Shown: positions 1-36,695 of the stretch, piece after piece
Numbering within the stretch: position 1 is the first letter of the stretch
Layout: each line of letters starts with the position of its first letter
Virus record (IMG/VR): IMGVR_UViG_2531839665_000016
Location: 1-36,695 of that record
From: a virus
Taxonomy: Duplodnaviria > Heunggongvirae > Uroviricota > Caudoviricetes
Length of the DNA stretch: 36,695 nt
Strand: one strand, 5' to 3'
Program-made: the position numbers and the translations under genes
Notes under the pieces: generated by a model
What the model was told of the DNA's origin: nothing
Seen by the model: the letters and a program-made list of their open reading frames with translations, nothing else
Databases searched by the model: none

Positions 1-534
1 CATATTCCCGCCCCCGAAACCACCATCGCACACAATTACAATGCCCGGTGTCTGTGTAAATGGAATCGGGAATGAAACATTGGCGGATACAGGCCCGTGT
101 TCACCAGGAAAACTAATTCGTCCCCACTGTTCAATTGAACCATCTGGCATTTTTCGCCAGCCTGAACCTGATGCATATGATGACATATCAGGTATCTGAT
201 TTTCCCCTGTTCCCACATTTCGTTTTGCCGCTTCTCCCAAACCAAGGTTTTCGAGAGCCGTTTTCACCGTGCCATCCGATTTGATATCGCCAAACGGATT
301 CTTGCGGCTTAACAGCAGCGCACGAAGCGCTGTAAGCAGCTGGTCATGCCGCCCCTTCTCCAGGCTGGCACCGGATGCCTCCACAACACTGCAAAGTTCC
401 TCCTGCAACATGTCAAAGTAGTCATCATCCAGATCGGTGGCAGGTGTGCCGGTCTGGGGGTTACCACGGGTAAAACCGTTCTTACCCGCGCCGAACTTAT
501 CCTTCTGCGCGGTTTTCGTGTCTATACGATGCAT
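1..534 (-). CDS. Tail fiber protein, partial (3' end beyond window)
   Basis: My own reverse-complement translation gives an open frame from ATG at 534 to base 1 with no stop ([46 protein letters not shown]...). Not in the ORF track because it runs off the window. Starts 3 nt after the upstream gene stop. N-terminus resembles side tail fiber proteins. Confidence 0.65.
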
Positions 535-537
535 GGA

Positions 538-1122
538 TTACTCCGGATATTTAAAAATTACGTAGGTATGCGACGGGCAGAGTTTGTTAAGCACACATTC
601 GACAACGGTGTCGCCCCAGATACGCAGCGCGGAATCACAGGGATCGCCACATGTCATCCAGGTGGTGTTTGTGGCGGCTGGCATGTTGACCTGCCAGTAA
701 TACCGCCATTCCGGCGCATTCACCGCGTCAGTACAGACCGATGAGCAGGTGAACGTGCTTTTATCGTATCGCGTGATGTTGGCATCTGGTCTGCCCAGGG
801 CAGCAAGCTGTGCAAGATAAAAATTCTCGTTGATGCTGCCCGCCAGGTTAACCTTCGCATCCAGCCGTTGCTGACGCTGACGAAGGGTCTGTGTCCCTGC
901 GGGAATACATTCATCCGGCAGACCGCACAGACGCTCCCAGCGGTTTATCAGTTCAGTGGTGGTGCGCGGATCCAGCTCCCGCATCAGGGCATCCGCACGC
1001 TGATGAACACGGGTTAATGACGGTGCCGCACCGGCAATCGCCGGATCGCTGGCTGACCACGCCGGACCGGGCGGCAACAGTGCCGATAACAGGCGGATGT
1101 AATCATCGTTTGTCACGTCCAT
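538..1122 (-). CDS. Baseplate/tail protein, DUF2313-like (Mu gp48 / YmfQ-like)
   Basis: 194 aa ORF directly downstream of the baseplate J-like gene in a Mu-like tail gene order; family assignment from memory of YmfQ-like proteins. Confidence 0.55.
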
Positions 1123-2171
1123 GAAATCGTCCCCAGTACCGCCAGTTCGTTTTTCGCAATGGAGATATTGTCCACCGGTGCAAGCAACTGATGGCTGTAT
1201 TCCCCGTTCGCACCGGAAATCGCCTCACTGATACGCGATACCTTCAGTTCTCCCTGCGGATAACCATCACGCAGCAGGAACGAACGCAACTCCGCGGTAA
1301 TGGCAGCCCGTATTTCTGGTGTGTCCGGCGTCACGCGGATATGAAAATCCACCGTATGTGCCACCGGCCTGAATACATACAAATCAGAGCCTGCCACCGG
1401 GGCCAGTGGCCCGATATGTTGTCTTGCTGCCGTTTCCGTTGATTCTTCCGGAATGGGATTAATCAGGTCACTGCTGGCAATCATCACACCGACAGTTCCC
1501 GTTCCCATCCAGTGACGGTATGTCCATGCGCGGGTAATGCCGGGCACTTCTTTAGCCCAAACGACATAGTCCCCGTCAGCCCCGCCCTGCGGCGTCCAGT
1601 AATACCGCTCAATGACGCGGGCGCGCCACGTTTCCAGCTCTTCAGTATCAAATCCGCCTGTAATGGTGTCAGCCACACCGGAAGACGGCAGACCATTCAC
1701 CGGCGTGACCAGGATTAATGCCGTACCGTCGTCAGCGTTACCGACCGCACCTGCACTTGAGCAGGCGATCGGCACGCGCAGGACACCACCGGAGCTGGTT
1801 GCATCGTCAGTTGTCGTGTACTGAACCAGGTCATCGCGCTGAATAACACTCCCGGCGGTCACCTTCAGGCCATCGCTGACACCTTCCCAGCGCATATACC
1901 CGCTGGCAGACGTGGCCCCCTTGCGCGGACACCGTTTCATCGCAGCATGTCGCGCCAGCCAGGACTCATCGCACAGGTCAGGCAGCATGTTCATTGCCAG
2001 ATAATCGATGTAACCGTAAACCGTATGCAGCGCCGCCGCATACACCTTTGCCCGCACGTCTTCATCCATGCGCCGGAGCGTGTCGCTGACGTCCAGCCTG
2101 GCGAATAAATCGTTACGGAGCATACTGATATTTTCTGCCAGCGTCGGGCGTTGAAATTCACTGTCCGCCAT
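1113..2171 (-). CDS. Baseplate J-like protein (Mu gp47-like)
   Basis: 352 aa; size and position between gp46-like and gp48-like genes; baseplate J family resemblance. Confidence 0.7.
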
Positions 2172-2586
2172 GCGTTATCGCACTCCACAGATCATCAAAA
2201 GAAATCATTACCGGTCCGTCACGACGCCAGAGGGTGATACTGTTACCCAGCTCATTAATCCCGGTGCGGCGGATATCCAGATCAATACGGGACACCACGC
2301 CGTCATCAATCATCCATTGCAGGCATTCGCGGATATATCCCCTTACCGTCTGCCCCAGCTGATTGGTCAGTTTGCTGCGCTGAAGCAGCCACAGTCGGGA
2401 GCCGTAACGGTCATTCTGTACCGCAGGCCAGGTATCCCCCCACCATCCCATCGGGACGTCGGCATTGTCATCAGGTTCAGCCCGCCGCCAGGTGAACAGG
2501 GAAATCACCACGGCACGGGTCAGCGGATCCAGCGGTGCGCTGGCGCAGGTGCGTTTACCGTTCACCGTCAGCCACAGTTCCATCAT
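2158..2586 (-). CDS. Baseplate protein, Mu gp46-like
   Basis: 142 aa ORF in the conserved gp45-gp46-gp47 order; 4-14 nt overlaps with neighbours suggest translational coupling. Confidence 0.55.
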   Translation of the reverse strand: MMELWLTVNGKRTCASAPLDPLTRAVVISLFTWRRAEPDDNADVPMGWWGDTWPAVQNDRYGSRLWLLQRSKLTNQLGQTVRGYIRECLQWMIDDGVVSRIDLDIRRTGINELGNSITLWRRDGPVMISFDDLWSAITHGGQ

Positions 2587-3131
2587 GCCTCCATCGCTTT
2601 ATCAGGTTTGTCGGTGTTACTGCCCTGACCGTTCTCTCTGTGACGATGCCCGTTATAGGCAAGCCGCATCGCTGACATGGTGGTGCCGGTGGAGTCGCAC
2701 AGGTCTTTCACCTGTCCGGTCACTTCCAGGTCCATTTCAAAACGAGCCTTAGGCGCATTGCGAAACGTGATTGTTTTACCTGCACCGTCCACCACGATCC
2801 CCTCCCGGGTCAGCGTCACGGACTGCCCCTGATCGTCATAGACAGCCACCTCCCCCGTATGCAGCCCTTTCAGGCGGTAGCGCCGGTCCGACACCGTAAC
2901 AACCACCGCATGAGAACGGTCGCCATCCGGAAACAACACCACCGCTTCCGCACCGCTGTTTGCCCTTGCGGTAAAACCGTAGGGTTCAAGATGTTCAACC
3001 CCGGCTTTGGGTTCACCGGCAATCAGGGACACATCCACGGTCTGACATTTCGTGGCGGCACTGATGCTTTTCACCACTGCCCGCCCAATCAGGCCGAGAA
3101 GTTGTCGCTGCATGGCTTCAATCGTCCTCAT
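2583..3131 (-). CDS. Baseplate assembly protein V / spike-like (Mu gp45-like)
   Basis: 182 aa; position immediately downstream of the gpP-like gene. Confidence 0.55.
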   Translation of the reverse strand: MRTIEAMQRQLLGLIGRAVVKSISAATKCQTVDVSLIAGEPKAGVEHLEPYGFTARANSGAEAVVLFPDGDRSHAVVVTVSDRRYRLKGLHTGEVAVYDDQGQSVTLTREGIVVDGAGKTITFRNAPKARFEMDLEVTGQVKDLCDSTGTTMSAMRLAYNGHRHRENGQGSNTDKPDKAMEA

Positions 3132-4210
3132 CAGAACGGGTCCTCCTGTACTCTGGCTTTTTTCTTTTTCCGCGCGCCGGGGTCTTCAGGTTCAGGCAGA
3201 TAAGCATCAGGCGGGCCGACACGGATTTCCGTCAGGGTGCCGTTCTGGTCCTGAGTAAACGTGACTTCCGAAACAAGCAGTTCGGTATTGTCAAAACCAC
3301 AGACCGGATCAAAGACAATCACCCGCTGGTTGGGTTGCCACAGCGTACCGTTACCCTGTCGCCAGCCCTGCACCACATAGGTGGTTTCATCCGTCCGCGC
3401 CGCCCGTTGCCGGGCTTCAAAGTCAGCACGCGCAATACAGCCTGCCCCCGTAGCCTGCCCTGTCTGCCTGATATACATCGGACGGTAACGGGCAATAAAT
3501 GCGTCCTCTGTGCGGGCCCGCAGCGCGGTGGTGGTGGCCTCACCGAAATCATCGTCGTTTCCGGTACGCTGCCCCGCCACCTGGTAAACAGAAAACCGCT
3601 CCCGGATACTCTTCTCCGTATCGCAGGAAAGGATGTTTTCCCCAAGTACCAGCGCGGTATGTGCCCGCGTTGAGCCAATACCGCCAATCACCAGCCTGCC
3701 GTGCGGATCGTCGTAAGCCAGTGCCTGCTGCTGACCGAGTATTTTGTTGATTACCTCAATCACCGTTTCACCGTGATCAGGCTGGACATCAGGAATAACA
3801 CCCGACGGCGCACCGCTGTTCACCACCTCAATGCCGAAAGGCGCAGCAAGCGCCTGCGCAATCTGTACCAGCGATCGTCCGTTAAACTGTGTCGGTTCGG
3901 CTGCACAGTCAATCAGGTCAGCGGTCAGACTGCGTCCGGCAATACCTGTGCTGACCGAACGGGCATCGTAACGAACGGGAGTCGCCTCCACCCAGCCGGT
4001 GATCACCCGCTCATCACCAATCAGCACTTCCACTTTTGAACCGTTTTTAATGCGCGGCTGAAGCGTGGTGATACCCTCATCTCCCGGCCACTGGCGGGTG
4101 ATCTCCACACTGAAATCCCGCGCCAGCCGTTCAATACCGGCACCGATGCGCACCGATGTCCAGCCATTCCACTCCCGGCCATTTACCCGTAGCGTGACGT
4201 TATCGTTCAT
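3131..4210 (-). CDS. Tail protein, Mu gpP / P2 gpD-like (baseplate hub)
   Basis: 359 aa; position between the DNA circulation (gpN-like) gene and baseplate genes; Lys-rich C-terminal tail (ARKKKKARVQEDPF). Confidence 0.55.
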   Translation of the reverse strand: MNDNVTLRVNGREWNGWTSVRIGAGIERLARDFSVEITRQWPGDEGITTLQPRIKNGSKVEVLIGDERVITGWVEATPVRYDARSVSTGIAGRSLTADLIDCAAEPTQFNGRSLVQIAQALAAPFGIEVVNSGAPSGVIPDVQPDHGETVIEVINKILGQQQALAYDDPHGRLVIGGIGSTRAHTALVLGENILSCDTEKSIRERFSVYQVAGQRTGNDDDFGEATTTALRARTEDAFIARYRPMYIRQTGQATGAGCIARADFEARQRAARTDETTYVVQGWRQGNGTLWQPNQRVIVFDPVCGFDNTELLVSEVTFTQDQNGTLTEIRVGPPDAYLPEPEDPGARKKKKARVQEDPF

Positions 4211-5577
4211 TGCACTGGCACCTTCAGAGGGATCACCGGCACAAAGCCGGGATGCGTAATAGCATTACGCCGGATAATGTCCGCGTCACGCGTCGCGTTA
4301 TCAAACCAGGTCGCCGCCAGCACCAGCGCGGGTAAAACCTCATCCGGTGTGCGCTGAATGATCCGTGCAGACTGTTCAAGGCGCGTGTTGATATCCGCAT
4401 TCAGATCTGCTTTCACCCGGCGCAGCGCCAGAAACAGCGCATCACTGGTTGTACGGGACAACTCCTTATCAATTGCCGTATTCAGTGTGTCGCGAATGTC
4501 AGTCAGTTCTTCCCACGTCGGCAGATCAACCGTGTTTTTCATCGCCGGTGCATTGTTCAGTGCCGGATGCGTGACGGAAGGCCAGCCGGTGCTCTGTGCA
4601 GCTGTTGTTGCCTGCCCCACTGCGGCATTCTGCATCACCGCGGAAGTTGTTGGCGCAGGCAATCGGGTGACGGCATACGCCGCTTCGCTGATTGCGGTCG
4701 TACGAAGGGTGCTGGCAACCACGTTACGCTGCTGCGTCGCCGTAGCGGTGGTTTTACTGTCCGTTTTCCAGACGCCGCGCGGTTGCAGATCACTGCCGAG
4801 GCTGACACCGGAAAGCGTTTTGATCATGGTGACCAGATCGCTGGCGTTACCATAAAGGCGTTTCCCGGTACGCCACATTTTCTGCACCTGCTCAACGAAA
4901 TTTTTGCCTGACGATGGCGGCGGCAGAAGTACCGAGATATCCCCCTGCAACAGCCTGGCGGCATCCGATACGGCAGAATCCACCACTTTCATCGCATCAG
5001 AAACATACCCCAGCATTATGCTGGCATTACCAATAACGTCGTTCTGCACGAAATCCGCCACGCCATCGATACTGAAACCGCTGAAGCTGTCACTGATGCA
5101 GTCATCCAGTGCAGAACAGGATGACATCAGCGTCTGCGCCGTCGCCGCACCTGAAGTGGGGTAAGAGAGTTCTCCCGCTTCGACAAACTTCAGGTCAAAG
5201 CGGACAATACGCCCTTCACTCTTCGATGTGCTGACCCGAACCTCTCCGTCAACACAGACTTTCAGCTCACCGTAAGTCGGATGGACAAGCGTGCCGGGAC
5301 CGGGTTTATTCAGCGCGTCAATCAGGCGATCGCGCTGGTCAAAGCAGTCATCTCCCACCACATAAGCCGTGATGGACGGGCGGAAAGTGATTTTCCCCAG
5401 GTCTTCGGTATAGGGTTTGTCGCGGTTCGGGTATTCGTGCGTTTCCACACGACGACCGGTTCCCGTACTTTCTTCTTCAACCTTAAACGGCACACCGCGA
5501 AATGACGCGTCCTGAAGTCTGTCTTTCCACGTCATATAAACTCCGTACATAAAAAATCCCACCGGAGTGGGACTCAT
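4207..5577 (-). CDS. DNA circulation protein (Mu gpN-like)
   Basis: 456 aa; N-terminus (WKDRLQDASFRGVPFKVEEES...THEYPNRDKPYTEDLG) resembles Mu N-family proteins; lies directly downstream of the tape measure gene. Confidence 0.6.
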   Translation of the reverse strand: MSPTPVGFFMYGVYMTWKDRLQDASFRGVPFKVEEESTGTGRRVETHEYPNRDKPYTEDLGKITFRPSITAYVVGDDCFDQRDRLIDALNKPGPGTLVHPTYGELKVCVDGEVRVSTSKSEGRIVRFDLKFVEAGELSYPTSGAATAQTLMSSCSALDDCISDSFSGFSIDGVADFVQNDVIGNASIMLGYVSDAMKVVDSAVSDAARLLQGDISVLLPPPSSGKNFVEQVQKMWRTGKRLYGNASDLVTMIKTLSGVSLGSDLQPRGVWKTDSKTTATATQQRNVVASTLRTTAISEAAYAVTRLPAPTTSAVMQNAAVGQATTAAQSTGWPSVTHPALNNAPAMKNTVDLPTWEELTDIRDTLNTAIDKELSRTTSDALFLALRRVKADLNADINTRLEQSARIIQRTPDEVLPALVLAATWFDNATRDADIIRRNAITHPGFVPVIPLKVPVQ

Positions 5578-5595
5578 TAACAGATTAATTTTTCA

Positions 5596-7431
5596 TTACC
5601 TGCCAAAGCGCGTATAGCCAACATCATGGCTGACATCAAAACCGCTGGATCGCGTTTCCATAACCCGCATACCCGGAGGCGAATTCACAAAAGAGACCTT
5701 GATCTCACCATCAACTTTTGGCGCAGAAGCTTTGTTAATCATGAAGGGATTCGAGCCTGTGGCATCGGAGGCGTTGTTTGCCTGAGCCGGATCCACCGCC
5801 GGATAAGGAGTGTATCCCCGTGCCGGTATTCCCGTCCCATAAGCATCATAAGCACCCGCGCCCCACTGCGCCGAGTTAATGGCATCGACCGTGTCACCGG
5901 AACTGTCGGTAAACCATTCAATAATCGGCTTCAGCTTATCCCACATATCCTGAAACCACTTAACAACCGGTCCCCAGTTATTGATCACCATCCCCAGCGG
6001 CGACCAGGCAAAAACCTTCTTCAGAAGTTCCCAACCTGCCTCAAAATAAGGACCAATGGTTTCCCAGAGCTTCTTGAAATAAGGTCCGACAACATCCCAG
6101 TTAGTGATAATTAATCCCGCAGCCAGAGCAATCGCCGTCGCAATCATGCCAATCGGCGTCATCGACATAATCCTGCTGACAATACTGATGGCACTGCCCA
6201 CGCCCATCAATCCCAGTTTCAGAATCGCAAGACCGGCAGCAAGCCCGACGACGCCGCGAATAACCCGGGGATTTTCATCCGCAAACTTCGTGAATTTCTC
6301 CCCCAACTCCCCCAGCCATTGTGTGATATTTTTAGCGTCACCAGAAAATGCGCCGCCAATAGCCGCAAGGCCGTTAGTTGCGGTCCCTGTCATTGCCTCC
6401 CACAGGTTGGACAGCGTACCAAGCTGTGCCTGAACACGTTTATTCAGGCTGGCCTGTTTATTCATCTTCTGCTGGATCTGATCGTAACCATCCTTTCCTT
6501 TATCGATCAGAGCATTGACCACCTGAAGGGTTTCGGCATCATCACCAAATATTGCCTTAAGTACACCTGTTCGCTTAACGTCGGTCAGTTTTCGCAGCTT
6601 TGCCAGTTGCCTGAACATGTTATCAAGACCGCCAAAACTCCCTTTGCCGTCAGTAAAATCGAGCTGCACTCCGAGTTTCTGGCGGGCCATGACTTTATTG
6701 ACGTCCCTGATTTTCTTAACGCTTAATCCGGACTGGATAACTTTTCGCAGGGCATTACCTGCCGACTCCCCGTTCATCCCCATCTGATCCATCATGACGC
6801 TGATAGGGGCAAGGCTCTGTGCAGCCTGAAGACCGTCCTTGTTCACCATCTTCAGAACAGAACTGGTTTTAGTGAAGAAGGACAACATGTTGGTATCGTC
6901 AACGCCCAGATAAAACGCCTTCTGGATAGTGTCGAACAGCCCCATCATGTCTTCTGACGCCGTTCCGGTAGCATCCTGCATCTTTGCAGCAAACTCAGCA
7001 GCCGCTTCCGGTGTTTTTTTCAGTTGTACCGCAAGATAAGCTGTCGCTTTACCCACACCACCCAGAATGTTTTCTGCCGGGATCCCCTGACGCACCAGCA
7101 TCTGCATCATGTTCTGGAAATCAGCCGTTGTACCGGGTAGCTGGTTACCCAGGCCAATAGCCAGTTTATTGATGTCCTGAAAGCGCTTTCCGACCTCGCC
7201 GTTCGCATCCATCATGGCGACTTTCAGCCCGGTGGCGGCGTTTTCCTGATCGGCATAAGATTTCAGGGAAAGCGTCAGACCCGCTGCCAGTCCGCCACCA
7301 AGCGCCAGCCCACCCTGTGATGCTTCTTCCGCCTGGCGTTTAAATCCCCGGATTTTCTTTTGCATTTTCGACAGCGCGGGAGAAAGTCTGTCGACACCGG
7401 TGATCAACGCCTTAAGCTCAAATTCAGCCAT
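5596..7431 (-). CDS. Tail tape measure protein
   Basis: 611 aa; Ala/Gly/Leu-rich with a C-terminal hydrophobic segment; located between chaperone and gpN-like genes. Confidence 0.75.
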   Translation of the reverse strand: MAEFELKALITGVDRLSPALSKMQKKIRGFKRQAEEASQGGLALGGGLAAGLTLSLKSYADQENAATGLKVAMMDANGEVGKRFQDINKLAIGLGNQLPGTTADFQNMMQMLVRQGIPAENILGGVGKATAYLAVQLKKTPEAAAEFAAKMQDATGTASEDMMGLFDTIQKAFYLGVDDTNMLSFFTKTSSVLKMVNKDGLQAAQSLAPISVMMDQMGMNGESAGNALRKVIQSGLSVKKIRDVNKVMARQKLGVQLDFTDGKGSFGGLDNMFRQLAKLRKLTDVKRTGVLKAIFGDDAETLQVVNALIDKGKDGYDQIQQKMNKQASLNKRVQAQLGTLSNLWEAMTGTATNGLAAIGGAFSGDAKNITQWLGELGEKFTKFADENPRVIRGVVGLAAGLAILKLGLMGVGSAISIVSRIMSMTPIGMIATAIALAAGLIITNWDVVGPYFKKLWETIGPYFEAGWELLKKVFAWSPLGMVINNWGPVVKWFQDMWDKLKPIIEWFTDSSGDTVDAINSAQWGAGAYDAYGTGIPARGYTPYPAVDPAQANNASDATGSNPFMINKASAPKVDGEIKVSFVNSPPGMRVMETRSSGFDVSHDVGYTRFGR

Positions 7432-7606
7432 GTGTGCGTTTCTCCTGCTCTATCCTGTTTGCCTGACTGACCAGCAAGGGAATTTCACTGATCGGCATAT
7501 TCAGCAATTCGAAGGGATTAATGCGCCAGTAGCTGGCGCAGTCAAAGAAGCGATCAGTGAGGTATTCAGCCGTCAGGCCTGGAGGAAAAAACCAGCCACA
7601 AGCCAC
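7424..7606 (-). CDS. Putative -1 frameshift extension of the tail assembly chaperone (G/GT-like)
   Basis: -1 frame ORF overlapping the 3' end of the chaperone and ending at the tape measure start; slippery heptamer T_TTT_TTC on the minus strand at about 7585-7591. Confidence 0.4.
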   Translation of the reverse strand: MACGWFFPPGLTAEYLTDRFFDCASYWRINPFELLNMPISEIPLLVSQANRIEQEKRTHG

Positions 7607-7842
7607 GCCGCAGCATTCAGGTCTGCCGGAGACATCTGGTCGACAGAGTTTTGCGGCACTTTCGCCAGCCGCACAATGTATTTCGATACCACATGCGCCA
7701 GAAGTCTGACGGACTCATCCTGATTCATCTGGTAGGGATACCCCAGCTCGCGGACATCTTTCCCGGTGGGCTCATCAAACTCCAGTACGGAGAGTGTCTC
7801 GCCATGAGCGGTAATCGGTTTCTTTAACTCAAGCTCTTTCAT
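7573..7842 (-). CDS. Tail assembly chaperone
   Basis: 89 aa ORF between tail tube and tape measure genes; ends just after a TTTTTTC slippery run. Confidence 0.55.
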   Translation of the reverse strand: MKELELKKPITAHGETLSVLEFDEPTGKDVRELGYPYQMNQDESVRLLAHVVSKYIVRLAKVPQNSVDQMSPADLNAAAWLVAGFFLQA

Positions 7843-8198
7843 TACTGGTAATCCCCTTCTTCACCGTGGAACTCAAGATCAACCGTCCCTTCTTCGGCAT
7901 TATGGTTCGCTTCGCCGTGCAGCCAGGCAGACGACAGTACATAGACCTGACCGTTCGCCAGCTCGGCAGTGATGGTCATCTCATCAGACGAGGTGATTTT
8001 GCTCACCGGAAAATTCTTCGGCACCTTGAAGGTCCCTTTAACATAAGGCGCACGGTGAGTTTCCTTGCGGTCCACTGAACCGTCCAGGCCGATGATGTCA
8101 TCATTGACCGTCCTGTTCATGGGCACCTCAATGCCGCCGGTCAGCGATAGCTGCTGACCGTCAATTTTGAAATAACAGGTTCCCCCGATACGGGCCAT
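7842..8198 (-). CDS. Tail tube protein (Mu gpM-like)
   Basis: 118 aa ORF immediately downstream of the sheath gene with a stop/start overlap. Confidence 0.6.
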   Translation of the reverse strand: MARIGGTCYFKIDGQQLSLTGGIEVPMNRTVNDDIIGLDGSVDRKETHRAPYVKGTFKVPKNFPVSKITSSDEMTITAELANGQVYVLSSAWLHGEANHNAEEGTVDLEFHGEEGDYQ

Positions 8199-9694
8199 TA
8201 TGCAGACTCCTCTGAATACTGAAGACGGAACTGGTTAACCACGGCAAAGACACGCAACTGGTTAACATAGTCAGGCGGGAACAGCGTGTTCAGGCGGTTC
8301 GGATCGCTGGCATCACGCTCCACAACCAGGTACTGCTTAAACAGTTCGTAGTTTTCCACGATCCCCGCACGCTCAAGCTGACGGTAGGTTGCCAGCAGTT
8401 CCCCTTTGATCACCGCCGGGGTGACAATCGCCTGACCGGGACCAAAGCGGGTACCGTCGCTGGCAAGCTTGTGACGCCCGTACTTACTGGTAATGACGGA
8501 TTTCAGTTTGCGCAGTACATACGCACTGGTATGCAGCGTCTCGCTGTCGAGGTAGCTGTTATCCGCAACCCCGTAAGCGTTTTTCCTGTACGTGGTGACA
8601 TCACGCTGAATGCGCAGTACCCCGCTTTCGACATACGCCGTTGCCACGCCATGAGACAGCAGGGTCTGTTGTTCGGTCATCGTGAACCGTTTCCCCTTCG
8701 GCGCAGGCAGCATACCCACCAGCTCACCGGTCTGCGTGGGACGTGCCGGATCGTTGCGGATAAACACCGCTGCGCGGGCGGTACGGCTTGCCGCCAGCTC
8801 GTCGGCAGGCGTCTGGGTGTCTTTTTCGTACCCCGCCAGGGTAATGTGCTGCTGGTTAAACTGGTCACCTGCGGTCACCAGTTCTGACAGCGTGCCGATC
8901 TTTGCCGTATACACATGACCATACAGCTGACGCGCATAGCTCCAGCGACCGCTGGTATCGTTCATCTCGGTCACCAGCGTGTTAACGGAGGCCGTGTCGT
9001 TGAACGGCAGGCCGATATAATCAAACGGCTCATCCGCCATTGCAGCCACCGCGCCGGTGAGAACCGGAGCACCCGTTCCGGCGGTACCCGTCGCCACGGC
9101 AATCTGTACGCCCGCTGGCAGCACTTCGCCCCCACCAAAGCCGTAGTAATTGAGGCTGACAGGAATTTCATTCCCGCAAAGCCCCTTATGACGCGCGGTC
9201 AGTGTAACCACGCCTGCCGAAGATGAAGCCGTAAACGGCAGGGCCGGAACGGCATTGATGGCATCCTGGATACTGCTGGCAATCATCGTGACGTTATCGC
9301 CGTTAGTCACCGGTGCCTGCACGCGGGTACGTCCCACATACACATTCACCGTGCCGGTTTCGGTTGCCGCCCCGGTCACCGTCAGCGTAACCGTTGCCGC
9401 CGCGCCTGTGGATTCAGGAACGGCAATCACATACAGCTCGCCAAACGGGTCGGTCTGGCGATAAGCCTCGACCATACGCGCCAGCTGACTTCCCGCACCA
9501 CAAATCTGGCGTGCATAGTCTGCCGACGACATCAGTACCAGACTGTTGGCAACAATCTCTGCACCGTTATTGGCATGACCAATCAGCAGCGATGCTCCGC
9601 TGTCCTGTGCAGTATTCGCCGCCTGGTTATCCATTTCCGCATAAAACAGCGGAACCAGCGTATTCGACGGAATGGTGTTAAAGCTTATCGTCAT
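8198..9694 (-). CDS. Contractile tail sheath protein (Mu gpL-like)
   Basis: 498 aa; size and position upstream of tube; sheath-like composition. Confidence 0.8.
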   Translation of the reverse strand: MTISFNTIPSNTLVPLFYAEMDNQAANTAQDSGASLLIGHANNGAEIVANSLVLMSSADYARQICGAGSQLARMVEAYRQTDPFGELYVIAVPESTGAAATVTLTVTGAATETGTVNVYVGRTRVQAPVTNGDNVTMIASSIQDAINAVPALPFTASSSAGVVTLTARHKGLCGNEIPVSLNYYGFGGGEVLPAGVQIAVATGTAGTGAPVLTGAVAAMADEPFDYIGLPFNDTASVNTLVTEMNDTSGRWSYARQLYGHVYTAKIGTLSELVTAGDQFNQQHITLAGYEKDTQTPADELAASRTARAAVFIRNDPARPTQTGELVGMLPAPKGKRFTMTEQQTLLSHGVATAYVESGVLRIQRDVTTYRKNAYGVADNSYLDSETLHTSAYVLRKLKSVITSKYGRHKLASDGTRFGPGQAIVTPAVIKGELLATYRQLERAGIVENYELFKQYLVVERDASDPNRLNTLFPPDYVNQLRVFAVVNQFRLQYSEESA

Positions 9695-9848
9695 CGGTGT
9701 TCACCTTTTTATTCACGCGCCGGATATCACCCGCTGCTTCACGGCGCAGCCAGTAGTTGTTCTCGTCAACATTTCGCCCTTCGGCGGGCAAAAGGTCGCC
9801 GCGGGCAGGGTCAGGAACTGACCGCCCTTTAACAGGTTTGACAAACAT
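9678..9848 (-). CDS. Small hypothetical protein upstream of sheath (DUF2635-like?)
   Basis: 56 aa ORF found by my own translation (MFVKPVKGRSVPDPARGDLLPAEGRNVDENNYWLRREAAGDIRRVNKKVNTDDDKL); below the ORF-track size cut-off; overlaps the sheath start. Confidence 0.35.
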   Translation of the reverse strand: MFVKPVKGRSVPDPARGDLLPAEGRNVDENNYWLRREAAGDIRRVNKKVNTDDDKL

Positions 9849-9856
9849 GAGGATCC

Positions 9857-10417
9857 TCAGGAAGGAAGGGTTATTTCGGTGTGATGTTCGATATCGCCGT
9901 CAGGCCCGTTACCGGGCTCGAGATAATCAACATCAATCGCCAGCGTTTGCAGTTCATCCAGACTGTTCAGATCATCCTGCTGGCGGGTATCGTCTTCAGT
10001 CAGCTCGCTGATGACCGAAAAATCGAACTGATAAATCAGCTCATGACGATTCAGATCCAGCAGCGTGCCGCCGTCATAGGTAATCGGGTTACCGCACGCC
10101 TCCGGGTTCCAGCCCAGCAGAGCCTTAAAGAGCATCTGCCGGACATCGTCCACCACATCATACGAAGCAAACTGACCGCGCTCATCACGCCCGTTACTCA
10201 GTATGACAACCACGGAGAAGCCCTCTTTCAGCTCCTGCCAGTAGTCGGTCTGGCTTTTGTTTTCTCCCGGAGAGTCATCACCCGGTACCACATACGCCGC
10301 CGGGAGTCTCAGCTTTCCGACCTCCGGCAGATTTTTGAACTGTGCCGCGCCTGCCACCCGGTTTTCAAAATACGGGCAGCGGGCACGCAGCGCAGCAATA
10401 ACAGGCGTCAGTTTCAT
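9857..10417 (-). CDS. Virion protein, Mu gp37-like (DUF1834-like)
   Basis: 186 aa acidic protein between the head-tail joining genes and the sheath. Confidence 0.45.
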   Translation of the reverse strand: MKLTPVIAALRARCPYFENRVAGAAQFKNLPEVGKLRLPAAYVVPGDDSPGENKSQTDYWQELKEGFSVVVILSNGRDERGQFASYDVVDDVRQMLFKALLGWNPEACGNPITYDGGTLLDLNRHELIYQFDFSVISELTEDDTRQQDDLNSLDELQTLAIDVDYLEPGNGPDGDIEHHTEITLPS

Positions 10418-10920
10418 CTGTGTCGTCGCTCCGGCTTCAGTGATTTACGCAATTCCCGCGCCAGAAAATAGCGTGTCCAGCTGCGGTTCTTTTCAAGAGT
10501 TTCCACCATAAAGTTATTACGTGGAGCCAGTCGCCAGCCGCTGCCACCGGATGCACCACGATGATGGCTGCGACGACGCTTTGCCCCTCGCCTCACGCCA
10601 TAGAACAGAAAAGCCGGATAAAAATCACCGGTGATACGGCGGTTTCCCTCTCCATTACGCTGGTTAGGGGCTATACGTGCCATAAAACCAGGGCGATGTT
10701 TACTGGCTCTGGGTACCATGTAACCAATCGAACGAGCCAGGCGTCCGGTCTGATAACCGGGGTTTTCACCCGGTGCCGACCGCGCACGGCGCATCACCAG
10801 CCGACGGGCATCACGCATATGACGCTGACCAATCGTGACAAACGCCCGCCTGACACGGGCGCGGTTAAAGCGCATCTCCGCGGGCTGCTGAAAATCAACG
10901 TGCAAAAAGGAAGTCGTCAT
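10414..10920 (-). CDS. Tail completion / head-tail joining protein (HK97 gp10 family-like)
   Basis: 168 aa basic protein; GDFYPAFLFYG-type motif; position after the head closure gene. Confidence 0.5.
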   Translation of the reverse strand: MTTSFLHVDFQQPAEMRFNRARVRRAFVTIGQRHMRDARRLVMRRARSAPGENPGYQTGRLARSIGYMVPRASKHRPGFMARIAPNQRNGEGNRRITGDFYPAFLFYGVRRGAKRRRSHHRGASGGSGWRLAPRNNFMVETLEKNRSWTRYFLARELRKSLKPERRHR

Positions 10921-11305
10921 TGTTGCCTCCGTGACTCTGCCTACATTCGCCCAGCTCCGTACACTCCAGCAGCAGAAAGCGCCGCGCCCCGTTCAGATCG
11001 CGCTGACGTTTCACCCGGTACACACTGTCACCGCAGACCACCTCATAATCAGCGGTGATCCCCCGGCGGTAACGAATGGTGATGTAATGGGTGATGGCGT
11101 CCCCGGTCTGCGCGGTTTCCTGCCAGGTGGTGGCACTGGTCTGGATAACCTTCGCCCATGTCCGGAACGTAACCGGGTATTGAGGCTCCACGCCAAAGTT
11201 ATCCGCGGGCATATCCACCCGCAGGCGGATCAGGACGCGTTTATTCAGTTCACCGGGGTCCGGCAGAATGTAGGTTGCGCTGGTCTGCGCCTGACGAATT
11301 TTCAT
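10895..11305 (-). CDS. Head closure / head-tail adaptor protein
   Basis: 136 aa; position downstream of the connector gene in the HK97-like order. Confidence 0.5.
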   Translation of the reverse strand: MKIRQAQTSATYILPDPGELNKRVLIRLRVDMPADNFGVEPQYPVTFRTWAKVIQTSATTWQETAQTGDAITHYITIRYRRGITADYEVVCGDSVYRVKRQRDLNGARRFLLLECTELGECRQSHGGNNDDFLFAR

Positions 11306-11625
11306 TGCGGAAAGTACCTGTACGGGCCGACAAGCCAGCCAAAACTCTGCGGCATGTCGAGTTTCTCCACTTCCGTAACCGACGAGCGGTTTTCGTAAAA
11401 ATGGCTGATAAGCATCAGCATCCCCAGACGAATATCATCCGGCAGGTGCAGCCCGTCCGGATCGCTGTCCGGAATGGTTTCATCCGGAGCATAGAGCTTC
11501 CGGTTCAGATACGTTTCCGTCCGCTTTTGCGCCGCACAGGCCAGCAGTTGCAGATGGCGGTCATCAGCATCGAAATCCTCATCCAGCCGGAGTTGGGCTT
11601 TAATCTCTTCCATTGTCAGAAGCAT
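11302..11625 (-). CDS. Head-tail connector protein (gp6-like)
   Basis: 107 aa, acidic; position after the capsid gene. Confidence 0.5.
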   Translation of the reverse strand: MLLTMEEIKAQLRLDEDFDADDRHLQLLACAAQKRTETYLNRKLYAPDETIPDSDPDGLHLPDDIRLGMLMLISHFYENRSSVTEVEKLDMPQSFGWLVGPYRYFPQ

Positions 11626-11627
11626 AC

Positions 11628-11828
11628 TCAGCCCTCTTTACTGGTCGTGGCTTTTTTCTCTTTTGTCGCTTTACTGCTTTTTGCACTGGTTCCGCGCTCT
11701 GCTAACCCGGCCTGAAGTGCAATCTCCTGCACCCGGGCAGGAAGCGCCCCGTCGTCATACTCACCGGCCCGAATGACCTCAACACGCATACCGTCCGGTG
11801 ACCATTTCAGATCTTGTTTCAGGATCAT
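11628..11828 (-). CDS. Small hypothetical head-module protein
   Basis: 66 aa ORF packed between the capsid and connector genes; Lys/Thr/Ser-rich C-terminus. Confidence 0.4.
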   Translation of the reverse strand: MILKQDLKWSPDGMRVEVIRAGEYDDGALPARVQEIALQAGLAERGTSAKSSKATKEKKATTSKEG

Positions 11829-11877
11829 GATTCTTCACCCGTCAAAACAGGGGGCGCGGTTCCGCGCCCCTGAATGA

Positions 11878-13083
11878 TTACGCCGCTGCAATCTTCAGCA
11901 GTTTGATGGCCTGCGAATCGACCAGCATCCCGCCGGTGCGCTTGGTGGTATAAAAACCGACAAACGGTTTATTGGTGTACGGGTCACGCAGAATGCGGGT
12001 GCCGATACGGTCAACGATGGTGTAACCCCGTTTGAAGTTACCAAATGCAATGGCTTTCGCATCAGCGGCGATATCCGGCATCTGTTCGTTTTCAGCGATA
12101 CCGTAACCCGCCAGAGAGGACGGCTGCCCCAGTTCCAGCCCCGGACGCCACAGATAGTTACCCTCGCTGTCTTTAAGCAGACGGATGGCAAACAGGCTGT
12201 TGTTGTTCATCATGAACTTCGCGCCAGTGCGGTGTGCCTTACGCAGCGTGTAAATCAGTTTGATAATGGCGTCTGCGGTCACCGCGGTCGCTTCGCCGGA
12301 TACAATATGCTGAAGTTTGCCGAACGCCCGGACCTTGTCGGTTTCATCAGTGGATTCATACGCCAGGAACCCTTTCGGCTTCTTGGTGCCATCGCCTGAG
12401 GTAAAGGCAATTTCTTCCTGTTCGGCAAATTCGGTTGCCAGCTCGCTGTTGATCCATGCCTCCACGTTGAAGAAGGCATCGTCCAGCATTTTCTGGGTAG
12501 CCTGCGGGTTGCCGTAGATTTCCCCCATGAGAGGTTCAATCAGCTCCAGTCTGGAGGTGGCAGTCTGGGATCGCGCGTCAGTCTCGCCAACCCATCCGGA
12601 AGCCGTACCGCCCAGATTCACCAGTTTTTTGTAGTCGGAGCCGCCAACGGTGATCACCGTGGCTTCCTGACGCATCACCACTTCATCTTTCAGCAGGTTA
12701 AGAATGTTGCGATCCAGTTCTTCCGGCACGGCGTAGCCACCGTCTTCATCGGTGCCCACCTGCAATGCCTTACGCTCCAGATCGCGCAGACCGTCTTCAC
12801 GGCCTTTACGCAGGAAGCCCACAAACGCCTCTTTATGCTCGGTGGCCAGTTTATTTTGCGCTCCACCTGCCGGACGTTTCAGCTCAATCAGCTCTTTTTC
12901 AAGGTCGCTTTTGAGATTTTCCAGCTCGCTGAGTTTCCCGTTCAGGGTTTCCACCTGCCCGGCAAGCTTGCCTTTTTCCTGCTCAATCGCATCCACGCGC
13001 TTGTCGTTCTTTGCTTTGAAGTCGTCAAACTTCTGCTGCAGCTCCTGCGCGACCTGTTCGACATCTTTAATATCAACCGCCAT
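11878..13083 (-). CDS. Major capsid protein, HK97 family
   Basis: 401 aa; N-terminal coiled-coil delta-like region followed by an HK97-fold capsid region; follows the prohead protease. Confidence 0.85.
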   Translation of the reverse strand: MAVDIKDVEQVAQELQQKFDDFKAKNDKRVDAIEQEKGKLAGQVETLNGKLSELENLKSDLEKELIELKRPAGGAQNKLATEHKEAFVGFLRKGREDGLRDLERKALQVGTDEDGGYAVPEELDRNILNLLKDEVVMRQEATVITVGGSDYKKLVNLGGTASGWVGETDARSQTATSRLELIEPLMGEIYGNPQATQKMLDDAFFNVEAWINSELATEFAEQEEIAFTSGDGTKKPKGFLAYESTDETDKVRAFGKLQHIVSGEATAVTADAIIKLIYTLRKAHRTGAKFMMNNNSLFAIRLLKDSEGNYLWRPGLELGQPSSLAGYGIAENEQMPDIAADAKAIAFGNFKRGYTIVDRIGTRILRDPYTNKPFVGFYTTKRTGGMLVDSQAIKLLKIAAA

Positions 13084-13097
13084 CGTATTTCTCCTGA

Positions 13098-13784
13098 TTA
13101 GAAGTTCAGATTTTTCAGTGCATTCAGTGCAGAGCCCACATCCTCAGCGTCGCGCAGGGACAGTGCGCCATAGCCCCCGGCCATGAATGCTTTGGCCTGG
13201 GTACGGGAGAGTCCGACATCACGCAGGACTCTTTCGATTTTTTTCTGTTCGGGGATTTCCCCGCGGGCCAGTGCGTTCTTGACGTCGCTGATCCGCGCCT
13301 CGTCGTTAGACGGGAACGTCACCAGGCTGACTTCCCAGAGGTCGATTTCTTTCAGCAGAAAGGCTTCTTTGCTCCGGTCGTATTCCCAGTCTTTCAGGAC
13401 GTACCCAATAGAAAGGCCGGTTAACGAACCGGCCTTCATGTGTGCATGTGCGCGTTTTGCGAGGGGATCATCATCAATAAGCAACCGTCCCCTGACGTAA
13501 AGCCCGACATCGTCTTCCTTCATTTCGGTGTAAACACCGATGGGTTCATCCATGCGGTGCTGCCAGAGCAGCGCAGGTAACGCTTTTCTGTCACTCCACG
13601 CCCGCAGGGAGGCGGCAAATGCCCCGGACATCACCACATCATCGTGGCTGTCCTTTACACCAAAGACGGAGCCATACCCTTCAAACTCACCGGAGTCACT
13701 GACAGACTTCAGACTCAGCGGTACATCAAGACGTTGTTTCGTCTGCATTGGCGTTATCCTTCTGCTTACCGGCTTTACTGCCAT
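13098..13784 (-). CDS. Prohead protease, HK97 family
   Basis: 228 aa; typical HK97 prohead protease N-terminus (SGEFEGYGSVFGVKDSHDDVVMSGAF); between portal and capsid. Confidence 0.8.
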   Translation of the reverse strand: MAVKPVSRRITPMQTKQRLDVPLSLKSVSDSGEFEGYGSVFGVKDSHDDVVMSGAFAASLRAWSDRKALPALLWQHRMDEPIGVYTEMKEDDVGLYVRGRLLIDDDPLAKRAHAHMKAGSLTGLSIGYVLKDWEYDRSKEAFLLKEIDLWEVSLVTFPSNDEARISDVKNALARGEIPEQKKIERVLRDVGLSRTQAKAFMAGGYGALSLRDAEDVGSALNALKNLNF

Positions 13785-14967
13785 CGGAGGGTTTCGTGGT
13801 CATGTTCATCGGTGTGAGATAGACATCACCACCGGGACGCGGATTCATATCTTCCAGATCGCGGCAGTCATTGGGAGAGTAAATTCCCCAGTTGATCCCG
13901 GTGGCGTAGGCTTCAAAACGGGACTTCATATCCCCGCGCAGTAACGCCCCGGCGTTAAATTTGGCGTAATAAACGCCCTGCTTACTTTTTCGTACCAGTC
14001 CGGTGTTGATCCGCTGTTCGATGCGGGTCAGATACGGCACCAGTGAATAGTTGATAAATCCCAGCCCCAGCTCTTCGATATTGTTGAAGGTGGCGCGATC
14101 GGTGTTCTGCACCATGTGCAACGGCACCCGGAACAGACGACAGATTTCTTCAAGCTGAAACTTGCGGGTTTCCAGGAACTGGCTGTCCTCGGCGTTCAGC
14201 GCCATCGACTTCCAGTCCAGCCCCATCTCAAGGATCATCGGGCGGTGAGCATTACCAAGCCCGGTGTGACGCTCCTCAAAATCTTTCTTCAGGCGCTCAT
14301 AAGCCTGATCCGACAGCGTCTGTTCTGTACGCAACACACCCGACGTCACCGCGCCATTGCTGAACAGTCTGGCCCCGTGCTCTTCGGTCGCAGCTGCCAG
14401 CGATATTGCCTCGCGGGCATAGGCGATGGGATTCAGTCCCACCAGACCGTCCAGCGTCAGCGTGCGCACATGCCAGATATCTTCCTGGCTCAGTACATCC
14501 GTGGAGCCGTCCGGGAATGTGACCTGGTAAACCGGTTCCCAGCTACTGTTAAGCTTCGGTACCACACAACCGGGATCGACGGGCAGCAGTTCAGCCACTT
14601 CGCCAAACGCTTTCACTTTGTAGGCGTAAAAGTTTCCCCGCAGGCACAGACAGGTGACCACCAGCTCCCAGAACTCCTGCGGCGTCATATAGCCATTGGG
14701 ATGCGTGGAGATCAGCTTATGCAGACGTTCGCCAGTGGCTCTCTGCTTCAGGCTGCCGTTCAGGTGATACAGGTTGCAGGGCAACATCCCGACCGACTCC
14801 GCCAGCACCCTGACGCAGGAAAAAACCGCCGTCAGTCGCATGGCCCTCTGGCTGCTGATCTGCTTTCCGGTATAGGTGTCGTATGACAGCCCGATAGCAT
14901 CCGCCAGCTCTGCTGGCGTGGTCACCGGTGCGTCACTTTTTCGTTGAAATAATCCCGAAAAGAACAC
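13726..14967 (-). CDS. Portal protein, HK97 family
   Basis: 413 aa; portal-like N-terminal motif (MRLTAVFSCVRVLAESV); downstream of terminase. Confidence 0.85.
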   Translation of the reverse strand: MFFSGLFQRKSDAPVTTPAELADAIGLSYDTYTGKQISSQRAMRLTAVFSCVRVLAESVGMLPCNLYHLNGSLKQRATGERLHKLISTHPNGYMTPQEFWELVVTCLCLRGNFYAYKVKAFGEVAELLPVDPGCVVPKLNSSWEPVYQVTFPDGSTDVLSQEDIWHVRTLTLDGLVGLNPIAYAREAISLAAATEEHGARLFSNGAVTSGVLRTEQTLSDQAYERLKKDFEERHTGLGNAHRPMILEMGLDWKSMALNAEDSQFLETRKFQLEEICRLFRVPLHMVQNTDRATFNNIEELGLGFINYSLVPYLTRIEQRINTGLVRKSKQGVYYAKFNAGALLRGDMKSRFEAYATGINWGIYSPNDCRDLEDMNPRPGGDVYLTPMNMTTKPSDGSKAGKQKDNANADETTS

Positions 14968-15149
14968 TATTTACCTCCACCAACAGACATCTGTGTACGG
15001 TCGAGATATCGCGCCACCAGCCACGACCAGAACAGGCACAACGCCCCGGCAACAACAAACCCCGCAGGGGGATAAATCAGCCAGGCCCCATACGCCAGCA
15101 AAAGCCCCCCCAGCACGCCCACCAGAGGCGCGAGAATCAGCATGATCAT
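14967..15149 (-). CDS. Small hydrophobic protein between terminase and portal
   Basis: 60 aa with two predicted hydrophobic helices; ATGA overlap with the portal start. Confidence 0.4.
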
Positions 15150-15160
15150 AATTACCTCAG

Positions 15161-16894
15161 TTAAAGCGAGCGGATCCCGTAGGACTCAATGTGATCAGAC
15201 AGCGTGTCTTCTTTCTCGTACAGCATGGCTCTGCCAACCGCCATAATCAGCGCAACTGCACCGTCAATTTTGTTTTCCGCCTGCTCTTTGACGGGTTTCA
15301 CCACATCATCGTTACCCGGCATGTTTTTGCCGACCACGTTGCCGATACACCAGGTCATGATGGGATTGCCGTCATGATGAAAACGTCCCGATTCAATCGC
15401 TGCTTCCAGCTCTTTCATCGGATCGGACATATTGGTGAAGTTCTGGAAGATAGTGACGGGATTCAGGTCTTCATCAGCAAGGTCATGTGACAGCCCGGTC
15501 GCCCCGAAGGGGTCGATGGGTGACTCGCTGACCGGGCTGATTTTGTTCGCCGCTTTGGCCTCTTCGAGGATGTAGCGATAATCCACCTCTGCACCATCGG
15601 TAACGGTCAGGACGCCCATTTCCACCCATTTCTGAAAGCGTTCGGCTGTCCGGCGATCTTCATTTTTCTCGACGCTGTACACCGTGTCATACGGTACCCA
15701 GAAACGCGGGGCCACACTGTAGTAATGCGTTTTACCGTCAATCTCGCGGGTATAAAGTCGCGCCATGCTGTTCATATCCAGTTTACGCGCCAGGTCAAAG
15801 GCCAGAATGCACGGCTGCCCCTCGAATTGCTCAAGAGTCAGTGATTTATCCTCGCAGCTCTGCCAGCTCACCAGGTTGAAATACGCCGAACGCGCCGACA
15901 CCCAGATATTGAGGTGTTTTGTTTTAAAGACGTTTGCCAGACGGGCGTTATTTTTCGCACGCTGTTGCTGACTTAACAAAAACTCACGGTAAACCGACAC
16001 CCCGATATTCTGGTTAGCTTTTTCCAGCACCTGTGGGTTGGTCCAGTCGTCACCTTCGTCAACGGTATAGATGATCCCGAACAGTTCATCGTTGGGTACC
16101 GAACCGTTGAGCATCTCGATAACTTCCCGCCGTTTGTCGTAGCACGGCCCCTCAATGTTGTACCCGGCAGTAGTAATGGCCCACATCAGTGGCTGACGTC
16201 GCGCCCCCATCCCGGTAAGCATTGTGGTATAAAGCGCATCGGTGGCATGCTCGTGATATTCATCAACCACGGCACAGTGGGGTGATGAACCATCACCTGG
16301 GTTGCCGATCAGCGGTTCAAACCGCGCGCCATCCTCCGGACGGTTCATGTTTGAGGCGTTAACCTCAATCCCGAACGCTTCCGTCAGCATGGGTGTGCGT
16401 TTACACATCAGTCGTGCCGGGCGAAAGACTTCCCACGCCTGTTTCTCTGTCGTGGCACCGGAATACACTTCCGCGCCAAACTCGTTATCACAGGCAAAAC
16501 AATACAGGGCAACACCGGCAGAGATTGCTGATTTGCCGTTCTTACGGGGGATTTCGGTGTACACCTCCCGGAAGCGGCGCAACCGGGTGCCTTTATTGAC
16601 CCAGCCAAACGCACAGCAGATCACAAATAGCTGCCACGGCTCCAGCGTGATGGGCATCCGTTTGAATGCCCACTCCCCCTTGGTGTGCGGCAACAGCTGA
16701 ATAAATTTGGCGGCCCGTTCAGCCAGATCCTTGTCGAAGCGGTAACGAAACGACTTACTTTTTTCCGCCATCAGGTCATCAAGATGGCGCTGGCAGGCCT
16801 GAATCACAAACTGGCAGGCCACAATCTTTCCGCGCACGACATCCCGGGCATACTGATTGGCAGCATTTACGTTGGGGTAAGATTTCCGGCTCAT
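15161..16894 (-). CDS. Terminase large subunit
   Basis: 577 aa; ATPase and nuclease-like regions; follows the small subunit with a 4 nt overlap. Confidence 0.85.
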
Positions 16895-17394
16895 GATTCG
16901 ATAATTTTCAGAAACGGGTTAGTGGCTTTCTTCTGCCCCGCCAGGCCAATCAGACGCTGGCGGCTGCTGGGGTCGAGTCCGAGCATTGCCCCCGTACTGC
17001 TCATCTCGGACTCCTGTTCTTTTTTGGCGGTCAGCTCAGGATTTTTGACCATACCGCCCATTGCACCGGTGATGGTGTTGCCCTGTCTGGCAATATTTTT
17101 CACGGCACGTCGCCAGAACTCGTAGGCCACGCACCACCGCTCAAGCACCGCGAGGTCAGTCACGCACAGCAGGCCCTGACCGCAGAGTTCTTTGGTTGTC
17201 AGTTGCCACATGATCGTGGCGAGAGGGAGATCTTCTTCAGCGAACCACTCCGGTGGCTCAACACCTTTGATGGGCGTAAAAACAGGTTCATCTTTGTTCA
17301 GGGCTCGCTTGCCGGGATTTCCGGCCAGCGCCTTGCGCGCCGTTGGCTTGGGGCGACGCCCGGAACGCCCCGCCGTTCCAGCCATATGCGGCAC
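16891..17394 (-). CDS. Terminase small subunit (P27 family-like)
   Basis: 167 aa basic protein immediately upstream of the large terminase. Confidence 0.7.
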
Positions 17395-17435
17395 TCCTGG
17401 TTAAATTTCATTTTTCGCGGGTATAAAAAAACGAT

Positions 17436-17484
17436 GGGGCGGGCAGTCCGGAAGACGTCAGGTCACAGGGATTTGACCCGCCCC
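17436..17484. repeat. GC-rich inverted repeat between HNH and terS (GGGGCGGG ... CCCGCCCC); candidate packaging (cos) element or transcriptional hairpin
   Basis: Perfect 8-nt inverted repeat with a spacer of about 33 nt, read directly from the sequence. Confidence 0.3.
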
Positions 17485-17510
17485 TCCCCTCTGGCAGTGG
17501 GAACTGGTTC

Positions 17511-17861
17511 TTACTTCAGCCGTTCACGGGCCGTCTTCGCCTTATGACACGGCCAGCACAAACTCTGCAGATTACTGTCGACATCAGTGCCGCCATGCGA
17601 TTTAGGGATGATGTGGTCAACGGTCTTCGCCTCACGCACCACACCAGCACGCAGACATAACTGACACAGGCCTTTGTCACGCTTCAGGACACGCGCGCGG
17701 ATACTGTCCCACTTCGAACCGTAGCCGCGCTGATGACGGGATTGTCCAGGTTTGTATTGCTTCCAGCCTTCGCTTTTGTGGCTTTCGCAGTAGCCTGAAG
17801 GGTCCGTGGTTGTAGAGCGGCAGCCGCGAACACGGCAGGCTTTTGGGGTTCGTGGGGGCAT
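17511..17861 (-). CDS. HNH endonuclease (terminase-associated)
   Basis: 116 aa; Cys-rich zinc-finger region with HNH motif (DHIIPKSHGG...CWPCHKAK); located next to the terminase genes as in HK97-like cos phages. Confidence 0.8.
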   Translation of the reverse strand: MPPRTPKACRVRGCRSTTTDPSGYCESHKSEGWKQYKPGQSRHQRGYGSKWDSIRARVLKRDKGLCQLCLRAGVVREAKTVDHIIPKSHGGTDVDSNLQSLCWPCHKAKTARERLK

Positions 17862-18385
17862 ATGTACTCCAATGAAGAAACCAGCGAAATAGCTGCCTTC
17901 ATTCGTAGTAAACCTTTTTCATCAACGCAGTAATGGATTCTTTGAAGAGTCGCAATCAATACAACTCACTAATGGAGAGACTTGTCTCACGCATGAGACA
18001 AATTTCCCGTTTGAATTAATGGACACTATAGAGGGACAGAATGCCTTCCTCACTCGAATCACATCAATTAAGGAAGTTCAACATGTTTCATTCCACAAGT
18101 CATCAGGCTGTAATTATGGCAGCATCAGTTTGTGCCACAGACCTTTTCCGCTTCACTTTGTGCCTGATTCATTTCTACCTGACCGGCTCGCTTCTATCTT
18201 TTTAATCCCCGCTTTATCCAAATTGCATTGCCAGAATGCCGACAACAGACTGACATTCAAATCCTGACTACCTCCAATAGTCTGACCGTACACCTATATA
18301 GTTTTAATTTTCATCAATCCATTTAACTATCGTTTAATTGTTGTCACATAGGATTCTGCCGTTTTTAACAATGCAGGATAATAAG

Positions 18386-18679
18386 ATGAAAAAAATGTTG
18401 TTTTCTGCCGCTCTGGCAATGCTTATTACAGGATGTGCTCAACAGACGTTTACTGTTGGAAACAAACCGACAGCAGTAACACCAAAGGAAACCATCACCC
18501 ATCATTTCTTCGTTTCGGGAATTGGACAGCAGAAAACTGTTGATGCAGCCAAAATTTGTGGCGGCGCAGAAAATGTTGTTAAAACAGAAACCCAGCAAAC
18601 ATTCGTAAATGGATTGCTCGGTTTTATTACTTTAGGCATTTATACTCCGCTGGAAGCGCGGGTGTATTGCTCACAATAA
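18386..18679 (+). CDS. bor: Bor lipoprotein (Bor/Iss family)
   Basis: 97 aa from MKKM; lipobox LITGC; near-identical to my recollection of lambda Bor; AGGA Shine-Dalgarno 7 nt upstream; opposite strand to the lysis genes as in lambda. Confidence 0.9.
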   Translation: MKKMLFSAALAMLITGCAQQTFTVGNKPTAVTPKETITHHFFVSGIGQQKTVDAAKICGGAENVVKTETQQTFVNGLLGFITLGIYTPLEARVYCSQ

Positions 18680-18710
18680 TTGCATGAGTTGCCCATCGAT
18701 ATGGGCAGCT

Positions 18711-19172
18711 CTATCTGCACTGCTCATTAATATACTTCTGGGTTCCTTCCAGTTGTTTTTGCATAGTGATCAGCCTCTCTCTGAGAGTGAAATAATCCCG
18801 TTCAGCGGTGTCTGCCAGTCGGGGGGAGGCTGCATTATCCATGCCGGAGGCGGTGGTGGCTTCACGCACTGACTGACAGACTGCTTTGATGTGCAACCGA
18901 CGACGACCAGCGGCAACATCATCACGCAGAGCATCATTTTCAGCTTTCGCATCAGCTAACTCCTTCGTGTATTTTGCATCGAGCGCAGCGACATCACGTT
19001 GGCGCACCTGCATGTCAGTAATTGTCGAGTTCGCCAGCTTCAGTTCTCTGGCATTTTTGTCGCGCTGGGCTTTGTAGGTAATGGCGTTATCACGGTAATG
19101 ATTAACCGCCCATGACAGACAGACGATGATGCAGATAACCAGAGCGGAGATAATCGCGGTTAATCTGTTCAT
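18711..19172 (-). CDS. Rz: Rz i-spanin
   Basis: 153 aa; N-terminal TM helix and coiled-coil periplasmic domain; lambda Rz-like; overlaps the endolysin stop. Confidence 0.85.
18770..18952 (-). CDS. Rz1: Rz1 o-spanin lipoprotein embedded in Rz (+1 frame)
   Basis: 60 aa; lipobox VVGC; proline-rich; fully embedded within Rz as in lambda. Confidence 0.8.
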
Positions 19173-19645
19173 ACCTCAATCTCTCTGACCATTCCGCCCG
19201 CTTCTTTGAATTTTGCAATCAGGCTGTCAGCCTTATGCTCGAACTGACCATAACCAGCGCCCGGCAGTGAAGCCCAGATATTGCTGCAACGGTCGATAGC
19301 CTGACGAATATCACCGCGATCAATCATCGGTAAAGCGCCACGCTCTTTAATCTGTTGCAGTGCCACAGCGTCCTGGCTTTTCGGAGAGAAGTCTTTCAGG
19401 CCAAGCTGCTTGCGGTAAGCATCCCACCAGCGTGAAAGAAGTTGATAACGGCCTGCAGCTGTTGATTTGAGTTTCGGGTTTAGCGTGACAAGTTTGCGAG
19501 GGTGATCGGAGTAATCAGTGAAGAGTTCTCCACCGACAATAACGTCATAACCGTGGTTACGTGTCGGTTGTCGCCCGTTATCCGTTCCCTCTGACCATGC
19601 CACCATATCCAGGAAAGCTTTACGCTGGGAATTTAGTACCTGCAT
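19169..19645 (-). CDS. R: Endolysin, lambda R-type lytic transglycosylase
   Basis: 158 aa, near-identical to my recollection of lambda R ([34 protein letters not shown]...). Confidence 0.9.
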
Positions 19646-19648
19646 AAA

Positions 19649-19975
19649 TTACTCCTTAGAGCCACCAAACTTGTTACCGATTACTCTCATTGCAGCCCCA
19701 CGAATAGCATCAACACCGATCAGCCCCACCCCACCACCAATGGCAACAGATAGTGATTTAGGCCATCCGACATACTCAAGAGCGGATGCAAAAGTCAGCG
19801 TCAGAGCGCCACAGAGTAGAATTTCGAGTGTTTTTCGCTTCCAGCCGCCACCACCGCCAAAATAGGCAATACGTAAACCAGCCATAACAATCGACATAAT
19901 CACTGCGCCCAGCGGTGTGTCTCCACGCCACCAGCTCTGGACCAACTCCAGCCATGTATTTGGGTTATGAGGCAT
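19649..19975 (-). CDS. Holin
   Basis: 108 aa with two to three hydrophobic helices and a charged C-terminus; immediately upstream of the endolysin; GAGG ribosome-binding site upstream. Confidence 0.7.
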   Translation of the reverse strand: MPHNPNTWLELVQSWWRGDTPLGAVIMSIVMAGLRIAYFGGGGGWKRKTLEILLCGALTLTFASALEYVGWPKSLSVAIGGGVGLIGVDAIRGAAMRVIGNKFGGSKE

Positions 19976-20114
19976 TTGTAGTTATCTCTCACCTCGCTGA
20001 TACAGCAGGTGCAAATTGAGGAAACATCATGTACCGCAAATCAGAAGCGGAAACGTCAAAGAAGCCGAGTCAATGGATAACTGCGGGATAGGCTAGGACC
20101 AAGGAATCCCCAGA

Positions 20115-20149
20115 CCCAGAAACGACAAAACCCGCTCGATGGCGGGTTT
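20115..20149 (-). terminator. Intrinsic terminator on the minus strand, tR'-like (end of a short late leader RNA?)
   Basis: Hairpin AAACCCGC-CATCGA-GCGGGTTT followed by TGTCGTTTCT on the minus strand, upstream of the holin, at the position expected for lambdoid tR'. Confidence 0.45.
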
Positions 20150-20209
20150 AAGCTGTGTGGCGAAGTAAGCACACTTAACAGATTACGATATTTTTTGCGT
20201 ACGCGTTAG

Positions 20210-20266
20210 TGTTTTGATAGAATTTTCAGCCACATAAAAATTCATTCTTATAATTCGGGATATATA
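20210..20266 (+). promoter_or_regulatory. Putative promoter region of the inserted two-gene operon; the late promoter pR' (minus strand) is expected within the same 140-bp interval
   Basis: TTGATA (20214-20219) and a perfect TATAAT (20249-20254) upstream of ATG 20267, but spacing is non-canonical, so this is only a region-level call. GGGA Shine-Dalgarno at 20257-20260. Confidence 0.3.
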
Positions 20267-21442
20267 ATGGATATAACTTGTTTAGAATGTGGCAATGTTC
20301 TTGACGACCCAACTGTAGCTTGCGATAAATGCGGTGCCACGCCTCATGTTGTAGTGCTGGGCAAACAATCGTACTTTCCTATTGGTGCTGTAACAGCAAA
20401 TCTTGAAAAAAATGATTCAAGAGCATTTGATTATCGATTAGGTGAAGTTTGGGATCTAAAAAATGAAGTCACATCTGAATTCATAACCAGAATTGAGAAA
20501 AAATTTAGCCGAAAAAACAAATTTCATAACTTCCTAGACTCAGATCACAACCCTTCATCCATTCCTACGATCCTAAAAAAATACATTAATAAAAATAATG
20601 AATTCATTGATTTATCTAGAGCTATAATAGAGAAGCTTAAACATAATGCTAATAACGAATCGAGAGTTGCCCAACTTCAGGGGGGGAGCGTTGTTTTCAT
20701 CCACTATAAGTCTACCGAACCAGAGGATTTGGGGAAACTTCTAATCGTAATGGTTGATAAACAAAGCGCCTATGACTTTGATTCGGATAAGTTGACCCCA
20801 ACAAGATTAAATCCAATTAATACCGATGCCTTACGGCAGGCTGCGATGTTCGATTTAACTTTATTCGAAGCCAGTTATCCAGAAAACAAGGGTGACTCAT
20901 ATGTACATTTCTTGCAAGGTAAATCTAAAAGCGATTTTTTCAAAGACTCATTAGGTTGCCGACATGATTCGGACAATAAAAGAAGCATTCAGCAATTATT
21001 CAGTGCTATAGATATTTTTGCTAGTAAAAACTCACTCGGTCGTGTACTGCGTGATACTATTGACAATGAAGTTAAATCCTTACTGGAAAAAAAATCAAAA
21101 GATAAACACGGAAATAAGTCCGTTAAGATAGAGGATATTTCAAAAATAATTGACTCATGCCTGACTGATTCACACAAATGTAAGGGAACGTTTGTCGATT
21201 TTGTTAATCTTAATGGTTTCCAGATTGACCCTCAATTTGAACCAACTCCTAAAGCAGCTGAAAGCGCGCTTACAATTGAAGTGGCAGATAACGACAATAA
21301 TTTTAAGTTGAAAATAATGCGTGGAGCTATTGGAGACGAAAAGTCAAATAAGCCTGTAATTCTCACTGACAATAAATGCGAAATTGTGATAAAATTGAGT
21401 CAGGCAAATTATGATGAACTCAAAAGATATAGAGACAGCTAA
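20267..21442 (+). CDS. Zinc-ribbon + YejK/NdpA (NA37)-like nucleoid-associated-protein-family protein; accessory (moron) gene A
   Basis: 391 aa. N-terminal CxxC...CxxC (CLECG...CDKCG). Central region GGSVVFIHY...LIVMV...YVHFLQGKSKSDFFKDSLGC matches my memory of the YejK pattern GGIVLFCHY...YLTFLKG...FFMDFLGA. Lys/Asn-rich, AT-rich coding sequence. Stop overlaps the start of gene B (TAATAATG). Confidence 0.6.
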   Translation: MDITCLECGNVLDDPTVACDKCGATPHVVVLGKQSYFPIGAVTANLEKNDSRAFDYRLGEVWDLKNEVTSEFITRIEKKFSRKNKFHNFLDSDHNPSSIPTILKKYINKNNEFIDLSRAIIEKLKHNANNESRVAQLQGGSVVFIHYKSTEPEDLGKLLIVMVDKQSAYDFDSDKLTPTRLNPINTDALRQAAMFDLTLFEASYPENKGDSYVHFLQGKSKSDFFKDSLGCRHDSDNKRSIQQLFSAIDIFASKNSLGRVLRDTIDNEVKSLLEKKSKDKHGNKSVKIEDISKIIDSCLTDSHKCKGTFVDFVNLNGFQIDPQFEPTPKAAESALTIEVADNDNNFKLKIMRGAIGDEKSNKPVILTDNKCEIVIKLSQANYDELKRYRDS

Positions 21443-21444
21443 TA

Positions 21445-22659
21445 ATGACAATTGCTGATGACTTATCAAGATTAGCGCAGATTATTAACGGAGCCTCAAG
21501 CAGAGTTGAGGGCTACTACACTGTCATAAGTCTTGAAGAAAGCATTGTTATTGTAAATAGTTCTGAAATAATTAGACTGTTACAATCTATAGGTTATAAA
21601 AAGGCAACAACCTGCATCGAAAATAATGAAATTTGGCTAGATCGCCAAGCTTCATCTTGGGATGATGCTATAATTTATGAGAATGTTGAGTCTTTTTGGT
21701 CTAGAGTAAACACCCAAAACGCTCTTCCGAAAAATTATATCATCGGAACGCCGTTAATACTCCCTACTTCTAAGAATGAAAGCATCGAAAAAATCCATAT
21801 TTTCTTTATGTGGAAAGATATCCTTTCATTAATTTCTGATCATCATAACAGTGACTGCTCTGTCTTATTTTTCACCAATGAAGACAAAAGTTATACAGTC
21901 GAACTCACGCATTTTTTACAATATAGCGAGATTAATCGCTTATCGAACTCGTCTCTTAAATATGAAATTATAAAGGAGCTTCTCGACACAATAAAAATCA
22001 ATGATTTACACAAAAGCGAGCGCAAGCTCGTTATACGCTCAGCCATAAACGAAGTATTTAAAGCAAATGGTACGTTCAATTTCTTTGACTTGCTTAACTC
22101 TACTGAACTCGTCAGGAAAAAATATGATGAACTATATGAGATTTACACAAAGAGGTTTTCTGTAAATAAAATTCTTAACGAACTCGATGAGAAAAATCTT
22201 GAGTTCACGAGTAAAATTAACGAATTCATATCATCTAATCAGACAAAAGCATTGACTATTCCCGGTGCATTAATAGCAGCTGGTGGCTTAGTGAAGGCTA
22301 ATGAAACAACCGAAGCAATATTGATTATCGCAGGACTTTGGATGATAAAAAAAGTCAATTACATTTCTATTGAGATATTCAATGAAACATTCGACAACTT
22401 ACGTTCTCGAGTGGAGTCCGCTTTCGATAAGTATTTAAAGTTTGAAGAAAATAAAGAAATCAAAGATAATGCAGATAGTATTAAGAGTAGCATTACAGGT
22501 TTGATTGATAAAGCTAAAAAAAGGATGAGAACTGTTAAATATCTCGCATCAGCCATGTTTTATGGAGGCCTTATTTACGTTGGATATAAACAGTTCCCAG
22601 TCTTTTTTGAAAAATCGGCAGTAAATCTATTTTATTTTTTATGCCATACTATAAGCTAA
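21445..22659 (+). CDS. Hypothetical protein with C-terminal hydrophobic helices; accessory (moron) gene B, putative effector
   Basis: 404 aa, no family recognised. Hydrophobic segments ALTIPGALIAAGGLV...AILIIAGLWMI and YLASAMFYGGLIYVGY near the C-terminus. Translationally coupled to gene A. 3' end overlaps the Q stop convergently by 21 nt. Confidence 0.55.
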   Translation: MTIADDLSRLAQIINGASSRVEGYYTVISLEESIVIVNSSEIIRLLQSIGYKKATTCIENNEIWLDRQASSWDDAIIYENVESFWSRVNTQNALPKNYIIGTPLILPTSKNESIEKIHIFFMWKDILSLISDHHNSDCSVLFFTNEDKSYTVELTHFLQYSEINRLSNSSLKYEIIKELLDTIKINDLHKSERKLVIRSAINEVFKANGTFNFFDLLNSTELVRKKYDELYEIYTKRFSVNKILNELDEKNLEFTSKINEFISSNQTKALTIPGALIAAGGLVKANETTEAILIIAGLWMIKKVNYISIEIFNETFDNLRSRVESAFDKYLKFEENKEIKDNADSIKSSITGLIDKAKKRMRTVKYLASAMFYGGLIYVGYKQFPVFFEKSAVNLFYFLCHTIS

Positions 22660-23010
22660 CATTGCTAAACAGCCATCAACAAACCCCATTGCAGTTTGCA
22701 GTTCCTTCCTAATTGTGCCATCAGAGCATTTTCTCTTCTTCGCAATAGTGCGTAATGAGATACCGATAACAAAGTGGGCGATGATGAGCTCATATTCCTC
22801 TGGTTTATACCTTCTCAACCGAGCCACACAACTGTCTATCATGATGCCTTCGTCATCATCACACTGAATCCGTGACTTTTTGCCATGAGGTAAAAGTCCC
22901 TTGAAACCAGCCGCTATCGGCTGCCAGTCCACTCCGCTATTGTCTGAAGCAGCCCAAGCTCCCCAACGATCCATTACTTCATACATATCACGCATCAACT
23001 TTCTCCACAA
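22639..23010 (-). CDS. Late-gene antiterminator Q (QuuD / phage-82-type Q family)
   Basis: 123 aa; MRDMYEVMDRWGAWAA...IAAGFKGLL...CSDG motif resembles my recollection of DLP12 QuuD; located upstream of the lysis genes. True start may be MRDMYEV at 22995. Confidence 0.75.
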   Translation of the reverse strand: MWRKLMRDMYEVMDRWGAWAASDNSGVDWQPIAAGFKGLLPHGKKSRIQCDDDEGIMIDSCVARLRRYKPEEYELIIAHFVIGISLRTIAKKRKCSDGTIRKELQTAMGFVDGCLAMLAYSMA

Positions 23011-23012
23011 AA

Positions 23013-24008
23013 TCAGGCCAGCACACCAATTGCCAGCGCACGATCGATAAAACGAAATATCAACTCCAGCTGGGAGCCATACTTCTCTTCAAATGCCACG
23101 GTATCCGCATGCAGCTCGTCGTGATGCTTTCTGCACAAAGGCAGCACAAAGAGATCATGCGCTTTTGTACCCATTCCCCCCTGACCGTGGCCTATCAGAT
23201 GGTGGGGATCATCAGCAGGCTTTCCACAACATGCACACGGCTGCGTCTTAACCCAGCGCGTGTACTTTTCATTAACCCAGCGGCGACGTTTTGGGCGTAA
23301 CATAAAAGACTCCGGCGACTCCGGATCCACTTTCAGCGCCAGCACCTTTTTAGCTTTATCCTGGATGATGCTGGTGGCAGGAACCGAAGGCACAAGGTCA
23401 CTTTCCCGGGTGACAGATGGCACAACAGGCTTCGGTAATCTCAGTGCCTTACGGGCTGCACTTTCCGGTAAGGCATCCGCCAGATCATTACGAACCAGCC
23501 ACCAGCACAGTTCCGGCATTGTCACAACGTGACTGTCATCAAAACCGAGATCCCGACGCACGACAGACAACACCCAGCGGGCACAGTTATCCGTTGCCAT
23601 TGATTCCAGCCGTTCCGTGAACTGGTCACGCAGCTGGTTATCGCAGTGCCAGCACAGACGAATTGCTCCCGGAGCGTGCCGCATTGTGGTCATGTTCTCG
23701 CTGTGCCAGTCAGAATGAGGCCACTGACAGCCCTTTTCACGAAGTAACCAGCTTTCAAGACATTCCACGCCACCAGCACGACGGATCACTGCCTCATTGC
23801 GGAACACGGTCCGAACGGCAGGATCATCCGCCAGCGGTTGTGATGCCGCCGGAACGGCACCACTGGCGAAAGATGAATAACGTTCCGGCTCTGGCTCCAG
23901 CAGGACACGCCCCTGCATAAACAGGGGCATCAGCTCTGAACCTGGCCTGAACAATACGATCCCCATACGCGGGGCAATTTCAGGCGTCAGTAGTGCTCTC
24001 ACGGTCAC
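23013..24008 (-). CDS. DUF968-family protein (YdfU/YbcO-like) with C-terminal HNH-like Cys/His motif
   Basis: 331 aa; C-terminal CACCGK...HHLIGH...CRKHHDELH; typical position between nin-region genes and Q in lambdoid prophages. Confidence 0.65.
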   Translation of the reverse strand: MTVRALLTPEIAPRMGIVLFRPGSELMPLFMQGRVLLEPEPERYSSFASGAVPAASQPLADDPAVRTVFRNEAVIRRAGGVECLESWLLREKGCQWPHSDWHSENMTTMRHAPGAIRLCWHCDNQLRDQFTERLESMATDNCARWVLSVVRRDLGFDDSHVVTMPELCWWLVRNDLADALPESAARKALRLPKPVVPSVTRESDLVPSVPATSIIQDKAKKVLALKVDPESPESFMLRPKRRRWVNEKYTRWVKTQPCACCGKPADDPHHLIGHGQGGMGTKAHDLFVLPLCRKHHDELHADTVAFEEKYGSQLELIFRFIDRALAIGVLA

Positions 24009-24009
24009 C

Positions 24010-24807
24010 TCAATGAACGGTATCGAGTAGCTTTAACAGCTCAGGGAATCGGGATTCGAAGAAATGCGGCTGCGTCTCGCGCGGATTTGCGGGACTGGTG
24101 ATGTTCTTGCCGAACATGCAGCCTTTCGCCGTCAGCGACCAGAATTTTTTGATGTTGTTAATCGCGGTACGGCTGTATCGTTCGCGCTGCTCGACGATCC
24201 CCAGCTTCACCATCTGGTGATATGCCTGATTAGCTGTCAGGCGGATACCATACTGCTTCAGCAGTGCACTCAGTGACAGCGTGGGGCGGCTTGAGCCATC
24301 AGGCGCGTCAGCAGGAGCATCAATGGCATAGCGCGGTGCCAGATTCGGTAAGCCAACAGCCTCCTGGAGTTTCTGACAGGCTCCAAGCACTGAAGAGTTA
24401 GACAGATTTAACTCCCGGCGCATAAAGTCCAGCAGAATCACGCCAGCCTGCATCTTGTCAGCAGCCTGTCCGGATAATTTTTCAGGTGCGCTGGTTACCA
24501 TGTCGAAAGTACGGATCACCTTCAGATGGAATGACGGGCTGATCCACATTGCATAGGCATACACCAGTTCTTTGCAGACATACGTCCCCTGGTTATTTCC
24601 GCCACGAATAACGTTAACTGGCTCTATATTGACCGAGTTGCAAATCTGCAACTCGCTTATTAAACGTTCAGTTTGCTCATTGCGGAGCCAGAATGCAGGC
24701 TTATGCTTATCCAGAGAACCGGCAGCCCTGTGCAGATCGTTCAGGCTGTAACGACCATAAGCATCACGACGAACTTCAATACCATCAATGACCATCAGAT
24801 TATTCAT
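24010..24807 (-). CDS. KilA-N domain protein (Roi-like)
   Basis: 265 aa; N-terminal KilA-N-like region (DGIEVRRDAYGRYSLNDLHRAAG...KPAFWLRN). Confidence 0.6.
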   Translation of the reverse strand: MNNLMVIDGIEVRRDAYGRYSLNDLHRAAGSLDKHKPAFWLRNEQTERLISELQICNSVNIEPVNVIRGGNNQGTYVCKELVYAYAMWISPSFHLKVIRTFDMVTSAPEKLSGQAADKMQAGVILLDFMRRELNLSNSSVLGACQKLQEAVGLPNLAPRYAIDAPADAPDGSSRPTLSLSALLKQYGIRLTANQAYHQMVKLGIVEQRERYSRTAINNIKKFWSLTAKGCMFGKNITSPANPRETQPHFFESRFPELLKLLDTVH

Positions 24808-24826
24808 ACTTCGTTTCTCCTCTTAA

Positions 24827-25216
24827 TCAGGCGGCTGCACCCGCCGATTTCTCGTACTTACTGATAGTGATCTCGACCTTCCCTTCCGGGATAACCGGTC
24901 CCCACTCCACCAGCATTCTTTTCACCTGACTGTCGTCTTCCCACACACCCGCGTGGGTCAGGGCGTCAAACAGCGCCTTGTTATAGTTGTCCAGATCGCG
25001 GATCCGGTTATCCGGAGGAAACAACACGATCTCCACTGAAGCTGGTGCCGACGTTGGTTTCGGCAGACGGCGTAACTGCTCAATGATGGCGGCACACGCC
25101 GCGCCCTGGAATTTACGCCCCGCCGCGCTTATCAGGCTCTTACCTGCAAAAGCCCCTTTGTTGGGGTGTCGCCAGTACGTGTTCACGCTGGGGGGAAACG
25201 GCAGGATCAGCTTCAT
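24827..25216 (-). CDS. rusA: Holliday junction resolvase RusA
   Basis: 129 aa; RusA-like pattern (PPSVNTYWRH...RDLDNYNKALFDALTHAGVWEDDSQV). Confidence 0.8.
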   Translation of the reverse strand: MKLILPFPPSVNTYWRHPNKGAFAGKSLISAAGRKFQGAACAAIIEQLRRLPKPTSAPASVEIVLFPPDNRIRDLDNYNKALFDALTHAGVWEDDSQVKRMLVEWGPVIPEGKVEITISKYEKSAGAAA

Positions 25217-25539
25217 ACTTTCAGGCCCCTCTCATGTAACCAGTGGGCTGCACGCAGCCTGCCGTTTTCCTCACCGGCAAGCAGTGCGCGGATAATCCCG
25301 ACCGCCTCGCTGTCGTCGTCCTTCACCGCGGTATGAAGAGTTATCCCCCGGGCCACGCCACGCTTTATCGTGATGACGCCTTTTTTCTCCAGTGCGCGAA
25401 GATGCTCCACCGCTGCATTCACCGAACGGTATCCCAGCATGGTTGCCACCTCCTGATTGGTTGGCGGAAAGCCACGTTCTTGCTGGTAAGAAATCAGCAT
25501 ATCCAGCACCTGCTGCTGGCATTGAGTTAACGTCGTCAT
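25213..25539 (-). CDS. LexA-N-terminal-like DNA-binding protein
   Basis: 108 aa; winged-helix resembling the LexA DNA-binding domain (QQVLDMLISYQQERGFPPTNQEVATMLGYRSVNAAVEHLRALEKKGVI). Confidence 0.5.
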   Translation of the reverse strand: MTTLTQCQQQVLDMLISYQQERGFPPTNQEVATMLGYRSVNAAVEHLRALEKKGVITIKRGVARGITLHTAVKDDDSEAVGIIRALLAGEENGRLRAAHWLHERGLKV

Positions 25540-26188
25540 GCCGCCATCTCCCTGACCAGTTTTTCCGCCTGCTGGCGAACCTGCGCCAGAAAGGCCTCAC
25601 CACATGCCTCAAGTTCATCGCGCCCGATGTAGCTGATTGCCGATCCCTTCCAGGTCTTGTCGAAAACAGCAATAGCACCAGCGAAGAAAGCACCTGTCGG
25701 CACCTGCTTCTCGTCCTTCGGTATAAACCAGGCAGGTAGTTCAAAACCAATACGCCCGCGAATAAAAGCAATATGATCTGCATCTTCCGGCCACCACACT
25801 TCGCTGGTAGCTGCTTTGATCAAGAAAACATAGCGCCCGCCTTTATCACGCATGGCACTGGCATGCTTCATGATGTAACGCATGCCGGTGATGTATTGCC
25901 CCTCATGCTGACTGGCGCGGCTGTATGGGGGATTACCAAAGGCAGCACCTTTAAGCTCCGCAAGACGTTCTGACCAGTCATGCGCCAGCGCGTTGTCTTC
26001 CGCCGTGTAATACGCGGCACATTTGGCGTTATCACCGTCAGTGAACAGATCCAGAACAAACGGGCCAAACAGGGTGTTAATTCCCCAGAAAATGTTGTCC
26101 GGCGTGCGCCACTGATCGCCCACTTCCTTCAGTTCATGGGCTGGTTTGTTCCGCAGTTCCACCAGCGCCTGCCAATATTTATTACTCA
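25536..26188 (-). CDS. Phage N6-adenine DNA methyltransferase (Dam-like)
   Basis: NPPY catalytic motif (GNPPYS). Start chosen at MSNKYW (ATG 26188, GGGGG Shine-Dalgarno, abutting the upstream stop) rather than the ORF-track start at 26222. Confidence 0.7.
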
Positions 26189-26683
26189 TTAAGCCCCCAC
26201 GTAATTCCCTGACAGATACCACTCATCACCCGATACAGCGCACTTGCTGCTTTTCCGTAAGCACCGCTCACGGCGCGCCAGAAAATTGTTTCGTTCTGGC
26301 TGGGAGTGGCTTTCACGGAATGCCGCCATCCACACGGTTGCAGCACGACGGTATAAGCCCCTGGACTCCAGTTCTTCAGCCTGGCGGGTCAGGCACAAAA
26401 TTACCCGTGGATCGTTAGTGCCGACATAGAAATTGCGCACAGGTCTGGTTTCACGAACTGGTTGTGGTTCCGGCTCCTGCGCTCTCTCAGTCAGGCGCGG
26501 GAAATGTCTGCGTGTATCTCCTTCACAACGGTGAGCCACACGCCCACTCTGACGTAACTTGCTTGCTGACTGCAGAACGCGCTGCCGTGAGTAACCTGCA
26601 AAAGCATCCGCAATGTCTCCGGAAGTACACCCCGGATGGGCTTCAATGAATTTCTGAACGTCATTTAACAGACTCATGATCAC
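26189..26683 (-). CDS. PerC/Pch-family transcriptional regulator-like protein
   Basis: 164 aa; C-terminal ELESRGLYRRAATVWMAAF resembles the PerC signature (KGLWRRAA..W); N-terminal helix-turn-helix-like region. Confidence 0.45.
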   Translation of the reverse strand: MIMSLLNDVQKFIEAHPGCTSGDIADAFAGYSRQRVLQSASKLRQSGRVAHRCEGDTRRHFPRLTERAQEPEPQPVRETRPVRNFYVGTNDPRVILCLTRQAEELESRGLYRRAATVWMAAFRESHSQPERNNFLARRERCLRKSSKCAVSGDEWYLSGNYVGA

Positions 26684-27621
26684 CCCCTGAATCCTGCCGG
26701 GATCTGGCTGTAGTCCACATTGTCGTAACTGGATTTGAAGTACGGGTCTTCGCGTTTTTCGGTGTACGTGCTTACGGACGGCGATAAGCGCAGGGAAAGC
26801 TCATCCCATTTTTCCCGCAGCTTCGACGGGCTGAGCACGTTACGGCACCAGAACGGATCGCGGCTGACGCGGCTGTACATCTCGCAGATTTGTTTGTGAG
26901 TACGACCATCCTGCACACACATCAGGCGAATTTCGTTTGCCCAGGCTGTCCAGTTCGGTTCTTTGGGACGAACCACCTCGCCGTCACATTCGGCAGCCTG
27001 CTCGTACAGGGCGATGATTTTTTTCCAGAGCCACTGTGCGCAGGTCAAATCATCCTGCGTCCCCCACTGGCGCTTTTTAGGGCTGAATACAACCGCATCA
27101 GGATGGCGAGTTAAAAAATCCTGTTCAGCCGTCTGCGTGTCCGGTTGCGAAGCGTCCGGACGAGAAGGTTTTTTATCTGACGGATCATGTTTTGATTTTA
27201 CTGACGGATCCCCGCCAGATTCTGACGGGTGAAAACCTGCTTTTTTGCCAGATTTCGACGCATCAAATTTTGACGGGTCAGATTTTGATGCGTCAGATTT
27301 TGACGGGTCAGAATCTGACAGTTGAGAAAATGCCGCTGCCTGAAGCTTCGCAACGTTAAGCTGATAAACATTCGACGCATTGCGGTTACCCTGGCGACGC
27401 GCCTTACGCGTTAACCAGCCTTCTGCTTCCAGCCGTGCGATAGCCGTTCTGACGGTACTCATCCCCGCGCCAATCTGACGGGCAATGGTTTCAATTGATG
27501 GCCAGCACACACCTTCGTCATTACTGAAATCAGCCAGGCGGGCCATAATTGCCACGCTGGATAACTTCATGCCTGATGCAGCGCAACCATCCCATACATA
27601 GCCGGTTAATTTAGTGCTCAT
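26680..27621 (-). CDS. Putative replication initiation protein (N-terminal HTH; iteron array encoded in the linker)
   Basis: 313 aa; N-terminal winged-helix-like region; internal repetitive SDSDPSKSDASKSDPSKFDASKSG encoded by DNA direct repeats; occupies the lambda O-equivalent position downstream of cro and the cII-position genes. Confidence 0.5.
   Translation of the reverse strand: MSTKLTGYVWDGCAASGMKLSSVAIMARLADFSNDEGVCWPSIETIARQIGAGMSTVRTAIARLEAEGWLTRKARRQGNRNASNVYQLNVAKLQAAAFSQLSDSDPSKSDASKSDPSKFDASKSGKKAGFHPSESGGDPSVKSKHDPSDKKPSRPDASQPDTQTAEQDFLTRHPDAVVFSPKKRQWGTQDDLTCAQWLWKKIIALYEQAAECDGEVVRPKEPNWTAWANEIRLMCVQDGRTHKQICEMYSRVSRDPFWCRNVLSPSKLREKWDELSLRLSPSVSTYTEKREDPYFKSSYDNVDYSQIPAGFRG
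27176..27321. repeat. Iteron-like direct repeats (about 7-8 copies of a GATTTTGACGGGTCAGA-type unit, 16-20 bp period); candidate phage replication origin
   Basis: Repeats read directly from the sequence: tctgacggatca, actgacggatcc, tctgacgggtga, ttcgacgcatca, ttttgacgggtca, ttttgatgcgtca, ttttgacgggtca, tctgacag. Confidence 0.55.
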
Positions 27622-27630
27622 GACCGACCT

Positions 27631-27969
27631 CTATTTCCCTGAATTTACGACGAAACTGTTCGAGCGGACTGAAGCATTCATGCTCATAACCTTCGCGGAG
27701 GTAGATAACCCGTTGTGTTTCCGGTTCCCAACGAATGACTCTGACGGGCACTCCGTAGTGATCTTTGAACCAGCGGTTAACTTGTCGCAAAGGACTGCCT
27801 CCTTCTGCCGGTTGAAATCACCCACAGCCCACTCTGCAAAGCTGTGGGTTACAATTTCCCTGTCACCTGGTACATTCACTGCATAGCAATACTCCACCTT
27901 CGCTTTTCCACCCGGAACCGGAAGCGCAATCAGTTGCGAGCGACGGTAGTGTGTTGTTAAACTGTTCAT
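27631..27969 (-). CDS. Hypothetical early protein
   Basis: 112 aa ORF co-oriented with the early-right operon, 4 nt overlap with the upstream gene; no family recognised. Confidence 0.35.
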
Positions 27970-28529
27970 GCGTTAGTTTCTCCACAGTCACGACACGCCA
28001 CGGCGCCCGGAGCTGCACACTCGCGGGCGTCACTACTTTCTGAAACGCAAAAGATTTTGTAGACCAGTGCTGCATGCTCCTGCAGCTTCGAAATTGAGAG
28101 GTACAGCTCATCGTTAATTGCTGTCTTCTCATGCGGTTCCACTACACTGTCTTCAATTGCTGAACGAATCTGTTTTGAATAACTGCCGATCTGTTCAATG
28201 ACCTCCAGCAGGCGTTGGTTGATATCGGCATTGTCCACATCCTCGACGTCAGGAAGAGACACAAAGACGCCATTTGCAGACTGCGCCACAGCATCAGCAA
28301 TGAAGTGAGTGCCACCAGCACGCTGCAAAACCATTGCCCATCCCAGCGGGAAAATCTGATCGCCATCTGCACGAAGGCGGTTGAATAAAGCGTTTTCTGT
28401 TACATCGAGCCAGTCAGCCGCTTCAGCGTAACCACCCGGCAACGCCGCGATAGTTTTTCTGACAGCTTTCACGTACCACTCAGGCTGTTTTTCTATTTTC
28501 CAGTGATGCTTACCCACGATTAGCCTCAT
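27966..28529 (-). CDS. Hypothetical early protein at the cII position (possibly YdaT/cII-like)
   Basis: 187 aa; immediately downstream of the cro-like gene; Cys-rich C-terminus; family assignment uncertain. Confidence 0.4.
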
Positions 28530-28560
28530 CGTTCTGTGGTTAAAAATTGAAAGTGTTCTG

Positions 28561-28761
28561 CTAATCTTTCGGATAGATATCCGGTCTTAAGTCAGATTTC
28601 GTAATTGCACCTGATGTGTATTGCTCAAGTTTTTTAGCCAGCACAAAACTGGCTTTTTTATAGCCATTGAAAACCAGCCGTAAGTAGCCAGGTGTTGAGC
28701 CAACTTTTCCGGCCAACTCGCCCTGCTGTTCTTTGGTTAAAGAGTCCCAATACGCTTTCAT
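28561..28761 (-). CDS. Cro-like repressor (YdaS-like HTH)
   Basis: 66 aa from MKAYWDSLTKEQQ...LRPDIYPKD; GGAGGT Shine-Dalgarno about 10 nt upstream of ATG 28761; divergent from cI. Confidence 0.7.
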   Translation of the reverse strand: MKAYWDSLTKEQQGELAGKVGSTPGYLRLVFNGYKKASFVLAKKLEQYTSGAITKSDLRPDIYPKD

Positions 28762-28764
28762 ACA

Positions 28765-28836
28765 ATATGTACCTCCGGTGTACATATTACATGATTGAAA
28801 TGAACCTTCAAGATACTTGCACCTTAACGGTACAAG
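28765..28836. promoter_or_regulatory. cI-cro intergenic operator/promoter region with two palindromes (ATATGTAC-N7-GTACATAT at 28765-28787; CTTGCACC-N5-GGTACAAG at 28816-28836)
   Basis: Inverted repeats read directly from the sequence between divergent cro-like and cI genes. Confidence 0.55.
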
Positions 28837-28851
28837 GGTTTTAATTTCGTT

Positions 28852-29526
28852 ATGAAAACAATCCATGACATCCGGCGGTCTAACGCCAGAAAACTGAGAG
28901 ATGGTGTTGGCGGGAATTCTTCCTTTGCCACTATGATTGATCGCGAGCCAACCCAGACCAGCAGGTTTATGGGAGATGGTGCTACTAAAAATATCGGTGA
29001 CAGCATGGCACGACACATCGAAAAATGTTTCGACCTGCCTGTAGGATGGCTCGATCAAGAACACCAGACAACGAACATCACAAAAAAACCTGATGTTTCA
29101 ATCACTAATAAACAAATCACATTAGTCCCTGTCATATCATGGGTACAGGCCGGAGCATGGAAAGAAGTTGGATATTCTGAGGTTGATTTGAGCACAGCAG
29201 AAACGTATCCCTGCCCTGTACCCTGTGGGGAAATGACTTATATCTTGCGGGTGATAGGTGATTCAATGATTGATGAGTACCGCCCGGGAGACATGATTTT
29301 TGTCGATCCTGAAGTACCTGCCTGCCACGGTGACGACGTTATTGCATTGATGCACGATACAGGTGAAACCACCTTCAAAAGGTTGATAGAAGATGGGACA
29401 CAGCGTTATCTCAAAGCGTTAAACCCAAACTGGCCTGAGCCTTACATTAAGATCAACGGTAATTGCTCTATAATTGGTACTGTGATTTTCTCAGGAAAAC
29501 CAAGAAGATACAAAATCAAAGCCTAA
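28852..29526 (+). CDS. CI-type prophage repressor (HTH + S24 LexA-like autopeptidase domain)
   Basis: 224 aa; C-terminal GDSM (Ser nucleophile) and TFKRL (Lys) consistent with the S24 Ser-Lys dyad; divergent from cro. Confidence 0.8.
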   Translation: MKTIHDIRRSNARKLRDGVGGNSSFATMIDREPTQTSRFMGDGATKNIGDSMARHIEKCFDLPVGWLDQEHQTTNITKKPDVSITNKQITLVPVISWVQAGAWKEVGYSEVDLSTAETYPCPVPCGEMTYILRVIGDSMIDEYRPGDMIFVDPEVPACHGDDVIALMHDTGETTFKRLIEDGTQRYLKALNPNWPEPYIKINGNCSIIGTVIFSGKPRRYKIKA

Positions 29527-29540
29527 TCAATGTTTATGAA

Positions 29541-29561
29541 CCTGCTTCGGCAGGTTTTTTT
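29541..29561 (+). terminator. Intrinsic terminator downstream of cI
   Basis: Hairpin CCTGC-TTCG-GCAGG followed by TTTTTTT. Confidence 0.6.
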
Positions 29562-29565
29562 ATAC

Positions 29566-29598
29566 TTGACAATGTACCTTTGAGATACATAATGTACC
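29566..29598 (+). promoter_or_regulatory. pL-like early-left promoter with putative operator half-sites
   Basis: TTGACA (29566-29571), 16-nt spacer, CATAAT (29588-29593); AATGTACC direct repeat (29571-29578 and 29591-29598) shares the GTAC core of the cI-cro palindrome. Confidence 0.5.
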
Positions 29599-29699
29599 CA
29601 AGAGAAACAACAAACAGGCAGGACGCCCACGAAGTAGCCGCCTGGGGCATATGAAGTCCAGGATGATTCGTTAGCGGATGATTTCAGTGGAGAGAATAG

Positions 29700-30008
29700 A
29701 TGAATGAGCAGGATTTGAAGCATGTGATCGCATTGTTGCTGGAAGACGCTAAACGTTTGCAGCAGATAGAGCCAAATGCAGGCACTGAGGCCCGTATTTT
29801 GTTAGCAAAACAGGCATTAAAGACTTGCGAGGCGCAAGACCCTGATCGAACCAAGTTCATGAATTTCATGGCTAACACGATCACCCCACTGCCATGCAAT
29901 GGAGAGAGGGTGAGCCGTGTTTATCACGACACAATGGTTAAGGCATTAAGAATCGAGCTTGATGGGCTTAGGCGTAAGATCGTGATGAACAAAATCGTTG
30001 CCAACTAA
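29700..30008 (+). CDS. Hypothetical early-left protein
   Basis: 102 aa; GGAGAG Shine-Dalgarno 6 nt upstream; first gene after the pL-like promoter. Confidence 0.5.
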   Translation: MNEQDLKHVIALLLEDAKRLQQIEPNAGTEARILLAKQALKTCEAQDPDRTKFMNFMANTITPLPCNGERVSRVYHDTMVKALRIELDGLRRKIVMNKIVAN

Positions 30009-30287
30009 GGAAGCAGACGGAAGTAAGCATGCGCTTTGTTCAAATTTGCAGACAAATATATTTGCGTCAACACCAGCACTGTTAGCAATGGAAAAAGTTT
30101 GATCAAGGATTTGTTGGCAGTTCATTGTGCTTTTGAGGATATATCCCTCTGGAATCAGTCTGCAGCAGCTATCGTCAGACTCTTTGATTGTTTTCTGGTA
30201 CAGAAAGTTAAGCATTAATTCTTCAAATTTTTTGGTCTGTTCGGCTGTTGCTTCAAACAGACGAACGTGAACATAAAACTGGTTCAT
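29946..30287 (-). CDS. Hypothetical protein encoded antisense within the early-left operon
   Basis: 113 aa from MNQFYV...; AAGGAAA Shine-Dalgarno 4-6 nt upstream of ATG 30287; AT-rich; 3' end overlaps the preceding plus-strand gene by about 60 nt. Confidence 0.4.
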   Translation of the reverse strand: MNQFYVHVRLFEATAEQTKKFEELMLNFLYQKTIKESDDSCCRLIPEGYILKSTMNCQQILDQTFSIANSAGVDANIFVCKFEQSACLLPSASLVGNDFVHHDLTPKPIKLDS

Positions 30288-30566
30288 TAGGTTTCCTTGC
30301 TGGCTGTGTGAGAACTCCAGCATACCACCGAGCCTGAAGTGGTGAAAAGACAGGCAATAGTTTCATTGCTGTGTGTAGTCCTGGCGGTACCAGTTTGTAC
30401 CCTTGCTTCCGGCTGGTACCGCTCTTTTTACAAAACAGAGAAGAGCATCACCGGACGACGGGCTCATAACCCAATCCATCCGGGCGGCTGCCACCGCAGG
30501 TGTTCTTCTCTGTTTTGTGGAGAAACCAACCGACCTTGCAGGGTCGATATGATGAGGAGCAGCAAA

Positions 30567-30929
30567 ATGGCTAGCGAACGCGGTACTGATGTGCAGGCAT
30601 TTATCGGGGAGCTGGACGGCGGCGTATTTGAAACCAAAATCGGCGCAGTTCTCAGTGAAGTCGCTTCCGGTGTGATGAACACGAAAACCAAAGGTAAGGT
30701 CTCACTCAACCTGGAAATCGAACCATTTGATGAGAACCGTGTGAAAATCAAACACAAACTCTCATATGTTCGCCCGACTAACCGCGGGAAAATTTCCGAA
30801 GAAGACACCACCGAAACGCCGATGTATGTCAATCGCGGTGGGCGCCTGACTATTCTGCAGGAAGACCAGGGACAATTACTGACTCTTGCCGGTGAGCCTG
30901 ACGGAAAACTCCGCGCAGCAGGTCATTAA
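30567..30929 (+). CDS. Hypothetical protein (CPS-53 YfdP-like?)
   Basis: 120 aa from MASERG; GAGGAG Shine-Dalgarno 7 nt upstream. The longer ORF-track start (30339) is rejected. Confidence 0.5.
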   Translation: MASERGTDVQAFIGELDGGVFETKIGAVLSEVASGVMNTKTKGKVSLNLEIEPFDENRVKIKHKLSYVRPTNRGKISEEDTTETPMYVNRGGRLTILQEDQGQLLTLAGEPDGKLRAAGH

Positions 30930-30994
30930 TATCGTTCTTAATTAACTGATTATTTACCTCATCACTGAATATCTTTATATAGTGAGGACTTATT

Positions 30995-31819
30995 ATGTCT
31001 CAGAACTTAGACGCAACCGCAATTAATCAAATCCATGCCCTTATTTCTGCTCAGGGTGTTAATGAAATTATCAGTAAGATTGGTGCCGACGCAGTGGCAT
31101 TACCTGAAAATTTCCGCATTCATGATCTGGAAAAATTTAATTTAAATCGCTTCCGTTTCCGTGGCGCGCTTTCCACTGCCTGCATCGATGACTTTACCCG
31201 TTATTCTAAAGATCTTGCAGATGAAGGCACCCGCTGCTTTATCGATGCCGATAATATGCGTGCCGTCAGTGTTCTTAACCTGGGTACTATTGATGAACCA
31301 GGTCACGCAGATAATACCGCCACTCTCAAACTGAAAAAGACAGCACCGTTCTCTGCACTGTTGTCTGTTAACGGCGAGCGTAACTCCCAGAAGTCACTGG
31401 CAGAATGGATTGAAGACTGGGCCGACTACCTTGTGGGCTTTGATGCTAATGGTGACGCCATTCAGGCAACCAAAGCGGCTGCGGCGATCCGTAAAATCAC
31501 AATTGAAGCGAACCAGACTGCTGATTTTGAAGACAATGACTTCAGCGGCAAACGCTCCCTGATGGAGTCTGTCGAAGCGAAGACCAAAGACATTATGCCA
31601 GTGGCATTTGAATTTAAATGCGTTCCGTTTGAAGGTCTGAAAGAACGTTCTTTTAAATTACGCCTCAGCATTATCACTGGCGATCGTCCTGTACTTGTTC
31701 TGCGCATTATTCAGCTGGAGGCTGTGCAGGAAGAAATGGCTAACGAATTTCGCGATCTGCTTGTTGAGAAATTCAAAGACAGCAAAGTAGAAACCTTTAT
31801 TGGTACTTTCACCGCCTGA
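30995..31819 (+). CDS. yfdQ: DUF2303-family protein (YfdQ-like)
   Basis: 274 aa; length and N-terminus match my recollection of the E. coli CPS-53 prophage YfdQ. Confidence 0.6.
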
Positions 31820-31947
31820 TTTGATTACTGCAAATGCCCCTGCGGGGGCATTTATGGAAACGTAATTAACTCAATAATCGCCGGATGGTGAGGGCTTCCT
31901 TTTACCAGAATTCAGTGCGGTGCAGCGCAAATAACGTGGAGAACAAA

Positions 31948-32484
31948 ATGTCATTTATTAAAACTTTTTCTGGGAAGCATTTTTATTATGACAGGATAAA
32001 TAAAGACGACATCGTTATTAACGATATCGCGGTTTCCCTTTCAAATATCTGTCGCTTTGCAGGACATCTTTCACACTTCTACAGCGTCGCCCAACATGCG
32101 GTGCTTTGCAGCCAGTTGGTGCCGCAGGAATTTGCTTTTGAAGCGTTAATGCATGATGCAACAGAAGCATATTGCCAGGATATCCCCGCACCACTGAAAC
32201 AACTTCTTCCTGACTATAAACGGATGGAAGAAAAAATAGACGCCGTAATCCGTGAGAAATACGGGTTACCTCCTGTTATGAGCACGCCTGTGAAATATGC
32301 CGATCTCATTATGTTGGCAACCGAGCGTCGCGATCTCGGGCTTGATGATGGCTCTTTCTGGCCTGTGCTGGAAGGTATCCCGGCAACAGATATGTTCAAA
32401 GTTATTCCACTGGCACCGGGCCATGCCTACGGGATGTTTTTGGCACGCTTTAAAGAGTTACATACGATACATAAACAATCCTGA
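31948..32484 (+). CDS. yfdR: HD-domain 5'-deoxynucleotidase (YfdR-like)
   Basis: 178 aa from MSFIKTF; HD motif (H...MHDATEAY); follows the yfdQ-like gene as in CPS-53. Confidence 0.65.
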   Translation: MSFIKTFSGKHFYYDRINKDDIVINDIAVSLSNICRFAGHLSHFYSVAQHAVLCSQLVPQEFAFEALMHDATEAYCQDIPAPLKQLLPDYKRMEEKIDAVIREKYGLPPVMSTPVKYADLIMLATERRDLGLDDGSFWPVLEGIPATDMFKVIPLAPGHAYGMFLARFKELHTIHKQS

Positions 32485-32524
32485 CAGTGAAATTAACCAG
32501 TGAAATAGTTTTGTAGCAAAAGAA

Positions 32525-32785
32525 ATGAGGTTATCAAAAATGCTTCAAATGCTGACACTTGAAGAATGGGCTTCTGAAAAATACAGAAGTAATCCTCCAA
32601 GTGTGTCCACATTGCGTCGTTATGCTAAGCAGAATTTATTTTGTCCACCGGCCATGAAACAAGGCCGGTTATGGCGAGTGCGTGAGGACGCCGAGTTAGT
32701 TGGAGAGCTGGTAACACCAGTAATTAAGAAAAATGACTCATTACTTTTGCAACGGATTTTGAGTGATGGCAGCCAGACCGCGTAA
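32525..32785 (+). CDS. xis: Excisionase (Xis)
   Basis: 86 aa; MLTLEEWA...KQGRLWRV excisionase-like motif; overlaps the int start. Alternative start at 32540. Confidence 0.65.
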   Translation: MRLSKMLQMLTLEEWASEKYRSNPPSVSTLRRYAKQNLFCPPAMKQGRLWRVREDAELVGELVTPVIKKNDSLLLQRILSDGSQTA

Positions 32786-33893
32786 AAATAATGTTTCGGT
32801 CCCTAACTTATATCCGCTTTATAGTAGGAAAGTAAATAAAGTCTATTGGCGGTATAAGCATCCAGTAACAGGGAAATTTCATGCGCTAGGAACGAACGAA
32901 ACCGAAGCCATCGCTATTGCCACTGAAGCCAATACGCGACTGGCTGAACAAAGAACTCGGCAGATTCTGGCCATCAGTGACAGGATAGCAACCAGCAAAG
33001 GGAAAGCAATCACAACGTCAACCTGGTTAGATCGCTACCAAGCGATCCAGGATGACCGACTGAAAAGTGGTGATATAAGACTCAACACTTATAAGCAGAA
33101 AGCCAAACCAGTATCCTTACTTAGGGAACGAGTAGGAATGAAGTTGATCTCAGCCGTTGATGTCAGAGATATAGCACAATTGCTTGACGAGTATATCGCT
33201 GCCGGGCAGCCGAGAATGGCGCAAGTCGTAAGGTCTGTATTGATCGATGTATTTAAGGAAGCACAGCATTATGGCGAAGTTCCGCCAGGGTATAACCCTG
33301 CTCTTGCGACGAAGCAACCCAGACGGAAAATCACCCGTCAACGCCTCAGCCTCGAAGAATGGAAAAAAATCTTCGATATCGCAGATGCCAGTCATCGTTA
33401 CATGGGAAATGCCATGCTCCTAGCATTGGTCACTGGACAGCGTTTGGGGGACATATCTAAAATGAAATTCAGCGATATTTGGGATGACCATCTACATGTC
33501 GAACAGGAAAAGACTGGAAGCAAAATCGCAATTCCTCTTTCTCTTCGCCTCAATACGATTAACTGGAGTTTACGCGATATAATAGCCCGCTGCCGTGACT
33601 ATGCAGTCAGTCCATACCTAGTGCATTTTTTCCGTTCAACTTCACAAGCAGAACGTGGGGCACAGGTTAAATCCAATACATTGACGATGAACTTTAGCAA
33701 AGCGCGAGACTTGGCCGGAATTGATTGGGGTGATGGAACTCCAGCAACTTTCCATGAACAAAGATCTTTATCTGAGCGCCTTTATAGGGAACAAGGGATT
33801 GATACGCAAAAACTACTCGGACATAAATCTCCTAATCAGACAGCTAGATATCATGATGATCGTGGAAAAGATTGGGTAACTCTAGCAATTTGA
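32763..33893 (+). CDS. int: Tyrosine integrase, lambda Int family
   Basis: 376 aa; C-terminal LLGHKSPNQTARYHDDRG resembles the lambda Int catalytic Tyr region (GHKSDTMASQYRDDRG). Confidence 0.85.
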   Translation: MMAARPRKNNVSVPNLYPLYSRKVNKVYWRYKHPVTGKFHALGTNETEAIAIATEANTRLAEQRTRQILAISDRIATSKGKAITTSTWLDRYQAIQDDRLKSGDIRLNTYKQKAKPVSLLRERVGMKLISAVDVRDIAQLLDEYIAAGQPRMAQVVRSVLIDVFKEAQHYGEVPPGYNPALATKQPRRKITRQRLSLEEWKKIFDIADASHRYMGNAMLLALVTGQRLGDISKMKFSDIWDDHLHVEQEKTGSKIAIPLSLRLNTINWSLRDIIARCRDYAVSPYLVHFFRSTSQAERGAQVKSNTLTMNFSKARDLAGIDWGDGTPATFHEQRSLSERLYREQGIDTQKLLGHKSPNQTARYHDDRGKDWVTLAI

Positions 33894-33978
33894 TTTTTAT
33901 ATTTTTATTAAAAATTAAAAAATTCAGACGCATCATATCAAAAATTTATTAGTAAAATAGATAACTAATATTTTTCTT

Positions 33979-33995
33979 GGGGGGAGGAGCCCCCC
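33979..33995. other. GC-clamp hairpin (GGGGGG-AGGAG-CCCCCC) in the AT-rich int-distal segment; sib-like retroregulatory hairpin or att-proximal element
   Basis: Read directly from the sequence; the surrounding 33894-34027 is strongly AT-rich, as expected for att arms. Confidence 0.3.
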
Positions 33996-34027
33996 GCACA
34001 TTATATTGAAGATTAATAACTGATATA

Positions 34028-34993
34028 TCATTTCTTAAATTTAAGAATTTCTTTTAAGGCTTCTACTATATTTTTATCCCCATCCATGCTAATTTTCTCC
34101 TTCTCAAGAGAAACCGTAGTCTGCCCTTTTTCAAGAACAAAATTACGTTCTGTAGCCATGAGATTTTTAATAACCTCACCCATTAAGTCTTCGTTTCTAA
34201 TGCCCTTAAGAAACTTTATCGCCAAAACTTTGGAATCGATATTGGTAAGCTCATTTTGAAAATACTTGACCTCATCAAAACCATTTTTGTACAACTTCAA
34301 GAAGAAATAAGCAAATAGTTCAACGACAATTACAAATGATAATTTGGGGGCCATGTGAAGTATATATTCAAGCTTATCATTTGTGTTAATAGCATTTGTA
34401 ACTGAATATCCAAGGTAAAGTATCCCACAAAAAGCAATAAATGCACCTAAAACCAGATTAACCCCACCACGTCTATTTAATCTATTTATTTCATTTTCTA
34501 AACGATATACAATATCATTATAGTGTTTACTAATTTCTATTTGATTTCTAAACGAATTTATATCATTTTTCAAACTTAAATCTGCAGCCAAGAGAGTATT
34601 GCCTACAATCTTTTTTTTAGCATTATCGATCAACTCTTGCCTTTCTTTTGATGTGAGTAAAACACCATTTAAATCTTTCGAATCATTTGTAACTAGTTGA
34701 TTAAACTCTTGCTTTAAGGAGTCTAATTCTGACTTTAACTCTTCATATGAGTTAACATTCTTGTTTTTACTTTCACCTATTCCTTTATTAACATAATTTA
34801 ATAAAAATGCTGCCATAAAAGTTAAAATCAGAGTTGCAATAAAGAAACTATTTTCATCTTGAAGTATTTTAGCAACAGTGGAAAAATAACTTACGAGAAG
34901 AGGCTGAGCATTATAAAGCCCCATTCCTAACAAAACTGCAATTGCCGTACCTAAAACGAACCTTACTTCTTGTCTTTTTAGTAACCTATTCAT
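34028..34993 (-). CDS. Membrane protein with 4 predicted TM helices (2+2) and central coiled coil; candidate effector
   Basis: 321 aa; hydrophobic helices VRFVLGTAIAVLLGMGLY, FFIATLILTFMAAFLLNYV, VNLVLGAFIAFCGILYLGY, LSFVIVVELFAYFFLKLY; AT-rich. Confidence 0.55.
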   Translation of the reverse strand: MNRLLKRQEVRFVLGTAIAVLLGMGLYNAQPLLVSYFSTVAKILQDENSFFIATLILTFMAAFLLNYVNKGIGESKNKNVNSYEELKSELDSLKQEFNQLVTNDSKDLNGVLLTSKERQELIDNAKKKIVGNTLLAADLSLKNDINSFRNQIEISKHYNDIVYRLENEINRLNRRGGVNLVLGAFIAFCGILYLGYSVTNAINTNDKLEYILHMAPKLSFVIVVELFAYFFLKLYKNGFDEVKYFQNELTNIDSKVLAIKFLKGIRNEDLMGEVIKNLMATERNFVLEKGQTTVSLEKEKISMDGDKNIVEALKEILKFKK

Positions 34994-35555
34994 TATGACA
35001 CCATATGTTATTATTTAACGTTTTATTAAATTCAAAATACTGCCCGAGATTTTAATACTCATAACAAAATAAGAATTAATATACAAAATTTTTCATACTA
35101 CAAGCAAGGCTTTGATAAATTGTTTTGATAACGATTTGATAACCGTTAGAAATCTAATAATAAAAACGGGAGCCATCAGACTTCCGTTTTTGATAACCCG
35201 GAGCCTAGATTTGGCTACCCCAGCAGGAAGATGCAACGTCCACGATTGTCACAAATCAGGCTGGCTCGAGGCAGAATGGCGACTGTGAGGGAGAAACGAA
35301 AGTTCACACTCGTTCTCACTGCTGATGGGGGGTTCACTAACAATCTCAAGCACTAATTAATGGACGAAACTCTACACAAAGCCCCATTTTGTAGGAAAAC
35401 TGGTAACGGATTAGTAATACTACCCGGCCAGAACATGACCGACCGGGTAAAAAAATATCCTGACGCTACTAAGCCTTTAAGATTTGACTAACCTAGTGCT
35501 TACATTATAGAGAACTGCTTATGCCTTCTAAATTATAGAGTAAAAATACTCACCA

Positions 35556-36695
35556 CTAAAATACAACTTGCTTCCTTAGTAAATCACCTCTAGCATTTGA
35601 GTAATATTCAGTCGAATTGCCAGTAACTTCCCGGAGTACTTCTGTTACAAGGTTATTTAGTATTCCCGTAAGTTTAAGAAACTCTCCATATGAATTAGGT
35701 TTCTCAAATATCTTTCTGGTACCGTTCGGCACATCGAGCTGCATTGCAGCATCATGATCCTGGGCTAAGTGATTTAGCCAGCGGTGAGTCTCAACAAGTA
35801 CAGCAAGTTCATAGTATGTACTATGACGGAGATTATTAGCATCTGCATGGTACATTAGTGAAGCAATATCATAGCTGCTTAGATCAATACTCGAACCTTC
35901 GTCTCCACTGTCTGCTTTCAGGGTTTTGAGCATGCGAATTGATTTTCTTAATCCACCATTGCATTGATCGCATTTGTCTTTGATACGTTGCATGTGGAGG
36001 AACGGTTCATTGTAGATACGCTCTCGTTTGTTTTTATCAATTATGGTAACTCCACGATGTTCTTCTTTTTTTGTGAGTTGGTACTCTTTCGTATCCCACC
36101 ATATGCCTGGCACTACATCAACTTCTCTTTGAAGACTCCCCCCCGTTATTCTCAAGGACTTGGCGTTATTATCGTCAACCTGAGCAGCAGGAAATGTCAT
36201 TTTTAGAGCATCTCGAGCTGCACGCCTAAGTTCAATGATGACGTCTCGGCCATCTTTCTCAGCTGCACTATAGCTGCCAACTCCACCGCTATCATACATA
36301 AGCATCTGAGTATCAATAATTAAAAGATCTACATCACTGAAACCTTTGATATGGATATCTAGGGGAACAGAACCTTGTACCCGAAAATCTAGGTTTAGGT
36401 CTAATTTCTTAGTCAGCTGATTTTCAATACGATACGCGGTTTCGAATGAGATCTCTGTATAGCGGGGGTCAACTGGTTGCATCGCACCAATGACATACCG
36501 GATAGCTGAATCGTCTCTTCCTCTAGACTCCCAACTTTCATTAAGCTCAAGAGCATCTTCAAGCAATGCATATTTTTCAAGGCCATCATATCTTTGATTA
36601 CTCATTGATTCTGTGGCTACTCGCAACTGATCATATGTCCCTTTACGACGTGACTTCATGCGTTCAATACGCGAACTATATGATGAATTAGACAT
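35556..36695 (-). CDS. cGAS/DncV-like nucleotidyltransferase (CD-NTase-like); start coincides with window edge
   Basis: 379 aa; pol-beta NTase motifs by my residue count: G108-S109 (QGSVPLD), D121-x-D123 (SDVDLLI), D193 in EVDVVPG (h-D-h-h-P). This spacing matches what I recall for DncV-type cyclases. AT-rich. The ATG is at the last bases of the window, so the N-terminus may be incomplete. Confidence 0.55.
   Translation of the reverse strand: MSNSSYSSRIERMKSRRKGTYDQLRVATESMSNQRYDGLEKYALLEDALELNESWESRGRDDSAIRYVIGAMQPVDPRYTEISFETAYRIENQLTKKLDLNLDFRVQGSVPLDIHIKGFSDVDLLIIDTQMLMYDSGGVGSYSAAEKDGRDVIIELRRAARDALKMTFPAAQVDDNNAKSLRITGGSLQREVDVVPGIWWDTKEYQLTKKEEHRGVTIIDKNKRERIYNEPFLHMQRIKDKCDQCNGGLRKSIRMLKTLKADSGDEGSSIDLSSYDIASLMYHADANNLRHSTYYELAVLVETHRWLNHLAQDHDAAMQLDVPNGTRKIFEKPNSYGEFLKLTGILNNLVTEVLREVTGNSTEYYSNARGDLLRKQVVF

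Follow-up and report, generated by a model that had tools for sequence, protein, structure and literature searches.

It is already known that the late genes of these phages form a Q-dependent cassette, that DLP12 and PA-2 carry morons between Q and S, and that 933W possesses a PR' promoter. One of the closest described systems is phage 21 (structures 6P18, 6P19 and 6JNX), the Q of which belongs to Pfam family PF06530. We recovered its late promoter, PR'21, from viral contigs through a 14-mer search for the Q21 element, the hits of which were mostly noise and were filtered. PR'21 lies directly after Q and comprises TTGACA, two TGAGCA repeats at -25 to -12, a -10 element AACACT, the sequence TAAGCT at +2 to +7, and a hairpin with a T7 tract ending at ~+46. 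This layout agrees with that of Shi et al. (PMC6606751), according to whom Q21 binds between -35 and -10.

The second relevant system is 933W/VT2-Sakai (Sp5, Sp15). The PR' of Sakai drives stx under Q control, and its start was determined by dRNA-seq at 258 nt upstream of the StxS 3' end; the resulting 258-nt RNA, which stops at a second terminator, is the precursor of StxS (Sy et al., PMC7547250). The Sakai GenBank record contains a putative late promoter (TTTACG, 16 bp, TATCAT), a Q-utilisation site and a terminator, and counting back from the T-tract of the second terminator placed the start at the A 7 nt after TATCAT. Elsewhere, the whole interval between Q and stx has been treated as the 'pR' region' (PMC6266700). 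The third system comprises DLP12 of K-12 (quuD-nmpC-essD) and PA-2 (Q-lc-S), in which the order is as in the locus described here: Q, a reverse-oriented moron (in their case a porin gene), the homologous block, located upstream of essD in DLP12, and the lysis genes. For the MG1655 sequence, we take the offset between versions to be 777 (a 776-bp IS1 plus a 1-bp insertion), so that U00096.2 576452 presumably equals NC_000913.3 577229; this offset agrees with the 1977-bp difference in total length. The Cappable-seq list of Ettwiller et al. (PMC4782308, supplement) gives a start at U00096.2 576452 on the plus strand, which, given this offset, is the A exactly 7 nt after TATGCT. Thus, the Sakai and DLP12 data sets, from two sister subtypes, point to the same homologous start base, and both mapped starts come from subtypes whose Q is only ~46% identical to the Q studied here.

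The DNA analysed here (the window) is a stretch of 36,695 nucleotides that carries a lambdoid prophage, in which the late direction is the minus strand. Our analysis indicated that positions 20231-20121 probably constitute a compact two-way control module of a Q21-family antiterminator, with a late arm, a cargo arm and a cargo slot. The Q gene (22639-23010, minus strand) is preceded in the late direction by a DUF968 gene (24008-23013, minus strand) and encodes 123 aa with a TTG start, or 118 aa with the ATG at codon 6. The protein matched PF06530 with an E value of 3e-47 (160 bits, cut-off 26), and its direct match to the Q21 structures 6P18 and 6JNX was weak (E = 1e-3). An assignment of PF06530 to the Q82 family was considered and dropped, because Yin et al. 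(PMC9388147) assign this family to Q21.

Two genes lie on the plus strand beyond Q. Gene A (20267-21442) matched NCBIfam NF053868 (DS1_1_antiphage) with 451 bits (cut-off 330) and encodes a YejK/NA37-like nucleoid-associated domain (Pfam PF04245 NA37, E = 1e-23) as well as a CxxC...CxxC motif at the N-terminus. Gene B (21445-22659) matched NF053869 (DS1_2_antiphage) with 375 bits (cut-off 315) and gave no match in Pfam, and neither gene gave a match in PADLOC. Recent RefSeq annotations name this pair anti-phage proteins, and the YejK nucleoid-associated domain is among the newly validated defence domains of DefensePredictor (PMC13092281). Based on the NCBIfam names DS1_1 and DS1_2, we take genes A and B to be the DS-1 system of DefensePredictor. 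The C-terminus of gene B looks hydrophobic by eye. The G+C content of the A-B stretch is ~34%, versus ~50% on both flanks, and the arrangement Q-B-A-holin was also found in 99 complete E. coli genomes.

To place this arrangement in a wider frame, we compared phages with the same Q subtype (74-92% identity), namely SfII, Stx2a_1447, Stx1_132418 and Klebsiella P7641. In these phages, reverse-oriented genes start 0-30 bp from the Q stop; only those of P7641, which are DS-1 homologues, are related to A and B. The sole DNA shared between Q and the late genes was an 89-bp block (20215-20127 in the window), downstream of which we found a methylase, tRNAs and stx2 in one phage, stx1 in a second, and different lysis genes in the remaining ones; Stx2a_1447 and Stx1_132418 have the same block as the window upstream of stx. 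The block goes with Q whatever flanks it, which is the expected appearance of a Q-specific promoter/terminator unit. In addition, when genomes were scanned at one per species, 30 loci were found to carry a Q of this subtype (identity 75-91%). They belong to Escherichia/Shigella, Enterobacter, Klebsiella, Citrobacter, Kosakonia, Pantoea, Erwinia, Serratia and other genera, and were pooled with those of the phages and of the window. Of the 35 loci, 34 (5/5 phages and 29/30 genomes) had a single copy of the block on the Q strand. The distance from the Q stop to the block was 587-2612 bp in all 34 of these loci, and in none was the block next to Q. The interval consisted almost only of reverse-strand ORFs, in 17 different architectures, with the ORFs beginning between -20 and +40 bp relative to the Q stop. 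What had been read from the window as an insert in one prophage is therefore not a one-off event but a fixed architecture, with cargo in 34/34 loci. A few cargos matched candidate defence families (PDC-M53A, PDC-S33, an MBL-fold protein), while most matched nothing. Members of the block family were found in 3696 of 5426 complete E. coli genomes; none of the 40 matches listed had an annotated feature under it.

The borders of the cargo slot are sharp: the left one is the -10 of the cargo promoter described below, and the right one is formed by the last ~10 codons of Q. The right edge (22639-22672) comprises the variable Q tail. Among the Q proteins of 37 loci, the sequence is conserved through ...GF(I/V)(D/E)G, after which the last 6-12 residues vary in sequence and length, and the final ~10 codons (CLAMLAYSMA in the window) change with the cargo. 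Owing to this variability, we set the right border within the Q gene, close to 22672; in addition, blastn similarity to other phages stops at 22668-22685, ~30 nt ahead of the Q stop. Known slots of temperate phages resemble this one in being fixed sites between conserved genes that hold many alternative anti-phage systems. However, they belong to another phage family and another position, whereas the present slot separates an antiterminator gene from the promoter it targets, seems to come with a resident promoter, and contains cargos only some of which match known or candidate defence families.

The initial annotation had placed pR' and qut within 20150-20266, separated from Q, and had proposed that a relative lacking the insert could locate them by alignment. 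VT2-Sakai, whose Q is ~46% identical and of the same Pfam family, has no cargo, and the alignment puts its PR' homologue at 20209-20173 in the window. The homologous stretch of Sakai starts inside the Q 3' end, reads AGTTTACGATCGTAAAAATCTGCATATCATGATAAGAGTGGTTACATTGCCACGCAGTCGAACCCGCCGATGCGCGGGTTTTTTT, and aligns over its full length with the block of the window, CTAACGCGTACGCAAAAAATATCGTAATCTGTTAAGTGTGCTTACTTCGCCACACAGCTTAAACCCGCCATCGAGCGGGTTTT (20209-20121, minus strand). The promoter, the initial transcribed region and the first hairpin are clearly homologous, with a -10 of the form TAnnnT and a start 7 nt downstream. In contrast to Sakai, in which the block overlaps the 3' end of Q, the cargo lies between the two in the window; moreover, the Sakai Q has a 28-aa C-terminal extension that the window Q lacks, and the window has the first hairpin only. 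Consistently, no StxS-type sRNA (a 258-nt transcript, a second terminator and a 74-nt Hfq-binding RNA) was found in the window, and no Rfam family matched. Unlike the window, DLP12 and PA-2 have 189 bp, including two hairpins, between Q and the porin gene; as this gene starts ~375 bp from the block, it probably has its own promoter.

In the window, PR' is not adjacent to Q: 2416 bp separate the Q stop from the module. A conventional position would nevertheless be conceivable, with a late promoter in the conserved part of the Q 3' region or at the Q/B junction, late transcription running antisense through B and A, and the block providing only tR' and the leader. Such an arrangement would match lambda, phage 21 and 933W/Sakai, where PR' is located immediately after the Q 3' end or overlaps it, and only weak 5-bp hairpins are present on the minus strand between Q and 20149. 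However, we consider it extremely improbable. First, the sequence beyond ~22672 is cargo-specific in every phage, so that nothing is conserved directly after Q, where each phage has its own cargo. Second, a pattern scan of 22600-23010, which covers the Q 3' end and the DNA just beyond, found no promoter-like site on the minus strand. Third, what corresponds by homology to the promoter part of the Sakai PR' is 20209-20173, and nothing near Q, and the start sites of both homologues lie within the block. Finally, an invariant TAnnnT and an invariant 16-mer within the block would be left unexplained. Judged from homology with the Sakai and DLP12 promoters and from their start sites at the homologous base, the displacement of PR' from Q to 20209-20173, directly upstream of the hairpin, thus appears largely right, as the initial annotation had anticipated.

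An alignment of 38 loci (+1 = 20173) was used to assign the elements of this promoter. A TAnnnT sequence occupies -12 to -7 in 38/38 loci, in the form of 12 different hexamers; in the window it is TAATCT (20180-20185, minus strand), whose homologues are TATCAT, in the annotated late promoter of VT2-Sakai, and TATGCT, in DLP12. The predicted start region (20171-20177, minus strand) has +1 near 20173 (20172-20174) within TAAG(A/T)GT, the consensus being TAAGAGT and the window sequence TAAGTGT. From -7 to +6, the loci share the nearly invariant TG-n-TAAGAGTGGT; the window reads TAAGTGTGC and differs in having T instead of A at +1 and C instead of G at +5. The -35 position (20208-20203, minus strand) is a poor match (TAACGC or CTAACG). 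Because of this poor -35 and the differences at +1 and +5, the exact start and the strength of the promoter in the window are uncertain. By analogy with lambda and phage 21, AAAAAT (20195-20190) or TATCGT (20190-20185) was also considered as the -10, with TAATCT or TAAGTG as the pause element. This assignment was rejected because the TAATCT site is present in 38/38 loci, while the second TAnnnT (TATCGT, 20190-20185, at -17 to -12) occurs in 24/38, and because both mapped starts fit TAATCT.

The part of the earlier proposal that concerned qut stood only partially, since no classical sigma-dependent pause element was found. Across the 38 loci, there was no conserved -10-like xAnnnT pause element at +1 to +30. 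However, xAnnnT is present at -3 to +3 (AAGAGT) in 36/38 loci, and this sequence is the sole candidate for a sigma-dependent pause element, which would lie earlier than in lambda, 21 and 82. A conserved hairpin (GUGG...CCAC) within the first 20 nt of the PR' RNA was considered as well and discarded, because by eye its pairing is not maintained across loci. Common to phage 21 and the locus described here are a Q of family PF06530, a hairpin with T-tract within ~50 nt of the promoter and a TAAG near the start; the two differ in that the module has its conserved core at -35 to -20 and its only -10-like element close to the start at -3 to +3.

The 16-mer TAACGCGTACGCAAAA (20193-20208, minus strand) occupies -35 to -20 of PR' and was identical in 31 of 34 loci of the Q subtype, from many genera. 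It spans the PR' -35 position and, on the opposite strand, the -35 of the cargo promoter, where it reads TTTTGCGTACGCGTTA and includes TTGCGT. Its core is GCGTACGC in the window, ACGTACGT in DLP12/PA-2 and ACGATCGT in VT2-Sakai. The presumed recognition-helix region of Q is ..IRKEL.. with the window subtype, whereas it is ..IGKRL.. in DLP12/PA-2 and VT2-Sakai; the core thus varies in step with this region, across three classes only. A TGAGCA-type direct repeat, the binding element of Q21, is absent from the module. Because the 16-mer is conserved beyond what a weak -35 needs and its core covaries with the helix region of Q, it is the best candidate for the Q-binding element.

These observations also bear on whether the block might be a genuine promoter of the lysis genes that is independent of Q, responding to RpoE or other host control, with the hairpin as a plain attenuator. 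Such a role would fit the poor -35 for sigma-70, the missing classical pause element in the transcribed region, and the control of the DLP12 SRRz operon, beside Q, by RpoE and Hha, which is cited in PMC7918800; the same source, however, also lists Q control for DLP12. Furthermore, phages of this Q subtype have the block irrespective of the genes that follow it (stx1, stx2 or various lysis genes), the -35/spacer core changes together with the recognition-helix region of Q, and in Sakai the homologous promoter is PR', from which stx is expressed under the control of Q (PMC7547250). A Q-independent promoter is therefore very unlikely, and we prefer to regard the block as the PR' of this Q subtype, on which Q would act.

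Downstream of PR', an intrinsic terminator, candidate tR', was located at 20121-20149 (minus strand), with a hairpin at 20149-20128 followed by a T-tract at 20127-20121. In the pattern scan, the hairpin, AAACCCGCCATCGAGCGGGTTT then TGTCGTTTCT, had 8 pairs, 5 of them G-C. It was the sole terminator-like site between gene A and the holin gene and the strongest minus-strand one between Q and the holin gene, and it lies 118-139 bp away from the gene A start, in agreement with the 'about 140 bp' first noted for a terminator-like hairpin at 20128-20149. On the PR' transcript, the hairpin and T-tract would correspond to ~+25 to +53, and the predicted short RNA folds with -17.8 kcal/mol (z = -2.9 versus shuffles). 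At least 21 of the 38 loci have a perfect-stem hairpin with a T-tract at +24 to +57, and three further loci have one at +67 to +89. The stems vary among loci with compensatory changes while the T-tract is retained, and the recurrence of the hairpin with its block appears to be more than chance. In Sakai, the PR' RNA is reported to end elsewhere than at the homologous first hairpin; thus, the hairpin may terminate inefficiently. The leader between the terminator and the holin start (19976-20120, minus strand) is 92% identical to that of SfII and ~74% identical to those of PA-2 and relatives. No second terminator was found between the hairpin and the holin gene, the fold of the leader is ordinary (z = -1.2), and an Rfam scan of 19600-23100 at a permissive threshold gave chance-level matches only and no known RNA family. 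The first late gene after PR' encodes holin S (19649-19975, minus strand; Pfam PF05106, E = 6e-25), and ORFs are listed in the expected positions of lysozyme (19169-19645, minus strand) and Rz (18711-19172, minus strand).

On the opposite strand, the initial annotation had supposed that the promoter of genes A and B is packed back-to-back with PR'. This is probably so, although the two promoters are interleaved. The predicted resident cargo promoter (20195-20231, plus strand) consists of a -35 TTGCGT (20195-20200), a TG (20215-20216) and a -10 TAGAAT (20218-20223), and the TG-A before TAGAAT makes this an extended -10. The predicted start is near 20229-20231, which would give a leader of ~36 nt with GGGA (20257-20260) before the ATG at 20267. 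A TAnnnT on the cargo strand exactly 17 bp after TTGCGT was found in 24 of 34 distinct loci (TGATAGAAT in the window), whereas each of the other offsets (8 to 33) had TAnnnT in 0-4 loci. The nominal binomial probability for the 17-bp spacing was 5e-24, which is overstated because the loci are related by descent and the counts overstate their independence. The -10 occurs as 15 different hexamers in which T1, A2 and T6 are kept. Each -35 lies inside the spacer of the other promoter, and the two predicted starts are ~57 bp apart; simultaneous occupancy therefore looks impossible. Together, the recurring elements suggest that the slot probably has its own resident divergent promoter, interleaved with PR'.

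It is also possible that the DS-1 operon is driven by a promoter of its own in cargo-specific DNA, rather than by a resident promoter shared with PR'. Mobile cargos usually bring their own promoters, the resident TAnnnT at 17 bp is missing in 10 of the 34 loci, and the scan of the plus strand gave TTGATA (20214-20219), a 16-bp spacer and AAAAAT (20236-20241), matching 9 of 12 positions, as well as a perfect TATAAT at 20249-20254. However, this TATAAT would leave a leader of ~6 nt with no ribosome-binding site. The first cargo ORF usually lies 40-90 nt after the TTGCGT -35 (72 nt in the window), which leaves little room for a separate full promoter in most loci, and the signal at the 17-bp spacing is sharp. 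We regard a promoter brought by the cargo as rather unlikely, though with better prospects than the alternatives for PR' considered above, and favour the resident promoter as the source of cargo transcription.

The initial annotation had also described a tail-to-tail overlap of the two 3' ends, and the ORF coordinates bear this out: Q (23010-22639, minus strand) ends at 22639 and gene B (21445-22659, plus strand) at 22659, so that the genes share the 21 nt of 22639-22659, within the right edge of the slot. Because of this overlap, there is no room for a terminator between Q and B. Over at least 900 nt past gene B, the scan found the cargo strand of the window to be free of intrinsic terminators, and the same held for the other DS-1 loci. 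Polymerase leaving B should therefore enter Q antisense. In ~10 of the 34 loci, which have other cargos, a compact hairpin with a T-tract is present within the 20-45 bp between the cargo stop and the Q stop; termination at this junction means that antisense transcription into Q is not conserved. The antisense-Q RNA would be untranslated and C-rich (GC skew -0.36 to -0.39), and is thus a likely Rho substrate. Both the junction terminators and the C-rich antisense RNA speak against a designed role of the Q/B overlap. In the opposite direction, no good terminator occurs on the minus strand from Q towards the holin gene before 20149, there being three weak 5-bp stems inside the AT-rich cargo. Hence, in lytic growth, the early transcription from which Q is made must traverse B and A in the antisense direction.

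In lambda, paQ is a CII-activated promoter inside Q that gives a short RNA, and it is the closest precedent for antisense control of Q. In both cases, transcription antisense to Q could reduce the output of Q and delay the late genes. However, the antisense RNA predicted in the window would be unterminated read-through of a defence operon, which is not conserved across cargos. Cargo transcription may run into Q, as had been supposed earlier, and one hypothesis is that it couples the cargo to the lysis-lysogeny decision or dampens Q. The contrary view is that the overlap has no regulatory role and is a by-product of the recombination that joins cargos to Q, with Rho ending the cargo transcripts soon after B and Q expression unaffected. 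The junction terminators of ~10/34 loci, the C-rich, G-poor and untranslated plus-strand RNA across Q, and the variable Q tail, which is what a recombination joint would give, all favour this view. Against it stand the at least 900 nt over which the cargo strand lacks an intrinsic terminator, in the window and in all DS-1 loci, the precedent of lambda paQ, and the fact that early transcription through Q must meet cargo transcription head-on in lytic growth. We judge an overlap without a regulatory role to be about as likely as not.

In the late arm of the proposed two-way module, sigma-70 polymerase would start at PR' near 20173 and, without Q, the transcript would end at 20149-20121, giving an RNA of ~50 nt. 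Q, made from the early transcript of a gene 2.4 kb away, would bind the invariant TAACGCGTACGCAAAA core and load onto RNA polymerase shortly after initiation, and the Q-loaded polymerase would pass the terminator into the holin, lysozyme and Rz genes. In the cargo arm, the elements TTGCGT, 17 bp and TG-n-TAGAAT would direct transcription from near 20230 and drive the content of the slot, here the DS-1 genes A and B. Polymerase or Q at one promoter should exclude the use of the other. A more speculative extension, which we consider unlikely as a whole, somewhat more so than a cargo-borne promoter, is that of a plug-in defence slot. The cargo would be on in the lysogen; Q would bind the shared core, fire the late genes and block the cargo promoter, early transcription through Q would run head-on into the cargo, and Q would load via the pause element at -3 to +3. 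If this were true, the prophage would switch off its own defence, possibly one of the abortive-infection type, when entering lysis, and a pause element that straddles the start at -3 to +3 would be a geometry undescribed for lambda, 21 and 82.

Compared with what was already known, the new elements are the fixed order of Q, cargo and PR', the resident divergent promoter, the sharp borders of the slot and the odd geometry of the candidate pause element. Our results place the late promoter of a widespread Q subtype that includes some Stx1 and Stx2 phages, in which this module, and not the DNA adjacent to Q, would drive stx. For antitermination, they raise the question of where Q binds in this subtype and what pauses the polymerase. 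Across 34 species, the slot holds 17 gene sets, comprising one validated defence system, a few candidate families and a majority without matches; because these sets are varied and mostly unmatched, the slot is a practical place to seek new anti-phage systems. In addition, the arrangement offers testable ideas on how a prophage may coordinate the expression of its defence genes with its own lytic switch.

Comparison of the interval between Q, the Q21-family antiterminator gene, and the late promoter PR' revealed 17 gene architectures at 34 loci from many Enterobacterales genera (L009-L038 of the one-genome-per-species survey, together with L001 and L003-L005), and the cargo genes in this slot lie in reverse orientation nearly throughout. 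Across these 34 loci and 17 architectures, a few cargos matched candidate defence families (PDC-M53A, PDC-S33 and MBL-fold), while the majority gave no family match; one 375-aa cargo protein showed a weak resemblance to DS1_1, the family matched by gene A of the anti-phage pair carried in the window. In two genomes, the region from Q through DS-1 to the holin is itself interrupted by an insertion sequence, namely ISKpn26 (IS5-like) in strain JB2 (H31) and IS1 in strain S1-ZIM-01-A (H54).

Some cargos possess a compact hairpin and T-tract on the cargo strand between their stop codon and that of Q, 20-45 bp before the latter; this arrangement was observed at loci L013, L024, L027, L031, L032, L034, L035, L036 and L038. 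No such compact hairpin and T-tract was found between the cargo stop and the Q stop in the DS-1 cargos, including that of the window. On the far side of the lysis genes, and opposed to them, an ORF follows the Rz-position ORF (window 18338-18679, plus strand), and its translation, by our own reading, resembles the lambda lipoprotein Bor. A terminator-like site is present on the same strand about 60 nt past its stop codon (18738-18752).

The likeness of Q21 to sigma region 4 is a published finding. The Q protein of the window (22639-23010) weakly matched models of ECF sigma-factor region 4 (Pfam PF07638, E = 7e-4, and also TIGR02937), which is consistent with that resemblance.

We also examined the start region of the PR' module. 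Relative to the nearly invariant TAAGAGTGG, the window module shows two differences (window 20169-20173): T replaces A at the predicted +1, and C replaces G at +5. This departure creates a longer 5' hairpin (GUGUGC...GCCACAC). A second TAnnnT element, TATCGT, is located at window 20185-20190, overlaps the -10 element by one base, and is found at the homologous positions -17 to -12 in 24 of the 38 loci. It lies 13 bp from TAAGAG, the same spacing as that between the -10 and the pause element in phage 21. Mapped start sites do not account for this second TAnnnT.

In VT2-Sakai, the first hairpin of the PR' transcript (+27 to +49; L007 1986-2008) has the appearance of a strong terminator, and the long form of the PR' RNA StxS is 258 nt, with its 3' end at the second terminator (PMC7547250). 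This leaves two explanations: read-through of the first hairpin, or a roughly 50-nt RNA that escaped detection. For K-12, the Cappable-seq data give the PR' homologue a score of 1.7, far weaker than the score of 90 for a start at U00096.2 576081 (+) (about L006 4359) (PMC4782308). The latter start falls inside the nmpC-essD intergenic region and is separated from the start codon of nmpC by about 33 bp.

The module family, of approximately 100 bp, was detected in 3696 of 5426 complete E. coli genomes, with up to 5 copies per genome, and none of the matches listed from these genomes had an annotated feature under it. Two annotations elsewhere fall on the PR' module: the 'CRP binding site' of the 1986 PA-2 record J02580 (L002 1730-1750) and gp64 of ev207, a 38-aa hypothetical protein (L008 5040-5156). 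Both are probably mis-annotations.

Follow-up and report, generated by a model that had tools for sequence, protein, structure and literature searches.

The linker-coding middle of the replication initiator gene of an SfII/SfIV-like lambdoid phage carries an array of short direct repeats that probably constitutes the origin of phage replication, arranged like ori-λ within gene O. Because the repeats are conserved as DNA, an origin seems their most likely role. The presence of the origin iterons of λ inside gene O is textbook knowledge, and a similar logic had been suggested for this gene in the initial annotation, which was made from the sequence alone. That suggestion has now gained comparative support, as the constraint on synonymous positions, the linkage of the array to the N-terminal domain of the initiator, and the different repeats that accompany another subtype of this domain all argue for a λ-type in-gene origin, and the position is that of the repeats in λ O and φ80 gene 15.

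The window, i.e., the whole stretch of 36,695 nucleotides that was analyzed, originates from a phage that shows 98% identity over 2 kb to Escherichia phage Kati and to the Shigella phages SfII and SfIV. Its early, pR-type operon on the (-) strand reads cro, cII (PF06892), DUF4222, and the initiator as gene number four, and cI is encoded on the opposite strand (Table 1). λ-type O genes are known from the same place, behind cro and cII in the early rightward operon, and the PHROG 391 profile “replication initiation O-like” matches the protein over its full length (aa 1–313, E 8e-136). An NCBIfam search of the initiator returned no informative family, and in current databases the gene is labeled “helix-turn-helix domain-containing protein” or also “primosomal protein.” The latter label is misleading, since the similarity to DnaT is limited to the last nine residues and PF17948 is absent. 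Downstream of the initiator follow, in this order, genes for a PerC-like protein, a Dam-family methyltransferase, a protein with a LexA DNA-binding domain, and RusA; a Dam-type gene is situated downstream of the initiator in many homologues as well.

The initiator is a mosaic relative of O, because its N-terminal domain belongs to HTH_36 and its C-terminal domain is homologous to that of λ O. In the AlphaFold model, residues 1–98 form a helix-turn-helix with a β wing (pLDDT 75–90), for which winged helices of the MarR/ArsR type are the nearest folds; the PDB, searched by sequence and by fold, offered nothing beyond generic MarR-type winged helices for the N-domain and no match for the C-domain. 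PF04492 (Phage_rep_O), which is matched by λ O and φ80 gp15, is not matched by the initiator of the window. The peptide encoded by the array (aa 102–159) has a pLDDT below 50, is the sole long low-confidence stretch between two confident domains, and is predicted to be disordered. The C-terminal domain displays 39% identity (E 1e-17, tblastn) to the O proteins of λ, 434, and HK140. In pairwise BLASTP the similarity to λ O extends over aa 70–277 (31% identity, E 7e-26), and φ80 gp15 is matched with 36% identity (E 4e-25). The earlier view that a different initiator family is involved therefore applies to the HTH_36 N-domain and fails for aa 166–277.

Table 1. Features of the initiator gene, its repeat array, and neighboring genes (coordinates of the window).
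Feature	Coordinates	Strand	Remarks
cI	28852–29526	+	Opposite strand to cro, cII, DUF4222, and initiator
Initiator gene, 313 aa	26680–27621	-	From ORF list; “O protein family protein” in SfII record
N-terminal winged-helix domain, aa 1–95	27337–27621	-	HTH_36, PF13730, aa 23–70, E 4e-11
Tandem 15-bp units A0–A4, putative initiator-binding iterons	27253–27327	.	+ strand consensus TTTTGAYGSGTCAGA; palindromic core TGAC-SS-GTCA
Unit A0	27313–27327		Codon register
Unit A1	27298–27312		Codon register
Unit A2	27283–27297		Codon register
Unit A3	27268–27282		Codon register
Unit A4	27253–27267		Codon register
Dispersed unit B, 21 bp	27217–27237	.	Same core; coding strand GGT TTT CAC CCG TCA GAA TCT
Unit C1, 24 bp	27187–27210	.	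Core and conserved GATC (27207–27210); coding strand GATCCGTCAGTAAAATCAAAACAT
Unit C2, 24 bp	27163–27186	.	Core and conserved GATC (27183–27186); coding strand GATCCGTCAGATAAAAAACCTTCT
Doubtful ninth core	27145–27159	.	Coding strand CCGGACGCTTCGCAA; fits loose core pattern only
A+T-richest 30–40 bp of gene, candidate unwinding region	27162–27204	.	70–73% A+T; overlaps C1/C2
C-terminal domain, aa 166–277	26791–27126	-	Homologous to C-terminal domain of λ O and φ80 gp15; pLDDT > 90
C-terminal peptide SQIPAGFRG	26683–26709	-	8/9 identical to E. coli DnaT C-terminus SQIPPGFRG
PerC/YfdN-like gene, 164 aa	26189–26683	-	First after initiator; PF06069, E 2e-9
Dam-family N6-adenine methyltransferase gene of the phage	25536–26222	-	PF05869, E 6e-45

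The array occupies nucleotides 295–477 of the gene, straight after the N-domain and between the N- and C-terminal domains. On the coding strand the core of each unit is GAYSCRTCA, the right half of the short palindrome TGAC-SS-GTCA. For the stretch 27249–27312, Tandem Repeats Finder reports a period of 15 (4.3 copies, 81% matches, score 86) and a period of 30 (2.1 copies, 88% matches, score 100), and a repeat search identifies five copies spaced exactly 15 bp together with degenerate copies at 27175, 27199, and 27220. The motif TGAYGSGTC occurs seven times in the window, whereas 1.21 ± 1.01 occurrences are expected and none of 100 shuffles reached seven; four of these occurrences fall within 60 bp of one another. 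The array that the initial annotation had placed in the 313-aa early gene is thus present there and exceeds chance, consisting of five units in tandem and another three or four that are dispersed. Its period had been given as 16–20 bp and has to be corrected to 15 bp for the tandem units, the dispersed copies (27145–27237) being 21–33 bp apart. The limits proposed at that time, 27176–27321, locate the array properly but cut it somewhat short, as it extends from about 27145 or 27163 to 27327, and the unit then given, TTTTGACGGGTCAGA, occurs exactly only in A1 and A3. That the repeats encode a Ser/Asp/Lys linker is borne out, as all units share one reading frame of the gene and encode S-D-(P/A)-S-K repeats. 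A point against the origin reading is the 15-bp tandem period, which is shorter than the 19–24 bp typical of iterons and turns successive cores to different sides of the helix. Two copies of TCTGACGG at 27448 and 27474 were considered as extra sites and discarded; they lie in other frames, are missing from 73 of the 82 homologues, and are probably due to chance. DnaA boxes were discarded as well, since the single match with one mismatch (27021) in the region 26500–27800 stays below the background of the window of about 2 per kb. A search for structured RNA gave no match to an Rfam family anywhere in the window.

For the question of whether DNA or protein is conserved, 80 prophage loci encoding the same N-terminal domain (61–100% identity) from about 30 enterobacterial genera were collected together with four phages, and repeats are found in every locus of this sample. 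Codon tests were run on 82 homologues, which are mutually related, so that the counts given here are not independent events. The Ser residue of D-x-S is encoded by TCA in 446 of 503 cases (89%) versus 17% of the Ser codons in the remainder of these genes, and the Ser preceding Asp by TCT in 219 of 258 cases versus 12% elsewhere; Lys of the repeats is AAA in 241 of 242 cases, and Val of the repeats is GTA in 75 of 80. As a control with the same phylogeny, conserved residues of the N-domain with at least four codons use their commonest codon in 48% of cases on average and in 79% at most. When pairs of genes are compared, the same amino acid is encoded by the same codon with a frequency of 0.876 in a gap-free conserved block of 20 codons versus 0.421 in the N-domain (Mann-Whitney p = 1e-7), at about equal amino-acid identity (0.74 in the block and 0.78 in the N-domain), and the values for distant pairs only are 0.843 versus 0.383. 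This conservation is focal, with third-position identity of 1.00 at core codons and of 0.35 at an intervening Gly codon. Third positions are fixed despite non-conservative replacements, as in TCA/CCA/GCA (S/P/A), TCA/TTA/CAA (S/L/Q), and GAC/CAC (D/H). In unit B, six of the seven codons have third positions that are 0.92–1.00 identical among 76 genes, the Pro codon reaching 0.61, and they are held even where the amino acid varies (D/H, S/P). In unit C1, all 77 genes use GAT for Asp, and 76 of them use GTA for Val.

The repeat DNA is therefore conserved beyond what the protein requires and is under selection at the DNA level. An alignment with related prophages had been proposed as a check on the origin reading, with repeats conserved only as protein as the adverse result, and the 82 homologues present the opposite. 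It is highly improbable that the repeats matter as protein only, i.e., that they serve as a short peptide motif or as a flexible linker of Ser, Asp, and Lys, with the DNA repeats arising incidentally through slippage and duplication. Such a linker would fit with the single frame used by all units and with a copy number that varies as in simple-sequence linkers; moreover, the linker peptide F(D/H)P(S/P)ESGGDPSV, and within it ESGGDPSV, is well conserved at the protein level too, so that the peptide may have a role of its own. However, disorder is predicted for the region, its synonymous codons are nearly fixed in a position-specific manner over about 30 genera while the N-domain of the same genes varies freely, and nucleotides are kept through S/L/Q, S/P/A, D/H, and DP to ER replacements.

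Among homologues, the C-terminal domain is exchanged directly 3′ of the array, being of the λ-O type, of the Phg_2220_C type (PF09524), or of other types. Where the identity of the N-domain is at least 72%, 3–10 canonical units are kept regardless of the type of C-domain (Kruskal-Wallis p = 0.67), and canonical units are lost where this identity drops below about 66% (Spearman rho 0.56, p = 4e-8). By these measures the array is co-inherited with the N-terminal and not with the C-terminal domain. The initiator of SfV/mEp460, which possesses another HTH_36 subtype, contains five palindromic repeats GTGCA-N5-T(T/G)CAC at the same position of its gene. Close relatives gain and lose units in frame (range 0–9), which resembles the in-frame ori deletions known in λ, and in relatives from Proteus/Providencia unit C1 itself is tandemly repeated. 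Of 5426 complete genomes of E. coli, 1576 (about 29%) contain both array and N-domain, the prophage being very common in E. coli/Shigella. Plasmids were also searched for a replicon of independent standing, and the majority of the matches proved to be prophages in large or mis-typed records. One circular record of 15,977 bp, λdv-like, encodes a 52% relative along with a DnaC-like gene; it is suggestive and belongs to a different subfamily.

The exchange of C-terminal domains directly 3′ of the array, together with short matches in other HTH genes that cover just this junction, is what one would expect if the array were a recombination junction between swappable modules, kept uniform by crossovers and bound by nothing. 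We regard this explanation as unlikely. Homogenization by crossovers predicts that every position is conserved, whereas third positions with an identity of 0.35 are found between others of 1.00, and it leaves the palindromic cores, the 15-bp and 24-bp periodicities, and the pair of GATC sites unexplained. A recombination junction and an origin are compatible with each other and may coexist; ori-λ is a classic hybrid junction.

A candidate unwinding region is located on the promoter-distal side of the tandem units. The A+T-richest 40-mer of the gene begins within 20 nt of the same point in 58 of 77 homologues, although the stretch of the window (70–73% A+T) is weaker than that of λ (80–83%), which is located directly after the last iteron. 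Units C1 and C2 each begin with GATC, and these two sites are 24 bp apart. At the first of them GAT encodes Asp in all 77 genes and at the second it accounts for all 68 Asp codons, versus about 55% elsewhere, and the density of GATC amounts to 11.7 per kb in the linker versus 3.4 per kb in the remainder of the gene. As the phage Dam-family gene is located two genes downstream of the initiator, the conserved GATC pair hints that the origin might be under the control of methylation or SeqA. The same two features would also suit a cis site whose role is not initiation, for example a site for another regulator such as the PerC-like protein, an element controlled by SeqA/Dam, a gene on the antisense strand, or copy-control sites doing no more than titrate the initiator, a set of alternatives to which we assign a low probability. 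The array tracks the initiator's own N-domain, a PerC-like gene accompanies only part of the homologues, and no Rfam family matches. An overlapping gene as the source of the synonymous constraint was rejected: four of the five alternative frames across the linker are closed in nearly all homologues, and the remaining one, an antisense frame that is open in 54 of the 82 genes and closed in 28, is left as a minor rival.

If the array is the replication origin, initiation might proceed as follows. Transcription from the early promoter on the cro side would supply the 313-aa initiator, the HTH_36 winged helix of which, probably as a dimer, would bind the TGAC-SS-GTCA cores of the five tandem and the three or four dispersed units. 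The resulting nucleoprotein complex would destabilize the neighboring A+T-rich, GATC-bearing 24-bp units (27162–27210), and the λ-O-type domain and the DnaT-like IPxGFRG tail of the initiator would then recruit the helicase machinery of the host without a phage-encoded loader.

The initiator genes of λ and of the window both follow cro and cII in the pR operon, encode homologous C-terminal domains, and share the order of DNA-binding domain, direct repeats with internal dyad, A+T-rich stretch (in the window a weaker one and a candidate unwinding region only), and C-terminal domain. In λ, four iterons at nt 349–435 of O follow straight after PF04492 and precede a stretch of about 80% A+T. These iterons are 19–20 bp long at a spacing of 20–24 bp, whereas the window contains 15-bp tandem TGAC-SS-GTCA units and 24-bp GATC units; the N-domain is Phage_rep_O in λ and HTH_36 in the window; and λ has a P gene and an O protein ending in ...NTDWIYGVDL, whereas the window has no P gene and a DnaT-like tail. 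Gene 15 of φ80 resembles the initiator gene of the window in its C-terminal domain and in possessing repeats inside the gene (nt 367–439) directly after the N-domain, but its product has a Phage_rep_O N-domain, the repeats recur every 21 bp and are unrelated in sequence, and a gene of the λ-P family (gene 14) follows it. Another related system is the “replication protein” of SfV, mEp460, and ST64B, with an HTH_36 N-domain, in-gene repeats at the same position, a DnaT-like tail, no loader, and the same kinds of genes downstream (PerC-like, Dam, LexA-DNA-binding-domain gene, and RusA). However, this protein has 272 aa, its N-domain is without detectable BLAST similarity to the one described here, and its repeats are of the GTGCA-N5-T(T/G)CAC type. 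Plasmid Rep proteins are winged-helix initiators that bind an array of direct repeats beside an A+T-rich region, their iterons usually being 17–22 bp long and located outside the gene, and the initiator G38P of SPP1 and the “replisome organiser” of TP901-1 have origin repeats within their own genes; the likeness of these systems to the one of the window is of a general kind, consisting of a winged-helix initiator, direct repeats, and an A+T-rich neighbor. No origin is annotated in the SfII record, and neither HTH_36 iterons nor an origin of SfII, SfIV, or e14 turned up as described in the searchable literature library. Since the in-gene origin is textbook knowledge for λ, the array mainly adds a new, putative pair of initiator and iteron, namely HTH_36 with the 15-bp TGAC-SS-GTCA unit and the conserved GATC pair: the in-gene arrangement is already well known, and the combination of winged helix and iteron in a loader-less O-type initiator is new.

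The lack of a following loader gene of the P/DnaC type, pointed out in the initial annotation, is confirmed, as phmmer detects no match to λ P or DnaC within about 2.6 kb of the initiator. The product of the PerC/YfdN-like gene matches neither λ P nor DnaC and is not a helicase loader. The accompanying idea that loading relies on host factors becomes more specific with the C-terminal IPxGFRG motif of DnaT at the end of the initiator, where the terminal residues ...DYSQIPAGFRG correspond to ...DSQIPPGFRG in E. coli DnaT. This extreme C-terminus is kept throughout the DnaT family. The terminal sequence is IPxGFRG or IPxGFRGAK in 104 of 105 close orthologues of DnaT, with IPPGLRG as the lone exception, and (I/V)PxGF(R/K) is encountered at or near the C-terminus in 15 of 16 DnaT-sized distant matches listed as orthologues (32–49% identity). 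Unlike DnaT, the initiator of the window possesses neither the DnaT N-terminal domain nor the PF17948 DNA-binding domain.

Among the 82 initiators, 45 have the DnaT-like tail, and a λ-P-like or DnaC-like gene is located within about 1.9 kb downstream in none of these 45 versus 12 of the 37 without tail (Fisher p = 2e-5). In this sample the IPxGFRG tail and P/DnaC-like genes are mutually exclusive. Initiators with P next door have λ-O-like ends, e.g., ...HWNSPEAWENTL or ...DWNNTDW. The tail occurs on three types of C-domain and on SfV-type initiators, in 65 phage records, and other phage initiators carry the whole C-terminal domain of DnaT.

According to a 2025 survey, 34 of 314 lambdoid phages of Enterobacterales have an O homologue but lack both helicase and loader, and the survey describes how these phages replicate as “not yet understood” (PMC12315714). 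A 2026 paper on the preprimosome structure states that the mode of recruitment of DnaB/DnaC by DnaT is unknown, and its text describes the DnaT-PriA interface as small and hydrophobic and names no contact residues (PMC13377028). We infer that the tail may join the origin complex to a host partner of DnaT and replace the phage loader. This partner could be the hydrophobic DnaT-docking site of PriA or DnaB-DnaC. Only tentatively would we go one step further and consider IPxGFRG a portable motif, copied from DnaT or shared with it, which would couple the origin complex of the phage straight to the host component contacted by the DnaT C-terminus.

If this were true, “O-only” lambdoid phages would load the replicative helicase through the restart primosome of the host and would not need a loader of the P/DnaC type, and the conserved extreme C-terminus of DnaT would gain a function. 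The DnaT-like tail is the part most deserving of experiment, and its mutual exclusion with loader genes makes the questions of how O-only phages replicate and of how DnaT recruits DnaB/DnaC experimentally tractable.

The initiator ends in a peptide closely resembling the C-terminus of DnaT, SQIPPGFRG, a motif which is kept throughout DnaT orthologues. Within the initiator family, a downstream gene resembling lambda P or dnaC accompanies none of the 45 initiators with a DnaT-like tail versus 12 of the 37 lacking it. Separately, many phage-type replication proteins of 270-540 aa (among P0277-P0379) contain a full homologue of the DnaT C-terminal domain behind diverse N-terminal domains, and in these proteins, too, IPxGFRG is often C-terminal. 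Initiators of the SfV/mEp460 type have the DnaT-like tail in common with the window initiator and carry repeats of their own at the corresponding place in their gene; these differ in sequence from the units described here.

Between the near-identical initiators P0127, P0129, P0135, P0136, P0138, and P0167, 15-bp units have been gained or lost in frame, with unit counts ranging from 0 to 9 and protein lengths from 282 to 337 aa, a situation similar to that of lambda ori deletion mutants. Prophages whose initiator has no tandem units may be replication-defective. In E. coli ECDA1023 (locus L057, 1201044-1206280), the first 79 residues of the initiator (99% identical) are joined to terminase-like sequence. 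This fusion looks like ymfN of e14, and therefore the array and the remainder of the initiator gene seem to have disappeared from e14.

The 59-aa and 112-aa ORFs near the initiator gene overlap in different frames, and public records disagree in their annotation; no family match was obtained for the 112-aa ORF. An antisense ORF spans the array. No stop codon interrupts this antisense frame in 54 of the 82 homologues, probably as a side effect of repeat composition. Two further tandem repeats occur in the window.

Features at and around the candidate origin and in compared loci (window coordinates unless a locus is named)
Feature	Position	Strand	Remark
Tandem repeat, two copies	378-419		22-bp unit; near window start
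Dam-family methyltransferase gene	25536-26222	-	phage gene; near GATC pair
Initiator C-terminal peptide	26683-26709	-	SQIPAGFRG; matches DnaT C-terminus
GATC pair	27183-27186 and 27207-27210		24 bp apart; inside proposed origin units
Antisense ORF	27192-27359	+	55 aa; QILTGQ repeats
59-aa ORF	27611-27790	-	strong DUF4222 match, E 9e-19
112-aa ORF	27631-27969	-	annotated in SfII
Tandem repeat, two copies	29571-29609		20-bp unit; just downstream of cI
dnaT	L001:3979-4518		source of compared C-terminus
Five palindromic repeats	L088:2543-2647		GTGCA-N5-T(T/G)CAC; mEp460 replication gene

A lambda-dv-like circular record of 15,977 bp (NZ_CP148542.1), listed as 'plasmid' and with no other replicon type assigned, contains cI, cro, the gene for a 52%-identical initiator, and a DnaC-like gene, continuing onward to lysis genes. 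Either a natural plasmid that depends on a related replicon or an artefact of assembly could account for this record. In the candidate origin itself, the two GATC sites are conserved through an invariant Asp codon, GAT, in 77/77 genes, and control by methylation or by SeqA acting via the GATC pair is possible.

Follow-up and report, generated by a model that had tools for sequence, protein, structure and literature searches.

A lambda-style immunity switch of the SfV/SfIV/e14 type with a predicted 17-bp operator, and a conserved RNA element in its early-left leader

The DNA analyzed here, referred to as the window, is a 36,695-nucleotide stretch of a Caudoviricetes virus (IMG/VR record IMGVR_UViG_2531839665_000016, positions 1 to 36,695). 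Its immunity region comprises the following three genes:

27966–28529, minus strand: CII-like regulator of the YmfL/CP76 family, encoded second in the cro operon (Pfam Phage_CP76, 5.8e-13; NCBIfam YmfL, 5.6e-49; PHROG CII-like activator)
28561–28761, minus strand: cro-like gene encoding a 66-aa HTH protein (weak HTH_3/YdaS Pfam matches; PHROG transcriptional repressor, 7e-14)
28852–29526, plus strand: cI repressor gene, 224 aa, with a phage-repressor DNA-binding domain and an S24 autopeptidase domain (Peptidase_S24, E = 1.5e-26)

The divergent cro-like and cI genes described in the initial annotation were confirmed to encode a Cro-type HTH protein and a CI-type repressor, and the short regulatory gap of 90 bp between them is typical of a lambdoid CI/Cro switch. 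The cro gene is annotated as such in SfV, whose protein differs by one residue. The S24 autopeptidase domain that had been assigned to CI was borne out by the Peptidase_S24 match and by the presence of a lambda-type Ala-Gly site with a Ser/Lys dyad: in an alignment to the C-terminal domain of lambda CI, the cleavage site Ala100-Gly101 and the residues Ser138 and Lys176 were kept within VQAG, GDSM, and TFKR, respectively. The N-terminal domain of CI was not detected by the Pfam HTH models; in a profile comparison with PDB sequences, it matched SPC32H Rep (5D50, 2.9e-10) and a phage CI (7NKV, 1.8e-4). A single-sequence AlphaFold model of CI had a pLDDT of 31, which is too low for use. The protein is identical at all 224 residues to that of phage Ayreon and of one E. 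coli prophage locus (L008), and at 223 of 224 to that of SfV.

The region is a lambda-style lysis/lysogeny switch of the SfV/SfIV/e14 immunity type, which is ordinary and already known. Its DNA is 95–99% identical to that of SfV, SfIV, PhiR29, Stx2c phages, cdtI, Ayreon, and the K-12 element e14 (cohE/ymfK and croE/ymfT), with 98–99% for SfV, SfIV, PhiR29, and e14, and the module was found in 1324 of 5426 complete E. coli genomes. CI, Cro, the operators, and pL are all near-identical to those of this type; compared with SfV, SfIV, and e14, the terminator, pL, and the operators are the same, CI is identical or one residue off, and Cro is one residue off, while OR1, OR3, and OL1 deviate slightly from SfV at their centers. 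The cI and cro genes of SfIV have been reported to be identical to those of SfV. The GenBank record of SfV contains a "putative operator region" equivalent to 28767–28835 of the window, exactly from OR1 to OR3. The homology to many phages stops at approximately 29609–29623, just beyond OL2, which suggests that the operators and the promoter move with the repressor as one module. The homology to SfV ends at approximately 29675, and the first early-left gene thus differs from that of SfV.

For comparison, we used 19 sequences from about 15 genera with CI proteins 73–100% identical, and 21 distinct sequences for the pL side. In the Edwardsiella phage EPP-1 (69% DNA identity), the layout was kept and the central operator bases were changed. 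The following promoters and candidate operators were assigned in the gap between cro and cI:

28768–28784, no strand assigned: OR1, TGTACCTCCGGTGTACA, candidate operator, a perfect 17-mer with zero mismatches
28784–28811, minus strand: PR, inferred cro promoter with −35 TTGAAG (28811..28806), a 16-nt spacer, and −10 TAATAT (28789..28784)
28801–28817, no strand assigned: OR2, TGAACCTTCAAGATACT, weak candidate operator centered on the PR −35, with the cI start codon about 43 bp downstream
28817–28845, plus strand: PRM, inferred cI promoter with −35 TTGCAC, a 17-nt spacer, and −10 TTTAAT, ending 6 nt short of the cI ATG
28818–28834, no strand assigned: OR3, TGCACCTTAACGGTACA, candidate operator with one mismatch, over the PRM −35 and spacer

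Two palindromes had been noted initially, ATATGTAC-N7-GTACATAT and CTTGCACC-N5-GGTACAAG, and both were present, at 28765–28787 and 28816–28836, inside the 90-bp gap. Their separation into an N7 and an N5 kind was not upheld, as both are the same 17-mer, TGTACC-N5-GGTACA. Both are credible as operators between cro and cI; their number was underestimated, a third putative site (OR2) having been missed.

OR1 obtained a weight-matrix score of 21.8, which was higher than that of every shuffle, and its half-sites carried 1.83 bits among the 19 sequences. It takes in the final base of the PR −10, the proposed start point, and the Shine-Dalgarno sequence of cro; because its center doubles as this Shine-Dalgarno sequence, conservation there is uninformative on the operator. 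A repeat finder extended the OR1 palindrome to 15-nt arms (28758–28772 and 28780–28794) that were 87% complementary. In OR3, the half-sites carried 1.93 bits and the center 0.48 bits. The palindrome of OR3 is imperfect in the window (7 of 8) and is a perfect CTTGTACC in every relative. For OR2, the TGAACC half-site was invariant in all 19 sequences, and the half-sites carried 1.81 bits, compared with 1.05 bits for the other intergenic columns; in the window, the site departs from the 17-mer at three positions and scores 8.6, within the chance range. It is its invariance and its position that argue for OR2 as a putative operator. The centers of OR1 and OR2 are 33 bp apart, and those of OR2 and OR3 are 17 bp apart; the latter two sites abut, which leaves their simultaneous occupancy and a lambda-like activation of PRM uncertain.

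PR and PRM each agree with the consensus at 8 of 12 positions, which is below the threshold of the promoter scan, so that neither was listed (pL was) and both depend on manual reading and conservation, with start points that are guesses. In the relatives, the TTG of the PR −35 and the A2 and T6 of its −10 were held at equal spacing, and nearly all of them had a TnTAAT-like hexamer 6 nt ahead of the cI ATG (7 nt in two loci). No Shine-Dalgarno sequence is present ahead of cI, and a −10 element ending 6 nt before the ATG would imply a leaderless cI mRNA.

A single base of OR3, T28820C, distinguished the window from every other sequence examined. The resulting TGCACC allele was found in none of the IMG/VR contigs, compared with at least 120 for TGTACC, and no complete E. 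coli genome was 100% identical across the OR3 stretch. Owing to this unique change, cI could be autoregulated differently in this prophage.

Downstream of cI, the following elements were identified:

29538–29564, plus strand: intrinsic terminator of the cI transcript, an 8-bp stem with a 4-nt loop (29538–29557) and a T run
29566–29593, plus strand: pL, TTGACA, 16-nt spacer, CATAAT, 11 of 12 consensus positions
29573–29589, no strand assigned: OL1, TGTACCTTTGAGATACA, candidate operator filling the pL spacer with a 2-nt overlap with the −10
29593–29609, no strand assigned: OL2, TGTACCCAAGAGAAACA, candidate operator over the pL start point, matrix score 14.5

The terminator is annotated in SfV and Ayreon and was present in the relatives. 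The near-consensus promoter that had been proposed after it was verified: its TTGACA and CATAAT were invariant in the 21 distinct sequences, and it is annotated in Ayreon. The AATGTACC direct repeat, found as described at 29571 and 29591, was better read as the left half-sites of OL1 and OL2, two candidate operators in tandem, than as a repeat flanking the promoter; the repeat finder extended its copies to 19-nt units 20 bp apart. No position in the window scored higher with the matrix than OL1 (22.7), which had half-sites of 1.92 bits and a center of 0.54 bits. In OL2, the left half carried 1.88 bits and the right half 0.92 bits, and two relatives (L012 and L015) have a truncated site. The order of terminator, TTGACA, OL1, CATAAT, and OL2 was identical in all relatives.

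The frequency and conservation of the motif were evaluated over the whole window. Allowing one mismatch, TGTAC-N7-GTACA occurs only at 28768, 28818, and 29573 in 36.7 kb, where 0.62 occurrences are expected. Counted over the entire window, exact TGTACC/GGTACA hexamers show no enrichment (21 found versus 17.8 expected); the 104 nt of the operator stretches hold four exact copies versus 0.05 expected. A weight matrix trained solely on relatives from outside E. coli placed OL1, OR1, OR3, and OL2 as its top four positions in the window. Across the 19 sequences, the half-sites carried 1.8–1.9 bits and the centers were free to vary, compared with 1.05 bits for the other intergenic columns. The stretch PTQ(T/I/V)SR of CI was kept in every relative that retained TGTACC sites. 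An extra operator within cI, at 29217, was rejected, as its matrix score of 9.0 is at the chance level.

As in lambdoid phages, several copies of one palindrome lie over the divergent promoters and over a separate early-left promoter, five sites in all. We consider it very probable, as part of the switch model as a whole, that the operator is the 17-mer TGTACC-N5-GGTACA, with three sites in the cro/cI gap and two at pL. The earlier suggestion that one repressor controls both early promoters is in line with the recurrence of the motif in the cro/cI gap and at the pL-type promoter after the cI terminator, to which the same CI would bind.

The observed sites, their conservation pattern, their placement against consensus-like promoter elements, and the CI motifs point with the same high confidence to a bistable immunity switch of lambda style and SfV/SfIV/e14 type; operator occupancy by CI, its cooperativity and order, PRM activation, and the use of the same sites by Cro are what we infer from them. 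Dimers of CI, and presumably of Cro, would recognize the 17-bp operator. In the lysogen, CI bound at OR1 and OR2, which lie on the same helix face given their distance of 33 bp, would shut PR, and CI at OR2 would probably stimulate the weak PRM to yield the leaderless cI mRNA. At high CI levels, OR3 would be filled and CI would limit its own synthesis. pL would be shut by CI at OL1 in the promoter spacer, aided by the half-conserved OL2 20 bp away. Upon DNA damage, active RecA would promote self-cleavage of CI at Ala100-Gly101, and both early promoters would open. SOS-inducibility of the CI module is supported by its autocleavage motifs and by the damage induction of near-identical modules: UV induction yielded the SfIV isolate, and AZT induced e14 genes, among them ymfK, ymfT, and ymfL (PMC11228462).

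Several features are shared with lambda: cI and cro diverge on either side of three 17-bp operators, an operator precedes a leaderless cI start by approximately 42–43 bp, a terminator and then OL/pL in the same orientation follow cI, with an operator in the pL spacer, and CI has the Ala-Gly, Ser, and Lys autocleavage motifs. The differences are that the operator sequence is unrelated, that OR1 lies over the PR start point here and in the PR spacer in lambda, that the OR centers are spaced by 33 and 17 bp rather than by 24 and 23 bp, that only two OL sites exist, the second half-conserved, and that the rex and N genes are absent. The half-site cores are also those of HK022, whose OL and OR regions read TGTAC/TGAAC ... 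GTACA/GTTCA in repeats that we take to be the footprinted HK022 operators; its cores are 5 bp apart (15-mer), whereas those in the window are 7 bp apart (17-mer). The N-terminal domain of the HK022 repressor has no detectable sequence similarity to that of the CI studied here, and only the S24 domains align.

The weakest of the five sites invites another reading, in which only two operators lie between cro and cI and the TGAACC...GGTACT block is conserved for promoter architecture or for another protein such as the CII-like YmfL. The score of OR2 in the window, from a site with three mismatches, is below the average shuffle maximum of 9.1, and the abutment with OR3 is an unusual arrangement. 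We nevertheless regard this reading as unlikely, because the invariant TGAACC sits in the PR spacer beside the −35, outside the promoter hexamers, and because OR2 in most relatives is TGAACC-N5-GGTACT, with two mismatches in the exact register of the 17-mer. TGAAC also serves as a half-site in HK022 operators. In lambda, OR2 occupies the corresponding position, centered on the PR −35 and at about −43 from PRM. The long OR1 palindrome could, in turn, act mainly as an RNA hairpin hiding the ribosome-binding site of cro rather than as a protein site, given that it encloses the GGAGG of cro and that its arms reach beyond the 17-mer. As PR is predicted to start within the palindrome, only the downstream arm would be transcribed; the 17-mer recurs at OR3 and OL1, neither of which has a ribosome-binding site, and the part of OR1 conserved in relatives consists of the TGTACC/GTACA cores. 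The hairpin reading is accordingly scarcely plausible.

Direct repression of the promoters by host LexA through weak LexA boxes, which would give a damage response without CI cleavage, appears very improbable to us. Its basis is the dependence of e14 gene induction by AZT on LexA cleavage, which was ascribed to weak LexA boxes (PMC11228462). CTGT-N8-ACAG with at most one mismatch was absent from 28700–29700, the operators have a spacing of TGT-N11-ACA as opposed to the TGT-N8-ACA of the LexA box, and the cleavage site and catalytic dyad of CI itself are intact. In lexA(Ind-) hosts, the lack of RecA amplification makes lambda induction defective, so that a dependence on LexA cleavage need not mean LexA boxes.

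With respect to the switch itself, the analysis adds little, as the comparison confirms what the SfV annotation suggested. The gain is a concrete operator model, in which a 17-mer occurs at three OR and two OL sites. It applies to an immunity type that roughly one in four complete E. coli genomes carries and that includes the K-12 element e14, whose damage induction was recently ascribed to LexA boxes.

Beyond the switch originally noted, the first approximately 60 nt of the pL transcript contained an unannotated structured RNA:

29611–29670, plus strand: three-helix RNA in the pL leader, with P1 29611–29614/29667–29670, P2 29617–29619/29625–29627, and P3 29639–29645/29658–29665, loop GGCAUAUGAAGU

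The window sequence matched the covariance model with 91.5 bits. In this RNA, a closing helix encloses two hairpins, and the loops and the junction are invariant; among 75 distinct sequences, 96.8% of the cells were paired, compared with 79.4% after shuffling, and nine pairs had compensatory changes. Single-sequence folding did not recover this covariation-supported structure (z approximately −0.5 to −0.6). The element was found in 51 phage records of differing immunity types. Despite unrelated repressors and operators, it is shared by temperate phages of Escherichia, Shigella, Salmonella, Klebsiella, Yersinia, Pectobacterium, Pantoea, and Aeromonas. A cmscan of 28400–30400 against Rfam 15 with E values up to 1 returned only a spurious lncRNA match on the opposite strand, and a literal search for the leader sequence in a collection of papers gave no match.

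Three other identities of the leader element were rejected. PreS/LPR1, an early-left sRNA of lambda, maps to tL2a between ea10 and ral; a conserved mini-ORF is contradicted by early stops and by a first AUG that is ACG in several members; and a minus-strand terminator does not agree with the G·U pairs, which fit the plus strand only. The element resembles HK022 put in that each opens the pL transcript of a phage lacking N and is a structured RNA of approximately 60–70 nt; put is formed by two long stems in a V shape, whereas the leader RNA has a closing helix and two hairpins. By nhmmer and by the covariance model with filters off, nothing was found at the HK022 putL and putR sites, and the best matches in the HK022 loci were elsewhere (E at least 0.38). 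The 36.7-kb window holds one copy of the leader RNA and no putR-like second copy. Neither similarity nor copy number thus places it in the HK022 put family.

The leader RNA may be more interesting than the switch. A strong hairpin terminator is located further down the early-left operon. Tentatively, and with more doubt than confidence, we propose by analogy that the RNA represents an undescribed class and a mobile module of its own, which could act in cis on RNA polymerase in a manner similar to put, although unrelated to it, and allow early-left transcription to read through terminators without an N protein. If the element is a protein-independent antiterminator or another cis element, it would explain the long early-left operons in N-less phages of the SfV, ST64B, and e14 kind. 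It would then be a second RNA class for a mechanism known only from HK022 put.

Sequence comparison places the region in a phage family that is already known, as its immunity module. Shigella phages SfIV and SfV, E. coli phages PhiR29/PhiR49, Stx2c-converting phages, cdtI, and Ayreon share 95–99% identity with it. In E. coli K-12, its match is ymfK/ymfT of prophage e14, and among complete E. coli genomes, 1324 out of 5426 carry the module. The CI repressor is identical in Ayreon and differs at one residue in SfV. The remainder of the window is ~97% identical to SfI/SfII/SfIV-type myoviruses. In many phages, the homology ends at ~29609–29623, immediately beyond the second early-left operator (OL2), which indicates that the repressor, operators, and early-left promoter (pL) travel as one module. 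The following features were located:

28561-28761, minus strand: cro-like HTH gene, 66 aa, weak HTH hits
next minus-strand gene beyond the cro-like gene: CII-like gene of the YmfL/CP76 protein family
28768-28784, 28801-28817, and 28818-28834: operators OR1, OR2, and OR3
28852-29526, plus strand: cI gene, 224 aa, Peptidase_S24 domain
29538-29557, downstream of cI: cI terminator, stem-loop and T run
29566-29593, downstream of the cI terminator: pL, TTGACA-16-CATAAT, 11/12 consensus
29573-29589 and 29593-29609: operators OL1 and OL2; the repeated AATGTACC, downstream of the cI terminator
~30383-30430, plus strand: likely terminator hairpin, 13-bp stem followed by UCUUUUU (z = −4.4)

The initial annotation read the switch correctly: both of its palindromes lie within the 90-bp gap between the divergent cro-like and cI genes, and the near-consensus promoter past the cI terminator and the S24 domain of CI were recovered. 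The switch itself is ordinary and was annotated before; the SfV record gives a 'putative operator region' corresponding to 28767-28835 as well as the cI terminator, and the Ayreon record a terminator and promoter downstream of cI. We refine it to one 17-mer consensus with three OR sites and reread the AATGTACC direct repeat, which is present, as tandem OL1 and OL2. As a side observation, Cro residue 48 (28618-28620) is Tyr here and Cys in SfV, Ayreon, and an e14-like E. coli prophage, in which the C-terminal end of Cro is also different.

The two GTAC palindromes are both real, but when aligned by their centres they do not represent two spacings and read as one site type, TGTACC-N5-GGTACA. The core TGTAC-N7-GTACA, with at most one mismatch, occurs in the 36.7 kb only at 28768, 28818, and 29573 (0.62 expected), and allowing two mismatches added 29593. 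The operator hexamer shows no window-wide enrichment, yet four copies fall within 104 nt (0.05 expected). We compared 19 loci from other genera, with CI 73–100% identical, and the Edwardsiella phage EPP-1. Their cro–cI intergenic alignment is nearly gap-free; the invariant columns are TGTACC, TACA, TGAACC, TTG-ACC, and G-TAC, whereas the right-hand site varies freely at its five central positions. Half-sites carry 1.8–1.9 bits, compared with 0.48 for the OR3 centre and 1.05 for the remaining intergenic columns. After cI, all relatives keep the order terminator, TTGACA, one base, 17-mer, TAA, and second TGTACC, with 1.92 bits in the OL1 half-sites and 0.54 in its centre; the left half of OL2 holds 1.88 bits and the right half only 0.92. 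A weight matrix trained solely on non-E. coli relatives ranked OL1 (22.7), OR1 (21.8), OR3 (15.5), and OL2 (14.5) as the top four sites of the whole window, where the best score in shuffled sequences averaged 9.1 with a maximum of 18.3.

A third block, TGAACC-N5-G(G/A)nACT at 28801-28817 (OR2), abuts the right-hand site and was overlooked by the initial annotation. With three mismatches, it scores 8.6 in the window, which is at chance level, and its standing thus rests on its position and its invariance (TGAACC is unchanged in 19 of 19 sequences). A further 17-mer, TGTACCCTGTGGGGAAA, at 29217-29233 within the cI coding sequence has two mismatches to the operator core and also scores at chance level (9.0).

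The left half-site of OR3 is TGCACC in the window and TGTACC in every relative. This allele, which differs at 28820, was found in no IMG/VR contig, compared with at least 120 for the usual allele; no complete E. coli genome was 100% identical over 28740-28900, and the allele was absent from all of them. The base affected is invariant in the half-site and also forms part of the putative −35 of the cI promoter (PRM); either regulatory variation or a sequencing error could account for the change.

The putative cro promoter (PR) is TTGAAG-16-TAATAT (28811 to 28784, minus strand), which would start the cro mRNA near 28777. OR1 would then span the PR −10 edge to about +10, taking in the cro GGAGG, and OR2 would be centred on the PR −35. 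The putative PRM is TTGCAC-17-TTTAAT (28817-28845, plus strand), ending 6 nt before the cI ATG. As cI has no Shine-Dalgarno sequence and the distance from the TnTAAT hexamer to its ATG is kept in nearly all relatives, a leaderless cI mRNA is implied. OR2 would accordingly be centred ~43 bp upstream of the cI start, with OR3 over the PRM −35 and spacer. PR and PRM each match 8/12 of the consensus, and neither was listed by the promoter scan. The centre-to-centre distances are 33 bp (OR1–OR2), 17 bp (OR2–OR3), and 20 bp (OL1–OL2).

In phage lambda, cI and cro diverge around three OR sites, cI is leaderless, and a terminator and OL/pL follow it. The layout here is the same, with a site in an activating position upstream of a putatively leaderless cI and with OL/pL in the same direction after the cI terminator. 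It departs from lambda in operator sequence, in spacings, and in how many OL sites there are. The OL/OR regions of HK022 (820-900 and 1620-1700, minus strand, of locus L156) hold the same TG(T/A)AC...GT(A/T)CA cores 2 bp closer together, and the HK022 CI N-terminal domain has no detectable similarity to that of the window CI.

The C-terminal domain of CI aligns to lambda CI and retains VQAG (Ala100-Gly101), GDSM (Ser138), and TFKR (Lys176). Pfam found no HTH in residues 1–92; a profile of the N-terminal domain built from relatives matched two proteins, SPC32H Rep in its DNA-binding domain (5D50, 2.9e-10) and a phage CI (7NKV, 1.8e-4). SfIV, whose cI and cro were reported to be identical to those of SfV, was isolated after UV irradiation. 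The e14 genes, including ymfK, ymfT, and ymfL, are AZT-induced, which was credited to weak LexA boxes (PMC11228462). No LexA box with at most one mismatch was found in 28700-29700. A perfect LexA-box core, CTGT-N8-ACAG (CTGTTGCTTCAAACAG), lies at 30245-30260 inside a minus-strand ORF (29946-30284); it may mean nothing, as chance alone would give ~0.6 such sites in the window.

Immediately beyond OL2, at the start of the pL transcript, a segment of ~60 nt (29611-29670, plus strand), referred to here as the leader RNA, is 80–100% conserved in 51 phage records. Among these are phages with unrelated repressors, namely SfII, ST64B, mEp237, SPN3UB, ZF40, YeP1-3, AH07, phages of Klebsiella and Citrobacter, and one of Aeromonas. 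It was likewise found at loci L003-L006, L152-L154, and more than 100 in IMG/VR. In every case, it is unannotated, with the repressor operon on one side and the first early-left gene on the other; in five of seven phages with unrelated repressors, a TTGACA-type promoter ends 20–31 nt upstream of its core. A wider scan yielded 103 distinct versions, and the covariance-model alignment comprised 75 distinct sequences. In this alignment, the three-helix structure was 96.8% paired compared with 79.4% when shuffled (none of 500 shuffles reached 96.8%), and pairing was at most 40% with the partners slid. Compensatory changes were observed in three of the four outer-helix pairs (CGAA/UUCG, CACC/GGUG, and CAUC/GAUG) and in five pairs of the main hairpin, which has at least 12 stem variants. 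The G.U pairs are consistent with the plus strand alone, that is, the pL transcript, and the loops and junction (AGGAC, CACGAAGUAGC, and GGCAUAYGAA) are nearly invariant. At 29612, the window has an A.C mismatch in the outer helix (CAAA with UUCG). CGAA is the form in most members, and E. coli prophages commonly carry either allele.

The leader RNA belongs to no Rfam family, and its sequence string had no match in the literature searched. HK022 put showed no detectable relation to it, lambda PreS/LPR1 is a different element, and the window holds a single copy. The hairpin at ~30383-30430, missed by the terminator scan because of its long loop, separates the first pL gene from the downstream DUF2303, phosphatase, and integrase genes on the same strand, and it is likely a terminator that pL transcripts must pass. 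As SfII, SfV, and SfIV were reported to have no N, cII, or cIII homologues (SfIV paper), this hairpin makes a cis-acting antitermination role plausible for the leader RNA, although hypothetical. Where OL2 meets the leader RNA, three loci carry recombination scars, and the leader RNA seems to be a marker of a mosaic boundary. In L012 (2242-2260), leader hairpin P3 is joined directly to the left half of OL2; in L015 (2252-2262), OL2 is shortened; and in L238 (978-1045), a complete leader RNA is followed 670 nt downstream by a 3' half-copy.

Follow-up and report, generated by a model that had tools for sequence, protein, structure and literature searches.

The exclusion gene sieB of phages lambda and P22 is a described gene with the same position as the gene analysed here. 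In both phages sieB is transcribed against the PL operon and is convergent with N or gene 24; the repressor gene comes first, then the N-slot gene and the antisense gene, and finally ral and kil. A near-invariant sequence of 32 nt, in the following called the core, is located 70-105 nt upstream of sieB. The SieB protein aborts the lytic growth of a superinfecting phage, Esc being the escape product, and sieB is reportedly expressed in the lysogen (Susskind 1974; Ranade and Poteete 1993). In P22, a PL-sense RNA named sas covers the 5' end of sieB. The sequence of this antisense RNA (P22 11,387-11,513) was given in a 2026 small-RNA study; the RNA begins across from the initiation codon of sieB, and the exact complement of the core is contained in its 3' part (PMC13397905). 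A search of the open literature found no paper on the sieB promoter. Two other described cases invite comparison: the ymfI-ymfJ pair of the e14 element in Escherichia coli K-12, listed as a convergent excludon by ExcludonFinder on the basis of K-12 RNA-seq coverage, and GhoS (YjdK), a type V antitoxin endoribonuclease.

In the window, i.e. the whole stretch of 36,695 nucleotides from the IMG/VR virus record IMGVR_UViG_2531839665_000016, the position of sieB is taken by a minus-strand ORF of 113 aa (29946..30287). This ORF is ymfI, an already catalogued gene and a real accessory gene of e14/SfV-like lambdoid prophages. We assign it to the sieB slot because it shares with sieB the core as well as the gene order and orientation, including the convergence on the first PL gene, which the slot follows immediately. 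It is almost certain that the ORF is a real gene of the YmfI family located in this slot. The slot context of ymfI is new here: at least 20 unrelated small genes are found behind one and the same 32-nt core.

The preliminary description of this locus had recognised no family, which proved wrong. The product scored 162 bits against the NCBIfam equivalog YmfI_phage (NF051477; curated cut-off 140 bits, E 3.5e-48), with residues 1-90 aligned to profile positions 1-89 of 89, and it matched phrog_8894 with an E value of 1.7e-41. The chromosome of E. coli MDR_56 equals the window at 100% identity, and its identical gene is annotated as ymfI by RefSeq (WP_001307125.1). The host element in MDR_56 is an SfV/e14-like prophage whose head is of the HK97 type and whose tail is contractile. 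The e14 element of K-12 has the same ymfI-ymfJ-ymfK order at 95.6% nucleotide identity. Its ymfI (b1143) also encodes 113 aa, with ~97% protein identity, the same overlap with ymfJ and a cI-like neighbour (ymfK/cohE), but e14 is a 15-kb remnant, whereas the prophage in the window appears complete and continues with yfdP-yfdQ-yfdR-xis-int. Among complete E. coli genomes, 303 of 5,426 (~5-6%) contained the full ymfI module, and many of these are K-12 derivatives. A tblastn search of 50,697 isolated phage genomes with YmfI gave no match, and the family was met solely in prophages and IMG/VR contigs. YmfI had no match in Pfam or PADLOC-DB 2.0, nor among PDB sequences when these were searched with the profile of the family; in PADLOC-DB 2.0 no family was hit by YmfI, YmfJ or YfdP at E values up to 1. 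Rfam contributed no credible match, either for the whole window or with a relaxed threshold on 29400-30700.

The minus-strand ORF as such extends over 29946..30323, and the 113-aa product starts at an internal ATG at position 30287. A 125-aa reading from the ATG at 30323 was rejected. That codon falls inside a -10-like hexamer, and indels shift it out of frame in the K-12-like and two other loci; we therefore place the start of ymfI at 30287. Six bases before it, on the same strand, stands the Shine-Dalgarno sequence AAGGAAA (30292..30298), and the stretch AGCAAGGAA at this ribosome site was kept in 10 of 10 aligned loci. The 113-aa ORF with its AAGGAAA site had been described correctly beforehand, as had its overlap of about 60 nt with the preceding plus-strand gene, which amounts to 63 nt (29946-30008), and its place in an otherwise plus-strand early-left operon, all other genes from PL to int being on the plus strand. 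The locality had also been called AT-rich; the GC content is indeed lower, but only mildly so, with 0.39-0.43 across the ymfI ORF against 0.45-0.55 in the flanks.

A cI-like/LexA-like repressor gene of the S24-peptidase type (28852..29526) is situated upstream of PL. Directly after this gene and its terminator (29538-29557) follows a PL-like early-left promoter on the plus strand (TTGACA-16-CATAAT, 29566..29593) with 11 of 12 consensus matches. Since the repressor gene, the terminator and this near-consensus promoter precede it, the next ORF heads the early-left operon. It encodes a 102-aa homologue of YmfJ (29700..30008, plus strand; phrog_12693), corresponds to ymfJ of K-12 and is here referred to as the partner gene. 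The partner gene and ymfI converge and overlap with their 3' ends over 63 nt (29946..30008, both strands). Within the overlap the codons are exactly antiparallel, with position 1 opposite position 3. Beyond ymfI the plus-strand order is yfdP, yfdQ, yfdR, xis, int. The convergent, overlapping layout and the neighbourhood of an immunity region were found in the window and in 14 of 14 related loci, which range from 32 to 100% in protein identity.

Homologues of YmfI formed ~30 protein clusters in the Enterobacteriaceae (Escherichia, Klebsiella, Raoultella, Enterobacter, Salmonella and Scandinavium), and remoter relatives were found in Edwardsiella. The remoter relatives measure 92-102 aa, share 32-57% identity and end without the last 20 residues. 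A scan of GTDB genomes yielded three ymfI loci, and further contexts were gathered by exact-protein look-ups. The ORF and its Shine-Dalgarno sequence are conserved in related prophages, a check that the preliminary description had proposed. The codon analysis of ymfI and the partner gene comprised ten aligned loci. Outside the overlap (ymfI codons 1-93), the variable sites, counted as minimum changes, amounted to 33 for the first, 22 for the second and 94 for the third codon position, and pN/pS was 0.18-0.21 in the ymfI frame against 1.5-1.7 in the in-phase antisense control frame of the same DNA. Purifying selection was thus shown to act on ymfI. Across the 19 overlapping codons, the ymfI frame had a pN/pS of 0.26-0.41, compared with 0.72-1.11 for that of the partner, both from small counts. 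It had been considered beforehand that the plus-strand ORF might be the only constrained frame there; ymfI withstood this test, its frame being constrained at least as much as that of the partner within the limits of these small counts. Just outside the overlap, the C-terminal region of the partner had a pN/pS of 0.36 in its own frame and of 1.3-1.6 in the control frame. Synonymous divergence in the overlap was about half of that elsewhere, as is expected under dual coding. The codon-level constraint in each frame indicates that ymfI and its partner are both real genes.

A scan of IMG/VR for the core retrieved at least 120 contigs, and the core was found in 138 phage records. In the contigs, the first plausible ORF downstream of the core belonged to at least 20 unrelated clusters. 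The cargo was SieB in at least 33 contigs, an unannotated 81-aa ORF of SfV in at least 15, a CxxC protein of 66-76 aa in at least 9, SfII_36 in at least 8 and YmfI in at least 4, with many other cargos besides. BLAST clustering of the slot cargo placed YmfI and SieB in separate clusters. Directly after the core, among the matches listed, the hexamer was TATCCT in 20 contigs, TATTCT in 18, TATGCT in 13, TATCTT in 11, TATACT in 2 and TACTCT in 1, and it was TTCTCG, the sieB class, in 40. In the 65 of 120 listed matches with a -10-like hexamer, T1, A2 and T6 were fixed, T3 occurred in 64 of the 65, and positions 4-5 were free. This pattern is the one expected of a selected sigma-70 -10 element. 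The cargo ATG of the -10-like class lay 34-41 nt after the core among the matches listed. Of the 47 listed -10-like loci in which a convergent ORF (minimum length 55 aa) could be identified, 43 had a 3'-end overlap of 11-89 nt, and the pairs inspected by hand (SfV, SfII, Rac-SA53 and a Klebsiella phage) agreed. Since unrelated gene pairs of the slot repeat it, with overlaps of 11-90 nt, the tail-overlapping, opposite-strand design is a general feature of the slot rather than a peculiarity of ymfI. Judged by these sequence comparisons, ymfI is one of many interchangeable cargo genes behind a putatively portable promoter element. If the cargo genes are lysogen-expressed factors of exclusion or lysogeny control, the core would offer a simple handle for finding them.

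At ymfI, the core and its hexamer occupy 30319..30356 on the minus strand, are 97% conserved and constitute the putative ymfI promoter. The conserved non-coding stretch of this strand reads GCCTGTCTTTTCACCACTTCAGGCTCGGTGGTATGCT (30355-30319), with the hexamer TATGCT directly following the 32-nt core. We recognise in it a putative -35 element, TTCACC (30346-30341, minus strand), a spacer of 16 nt and a putative extended -10 element, TGgTATGCT (30327-30319, minus strand), composed of TG at 30327-30326 and TATGCT at 30324-30319. The predicted ymfI leader is ~25 nt long and leads to the conserved ribosome site. In loci with unrelated flanks, the module begins abruptly at ~30355 and ends at ~29880. 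Its top-conserved 30 bases (97%) are non-coding and surpass the coding sequence in conservation. A generic promoter scanner did not list the putative ymfI promoter among its predictions. On this evidence ymfI probably has its own promoter and is expressed in the lysogen. Homology links the complement of the core at ymfI to the 3' portion of the P22 sas RNA. In P22 the core is thus known to be transcribed on the PL-sense strand, as part of sas. It may function on both strands, and its conservation may serve a sas-like RNA instead of, or besides, a promoter. A role on two strands would explain the extreme conservation and tempers the promoter claim.

Just beyond the putative ymfI promoter in the direction of PL transcription lies a terminator-like hairpin with a 13-bp stem and a folding energy of -21 kcal/mol, followed by UCUUUUU (30383..30431, plus strand, putative). 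Should this hairpin act as a terminator, PL transcription without assistance would yield ymfJ together with a full-length antisense copy of ymfI.

The best explanation of these features combines slot cargo, a lysogen promoter, silencing by PL and a role in exclusion or lysogeny buffering, and taken whole we give it a probability of about 0.45. In the lysogen, ymfI would be transcribed from the core promoter while PL is repressed. Upon induction or infection, transcription from PL would cross ymfJ, antisense ymfI and the ribosome site and promoter of ymfI as far as the hairpin at 30383-30431. Such read-through would silence ymfI through transcriptional interference and RNA pairing, in the manner of sas on sieB of P22; the arguments for and against this silencing appear evenly balanced. 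The protein YmfI would then be a prophage-made factor directed against RNA or protein of an incoming or awakening phage. A role in exclusion or lysogeny buffering can be suggested only tentatively, and an RNA-directed activity of the protein is quite unlikely. The basic C-terminal domain of the partner may be the linked counter-factor or the target of YmfI.

The likeness to sieB concerns the locus, not the protein. SieB has 179-192 aa with hydrophobic segments, whereas YmfI has 113 aa and is acidic and soluble, and the two are unrelated in sequence and fold. Searches of YmfI against Pfam, PHROG and NCBIfam gave no SieB match. The possibility that YmfI is a SieB homologue was rejected, given the lack of membrane segments and of any sequence relation. 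The loci differ in detail as well: the core is followed by TTCTCG in lambda and P22 but by TATGCT at ymfI, the 5' leader is 70-105 nt long in the former and ~25-37 nt in the latter, and no internal Esc-type start is evident in ymfI.

An AlphaFold2 model of YmfI based on a 20-sequence alignment showed a ferredoxin-like core with the order beta-alpha-beta-beta-alpha-beta in residues 1-83, mostly with pLDDT values of 84-93, and a disordered tail in residues 84-113 (pLDDT <50). The peak 19-residue hydropathy was 1.24, and no membrane segment was found. YmfI is a small acidic soluble cytoplasmic protein. A Foldseek comparison with 350,542 PDB chains returned GhoS at the top (E 5e-3) and Cas2 lower down, although the lead of GhoS over the next fold matches was small and the ferredoxin-like fold is very common. 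The Pfam family GhoS (PF11080) did not match the window YmfI; in its relatives P0031 and P0038 it aligned collinearly with 14.3 and 12.7 bits (E 0.04 and 0.13), below the 21-bit cut-off. Comparison by hhalign of the YmfI profile with GhoS, represented once by a single sequence and once by a family alignment, gave a probability of 0.25-0.5%, and for this reason YmfI was not filed under GhoS. The two share the ferredoxin-like, Cas2-like fold of the YmfI model, but they are only 10% identical, and YmfI comes without the Pfam match and without a downstream GhoT-like gene: no gene for a GhoT-like small membrane toxin was found downstream, where the same strand holds just the antisense of the partner gene and no small hydrophobic ORF is conserved. 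According to the model, YmfI would thus be GhoS-like in fold only. The profile and structure searches proposed in the preliminary description accordingly led to the YmfI family and to GhoS as the nearest solved fold, not to membership in the GhoS family. A type II toxin-antitoxin reading of YmfI was rejected, as neither toxin nor antitoxin domains were present.

The strongest competing explanation holds that YmfI and the product of the first PL gene are a self-contained regulatory or antidote pair which stabilises lysogeny and whose primary role is the internal control of the prophage switch rather than the exclusion of other phages. YmfI made in the lysogen would bind the basic C-terminal helix of the partner or destroy its mRNA, thereby buffering a leaky PL, and the balance would flip on induction. 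The partner has a conserved domain at its C-terminus (ITPLPC..RVYHDTMVKALRIEL...; 29883..30005, plus strand; pN/pS 0.36 outside the overlap) that is co-inherited with ymfI. Its consensus, approximately ITPLPCxGxxVxRVYHxTMVKALRIEL, was found in 13 of the 14 loci with a YmfI relative, and these C-terminal ~45 aa stayed constant while the partner N-termini were of at least four unrelated types. Even the P0033 and Edwardsiella loci, in which YmfI has no tail and the overlap is only 14-22 nt, have kept the domain. Yet co-occurrence is partly forced, because 63 nt are shared, and the locus of P0038, the remotest YmfI relative, has a different, SfV-orf33-like partner gene. The charges are opposite, with a pI of 5.2 for the acidic YmfI and of 10.0 for the basic C-terminal domain of its partner. 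This co-inheritance and charge pattern suggests that YmfI and the partner C-terminal domain may form a functional pair. The convergent overlap, listed as an excludon in K-12, would allow reciprocal antisense control, and the fold resembles that of GhoS, an antitoxin that cleaves the mRNA of its partner. Against this, the many synonymous changes in the partner C-terminal domain (pS ~0.48) make a fixed RNA target unlikely, and YmfJ is without known toxicity. A single-sequence model of YmfJ contained helices only; with a pLDDT of 53 it is unreliable and was used for secondary structure alone. On balance we regard the pair without exclusion of other phages as unlikely.

A second alternative, considerably less probable, makes RNA the main product of the locus. 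The two transcripts would act as an excludon-like or sas-like switch by mutual antisense, and the YmfI protein would be secondary or a passenger. It draws on the conservation of the core above that of the coding sequence, on the core being part of the P22 sas antisense RNA, on the repetition of 3'-3' overlaps in unrelated gene pairs of the slot and on the ExcludonFinder entry for ymfI-ymfJ. As in excludons, the convergent 3' ends overlap and leave no room for a terminator between ymfI and ymfJ; in contrast to them, both partners here are conserved proteins and lie within the lysogeny/lysis switch region of a phage. The protein itself argues against a passenger role: YmfI is under purifying selection (pN/pS ~0.2, changes of 33/22/94 over the three codon positions), its ribosome site is strong and conserved, its domain was modelled with confidence, and relatives with an identity as low as 32% still have the ORF.

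The preferred reading, a slot gene expressed in the lysogen, was compared with published expression data for K-12 e14. After ciprofloxacin treatment the ymfJ transcript rose late by ~30-fold (log2 4.8), and the YmfJ protein was detected late in the SOS response. The rise of ymfI was weak and late, with ~log2 2 (~4-fold) at the last time point. The 'YmfT' iModulon list, which represents e14 induction, includes ymfJ, intE, xisE and ymfH, and ymfI is absent from it. Basal expression of ymfI in K-12 was lower in anaerobic biofilms and under several stresses. By analogy with e14, these data would fit an independent, uninduced expression of ymfI outside repressor control. They bear on an earlier proposal that opposite-strand genes of this kind are lysogen-expressed morons with exclusion or anti-defence functions: the opposite-strand gene, the promoter-like element, the sieB position and the fitting K-12 data speak for it, while PADLOC gave no match and YmfI is unrelated to SieB.

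That YmfI is instead an anti-defence or host-takeover protein of lytic growth, for example a nuclease or restriction inhibitor like the lambda slot neighbour Ral, is highly improbable. In its favour are the small size, acidity and solubility of the protein, the place of the gene in the early region, where lambda and P22 have such genes, and a ymfI signal that rises late after DNA damage. This rise may consist of antisense reads, however, ymfI is missing from the induction iModulon, and a fold search of BFVD gave nothing at E <=0.001 and no known anti-defence fold. The gene also has its own putative promoter and faces against PL. Early transcription is therefore opposed to it, as would befit a gene expressed in the lysogen and not one used in infection.

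An extended version of the preferred reading, which we consider very doubtful, would join YmfI and the C-terminal domain of the partner in a prophage system of two parts. In the lysogen, the portable slot promoter would supply a GhoS-like YmfI that cleaves or binds RNA and disables early transcripts or an early protein of an incoming or leaky phage, the partner tail and the PL antisense RNA would neutralise it on induction, and the core would mark a hotspot with dozens of lysogen-expressed exclusion or defence genes. The ymfI gene of K-12 would be an easy first test case; if it is without phenotype, the locus would be an ordinary uncharacterised moron.

Several structures in the flanks of the module deserve mention. 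The hairpin at 30383-30431 opens a block upstream of yfdP that is shared at 98-99% identity with many phages, and it is followed in the PL direction by a 25-bp hairpin (30430-30520). The 283-nt leader downstream of the slot folded far better than shuffled controls (z = -4.7). On the minus strand, a pattern scan indicated a weak candidate terminator for the ymfI transcript within ymfJ (29824..29838), 108 nt beyond the ymfI stop codon; it occurred solely in loci with the YmfJ-type partner N-terminus.

The 32-nt core upstream of ymfI precedes other cargo as well. In phage SfV (U82619.2, locus L002) an unannotated 81-aa ORF on the minus strand (2914-3159), which has an 83-nt overlap with the end of orf33, lies behind the same core. 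Members of its family follow the core in at least 15 IMG/VR contigs among the core matches listed, and the ORF is probably a gene missed in the SfV record. In the IMG/VR loci L025-L144, again among the core matches listed, the small ORFs that follow the core belong to at least 20 unrelated families. Examples are a protein of 66-76 aa that carries two CxxC pairs, a 104-aa protein and several acidic proteins of 74-89 aa.

The ymfI gene itself is annotated with varying lengths. Some database entries (P0004, P0008, P0009 and P0019) begin YmfI 12 codons upstream, yielding proteins of 124-125 aa. The ATG used in these long versions (30323, minus strand) falls inside the -10-like hexamer, and in the K-12-like, L011 and L013 loci its frame differs from that of ymfI; this start was probably mis-called. 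Public assemblies also contain ymfI variants with frameshifts or internal deletions (P0024-P0029; 63-105 aa), suggesting occasional gene decay.

The convergent first gene of the PL operon, a ymfJ homologue, is mosaic, as seen at positions 29700-29882 (plus strand) and in the partner genes of loci L006-L013 and L020-L023: one conserved C-terminal domain (29883-30005) is joined to at least four unrelated N-terminal halves, an arrangement that places a recombination joint within the gene. A second variable spot adjoins the immunity region. In the Klebsiella loci L008 and L011 the repressor and the ymfJ-type gene are separated by inserted additional genes (HipA_2/DUF3037, DUF6414 and DUF2767).

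Beyond ymfI, the leader of yfdP (30383-30566, plus strand) is predicted to form strong RNA structure (z = -4.7 versus shuffles), with a terminator-like hairpin and U-run (30383-30431) followed by a 25-bp hairpin (30430-30520). It is 98-99% identical across many lambdoid and Stx phages and matched no Rfam family. No N-like first PL gene was seen in the phages sharing this leader, in which it could serve as a tL1-type terminator combined with an antitermination or processing element.

Three other plus-strand genes in the window also run opposite to their neighbouring operons and are candidate morons: iss, encoding a bor-like serum-survival lipoprotein (18387-18677), after the lysis genes, and the genes for a nucleoid-associated protein (20268-21131) and a 404-aa hypothetical protein (21445-22659), both after the Q antiterminator gene. 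Just past the integrase gene, a macro-domain gene (34105-35346) and an HD-domain gene (35928-36695), both on the minus strand, lie beyond the likely end of the prophage.

Follow-up and report, generated by a model that had tools for sequence, protein, structure and literature searches.

What do the three genes between the repressor and the excisionase-integrase genes of a lambdoid prophage do? We analysed a 36,695-nucleotide stretch of viral DNA (the window), in which the original prediction had recognised three consecutive plus-strand genes resembling the yfdP-yfdQ-yfdR block of the E. coli K-12 prophage CPS-53. The coordinates proved exact (Table 1). Compared to K-12 MG1655, the window YfdP was 98% identical (118/120 residues; E = 3e-89, BLASTP), YfdQ was 99% identical (271/274; BLASTP) and YfdR was 93% identical (164/176; E = 5e-129, BLASTP). 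The differences in YfdR fell mostly in the C-terminal ~15 residues, at a mosaic joint. At the DNA level, positions 30548-32460 were 96.2% identical to CPS-53 over 1913 bp. This is far beyond chance, and by sequence yfdPQR are orthologues of the K-12 CPS-53 genes.

We observed that the order and spacing of the genes were the same as in K-12 CPS-53 (also called KpLE1; yfdP-yfdQ-yfdR, followed there by yfdS and yfdT). The window differs from CPS-53 in that yfdS, yfdT and torI are absent and yfdR leads directly into xisE-intE, an e14-type arrangement at the icd site, and in that the immunity region upstream, lost in K-12, is intact. No homologue of YfdS or YfdT was found anywhere in the window (tblastn), and both genes were also missing from 19 of 72 related E. 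coli viral loci. SfV (orf30-32), ST64B (sb35-37) and LLS (gp37-39) carry the same cluster at the same operon position (PMC12315714). The SfV block was 96-97% identical in DNA over most of its length, with no difference of substance. Lambdoid early-left operons have been described as carrying this cluster fairly often, with a putative 5'-nucleotide phosphatase gene and two genes of unknown function (PMC12315714). We found the block in 3030 of 5426 complete E. coli genomes, at 95-99% identity in more than 2400 of them, and in 56 phage records; carriers include SfV, SfIV, Stx2c phages and mEp460. It is an ordinary early-gene block, already catalogued in genomes and described in the literature.

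The block had also been assigned to an early-left module, and the layout bore this out. yfdPQR lie on the strand of the cI-like S24 repressor gene, between that gene and xis-int, and the cro-like, cII-like and replication genes of the window lie on the minus strand. This strand and placement are those of a lambdoid early-left (PL) operon. The element that carries them is a lambdoid prophage resembling SfV and ST64B, which occupies the icd site. We infer that the leftward early operon may start from a PL-type promoter at the best sigma-70-like site of the region; in the consensus scan, promoter-like sites were no commoner across the region than in shuffles. The 102-aa ORF is the first of this candidate transcript. 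On the opposite strand, ymfI lies between the 102-aa ORF and the promoter-like site on one side and yfdP on the other. No N-like gene was identified. yfdP is preceded by a Shine-Dalgarno sequence (GAGGAG, 7 nt 5' of the ATG). The 128-bp spacer between yfdQ and yfdR holds a GC-rich hairpin, which may act as a partial terminator or stabilise the RNA and so divide a yfdPQ unit from yfdR; the whole 136-nt stretch around it folded with a z-score of only -1.3. In strain JB2, an IS1 element is inserted inside this spacer. An in-frame ATG upstream of the yfdR start (31885) is unused in RefSeq.

Table 1. Features of the early-left arm and their positions in the window
Feature	Positions	Strand	Description
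cI-like repressor gene	28852-29526	+	Peptidase_S24, E = 1.5e-26
Terminator-like hairpin with T-run	29538-29557	+	directly 3' of the cI-like repressor gene; consensus scan
Sigma-70-like site	29566-29593	+	TTGACA-16-CATAAT, 11/12; best of the region (consensus scan)
102-aa ORF	29700-30008	+	phrog_12693, E = 1e-70; hypothetical in the strain JB2 annotation
ymfI	29946-30323	-	NCBIfam YmfI_phage, E = 4.8e-48, above cut-off
yfdP	30567-30929	+	120 aa; ATG at 30567, stop at 30929
yfdQ	30995-31819	+	274 aa; DUF2303
GC-rich hairpin	31832-31853	+	AAATGCCCC-TGCG-GGGGCATTT, no T-run; in the 128-bp yfdQ-yfdR spacer
yfdR	31948-32484	+	178 aa; predicted HD-domain phosphohydrolase
xisE-type excisionase gene	32525-32785	+	directly 3' of yfdR; Pfam Exc, E = 7.7e-12; JB2 annotation
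intE-type tyrosine integrase gene	32763-33893	+	end of the early-left arm; Arm-DNA-bind_1, E = 2.7e-37; Phage_integrase, E = 5.7e-19

YfdR had been predicted to contain an HD domain, and several results agreed on this. The protein carries the metal-binding residues by which the HD superfamily is recognised (H...HD...D), and H50, H69-D70, E73, D78 and D119 were kept in at least 98% of 53 homologues (43-94% identity). YfdR matched phrog_318 (E = 1e-106), and its closest solved relative was Atu1052 (PDB 2gz4, E = 4e-15). The Pfam matches were sub-threshold, both for YfbR-like (23.8 bits; cut-off 25.9) and for HD_3 (17.2 bits; cut-off 22.5), and the precomputed Pfam entry was '-' for nearly all YfdR homologues.

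The more specific assignment as a 5'-deoxynucleotidase held in part. In its favour, the HD site is intact, K-12 RefSeq names YfdR 5'-deoxynucleotidase, and the PHROGs label is 5'-deoxynucleotidase or dNMP phosphatase. YfdR and the E. coli HD 5'-deoxynucleotidase YfbR both belong to the HD superfamily and have the same motif for metal and substrate (H...HD..E....D...D). However, YfdR stayed below the curated cut-off of the YfbR equivalog model (NCBIfam NF003009, 5'-deoxynucleotidase; 20.1 bits against 122), and the YfbR structure (PDB 2paq) gave E = 0.94. In the summary that Noguchi and Katayama give of Zimmerman 2008, the nucleotide affinities of K-12 YfdR are much below those of YfbR, and its function "remains elusive" (PMC4776307). 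We read the predicted protein as an HD hydrolase with an intact active site that is not a YfbR orthologue. The deoxynucleoside-5'-monophosphatase Dmp of phage T5, an early enzyme by annotation, is a possible functional analogue of YfdR. As a homologue it was ruled out (E > 3, BLASTP), and T5 Dmp itself returned no Pfam hit.

Binding to DnaA domain I is the only mechanistic result that we found in the literature for YfdR. K-12 YfdR binds DnaA domain I at Phe46, in competition with DiaA and DnaB (PMC4776307), and the finding has been accepted in later work (PMC12122000). Multicopy yfdQ and yfdR together with yfdS or yfdT inhibit initiation at oriC, yfdP being dispensable for this phenotype (PMC4776307). 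In the same study, YfdQ, YfdS and YfdT did not bind stably to DnaA or YfdR, deletion of yfdQRST in K-12 caused no replication or hydroxyurea phenotype, and the authors warned that the initiation effect may be an overexpression artefact (PMC4776307). Among the genes co-required for this type of inhibition, yfdQ is present in the window and yfdS and yfdT are both absent. The proposed mode, in which a small protein covers the Phe46 surface of DnaA and hinders DiaA and DnaB (PMC4776307), is that of other DnaA-blocking proteins (competition with DiaA; SirA of B. subtilis; lambda P, which acts on domain III). YfdR differs from these in being a predicted HD hydrolase unrelated to SirA or lambda P, and in having its effect on overexpression only, with YfdQ and either YfdS or YfdT. 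The original prediction had not mentioned the DnaA-binding literature.

We then compared the neighbourhoods of DUF2303 genes. In every locus that had both ends present (75/75), the gene immediately before yfdQ encoded YfdP. The pairing was found in 71 of 73 loci, the other two being truncated, and the gap between the genes had a median of 52 bp (65 bp in the window). Among distant DUF2303 loci, all 10 had YfdP next to YfdQ and none had YfdR. YfdR followed YfdQ in 55/77 loci, all of them labelled enterobacterial or likely mislabelled. In addition, the YfdR family is widespread in phages that lack DUF2303, and it is common in Bacillus, Caulobacter and Rhizobium phages. DUF2303 is constantly accompanied by YfdP rather than by the HD protein, and the DUF2303 protein is not a general partner of YfdR. 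From these loci we derived an empirical pairing rule, a single-domain DUF2303 protein of ~270 aa with a YfdP-family gene upstream, and the window YfdQ fits it. The pair occurs in phages of Enterobacterales, Vibrio, Thalassomonas, Psychrobacter, Hahella and Xanthomonas, and its synteny is kept across orders down to 30-40% protein identity. In K-12, yfdPQ has been treated as an operon (PMC9181523). These data suggest that the YfdP and YfdQ products most likely act jointly.

The DUF2303 assignment of YfdQ was confirmed by profile search (PF10065, score 306 bits with the cut-off at 26.6; E = 2.5e-91; covering positions 2-269 of the 269-position profile), and YfdQ matched phrog_210 (E = 1e-118). 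Residues R52, R56, H104, E140, D141, R166 and R223 form an invariant cluster. The family comprises at least 1457 clusters at 50% identity, and no second Pfam family recurred among 69 diverse members (E <= 1). YfdQ is acidic (median pI 5.1), so plain DNA binding is not favoured. An AlphaFold2 model of moderate confidence (pLDDT 73.7) gave no PDB fold match at E <= 0.001 in a library without entry 9o7m, and in BFVD it matched other DUF2303 proteins only. By sequence search, PDB 9o7m ("YfdQ Protein") aligned over residues 16-273 at ~38% identity (E = 1.8e-44). This entry holds a Xanthomonas-phage YfdQ of the same DUF2303 family in 36 chains, 98.8% identical to a protein of phage MET23-P3; as in the window, a YfdP homologue is encoded directly upstream. 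With this entry and the genetic data from K-12, the DUF2303 protein can no longer be called wholly uncharacterised, as it had been at the outset. We found no publication on 9o7m, and a preprint on Xanthomonas podovirus cryo-EM did not mention YfdQ. Since the example YfdQ chain in the entry is C, chains A and B belong to something other than YfdQ, perhaps nucleic acid. When the concatenated early proteins of MET23-P3 (4093 aa) were searched against the PDB, no other early protein of the phage was identified in the entry; the matches were to generic SSB, exonuclease and TROVE relatives only. The phage record from which the protein comes lists 55 features, many of them hypothetical and none annotated as an integrase, and YfdR is not encoded next to YfdQ.

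YfdP matched phrog_204 (E = 5e-49). Its homologues are assigned in precomputed form to PF27127, a family of newer Pfam, and our Pfam scan of the window protein returned no family. The YfdP model was of moderate confidence (pLDDT 69.4) and had no significant match in a PDB fold search. An NTF2-like or CaMKII-hub fold was considered and rejected as non-significant (E >= 0.03, TM about 0.3).

Overall, we favour reading the block as an early module that acts on host replication and nucleotide metabolism, with a probability of about 0.5. The early-left arm would be transcribed after induction. YfdR would then bind DnaA domain I at Phe46 in competition with DiaA and DnaB, as its 93%-identical K-12 counterpart does, and together with YfdQ could damp new initiations at oriC, an effect seen by multicopy expression only. 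Its HD site may cleave (d)NMPs with low affinity, as summarised in PMC4776307 for K-12 YfdR in vitro. The YfdP-YfdQ pair may act on replication or recombination proteins or intermediates, as its gene neighbourhood alone suggests, and YfdQ probably builds a large homo-oligomer, to judge from the 36 chains in 9o7m. yfdR forms the second part of the block and lies 3' of the pair, chiefly in phages of enterobacteria. A bolder proposal for the pair is tentative: that YfdP-YfdQ, rather than the HD enzyme, is the real unit, an ancient and obligatory phage early pair whose synteny extends from E. coli lambdoid prophages to phages of Xanthomonas, Vibrio and Psychrobacter. Under this proposal the pair would have fold relatives in actinophages and a fold without a counterpart in the PDB library that we searched, YfdQ would form a very large homo-oligomer, and the pair would represent a new class of factor acting on the replication or recombination machinery of host or phage. 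Several points count against the favoured reading: the need of the multicopy phenotype for yfdS or yfdT, both absent from the window, and its independence of yfdP; the yfdQRST deletion without a replication phenotype and the warning of an overexpression artefact; the failure of YfdQ, YfdS and YfdT to bind DnaA or YfdR stably (PMC4776307); the absence of a significant PDB fold for YfdP and YfdQ, the moderate pLDDT values, the acidity of YfdQ, and the neighbourhood count, in which a recognisable SSAP, exonuclease or SSB gene lay within 5 kb in only 9/77 loci. Given how widespread the YfdR family is in Bacillus, Caulobacter and Rhizobium phages, its DnaA binding may also be incidental and its ancestral role purely enzymatic.

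An enzymatic role was the core of the original prediction, in which YfdR would serve mainly as a phosphatase of dNMPs or nucleotides, reshaping host pools or destroying defence nucleotide signals, with the DUF2303 protein as its partner. We consider this possible but rather doubtful. The strong conservation of the HD catalytic residues is consistent with it, as are the RefSeq and PHROGs names and the sub-threshold YfbR-like alignment (residues 62-125 of the 199-aa ORF read from the upstream ATG). The stretch HDATEAYCQDIPAPLK in YfdR presumably parallels the active-site motif of YfbR. That the YfdR family occurs in many unrelated phages suggests a core function that is enzymatic. The same prophage encodes a CBASS cyclase, which shows at least that this host has nucleotide signalling. 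However, the 5'-deoxynucleotidase equivalog score (20 bits against 122) argues against this specific activity, and DUF2303 is not the general partner of YfdR. The idea that the block counters nucleotide-based defences found no support: YfdP, YfdQ and YfdR matched no PADLOC families at E <= 0.1, and we found no report in the literature of an anti-defence role for any of the three. We know of no activity of YfdR on cyclic oligonucleotides.

It is unlikely that YfdP-YfdQ is an unrecognised recombination or repair accessory (end-binding, annealing or fork-processing) standing in for the Rec module where a lambdoid phage has none. In distant phages the pair does adjoin SSAP, exonuclease and SSB genes: Erf and RecE-like genes in BA3; gam, RecT, exonuclease and SSB genes in PA2; YqaJ, DnaQ-like exonuclease and SSB genes in Vibrio phage 24E30.2; and recombinase, exonuclease and SSB genes in MET23-P3. 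The block fills the early-left Rec slot in the window, as it does in LLS/ST64B-type phages, and no Rec genes were found in these with a limited seed set. The 36 YfdQ chains in 9o7m, the possible nucleic acid in chains A and B and the lack of another early phage protein in the entry would also fit. Against this, hhalign probabilities were at most 1.4% for YfdQ with RecT, Erf and the MET23-P3 recombinase and for YfdP with a Gam-like protein, neither model had a PDB fold match, and YfdQ is acidic. Some phages whose Rec module is complete carry the cluster too, and a recombination role has been judged unlikely (PMC12315714). That the block is functionless baggage, kept in the prophage by linkage only, we regard as very improbable. 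The K-12 yfdQRST deletion without a replication or hydroxyurea phenotype (PMC4776307) and the IS1 in the JB2 spacer would fit such baggage, but all three ORFs are intact, 95-99% identity is maintained in more than 2400 E. coli genomes, the P-Q synteny is retained at 30-40% protein identity across orders, and the YfdR catalytic residues are conserved.

The window block itself carries little weight. Its genes are near-identical to named K-12 genes and annotated across thousands of genomes, and the literature already covers the cluster and the DnaA binding of YfdR. Its residual value is comparative: YfdP-DUF2303 is among the commoner phage early-gene pairs of unknown biochemical function. Because the pair is strict and the HD enzyme was found beside it only in loci labelled enterobacterial or likely mislabelled, YfdP and YfdQ should be studied together and apart from YfdR. 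The 36-chain structure 9o7m should be read with this pairing in mind.

Outside the block, SrsR boxes are absent upstream of yfdP in the window, and the four boxes lie within the replication gene (27263-27318). Homologues of yfdO, yfdN and yfdM are also encoded elsewhere in the window (25923-27048).

We found three consecutive open reading frames exactly where the original prediction had placed a block resembling yfdP-yfdQ-yfdR of CPS-53, the cryptic prophage KpLE1 of E. coli K-12. Its location was correct and its naming largely so, with protein identities to K-12 far beyond chance (see table). At the DNA level, window positions 30548-32460 were 96.2% identical to K-12, from 19 bp 5' of the yfdP start to 24 bp short of the yfdR stop. 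An in-frame ATG also lies upstream of the annotated yfdR start, at 31885. This three-gene block was known before and is very common in prophages. Of 5426 complete E. coli genomes, 3030 contained the 2.3-kb stretch; at least 80% of it was covered in 2442 of them, mostly at 95-99% identity. It was also carried by 56 phage records, among them SfV, SfIV, Stx2c-converting phages and mEp460, and RefSeq names its products YfdP, YfdQ family protein, and HD family hydrolase or 5'-deoxynucleotidase. Among near-identical viral contigs of E. coli, 72 had flanks long enough for the arrangement to be read. Every one carried yfdP-yfdQ-yfdR, followed by yfdS and/or yfdT in 53 and by neither in 19; the yfdR-xisE-intE arrangement of the window was seen in three.

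Positions of the yfdP-yfdQ-yfdR block and other features in the window
Feature	Position	Strand	Remarks
Bor/Iss-family lipoprotein gene	18338-18679	+	
Two-gene insert	20267-22659	+	GC 0.34-0.38
yfdO, yfdN and yfdM homologues	25923-27048	-	
HTH replication gene	26680-27621	-	313 aa
Four repeated boxes	27263-27318		Inside the HTH replication gene
S24 cI-like repressor	28852-29526	+	
Terminator-like hairpin	29538-29557	+	
Promoter-like site	29566-29593	+	Best of the region
yfdP	30567-30929	+	120 aa; 118/120 identical to K-12 CPS-53 YfdP
yfdQ	30995-31819	+	274 aa; 271/274 identical to K-12 CPS-53 YfdQ
yfdQ-yfdR spacer	31820-31947		128 bp
Spacer hairpin	31832-31853		Strong, GC-rich, without T-run
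yfdR	31948-32484	+	178 aa; 164/176 identical to K-12 CPS-53 YfdR
321-aa protein	34028-34993	-	GC 0.30
CBASS-type cyclase	35556-36695	-	

The window, a lambdoid prophage, has an essentially identical counterpart in E. coli strain JB2 that adjoins icd, the e14 attachment region. After the promoter-like site, the plus strand carries a 102-aa ORF, yfdP, yfdQ, yfdR, xisE and intE; the 102-aa ORF and yfdP are separated by ymfI, which runs the other way. The minus strand carries a cro-like gene, the cII-like ymfL, replication genes and late genes. Gene order and strand, from the repressor through xisE-intE, support the predicted early-left placement (the candidate promoter is a consensus match only). 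The homologues of yfdM, yfdN and yfdO lie apart from yfdP-yfdQ-yfdR, so that CPS-53 corresponds to two distinct regions of this intact prophage. By this mapping, the K-12 element is a deletion derivative, the remnant of an SfV-like phage that lost its immunity region (about 27.3-30.5 kb of the window). Four copies of TCA(G/A)AT(T/C)(T/C)TGA at 15-bp spacing inside the HTH replication gene look like origin iterons. The same four boxes were found in the K-12 yfdO/yfdP 'spacer', the strongest genomic binding site reported for SrsR (YgfI) (PMC9181523). Because it shares these iteron-like repeats, the K-12 SrsR site may be a relic phage origin.

Profile searches confirmed YfdQ as a full-length DUF2303 protein (PF10065, 306 bits, E = 2.5e-91). 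YfdP matched phrog_204 and had no family in the local Pfam copy; its homologues are assigned to a newer Pfam family, PF27127. For YfdR, predicted to be an HD-domain deoxynucleotidase, the HD assignment stood and the specific enzyme name was less clear-cut. Residues H50, H69-D70, E73, D78 and D119 were kept in at least 98% of 53 homologues (43-94% identity). YfdR also matched phrog_318 ('deoxyribonucleoside 5' monophosphate phosphatase', E = 1e-106) and the HD protein Atu1052 (PDB 2gz4, E = 4e-15), and the HD signature is unmistakable. Scores fell below the cut-offs of Pfam YfbR-like (23.8 bits; gathering score 25.9), Pfam HD_3 (17.2 bits; 22.5) and the NCBIfam 5'-deoxynucleotidase equivalog (20; 122), and precomputed Pfam was empty in nearly all YfdR homologues. 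We therefore class the window protein with the HD-superfamily hydrolases, as orthologous to YfdR and not to YfbR.

The DUF2303 protein had been proposed as a conserved partner of the HD enzyme; we observed instead that the constant partner of YfdQ was YfdP. We collected 68 loci from one-genome-per-species contigs, 4 from viral contigs and 5 from annotated phage records, and all their ORFs were searched iteratively. In every locus left uncut at this junction (75 in all; 71/73 in the first set, where both exceptions were truncated), YfdQ was immediately preceded by a YfdP homologue on its own strand, at a median gap of 52 bp. The pairing was also seen in Xanthomonas phage MET23-P3 (YfdP 32% and YfdQ about 38% identical), Hahella, Vibrio phage 24E30.2, Thalassomonas phage BA3, Psychrobacter phage Psymv2 and Stx2a phage PA2. 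YfdR followed YfdQ in 55 of 77 loci, nearly all labelled Enterobacterales, and in none of the ten distant DUF2303 loci. Four YfdR-carrying loci with other labels (Martelella, Chryseobacterium, a Geobacteraceae MAG) may come from contaminated or misassigned assemblies. Relatives of YfdR occurred in 334 phage records, mostly from phages of Bacillus, Caulobacter, Rhizobium, Vibrio and Pseudomonas, a host spectrum unlike that of the 184 records with YfdQ. Because YfdP and YfdQ were paired at every uncut locus while YfdR showed this different distribution, the conserved pair is YfdP and YfdQ, and the YfdR-DUF2303 adjacency is a lineage-specific juxtaposition. The spacer hairpin, an IS1 inserted in that spacer in JB2 (otherwise 100% identical over the 2.3-kb query stretch) and the treatment of K-12 yfdPQ as an operon with SrsR bound at its upstream spacer (PMC9181523) all fit a subdivision into yfdPQ and yfdR. 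The value of the finding rests mostly on YfdP-YfdQ as a widespread, strictly paired phage module. The MET23-P3 YfdP homologue (6532-6906 of that record) is labelled 'translation elongation factor' in GenBank, which looks like a mis-annotation; its best matches among PDB sequences were insignificant (Lon protease, E = 0.2).

PDB entry 9o7m ('YfdQ Protein', 274 aa, 36 chains) matched the window YfdQ (E = 1.8e-44, PDB sequence file) and was 98.8% identical to that of MET23-P3. Its 36 chains indicate that YfdQ assembles into a large homo-oligomer or polymer. Since the example chain is labelled 'C', two or more further chains must be something other than YfdQ; these were neither MET23-P3 YfdP nor any of 25 other early-region proteins searched. 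We found no publication on 9o7m. AlphaFold2 models of YfdP (pLDDT 69.4) and YfdQ (pLDDT 73.7; Foldseek library to 8 April 2026, without 9o7m) had no significant PDB match, and in BFVD the YfdQ model matched DUF2303 proteins alone, one from a Gordonia phage. At 50% identity DUF2303 forms at least 1457 clusters, nearly all with proteins about 270 aa long, and the family is acidic (median pI 5.1). Its nearly invariant residues include H104, E46, E140, D141, Q132, R52, R56, R166 and R223, a set that would suit a ligand or catalytic site better than a protein with a purely structural role.

[quoted passage not shown] Suppression needed yfdQ, yfdR and either yfdS or yfdT, yfdP was dispensable, gene deletion had no effect, and the authors themselves cautioned about an overexpression artefact (PMC4776307). 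YfdQ made from a plasmid led to plaques of a resident phage (preprint). We give an even chance (about 0.5) to the block being an early module that targets replication and nucleotide metabolism of the host, in which YfdR would occupy DnaA domain I besides acting as an HD hydrolase and YfdP-YfdQ would form a separate, co-acting complex. Against this reading, the window contains no YfdS or YfdT homologue, though the published phenotype required one of them, and the YfdR family is spread across phages of hosts with very different DnaA. That YfdR manipulates nucleotide pools or counters defence is somewhat unlikely, and not mutually exclusive with a replication role; the conserved YfdR active site is its sole positive support, and the block had no PADLOC match.

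In distant phages, yfdP-yfdQ has neighbours with functions in DNA metabolism: Erf plus a RecE-like exonuclease in BA3; Gam-like, RecT, exonuclease and SSB genes in PA2; a YqaJ-domain protein, DnaQ-like exonuclease and SSB in 24E30.2; and a recombinase, exonuclease and SSB in MET23-P3. With a limited set of seed proteins, recognisable recombination genes were picked up within 5 kb in 1/55 yfdR-carrying (enterobacterial) loci versus 8/22 without yfdR; these loci are not phylogenetically independent. A hidden recombination function of YfdP-YfdQ would fit these neighbourhoods, but profile comparisons did not link YfdQ to RecT, Erf or the MET23-P3 recombinase, nor YfdP to a Gam-like protein, and we regard such a function as improbable.

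The prophage appears to carry defence cargo, because a CBASS-type oligonucleotide cyclase (PADLOC PDLC00772, E = 6e-137) and a candidate membrane effector lie in the int-icd slot, just beyond intE. The candidate is the 321-aa low-GC protein next to the cyclase; it has roughly four hydrophobic stretches and matched nothing in Pfam or PADLOC. The two genes occupy what we take to be the same slot as ymfD-ymfE-lit in e14 of K-12, and the window ends inside the cyclase locus. Two proteins are encoded by the low-GC insert between the Q antiterminator and lysis genes: a nucleoid-associated protein of the NA37 family (391 aa; Pfam E = 1e-23) and one of 404 aa without Pfam or PADLOC match. Together they may represent cargo or a defence pair not yet characterised. 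At the JB2 counterpart of the insert, an IS5-family ISKpn26 is annotated and apparently splits the first gene. The Bor/Iss-family lipoprotein gene (Pfam Lambda_Bor, E = 2e-30; iss in JB2) adjoins the lysis cassette.

Follow-up and report, generated by a model that had tools for sequence, protein, structure and literature searches.

The closest described relative of the locus analyzed here is the type I CBASS of Yersinia aleksiciae, which consists of Cap15 and CdnE (P0DXA5; crystal structures 7N34/7N35; Duncan-Lowey et al. 2021, Mol Cell, as related in PMC10419184). A more distant relative is the type I-B CBASS of Staphylococcus schleiferi with Ssc-CdnE03 and Cap15 (Banh et al. 2023, PMC10686824): This operon, too, has just two genes, one for a clade-E cyclase and one for a Cap15 with two transmembrane (TM) helices, and there the disruption of the membrane without lysis leads to abortive infection (PMC10686824). 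Phage protection by abortive infection has been shown for related Cap15 systems (PMC10419184, PMC10686824), and Cap15+CdnE type I systems are characterized both structurally and functionally. Two further points of reference are the multi-TM effectors of other CBASS operons (Cap13, Cap14, Cap16 and the '4TM' class) and the cargo slot of the e14 prophage in E. coli K-12, in which ymfD, ymfE and lit lie between icd and intE.

The CBASS described in the following belongs to this already known kind and resembles that of Y. aleksiciae most closely: cap15 and cdnE follow each other in the same order and again overlap by 8 nt, they encode proteins of 208 and 379 aa, which are 86% (Cap15, full length) and 80% (CdnE, over 379 aa; reviewed Swiss-Prot entry P0DXA5) identical to their Yersinia counterparts, and both systems are prophage cargo adjoining an integrase. 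The carriers differ, as the Yersinia neighbors (Phage_GPA, Phage_186_Fil) suggest a P2/186-like prophage, whereas here the operon resides in an E. coli e14-like lambdoid prophage at icd. Here, unlike in Y. aleksiciae, a further, unrelated cargo gene, which encodes a 321-aa protein, separates the CBASS from the integrase. Compared with the S. schleiferi system, gene order and CdnE subcluster may differ; moreover, activation by phage cabRNA and production of cGAMP belong to Ssc-CdnE03 only and are not to be assumed for the E. coli CdnE. The 321-aa protein shares with the multi-TM effectors that it is a small, predicted inner-membrane protein encoded near a CD-NTase, but it differs from them in having neither a match to an effector model nor a sensor domain nor synteny with a cyclase elsewhere. 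With the K-12 e14 slot the locus has in common the type of integrase, the icd site, and the terminator and TTATCAAAA repeats adjoining icd; it differs in its cargo, here cap15-cdnE plus the 321-aa gene, and in having two copies of the terminator/arm module, one at icd and the other, a diverged relic, in the gap between the two cargo units. The window, that is, the whole stretch of 36,695 nucleotides that was analyzed, contains the following features of the cargo slot:

32763-33893, plus strand: intE, e14-type tyrosine integrase, at the inner edge of the int-icd cargo slot.
33979-33995, no strand assigned: hairpin G6-CTCCT-C6 between the convergent intE and 321-aa genes, read from the sequence.
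34028-34993, minus strand: the 321-aa gene (phrog_5157), a predicted inner-membrane protein with about four TM helices plus a long coiled coil in the cytoplasm.
35556-36695, minus strand: cdnE, a predicted clade-E CD-NTase of 379 aa, complete; its ATG is the final codon of the window.
36688-36695, minus strand: 3' end of cap15, the final 8 nt including the stop codon, overlapping the start of cdnE (ATGTCTAA).

Both minus-strand reading frames of the original prediction, of 379 and 321 aa, are present. They are carried by a lambdoid, e14-like prophage that has integrated in icd: intE is annotated in three of the loci compared (L001, L002, L021), as is xisE, and 218 nt of the icd 3' end are duplicated (92% identity; L001 15777-15994 and 3670-3887), flanking the whole element. 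Consequently, intE and the icd attachment site enclose both genes, which are thus inside the prophage, rather than beyond or just outside it, where they had originally been placed. The same slot holds Lit in K-12, a PtuA-like ATPase with an HNH protein (PDC-M01A/B models) in A33, and an NsnA-like DUF262 protein in FHI_NMBU_10; between intE and icd, e14-like prophages have a variable slot for defence cargo that is able to stack cassettes. The window, like the matching IMG/VR prophage calls, stops about 1.2 kb before the true att site is reached, and this short cut removes the real effector gene cap15 and invites a false pairing of the cyclase with the gene on its other side.

The 379-aa protein is predicted to be a full-length CD-NTase of clade E that serves a type I CBASS as its cyclase. 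It matches the PADLOC Cyclase model PDLC00772 over residues 3-376 of 379 (E 6e-137, 454 bits), and its top PDB matches are CdnE 6WT9 (5.7e-31) and 6WT8 ('CdnE c-di-GMP synthase'), EfCdnE also being among them. The catalytic residues G108-S109, D121-V-D123 and V-D193-V-V-P, counted at exactly these positions in the original prediction, align to the equivalent residues of the crystallized 6WT9; GS108-109, D121/D123 and D193 are invariant among 21 homologues. The N-terminal region preceding them had been regarded as an unusually long extension that the end of the window might have truncated. Neither idea holds: Orthologues span 372-383 aa, the PADLOC model covers almost the entire chain, and R16, R17, E53, W55 and Y67 are invariant in the homologue alignment. 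Moreover, an in-frame TAG lies two codons upstream of the ATG at which the window stops exactly, so the N-terminus of CdnE is complete. What is cut is the neighboring cap15. By orthology, the enzyme would make a cyclic di- or oligonucleotide. PADLOC, PDB matches and orthology together bear out the original assignment as a cGAS/DncV-like cyclic-oligonucleotide synthase of a minimal type I CBASS.

The predicted effector of CdnE is the membrane protein Cap15, whose gene begins just past the window end. Three complete E. coli genomes contain this DNA, and in them cap15 is located directly upstream of cdnE with an overlap of 8 nt; the remaining 619 nt of the 208-aa gene fall past the end of the window. 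The corresponding stretch (L001 14795-15421) is annotated as 'Cap15 family cyclic dinucleotide receptor'. The 208-aa protein matches the PADLOC CBASS effector model '2TM' (PDLC00686; E 1e-80), its C-terminal domain (residues 78-207) matches the Y. aleksiciae Cap15 structures 7N34/7N35 (E 5e-77), and its orthologues carry the Pfam domains Cap15_TM and Cap15_CD_rec. A type I CBASS has its receptor-domain effector within the cyclase operon, a place that is taken by cap15 and not by the 321-aa gene. From icd across the gap and the 321-aa gene to intE, no further gene is annotated, and so neither a Cap2/Cap3 (E1/E2/JAB) nor a HORMA/TRIP13 gene, which makes the operon ancillary-free, as is expected of type I.

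Cap15 and CdnE form a conserved two-gene unit. They occur in identical geometry in Yersinia, Serratia, Pantoea, Citrobacter, an E. coli plasmid and a metagenome contig, and a Cap15 homologue adjoins CdnE in 73 of 80 species loci, which were collected by an alignment-based search of genome contigs (a single-sequence cyclase query gave none). A homologue of the 321-aa protein was found within 5-6 kb of CdnE in none of these 80 loci and in none of nine closer CdnE loci.

The 321-aa protein belongs to a large family (2796 representatives at 50% clustering) and aligns through residues 46-320 with positions 54-329 of the 331 of phrog_5157 (E 3.3e-75). Its postulated topology of 2+2 hydrophobic helices is plausible, although its parts are not equally secure: Three segments (47-69, 176-199 and 214-236) pass the Kyte-Doolittle threshold, whereas the first (about 13-32) is weaker. 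The AF2 model is all-helical at moderate confidence (pLDDT 69.6) and gave no significant fold match. The invariant core of the family includes a membrane-embedded glutamate (E225 in TM4) and a TERNF motif. No PADLOC model, CBASS effectors included, matches the protein at E<=1, and neither it nor 20 family members have a relative in Pfam, NCBIfam or PDB. A SAVED, NUDIX or beta-barrel sensor was not found in it either, in agreement with the earlier remark that the protein has no recognizable nucleotide-sensing domain. Searches of the literature for the RefSeq accessions and for phrog_5157 returned nothing.

Where the family occurs, it is usually without a cyclase: cdnE is absent from 68 of the 71 E. 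coli genomes and from 53 of the 55 viral contigs that carry a member. In Kosakonia the order is icd, 321-aa homologue, int-xis, the slot being otherwise empty; in Enterobacter the homologue likewise follows icd, and in other E. coli it adjoins a different integrase. Further relatives are found in an apparent Vibrio cassette array, beside KwaA-KwaB (Kiwi system), and in an Alteromonas island. On viral contigs, about half of the family genes (28/55) lie within 3 kb of a contig end, and such a prophage-end, integrase-proximal placement is typical of accessory genes ('morons'). We assign the 321-aa protein as an independent single-gene prophage cargo of an uncharacterized family, not as a CBASS component.

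The original prediction had also pointed to the large distance between the two genes, and the gap indeed measures 562 bp (34994-35555). It is composed of the following parts, listed from the 321-aa gene toward cdnE:

34994-35110, minus strand: 5' region (leader) preceding the 321-aa gene; in Enterobacter and Kosakonia, a homologous spacer separates icd from the 321-aa homologue.
35111-35142, minus strand: att-arm-like repeats, in which TTATCAAA(A) occurs three times in direct orientation; they form a diverged second copy of the icd-adjoining prophage sequence.
35151-35191, minus strand: relic terminator, an intrinsic-terminator-like hairpin (35162-35191) followed by a U-run.
35211-35555, no strand assigned: spacer of 345 nt directly 3' of cdnE, found only in this E. 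coli prophage lineage.

Three of these parts resemble the sequence that borders icd. In a 179-nt alignment with Enterobacter (L006 5838-5997), the leader shows 74% identity; with Kosakonia (L012), the value is 76%. The repeat element is 79% identical to the sequence immediately 3' of icd (L001 15726-15788), an att-arm-like element that adjoins icd in 465 E. coli genomes; the TTATCAAA repeats may represent Int arm-type sites. The relic hairpin (-13.2 kcal/mol, z -2.3 in RNA folding) can be aligned column by column with the hairpin found downstream of icd in L001, K-12, FHI_NMBU_10, Enterobacter and Kosakonia. The consensus terminator scan found no terminator in the region; the relic hairpin has one internal mismatch and was therefore judged by folding. 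Rfam yielded a sub-threshold match to STnc150 at 35043-35198; STnc150 maps between icdA and STM1239 in Salmonella. A fragment of the icd coding sequence, as expected from a simple tandem integration, was not found in the gap, the homology beginning at the terminator hairpin just past the would-be icd stop.

The 345-nt spacer has no match among phages or plasmids, is not found beside CdnE in six other loci (Yersinia, Serratia, Pantoea, Citrobacter and the E. coli plasmid among them), and was recovered by exact-pattern scans of viral contigs in the same prophage only. Rfam finds nothing in it, and on either strand it folds no better than shuffled sequences (z -1.6, -1.3). The promoter scan marks a promoter-like TTTAGA-17-TATAAT on its minus strand (35504-35532).

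The relic terminator, the att-arm repeats and the icd-type leader in the gap thus point to two stacked cargo cassettes, and we consider it very probable that the int-icd slot contains two independent units arranged head to tail: a cap15-cdnE type I CBASS and an unrelated, solitary 321-aa gene. A variant of this arrangement, in which the 321-aa protein is a locally recruited accessory of cap15-cdnE (a second effector, a sensor, or an immunity or regulatory modulator of Cap15), could appeal to the gene arrangement: Wherever this chromosomal locus occurs, the three genes are neighbors on one strand, and all three complete E. coli genomes with cdnE at icd also carry the 321-aa gene. Furthermore, the consensus scan detected no promoter directly upstream of the latter, the nearest same-strand site being the one in the spacer, upstream of the relic terminator, and some co-transcription by read-through of this terminator is possible. 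However, the three genomes represent a single near-identical locus (at least 99.9% identity), so that their agreement amounts to one evolutionary event, and both partners are widespread while otherwise being mutually exclusive in their neighborhoods. The GC contents differ as well (41-43% for cap15-cdnE, 30.5% for the 321-aa gene). In Kosakonia and Enterobacter, the 321-aa gene follows icd directly and with the same leader, from which it follows that the 321-aa cassette existed beforehand and that the CBASS cassette was added upstream. Such a three-gene system is therefore improbable.

Similarly doubtful is a reading that concerns the 321-aa protein itself, namely that it is a stator subunit of a MotA/TolQ/ExbB-type proton channel serving an ion-driven motor. 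UniRef automatically names one homologue 'MotA/TolQ/ExbB proton channel domain-containing protein', the arrangement of 2+2 TM helices and a long cytoplasmic loop is MotA-like, the glutamate in TM4 is invariant, and weak, non-significant Foldseek matches to TolQ, ExbB and PomA were obtained (probability 0.8-0.9, TM-score 0.25-0.39). Against this, hhalign of the protein with E. coli TolQ and MotA returned a probability of 0.1%, Pfam detects no MotA_ExbB domain in 20 family members, and a gene for a MotB, TolR or ExbD partner was not seen in any of the family loci inspected.

The pairing originally proposed, a minimal type I CBASS with the 321-aa protein as a 4-TM effector that is activated by the cyclic nucleotide of the NTase, retains very little credibility. 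Its starting points are real: Both genes are on the same strand at the distance given above, both are AT-rich as had been stated (41% GC for cdnE and 30.5% for the 321-aa gene versus 45-57% for the prophage), they occur together in the three E. coli genomes, and CBASS operons with TM effectors are common (PMC10419184). Yet a bona fide Cap15 effector overlaps the cyclase on the opposite side, the 321-aa family is missing from all 80 species loci and all nine closer CdnE loci and is itself mostly cyclase-free, including in Kosakonia, Enterobacter, Vibrio and Alteromonas, the protein has neither an effector model match nor a nucleotide-sensing domain, and a terminator/att-arm relic separates the genes. 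Extended sequence had been named beforehand as the test of this pairing; it assigns the two genes to unrelated operons and refutes it. Practically excluded, finally, is a nucleotidyltransferase without a signaling role (a toxin of the MNT/AbiEii type, for example, or an antibiotic NTase): For the 379-aa protein, the local Pfam copy yields no match and the NCBIfam matches stay below their cut-offs, but these sub-threshold matches are themselves CBASS_cyclase models and an anti-phage NTase, all 13 PADLOC matches are CBASS cyclase models, the PDB matches and the reviewed Yersinia orthologue are CdnE enzymes, homologues bear a precomputed PF26305 CD_NTase_C match, and a Cap15 receptor is adjacent, so that the cyclase reading survives the profile searches proposed at the outset.

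For the two-cassette arrangement, a course of events can be proposed by analogy with the Cap15/CdnE-type mechanism (PMC10419184, PMC10686824, PMC10442399). The cassette adjoining icd is a canonical two-gene type I CBASS. As in the Y. aleksiciae system, CdnE would be held inactive until phage infection and would then produce a cyclic dinucleotide via its GS/DxD/D pol-beta active site. This nucleotide would be bound by the C-terminal beta-barrel of Cap15, which, held by its two N-terminal TM helices, would oligomerize and disrupt the inner membrane: The infected cell would die before phage release, that is, by abortive infection. The nucleotide product and the trigger ascribed to the E. coli allele in this way are taken from relatives with at most 80% identity. 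The second cassette, adjoining intE, comprises the 321-aa gene with its own leader, following the relic terminator and the att-arm repeats. From its genomic context, the foremost, though tentative, candidate for the role of this protein is a stand-alone, membrane-acting protection of the lysogen, either by superinfection exclusion or by abortive permeabilization of the membrane.

The CBASS itself is already recognized by standard tools, as PADLOC models match it and RefSeq names the Cap15 gene. The 321-aa protein might, as a still more tentative suggestion, constitute a new stand-alone, single-gene anti-phage or superinfection-exclusion system, a mobile cassette of int-att slots, the apparent Vibrio array and defence islands, which here became stacked beside a CBASS via duplication of the att-arm/terminator module. 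As a large unannotated family that is repeatedly found alone in such slots, phrog_5157 is a reasonable candidate for experimental screening, and the duplicated module, if the reading is true, hints at a modular build-up of defence cargo in e14-type prophages.

Both genes of the original prediction are present in the window as minus-strand open reading frames separated by 562 bp, and both are AT-rich, as had been noted (cdnE 41% and the 321-aa gene 30.5% GC vs about 45-57% in the prophage).

Genes of the predicted pair
35556-36695, minus strand: cdnE, nucleotidyltransferase of 379 aa
34028-34993, minus strand: gene of the 321-aa membrane protein (family phrog_5157)

Counted on the translation, the nucleotidyltransferase motifs (G108-S109, D121-V-D123 and V-D193-V-V-P) match the predicted positions exactly, and the recognition of a CD-NTase from the raw sequence was correct: All 13 of its 13 PADLOC matches are CBASS 'Cyclase' models, the best being PDLC00772 (E 6e-137; residues 3-376 vs profile positions 2-372 of 375). 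The nearest solved structures are the STING-associated CdnE enzymes 6WT9 and 6WT8, together with EfCdnE, and the GS, DxD and third Asp align with those of solved CdnE relatives. The nearest named homologue, Yersinia aleksiciae CdnE (UniProt P0DXA5), aligns along all 379 residues at 80% identity and with no gap. The long N-terminal extension, previously regarded as unusual, is normal for the subfamily, because homologues have a uniform length of 372-383 aa and the region carries the invariant residues R16, R17, E53, W55 and Y67. A TAG lies in frame two codons 5′ of the ATG, and the window therefore ends exactly at the true cdnE start. Judged by its sequence, the 379-aa protein is a complete clade-E CBASS cyclase.

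The partner of this cyclase lies beyond the window. In three complete E. coli genomes and one draft genome, the gene order is intE (+), 321-aa gene (-), gap, cdnE (-), a 208-aa gene (-) and icd (-); these three are the only ones among 5,426 complete E. coli genomes to carry the 2.8 kb in question, at 99.9-100% identity. The 208-aa gene shares 8 nt (ATGTCTAA) with the cdnE start, and its product has a single strongly hydrophobic N-terminal stretch (residues 16-48). It is matched by the PADLOC CBASS effector model '2TM' (PDLC00686, E 1e-80), residues 78-207 match the crystal structure of Y. aleksiciae Cap15 (7N34/7N35, E 5e-77), and identity to the Yersinia protein is 86% across the full length. 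With CdnE at 80% and Cap15 at 86% identity, cap15-cdnE is the orthologue of the Y. aleksiciae CBASS. No Cap2/Cap3 or HORMA/TRIP13 genes were found at the cap15-cdnE locus, which is a canonical type I CBASS.

The two genes had been placed just outside the int end of the prophage. However, 218 nt of the icd 3′-end recur at both ends of the element (92% identity), and both cassettes therefore lie inside an e14-like prophage, in the cargo slot between int and the attachment site. From the last base of the window, the true end of the prophage, at the icd att site, is still about 1.2 kb away. Two IMG/VR contigs stop at the very same base (36695, the cdnE ATG), which suggests that the window goes back to a prophage-boundary call placed too short by that distance. 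The short call took cap15 away from the window DNA, and the nucleotidyltransferase and the 321-aa protein look like a pair only because of where the window was cut.

That the 321-aa protein is the CBASS partner is contradicted by the distribution of the two genes. Cap15 is encoded directly upstream of close CdnE orthologues, in the same geometry, in Yersinia, Serratia, Pantoea, Citrobacter, an E. coli plasmid and a metagenome contig, and no 321-aa homologue occurs within 5-6 kb of them. The settings differ: The Yersinia operon adjoins a prophage integrase amid P2/186-type genes (Phage_GPA, Phage_186_Fil), the Serratia one lies in a chromosomal island, the Pantoea one beside TraU/TraG-type transfer genes and the Citrobacter one in a phage-like element. 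Among 80 further species, a Cap15 homologue adjoins CdnE at 73 loci, 65 times immediately upstream on the same strand and seven times convergent downstream (Acinetobacter, Psychrobacter), while a 321-aa homologue is near CdnE at none of the 80. Convergent loci, with Cap15 downstream on the opposite strand, are L085, L089, L092, L095 and L105-L107. Conversely, cdnE is absent from 68 of the 71 complete E. coli genomes with a 321-aa family member, two plasmids carry cap15-cdnE without one, and 53 of 55 family loci on viral contigs lack cdnE, the two exceptions being the same prophage as in the window; 28 of these 55 genes lie less than 3 kb from a contig end. That cyclase and 321-aa gene stand together here goes back to one evolutionary event.

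The 321-aa family is large (465 matches at 90% clustering; 2,796 representatives at 50% clustering), and about 75 of its neighbourhoods were inspected. In Kosakonia, the slot holds icd, a 324-aa homologue and int-xis, and nothing besides; in Enterobacter, the homologue directly follows icd, and in other E. coli a 45% identical member adjoins a different prophage integrase. Further homologues are located next to KwaA-KwaB (Vreelandella), inside an IS-bearing island (Alteromonas), and among small co-oriented genes including toxin-antitoxin genes in what looks like an integron cassette array (Vibrio vulnificus). That the gene is mobile and turns up alone in hotspots speaks for an accessory function of its own. 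Hydropathy supports three transmembrane segments (47-69, 176-199 and 214-236) and, less strongly, another at about 13-32. In the AF2 model, which is all helical, residues 115-199 and 207-262 each form a very long helix, and the pair makes up a hairpin in which TM3 and TM4 lie. Because positive charges are concentrated at the N-terminus and in the 67-178 loop, the coiled-coil loop of roughly 110 residues and the tail of roughly 85 residues are probably cytoplasmic. The invariant core comprises R164, E168, R175-G176, N179, P216 and E225, the latter in TM4, along with the motifs AYFFL-LY, QNE-TN and TERNF. No relative of known function was detectable, and the gene is an unrelated, uncharacterised prophage membrane gene. 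Protection against other phages, by exclusion or abortive infection, is a tentative reading of its role to which we give somewhat less than even chances.

The interval between intE and icd in e14 is a variable defence slot. While other E. coli carry Lit (K-12, with YmfE and YmfD; PADLOC E 8.5e-124), a PtuA-type AAA ATPase (E 2e-239) with an HNH partner (PDC-M01B, E 1e-114) that looks Septu-like (strain A33), or an NsnA-like DUF262 protein with an unknown 216-aa protein (FHI_NMBU_10), here cap15-cdnE and the 321-aa gene are stacked. In Enterobacter sichuanensis (L006 7654-8517, minus strand), a 287-aa protein is encoded convergently to the 321-aa homologue. TIR effector models of CBASS/Pycsar match its first 150 residues (E 1e-39), but the neighbourhood contains no cyclase, and the protein may be an orphan TIR effector or part of an unrecognised system. 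Elsewhere in the window, two AT-rich genes (34-38% GC) between the lysis genes and the Q antiterminator (20267-22659, plus strand), shared with strain ARS-C301, seem to form a further accessory cassette. One product, of 391 aa, is a nucleoid-associated protein of the NA37/YejK kind (Pfam PF04245, E 1e-23); the other, of 404 aa, matches nothing in Pfam or PADLOC. The otherwise 99.9% identical prophage of strain JB2 has an IS1 insertion (L002 9287-9984) between yfdQ-like and HD-hydrolase genes, which is absent from the window (corresponding to about 31933-31941).

The gap between the two cargoes (34994-35555) hints at how they came to be stacked.

Features of the gap
35211-35555: 345-nt spacer from the cdnE stop to the relic terminator, 44% GC, several hairpins
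35162-35191: relic terminator hairpin, -13.2 kcal/mol, then U5 (RNA folding)
35111-35142: second copy of the TTATCAAA(A) repeats (alignment)

A piece of about 65-80 nt (about 35100-35188) is ~80% identical to DNA directly 3′ of the icd stop, a match found in 465 E. coli genomes including K-12; the same genome has a better copy in the usual place beside icd (L001 15726-15788). Alignment defines a conserved module of icd stop, terminator hairpin and three TTATCAAA(A) repeats, probably Int arm-type sites, followed by cargo. The window copy starts at the hairpin, and the gap was searched for remnants of icd coding sequence without success. A sub-threshold Rfam match to STnc150 (35043-35198, plus strand) fits this icd-proximal reading: the Salmonella STnc150 gene occupies the interval from icdA to STM1239 and is read from the strand that does not encode icdA (PMC2515195). 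DNA 3′ of icd in e14-type prophages (terminator and three TTATCAAAA repeats; L001 15726-15830) likewise matches STnc150 below threshold, and the Salmonella sRNA may be transcribed from a prophage-att-derived remnant. The leader of the 321-aa gene is 74-76% identical to the icd-homologue spacer in Enterobacter and Kosakonia. From the module and this homologous leader, we therefore infer that icd, terminator-arm, 321-aa gene and int was the ancestral order. Between icd and this older module there now stands a second unit, composed of terminator-arm, cap15-cdnE and the 345 nt; the stack could have arisen when two e14-type phages carrying different cargo formed a tandem lysogen or recombined and part of the DNA was then deleted. 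The 345-nt spacer has no homologue outside its own prophage lineage in phages, plasmids, viral contigs or other CdnE loci and no Rfam match, and it folds no better than shuffles. From a promoter-like TTTAGA-17-TATAAT (35504-35532, minus strand), a transcript of about 330 nt would run to the relic terminator.

For cap15-cdnE, the gene identities, the catalytic motif, the operon geometry and the orthology are directly supported, and the mechanism can be outlined from characterised relatives. Phage infection would activate CdnE, the trigger in a distant CdnE03 and Cap15 system being structured phage RNA (PMC10686824), and the active enzyme would produce a cyclic dinucleotide. The β-barrel of Cap15 senses uracil-containing cyclic dinucleotides, and oligomerisation in the membrane leads to inner-membrane disruption and abortive infection (PMC10419184, PMC10442399); Cap15 of this locus would presumably pass through the same steps of sensing, oligomerisation and disruption. 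The locus is a known type I CBASS and an unrelated membrane gene, stacked in the int-icd defence slot of e14. The CBASS is already known, and the phrog_5157 family is the sole open lead.

What the first reader, a model, noticed from the sequence alone, without database searches (positions are those of the whole stretch)
34994..35555. Unexplained 560-bp non-coding gap between the NTase and 4-TM genes, containing a GC-richer patch and hairpins
Seen in sequence: no ORF of 60 aa or more on either strand. There is a hairpin with A/T flanks (AAAAACGG-N14-CCGTTTTT, about 35161-35192) that could be a bidirectional terminator, and a GC-richer segment (about 35210-35340) embedded in AT-rich DNA. The gap could hold a small ORF (I found a 41-codon plus-strand ORF from ATG 35231), a regulatory RNA, a promoter for the effector, or a gene remnant.
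Basis: seen in the sequence. Interest (0 to 1): 0.35.

Follow-up and report, generated by a model that had tools for sequence, protein, structure and literature searches.

The report
Recombination scar between stacked prophage modules
The 560-bp gap is the joint between two cargo modules stacked at the icd attachment site of an e14-like prophage, made of a displaced copy of the phage's attachment-site arm with its terminator hairpin plus 343 bp of orphan filler DNA, so it is ordinary prophage mosaicism and not a new gene or RNA.

Summary
The gap 34994-35555 has no ORF of 60 aa or more. It has a hairpin at 35161-35192 and a patch of 51-55% GC in DNA of 20-38% GC.

The window is an e14-like lambdoid prophage integrated in E. 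coli icd. The gap splits into three parts:
- **34994-35107** is the conserved upstream region of the 321-aa membrane-protein gene.
- **35108-35211** is a second, displaced copy of the element that normally sits directly after the icd stop codon in e14-like prophages. It has three or four TTTGATAA(C) direct repeats, probably integrase arm-type sites, and a bidirectional terminator-like hairpin. It is homologous to the Salmonella sRNA locus STnc150 (40.7 bits, below Rfam's threshold of 60).
- **35212-35555** is a 343-bp orphan that holds the GC patch. I found it only in this prophage lineage. It has no Rfam match, no protein homolog, no icd or integrase similarity, and no unusual folding stability.

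Homology to single-module Enterobacter prophages stops exactly where the icd stop codon should be. Homology to other CBASS cassettes starts exactly at the NTase stop. The true CBASS effector is Cap15, which lies beyond the window end. The 321-aa gene is independent cargo. A related E. coli locus keeps an icd 3' fragment and an integrase remnant at the same position, which supports tandem integration followed by deletion. Interest is low.

The parts
34994..35107 (-). Upstream region (promoter and 5' UTR) of the 321-aa membrane-protein gene
   Evidence: It is collinear at 74-82% identity with the segment between the arm repeats and the ATG of the orthologous gene in Enterobacter and metagenome e14-like loci L012, L014, L016 and L018 (alignment A2). 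No transcription data exist.
35043..35198 (+). STnc150-like segment (sub-threshold Rfam RF01402 match), pointing toward icd as in Salmonella
   Evidence: It scores 40.7 bits against a gathering score of 60, E = 4.9e-07; the best-aligned part is the 3' end and terminator. The same sub-threshold hit (34-43 bits) appears in every e14-like att-proximal element tested. In Salmonella, STnc150 lies between icdA and STM1239 and converges on icdA (PMC2515195, PMC10964419).
35111..35144 (+). Three direct TTTGATAA(C) repeats (starts 35111, 35124, 35135), likely integrase arm-type sites of the attP P' arm; a fourth copy lies at 35189-35197
   Evidence: The motif is clustered here. The repeats are invariant across E. 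coli, Klebsiella and Enterobacter copies (A1 and A3). The motif also occurs on the P arm of attR in CFSAN061772 and of attP in pKpnB3_1. The prophage integrase has the lambda Arm DNA-binding domain, PF09003 at 2.7e-37. Binding itself is inferred.
35161..35192 (.). Bidirectional terminator-like hairpin (12-bp stem, 8-nt loop, A-run before, T-run after)
   Evidence: Fold energies are -12.8 and -13.2 kcal/mol on the two strands. In 8 homologous copies 92% of cells are paired and 3 of 8 pairs carry compensatory changes, and slid controls fall to 25-53% paired. In single-module relatives it sits 17-25 nt after the icd stop. The simple terminator scan did not flag it.
35193..35211 (.). Last ~19 nt of the conserved att-arm block; homology to single-module loci ends at 35211/35212, where the icd stop codon would begin
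   Evidence: Alignments A1 and A2. Blast end points fall at 35211 for L004 and L016.
35212..35357 (.). GC-richer patch (51-55% GC), first part of the orphan filler
   Evidence: It is present only in this prophage lineage. It has no Rfam hit, no icd similarity, no integrase similarity and no protein homolog in the two most open frames. Fold z-scores are -0.77 and -0.69. It does not resemble ERIC. One Logan contig (L030) breaks at 35358.
35358..35555 (-). Remainder of the orphan: the 3' flank of the CD-NTase gene, probably the CBASS 3' UTR
   Evidence: It has no homolog downstream of related CBASS cassettes. It holds a promoter-like TTTAGA-17-TATAAT at 35532 to 35504 on the - strand, which is no more than chance gives (1 found, 2.7 expected).
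35420..35450 (-). GC-rich 12-bp hairpin about 106 nt after the NTase stop, markedly more stable on the NTase sense strand
   Evidence: Energy is -19.6 kcal/mol on the - strand and -10.8 on the + strand. On the - strand a U7 run precedes the stem and no U-tract follows, so it is not a canonical terminator.
35556..36695 (-). CD-NTase (CBASS cyclase); the right-hand neighbour of the gap, not part of it
   Evidence: PADLOC Cyclase 6.2e-137. Homologs are always paired with an upstream Cap15 gene. Cassette homology begins at 35555/35556.
34028..34993 (-). 321-aa membrane and coiled-coil protein; independent cargo, the left-hand neighbour of the gap
   Evidence: It matches no Pfam, NCBIfam or PADLOC family. 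In Enterobacter prophages the ortholog sits alone between icd and int.

Best explanation
The gap is a composite junction left by the stacking of two cargo modules at the icd attachment site of an e14-like prophage.

**Shown**
- The inner module runs intE, 321-aa gene, its upstream region, TTTGATAA(C) repeats, hairpin. It is collinear with single-module Enterobacter prophages, in which the hairpin lies 17-25 nt after the icd stop.
- In this window that homology ends at 35211/35212, exactly where icd should start.
- The outer module runs icd 3' end, a second diverged K-12-type hairpin and repeat copy, ~135 bp, then Cap15 and the CD-NTase. Its homology to other two-gene CBASS cassettes ends exactly at the NTase stop (35555/35556).
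- The 343 bp in between, including the GC patch, has no detectable relative anywhere outside this prophage lineage.

**Inferred**
- Two icd-targeting elements integrated in tandem, and a deletion removed most of the outer one. It removed the outer element's integrase and the inner element's icd 3' fragment. The orphan is leftover DNA of the lost element or filler.
- On the - strand the CBASS mRNA runs through the orphan as a 3' UTR. It passes a stable hairpin at 35450-35420 and stops at the 35192-35161 hairpin. This insulates the 321-aa gene, which uses its own conserved promoter.
- On the + strand the same hairpin would terminate an STnc150-like small RNA of about 90 nt.
- The TTTGATAA(C) repeats are integrase arm-type sites. 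They now lie 2.3 kb from the crossover core, so they are redundant or act as decoys.
For: **Context**
- The locus is intE-xisE prophage DNA next to icd.
- The same order, icd / Cap15 / NTase / 562-bp gap / 321-aa gene / int, was found in all 11 further loci examined (10, 1).

**Inner module**
- It is collinear at 74-82% identity with L012, L014, L015, L018, L019 and L016, ending at 35188-35211.
- In the free phage-plasmid pKpnB3_1 the order is int / repeats / hairpin / icd 3' fragment / core / P arm.

**Outer module**
- Copy 1 of the repeats and hairpin lies directly after icd and is only 79% identical to copy 2. Copy 1 is 81-89% identical to the K-12 and phage 689R6 versions.

**CBASS cassette**
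- Cap15 plus the NTase occur as a two-gene unit in unrelated contexts in Yersinia, Citrobacter, Serratia and a plasmid. None has the 321-aa gene or the gap sequence downstream.

**Precedent for stacking with deletion**
- E. coli S1-SRL-01-C (L026) has icd / hairpin and arm / cargo / integrase C-terminal remnant (70% aa identity to IntE residues 282-370) / decayed icd 3' fragment (82.7%) / hairpin and arm / cargo / intE.
- L016 carries two icd 3' fragments.

**Hairpin and repeats**
- Hairpin conservation and covariation come, and motif clustering.
- The motif occurs on both att arms, and the integrase has an arm-binding domain.
- The element is identified with STnc150, and by PMC2515195 and PMC10964419.
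Against: - No intact outer phage carrying CBASS plus the orphan was found, so the origin of the orphan is not shown.
- The deletion end point falling within a few nt of the icd stop codon is a coincidence under this model.
- The orphan contains no recognisable P-arm, core, icd or integrase remnant.
- The + frame from 35150 has only 3 stops in 150 codons. That could hint at a decayed gene I could not identify.
- The composite is nearly invariant in all copies, with 2 variable sites in the gap among 10 loci. Neutrality or constraint therefore cannot be judged.
- Transcription, termination and integrase binding are all untested.
- The repeat also fits the IHF consensus WATCAANNNNTTR on the opposite strand (read directly from the sequence; established consensus), so it may bind IHF instead of, or as well as, Int.
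Confidence: 0.72

Rival explanations
1. The 343-bp orphan, and the GC patch in particular, encodes a lineage-specific functional RNA. This could be a 3'-UTR-derived or independently transcribed small RNA, or a cis-regulatory structure that controls the CBASS operon or the 321-aa gene.
For: - The hairpin at 35420-35450 is much more stable on the CBASS sense strand (-19.6 vs -10.8 kcal/mol).
- A promoter-like site on the - strand (35532 to 35504) is followed about 340 nt later by the 35192-35161 hairpin.
- The gap has the same length in every copy seen.
Against: - No Rfam match even at E <= 10.
- Fold z-scores of -0.77 and -0.69.
- The sequence is absent downstream of all related CBASS cassettes and upstream of all related 321-aa genes.
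- The promoter-like count is below the chance expectation.
- All copies are near-identical, so constant length carries no information.
Confidence: 0.08
2. The orphan is the decayed remnant of a protein-coding gene, either cargo of the lost outer prophage or a small ORF that is still coding (the 41-aa or 43-aa + strand ORFs).
For: - One + frame is open from 35150 to 35491 apart from a single stop, and the 41-aa and 43-aa ORFs share that frame.
- In L026 the equivalent position holds real gene remnants, an int fragment and an icd 3' fragment.
Against: - HMMER against 1.84 billion representative proteins gave only an artefact, a cadherin-repeat protein matched 14 times weakly.
- The most open - frame has no hit.
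- tblastn against plasmids found nothing.
- There is no similarity to IDH or IntE.
- ATG 35231 has its AGGA only 2 nt upstream and ATG 35360 has no Shine-Dalgarno sequence.
- No gene was called in the gap at the 11 other full loci. The 43-aa ORF was called at the cut end of one short contig, L030.
- About a 9% chance per frame of one or no stops in 100 codons (my estimate), so the open frame is not significant.
Confidence: 0.15
3. The GC patch is a miniature mobile element (ERIC/IRU-like or another MITE), or a captured chromosomal fragment, inserted next to the hairpin.
For: - The patch is bounded by an imperfect inverted repeat, CCCCAGCAG ... CTGCTGATGGGG.
- Its right end resembles the ERIC terminus TGGGGATTCAC (my memory of the consensus).
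- A short-read contig breaks at 35358.
Against: - It is single-copy in every genome that has it.
- No other element in the viral collection shares these termini.
- Its alignment score to the ERIC consensus is at shuffle level, 15 against a mean of 15.7.
- It does not fold into a long palindrome.
- No target-site duplication can be assessed.
Confidence: 0.04

Closest known systems
attP P' arm / attL of phage e14 and other icd-targeting lambdoid prophages
   Same: - The TTTGATAA(C) triple repeat followed by a hairpin is the same as found right after icd in K-12 e14, phage vB_EcoM-689R6, Enterobacter prophages and the attP of pKpnB3_1.
- The integrase is a lambda-type IntE with an arm-binding domain.
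   Different: - This copy is 2.3 kb from icd and has no icd 3' fragment or crossover core beside it. A second, diverged copy holds the normal position.
- Arm-site function is inferred and has not been demonstrated for this phage family.
Salmonella sRNA STnc150 (Rfam RF01402)
   Same: - The sequence block and terminator are shared.
- Orientation relative to icd and to the downstream gene is the same.
   Different: - The score is 40.7 bits against a threshold of 60.
- About 110 model positions are missing.
- The copy is displaced from icd.
- Expression is unknown here.
Tandem or decayed prophage arrays at one att site (for example E. coli S1-SRL-01-C at icd, and PICI tandems described in PMC10111431)
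   Same: Two att-proximal modules lie in series with different cargo, and the outer element is largely deleted.
   Different: Here the internal att remnant (icd 3' fragment and int remnant) is absent, replaced by 343 bp of unidentifiable DNA.
Type I CBASS with Cap15 effector
   Same: The right-hand neighbour is the CD-NTase of a Cap15 plus CD-NTase pair.
   Different: The gap and the 321-aa gene are not part of that system in any homologous locus.

Membership tests
Rfam RF01402 STnc150 | Covariance-model score at or above the curated gathering score (60 bits) | tested here: not met
   The score is 40.7 bits, E = 4.9e-07, in the 751-nt search. There was no hit at the gathering threshold.
Rfam RF01402 STnc150 | Location next to icd, transcribed toward icd, ending in a terminator hairpin | tested here: inconclusive
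   Orientation and terminator match. This copy, however, is 2.3 kb from icd, and copy 1 holds the canonical place.
Rfam RF01402 STnc150 | Expressed as a stable RNA of about 90 nt | not testable with these tools
   No transcript data are available. The promoter scan found no + strand site.
Lambda-type attP arm (integrase arm-type sites) | Integrase with an N-terminal arm-type DNA-binding domain | tested here: met
   PF09003 Arm-DNA-bind_1 at 2.7e-37 in the IntE protein encoded at 32763-33893.
Lambda-type attP arm (integrase arm-type sites) | Short repeated motif present on both arms flanking the crossover core | tested here: met
   The P' arm has three repeats in all relatives. The P arm carries GTTTTGATAAC in attR of CFSAN061772 and in attP of pKpnB3_1.
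Lambda-type attP arm (integrase arm-type sites) | Arm lies beside a crossover core (here, the icd 3' fragment) | tested here: not met
   There is no icd similarity at 35212-35555, so copy 2 is an orphaned arm.
Lambda-type attP arm (integrase arm-type sites) | Binding by the integrase | not testable with these tools
   This needs EMSA or footprinting. The motif also fits the IHF consensus on the other strand.
Intrinsic (rho-independent) terminator | Stable stem-loop followed by a U-tract | tested here: inconclusive
   The stem has 12 bp, with -12.8 and -13.2 kcal/mol and T-runs on both strands, and it shows covariation. The consensus scan reported 0 terminators.
CBASS operon component (effector, regulator or associated RNA) | Conserved association with the CD-NTase across homologous loci | tested here: not met
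   Cap15 is the conserved partner. Neither the gap sequence nor the 321-aa gene accompanies the NTase in Yersinia, Citrobacter, Serratia, the plasmid or the metagenome loci.
icdC-type icd 3' pseudogene fragment | Nucleotide or protein similarity to the last ~165 nt of icd | tested here: not met
   tblastn with E. coli IDH gave a best E of 1.0. blastn with the icd 3' end hit only the arm repeats.
ERIC/IRU or other MITE | Multi-copy element with a conserved consensus and terminal inverted repeats | tested here: not met
   It is single-copy. Similarity to the ERIC consensus is at chance level (the consensus was taken from memory). No elements share its termini.

The most novel reading that the evidence does not exclude
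The 343-bp orphan, with its strand-asymmetric hairpin and GC patch, is a lineage-specific regulatory RNA or long structured 3' UTR that tunes the Cap15 CBASS operon or couples it to the neighbouring membrane-protein gene. Alternatively, the displaced STnc150-like copy is an expressed phage sRNA or an integrase decoy that modulates excision.
Probability: 0.07. Interest if true: 0.45.

Novelty: new member of a known kind. Interest (0 to 1): 0.15.

Why it matters
- **Annotation:** the 321-aa membrane protein should not be annotated as the CBASS effector. The CBASS unit is Cap15 plus the CD-NTase, and part of it lies outside the window.
- **Defence islands:** the icd attachment site of e14-like prophages gathers defence cargo as stacked modules, each led by a copy of the att arm and terminator. 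This gives a practical marker for delimiting cargo cassettes.
- **STnc150:** the Salmonella sRNA locus STnc150 is homologous to the att-proximal arm of icd-targeting prophages. This bears on how that sRNA is interpreted.
- **Limits:** none of this is surprising for prophage biology. The unexplained 343 bp has no feature that singles it out as functional.

Tried and rejected
**Searches that found nothing or were rejected**
- **Structured RNA in the GC patch:** Rfam at the gathering threshold and at E <= 10, a tRNA/tmRNA scan, and folding with shuffles on both strands all gave nothing.
- **icd 3' pseudogene:** tblastn and blastn were negative.
- **Integrase remnant:** tblastn with IntE was negative.
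- **Conserved CBASS 3' flank:** blastn and tblastx against six related cassettes were negative.
- **Decayed gene or small protein:**
  - The HMMER search of the representative library gave only a repeat artefact.
  - The word-indexed protein search of the - frame and tblastn against plasmids were negative.
  - The 41-aa ORF is not on record as a called gene. The 43-aa ORF appears only on a truncated copy of the same locus.
- **Wider distribution of the orphan:**
  - blastn at E <= 5 against E. coli genomes, phages and plasmids returned only the same three genomes.
  - Exact 21-24-mers in viral, metagenome and species-representative genome collections returned only the same prophage, plus one chance 21-mer in a Verrucomicrobia MAG that does not extend.
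- **MITE or ERIC:** rejected.
- **An 'empty site' or an intact outer phage:** none was recovered. Every locus carrying the same or a 99%-identical 321-aa protein has the same composite.

**Technical failures**
- The first genome-contig scan with the NTase protein found no relatives.
- RNAalifold on the raw alignment predicted only 3 pairs because of a one-column shift. I realigned the hairpin alone.

Full report
**1. The observation**

- No ORF that touches 34994-35555 reaches 60 aa. The longest are 58, 47, 44, 43, 41 and 34 aa, and the 41-codon ORF from ATG 35231 is there.
- AAAAACGG (35162-35169) and CCGTTTTT (35184-35191) form a 12-bp stem over 35161-35192. The energy is -12.8 kcal/mol on the + strand and -13.2 on the - strand, with A/T runs on both sides.
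- GC content reaches 0.51-0.55 at 35200-35349, against 0.20-0.38 to the left and 0.31 to the right.

**2. Genomic context**

The window is an e14-like lambdoid prophage integrated in icd of E. coli.
- The last 2.9 kb is identical in three of 5,426 complete E. coli genomes. There the order is xisE, intE, a 321-aa hypothetical gene, the gap, a nucleotidyltransferase, a Cap15-family gene, then icd.
- The protein encoded at 35556-36695(-) is a CBASS cyclase (PADLOC 6e-137).
- The Cap15 gene overlaps the cyclase start and lies just beyond the window end. It carries the Cap15 receptor and TM domains.
- Close homologs of the cyclase (73-80% identity) in Yersinia, Citrobacter, Serratia, a metagenome contig and an E. 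coli plasmid always follow a 208-aa Cap15 gene. Their wider contexts are unrelated, and none has the 321-aa gene downstream.
- The 321-aa protein matches no family. In Enterobacter prophages its orthologs (75-83% identity) sit alone between icd and int.

The two genes flanking the gap therefore belong to different cargo modules. The '4-TM effector' label is wrong.

**3. The left 220 bp (34994-35211)**

This stretch aligns collinearly with the roughly 210-bp icd to 321-aa intergenic region of the Enterobacter and metagenome loci. The order is gene start, conserved upstream region, TTTGATAA(C) repeats, hairpin, about 17 nt, then the icd stop codon (alignment A2).
- The same repeat-plus-hairpin block lies 30-40 bp after icd in K-12 e14, in phage vB_EcoM-689R6 and in other E. 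coli strains.
- In the circular phage-plasmid pKpnB3_1 it lies between int and an icd 3' fragment, so it belongs to the P' arm of attP.
- TTTGATAA occurs four times within 35111-35196 and only three times elsewhere in 36.7 kb. Shuffles give 1.5 in total.
- The motif also occurs on the P arm, both in attR of CFSAN061772 and in attP of pKpnB3_1.
- The integrase has the lambda arm-binding domain.

I infer that the repeats are arm-type integrase sites. Binding is untested, and on the other strand the motif also fits the IHF consensus.

The hairpin is kept as a structure across eight diverged copies. In these, 92% of cells are paired, three of eight pairs carry compensatory changes, and slid controls give 25-53% paired. 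This fits a role as the icd terminator.

Rfam places the block in STnc150 at sub-threshold scores: 40.7 bits here and 34-43 bits in every relative tested, against a threshold of 60. Salmonella STnc150 lies between icdA and STM1239, converges on icdA, gives an RNA of about 90 nt and binds ProQ (PMC2515195, PMC10964419). The orientation here is the same.

**4. The element is duplicated**

A second copy lies directly after icd, outside the window at L001 ~11820-11920.
- The two copies are only 79% identical.
- The icd-proximal copy is of the E. coli K-12 type, 81-89% identical to K-12 and phage 689R6.
- The gap copy is closer to the Klebsiella and Enterobacter type (80-82%).

Two lineages were therefore merged. 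This was not a recent duplication.

**5. The right 343 bp (35212-35555)**

Homology to single-module loci ends at 35211, where the icd stop should begin. Homology to other CBASS cassettes begins at 35555/35556, the NTase stop. The stretch in between, which holds the GC patch, has no relative that I could find.
- DNA searches of E. coli genomes, phages and plasmids at E <= 5 found only the same lineage.
- Exact-word scans of viral, metagenome and species-representative collections found only the same prophage and one chance 21-mer.
- There is no Rfam or tRNA match and no similarity to IDH or IntE.
- The two most open reading frames have no protein homolog. The single HMMER hit was an artefact of 14 weak matches to a cadherin-repeat protein.
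- The stretch does not fold better than shuffled sequence (z = -0.77 and -0.69).
- It does not resemble ERIC.

One feature stands out. A 12-bp GC-rich hairpin at 35420-35450 is far more stable on the NTase sense strand (-19.6 against -10.8 kcal/mol). It lacks a downstream U-tract.

**6. How the arrangement arose**

E. coli S1-SRL-01-C (L026) offers a precedent, with this order:
- icd
- hairpin and arm
- cargo
- a C-terminal integrase remnant
- a decayed icd 3' fragment
- a second hairpin and arm
- more cargo
- intE

That is what tandem integration of two icd-targeting elements would leave after most of the outer one is deleted. Metagenome contig L016 also carries two icd 3' fragments. Deletions across the internal att site of a tandem have been proposed as an explanation for elongated fis islands (PMC10111431).

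The window has the same architecture, except that the orphan stands where the icd fragment and int remnant would be. I infer the same history with a larger or different deletion. The source of the orphan remains unknown.

The composite is fixed in its lineage. All 11 further loci examined have the identical 562-bp gap, with two variable sites among ten loci. Constraint therefore cannot be measured.

**7. Likely function (inferred)**
- On the - strand, CBASS transcripts probably run through the orphan as a 3' UTR and end at the 35192-35161 hairpin.
- The 321-aa gene probably uses its own conserved promoter in 34994-35107.
- On the + strand, the hairpin could terminate an STnc150-like RNA.
- The displaced repeats are likely redundant integrase or IHF sites.

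**8. Verdict**

The gap is real and mostly explained as a prophage recombination joint. About 40% of it is a known, conserved att-arm and terminator element in an unusual position. The rest is unidentifiable filler. Novelty is low: it is a further example of module stacking at icd and an extra copy of the STnc150-like element. The residual chance that the orphan is a functional RNA is about 7%.

Noticed in passing
window 36695 and beyond (L001 10889-11515): The window ends exactly at the CD-NTase start codon, so the Cap15 effector gene that overlaps it by 8 nt is cut off. Both IMG/VR contigs with this prophage end at the same base. This looks like a prophage-boundary call that splits the CBASS operon.
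   Followed up: partly
window 34028-34993 (-): This 321-aa protein has N-terminal TM helices, a central coiled-coil-like region and further TM helices, and matches no Pfam, NCBIfam or PADLOC family. Orthologs are the icd-proximal cargo of e14-like prophages in Enterobacter, Kosakonia, Leclercia and E. coli, once beside a CAP12/PCTIR TIR gene (L012). It is a candidate single-gene defence or exclusion factor.
   Followed up: partly
L026 2501-3001 (E. coli S1-SRL-01-C) and L016 1924-2088 / 5010-5174: Other icd loci hold stacked att-proximal modules with internal icd 3' fragments and, in L026, an integrase remnant. The icd site seems to accumulate defence cargo in series.
   Followed up: partly
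L001 4410-4632 (+), about window 30209-30431: A sub-threshold Rfam match to the sRNA STnc100 (41.2 bits, threshold 47) lies inside the prophage. A partial second match is at the 5' end of L016.
   Followed up: no
Rfam RF01402 versus L004 3265-3337, L014 4808-4881, L016 2102-2249, L001 11701-11910: All att-proximal elements of icd-targeting prophages give sub-threshold STnc150 hits. The Salmonella 'core' sRNA STnc150 therefore appears to derive from, or coincide with, a prophage attP P' arm.
   Followed up: partly
L030 (Logan SRR13622707 contig), window 35358-37712: A short-read contig 99.87% identical to this locus breaks at 35358, the right edge of the GC patch, and about 11 nt before the icd stop. 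The first break is unexplained. It could reflect a repeat or a strain variant in that sample.
   Followed up: no
L031-L040, locus 2107-2271 (icd 3' end): Among ten hosts carrying the identical prophage joint, the icd sequence varies right up to the last ~165 nt while the prophage side is nearly invariant. This suggests recombination within icd, or spread of the prophage into different icd backgrounds.
   Followed up: no
window 35111-35144, - strand reading: The reverse complement of the TTTGATAAC repeats contains a match to the IHF consensus WATCAANNNNTTR (TATCAAATCGTTA). The repeats could therefore be IHF sites as well as, or instead of, integrase arm sites.
   Followed up: no
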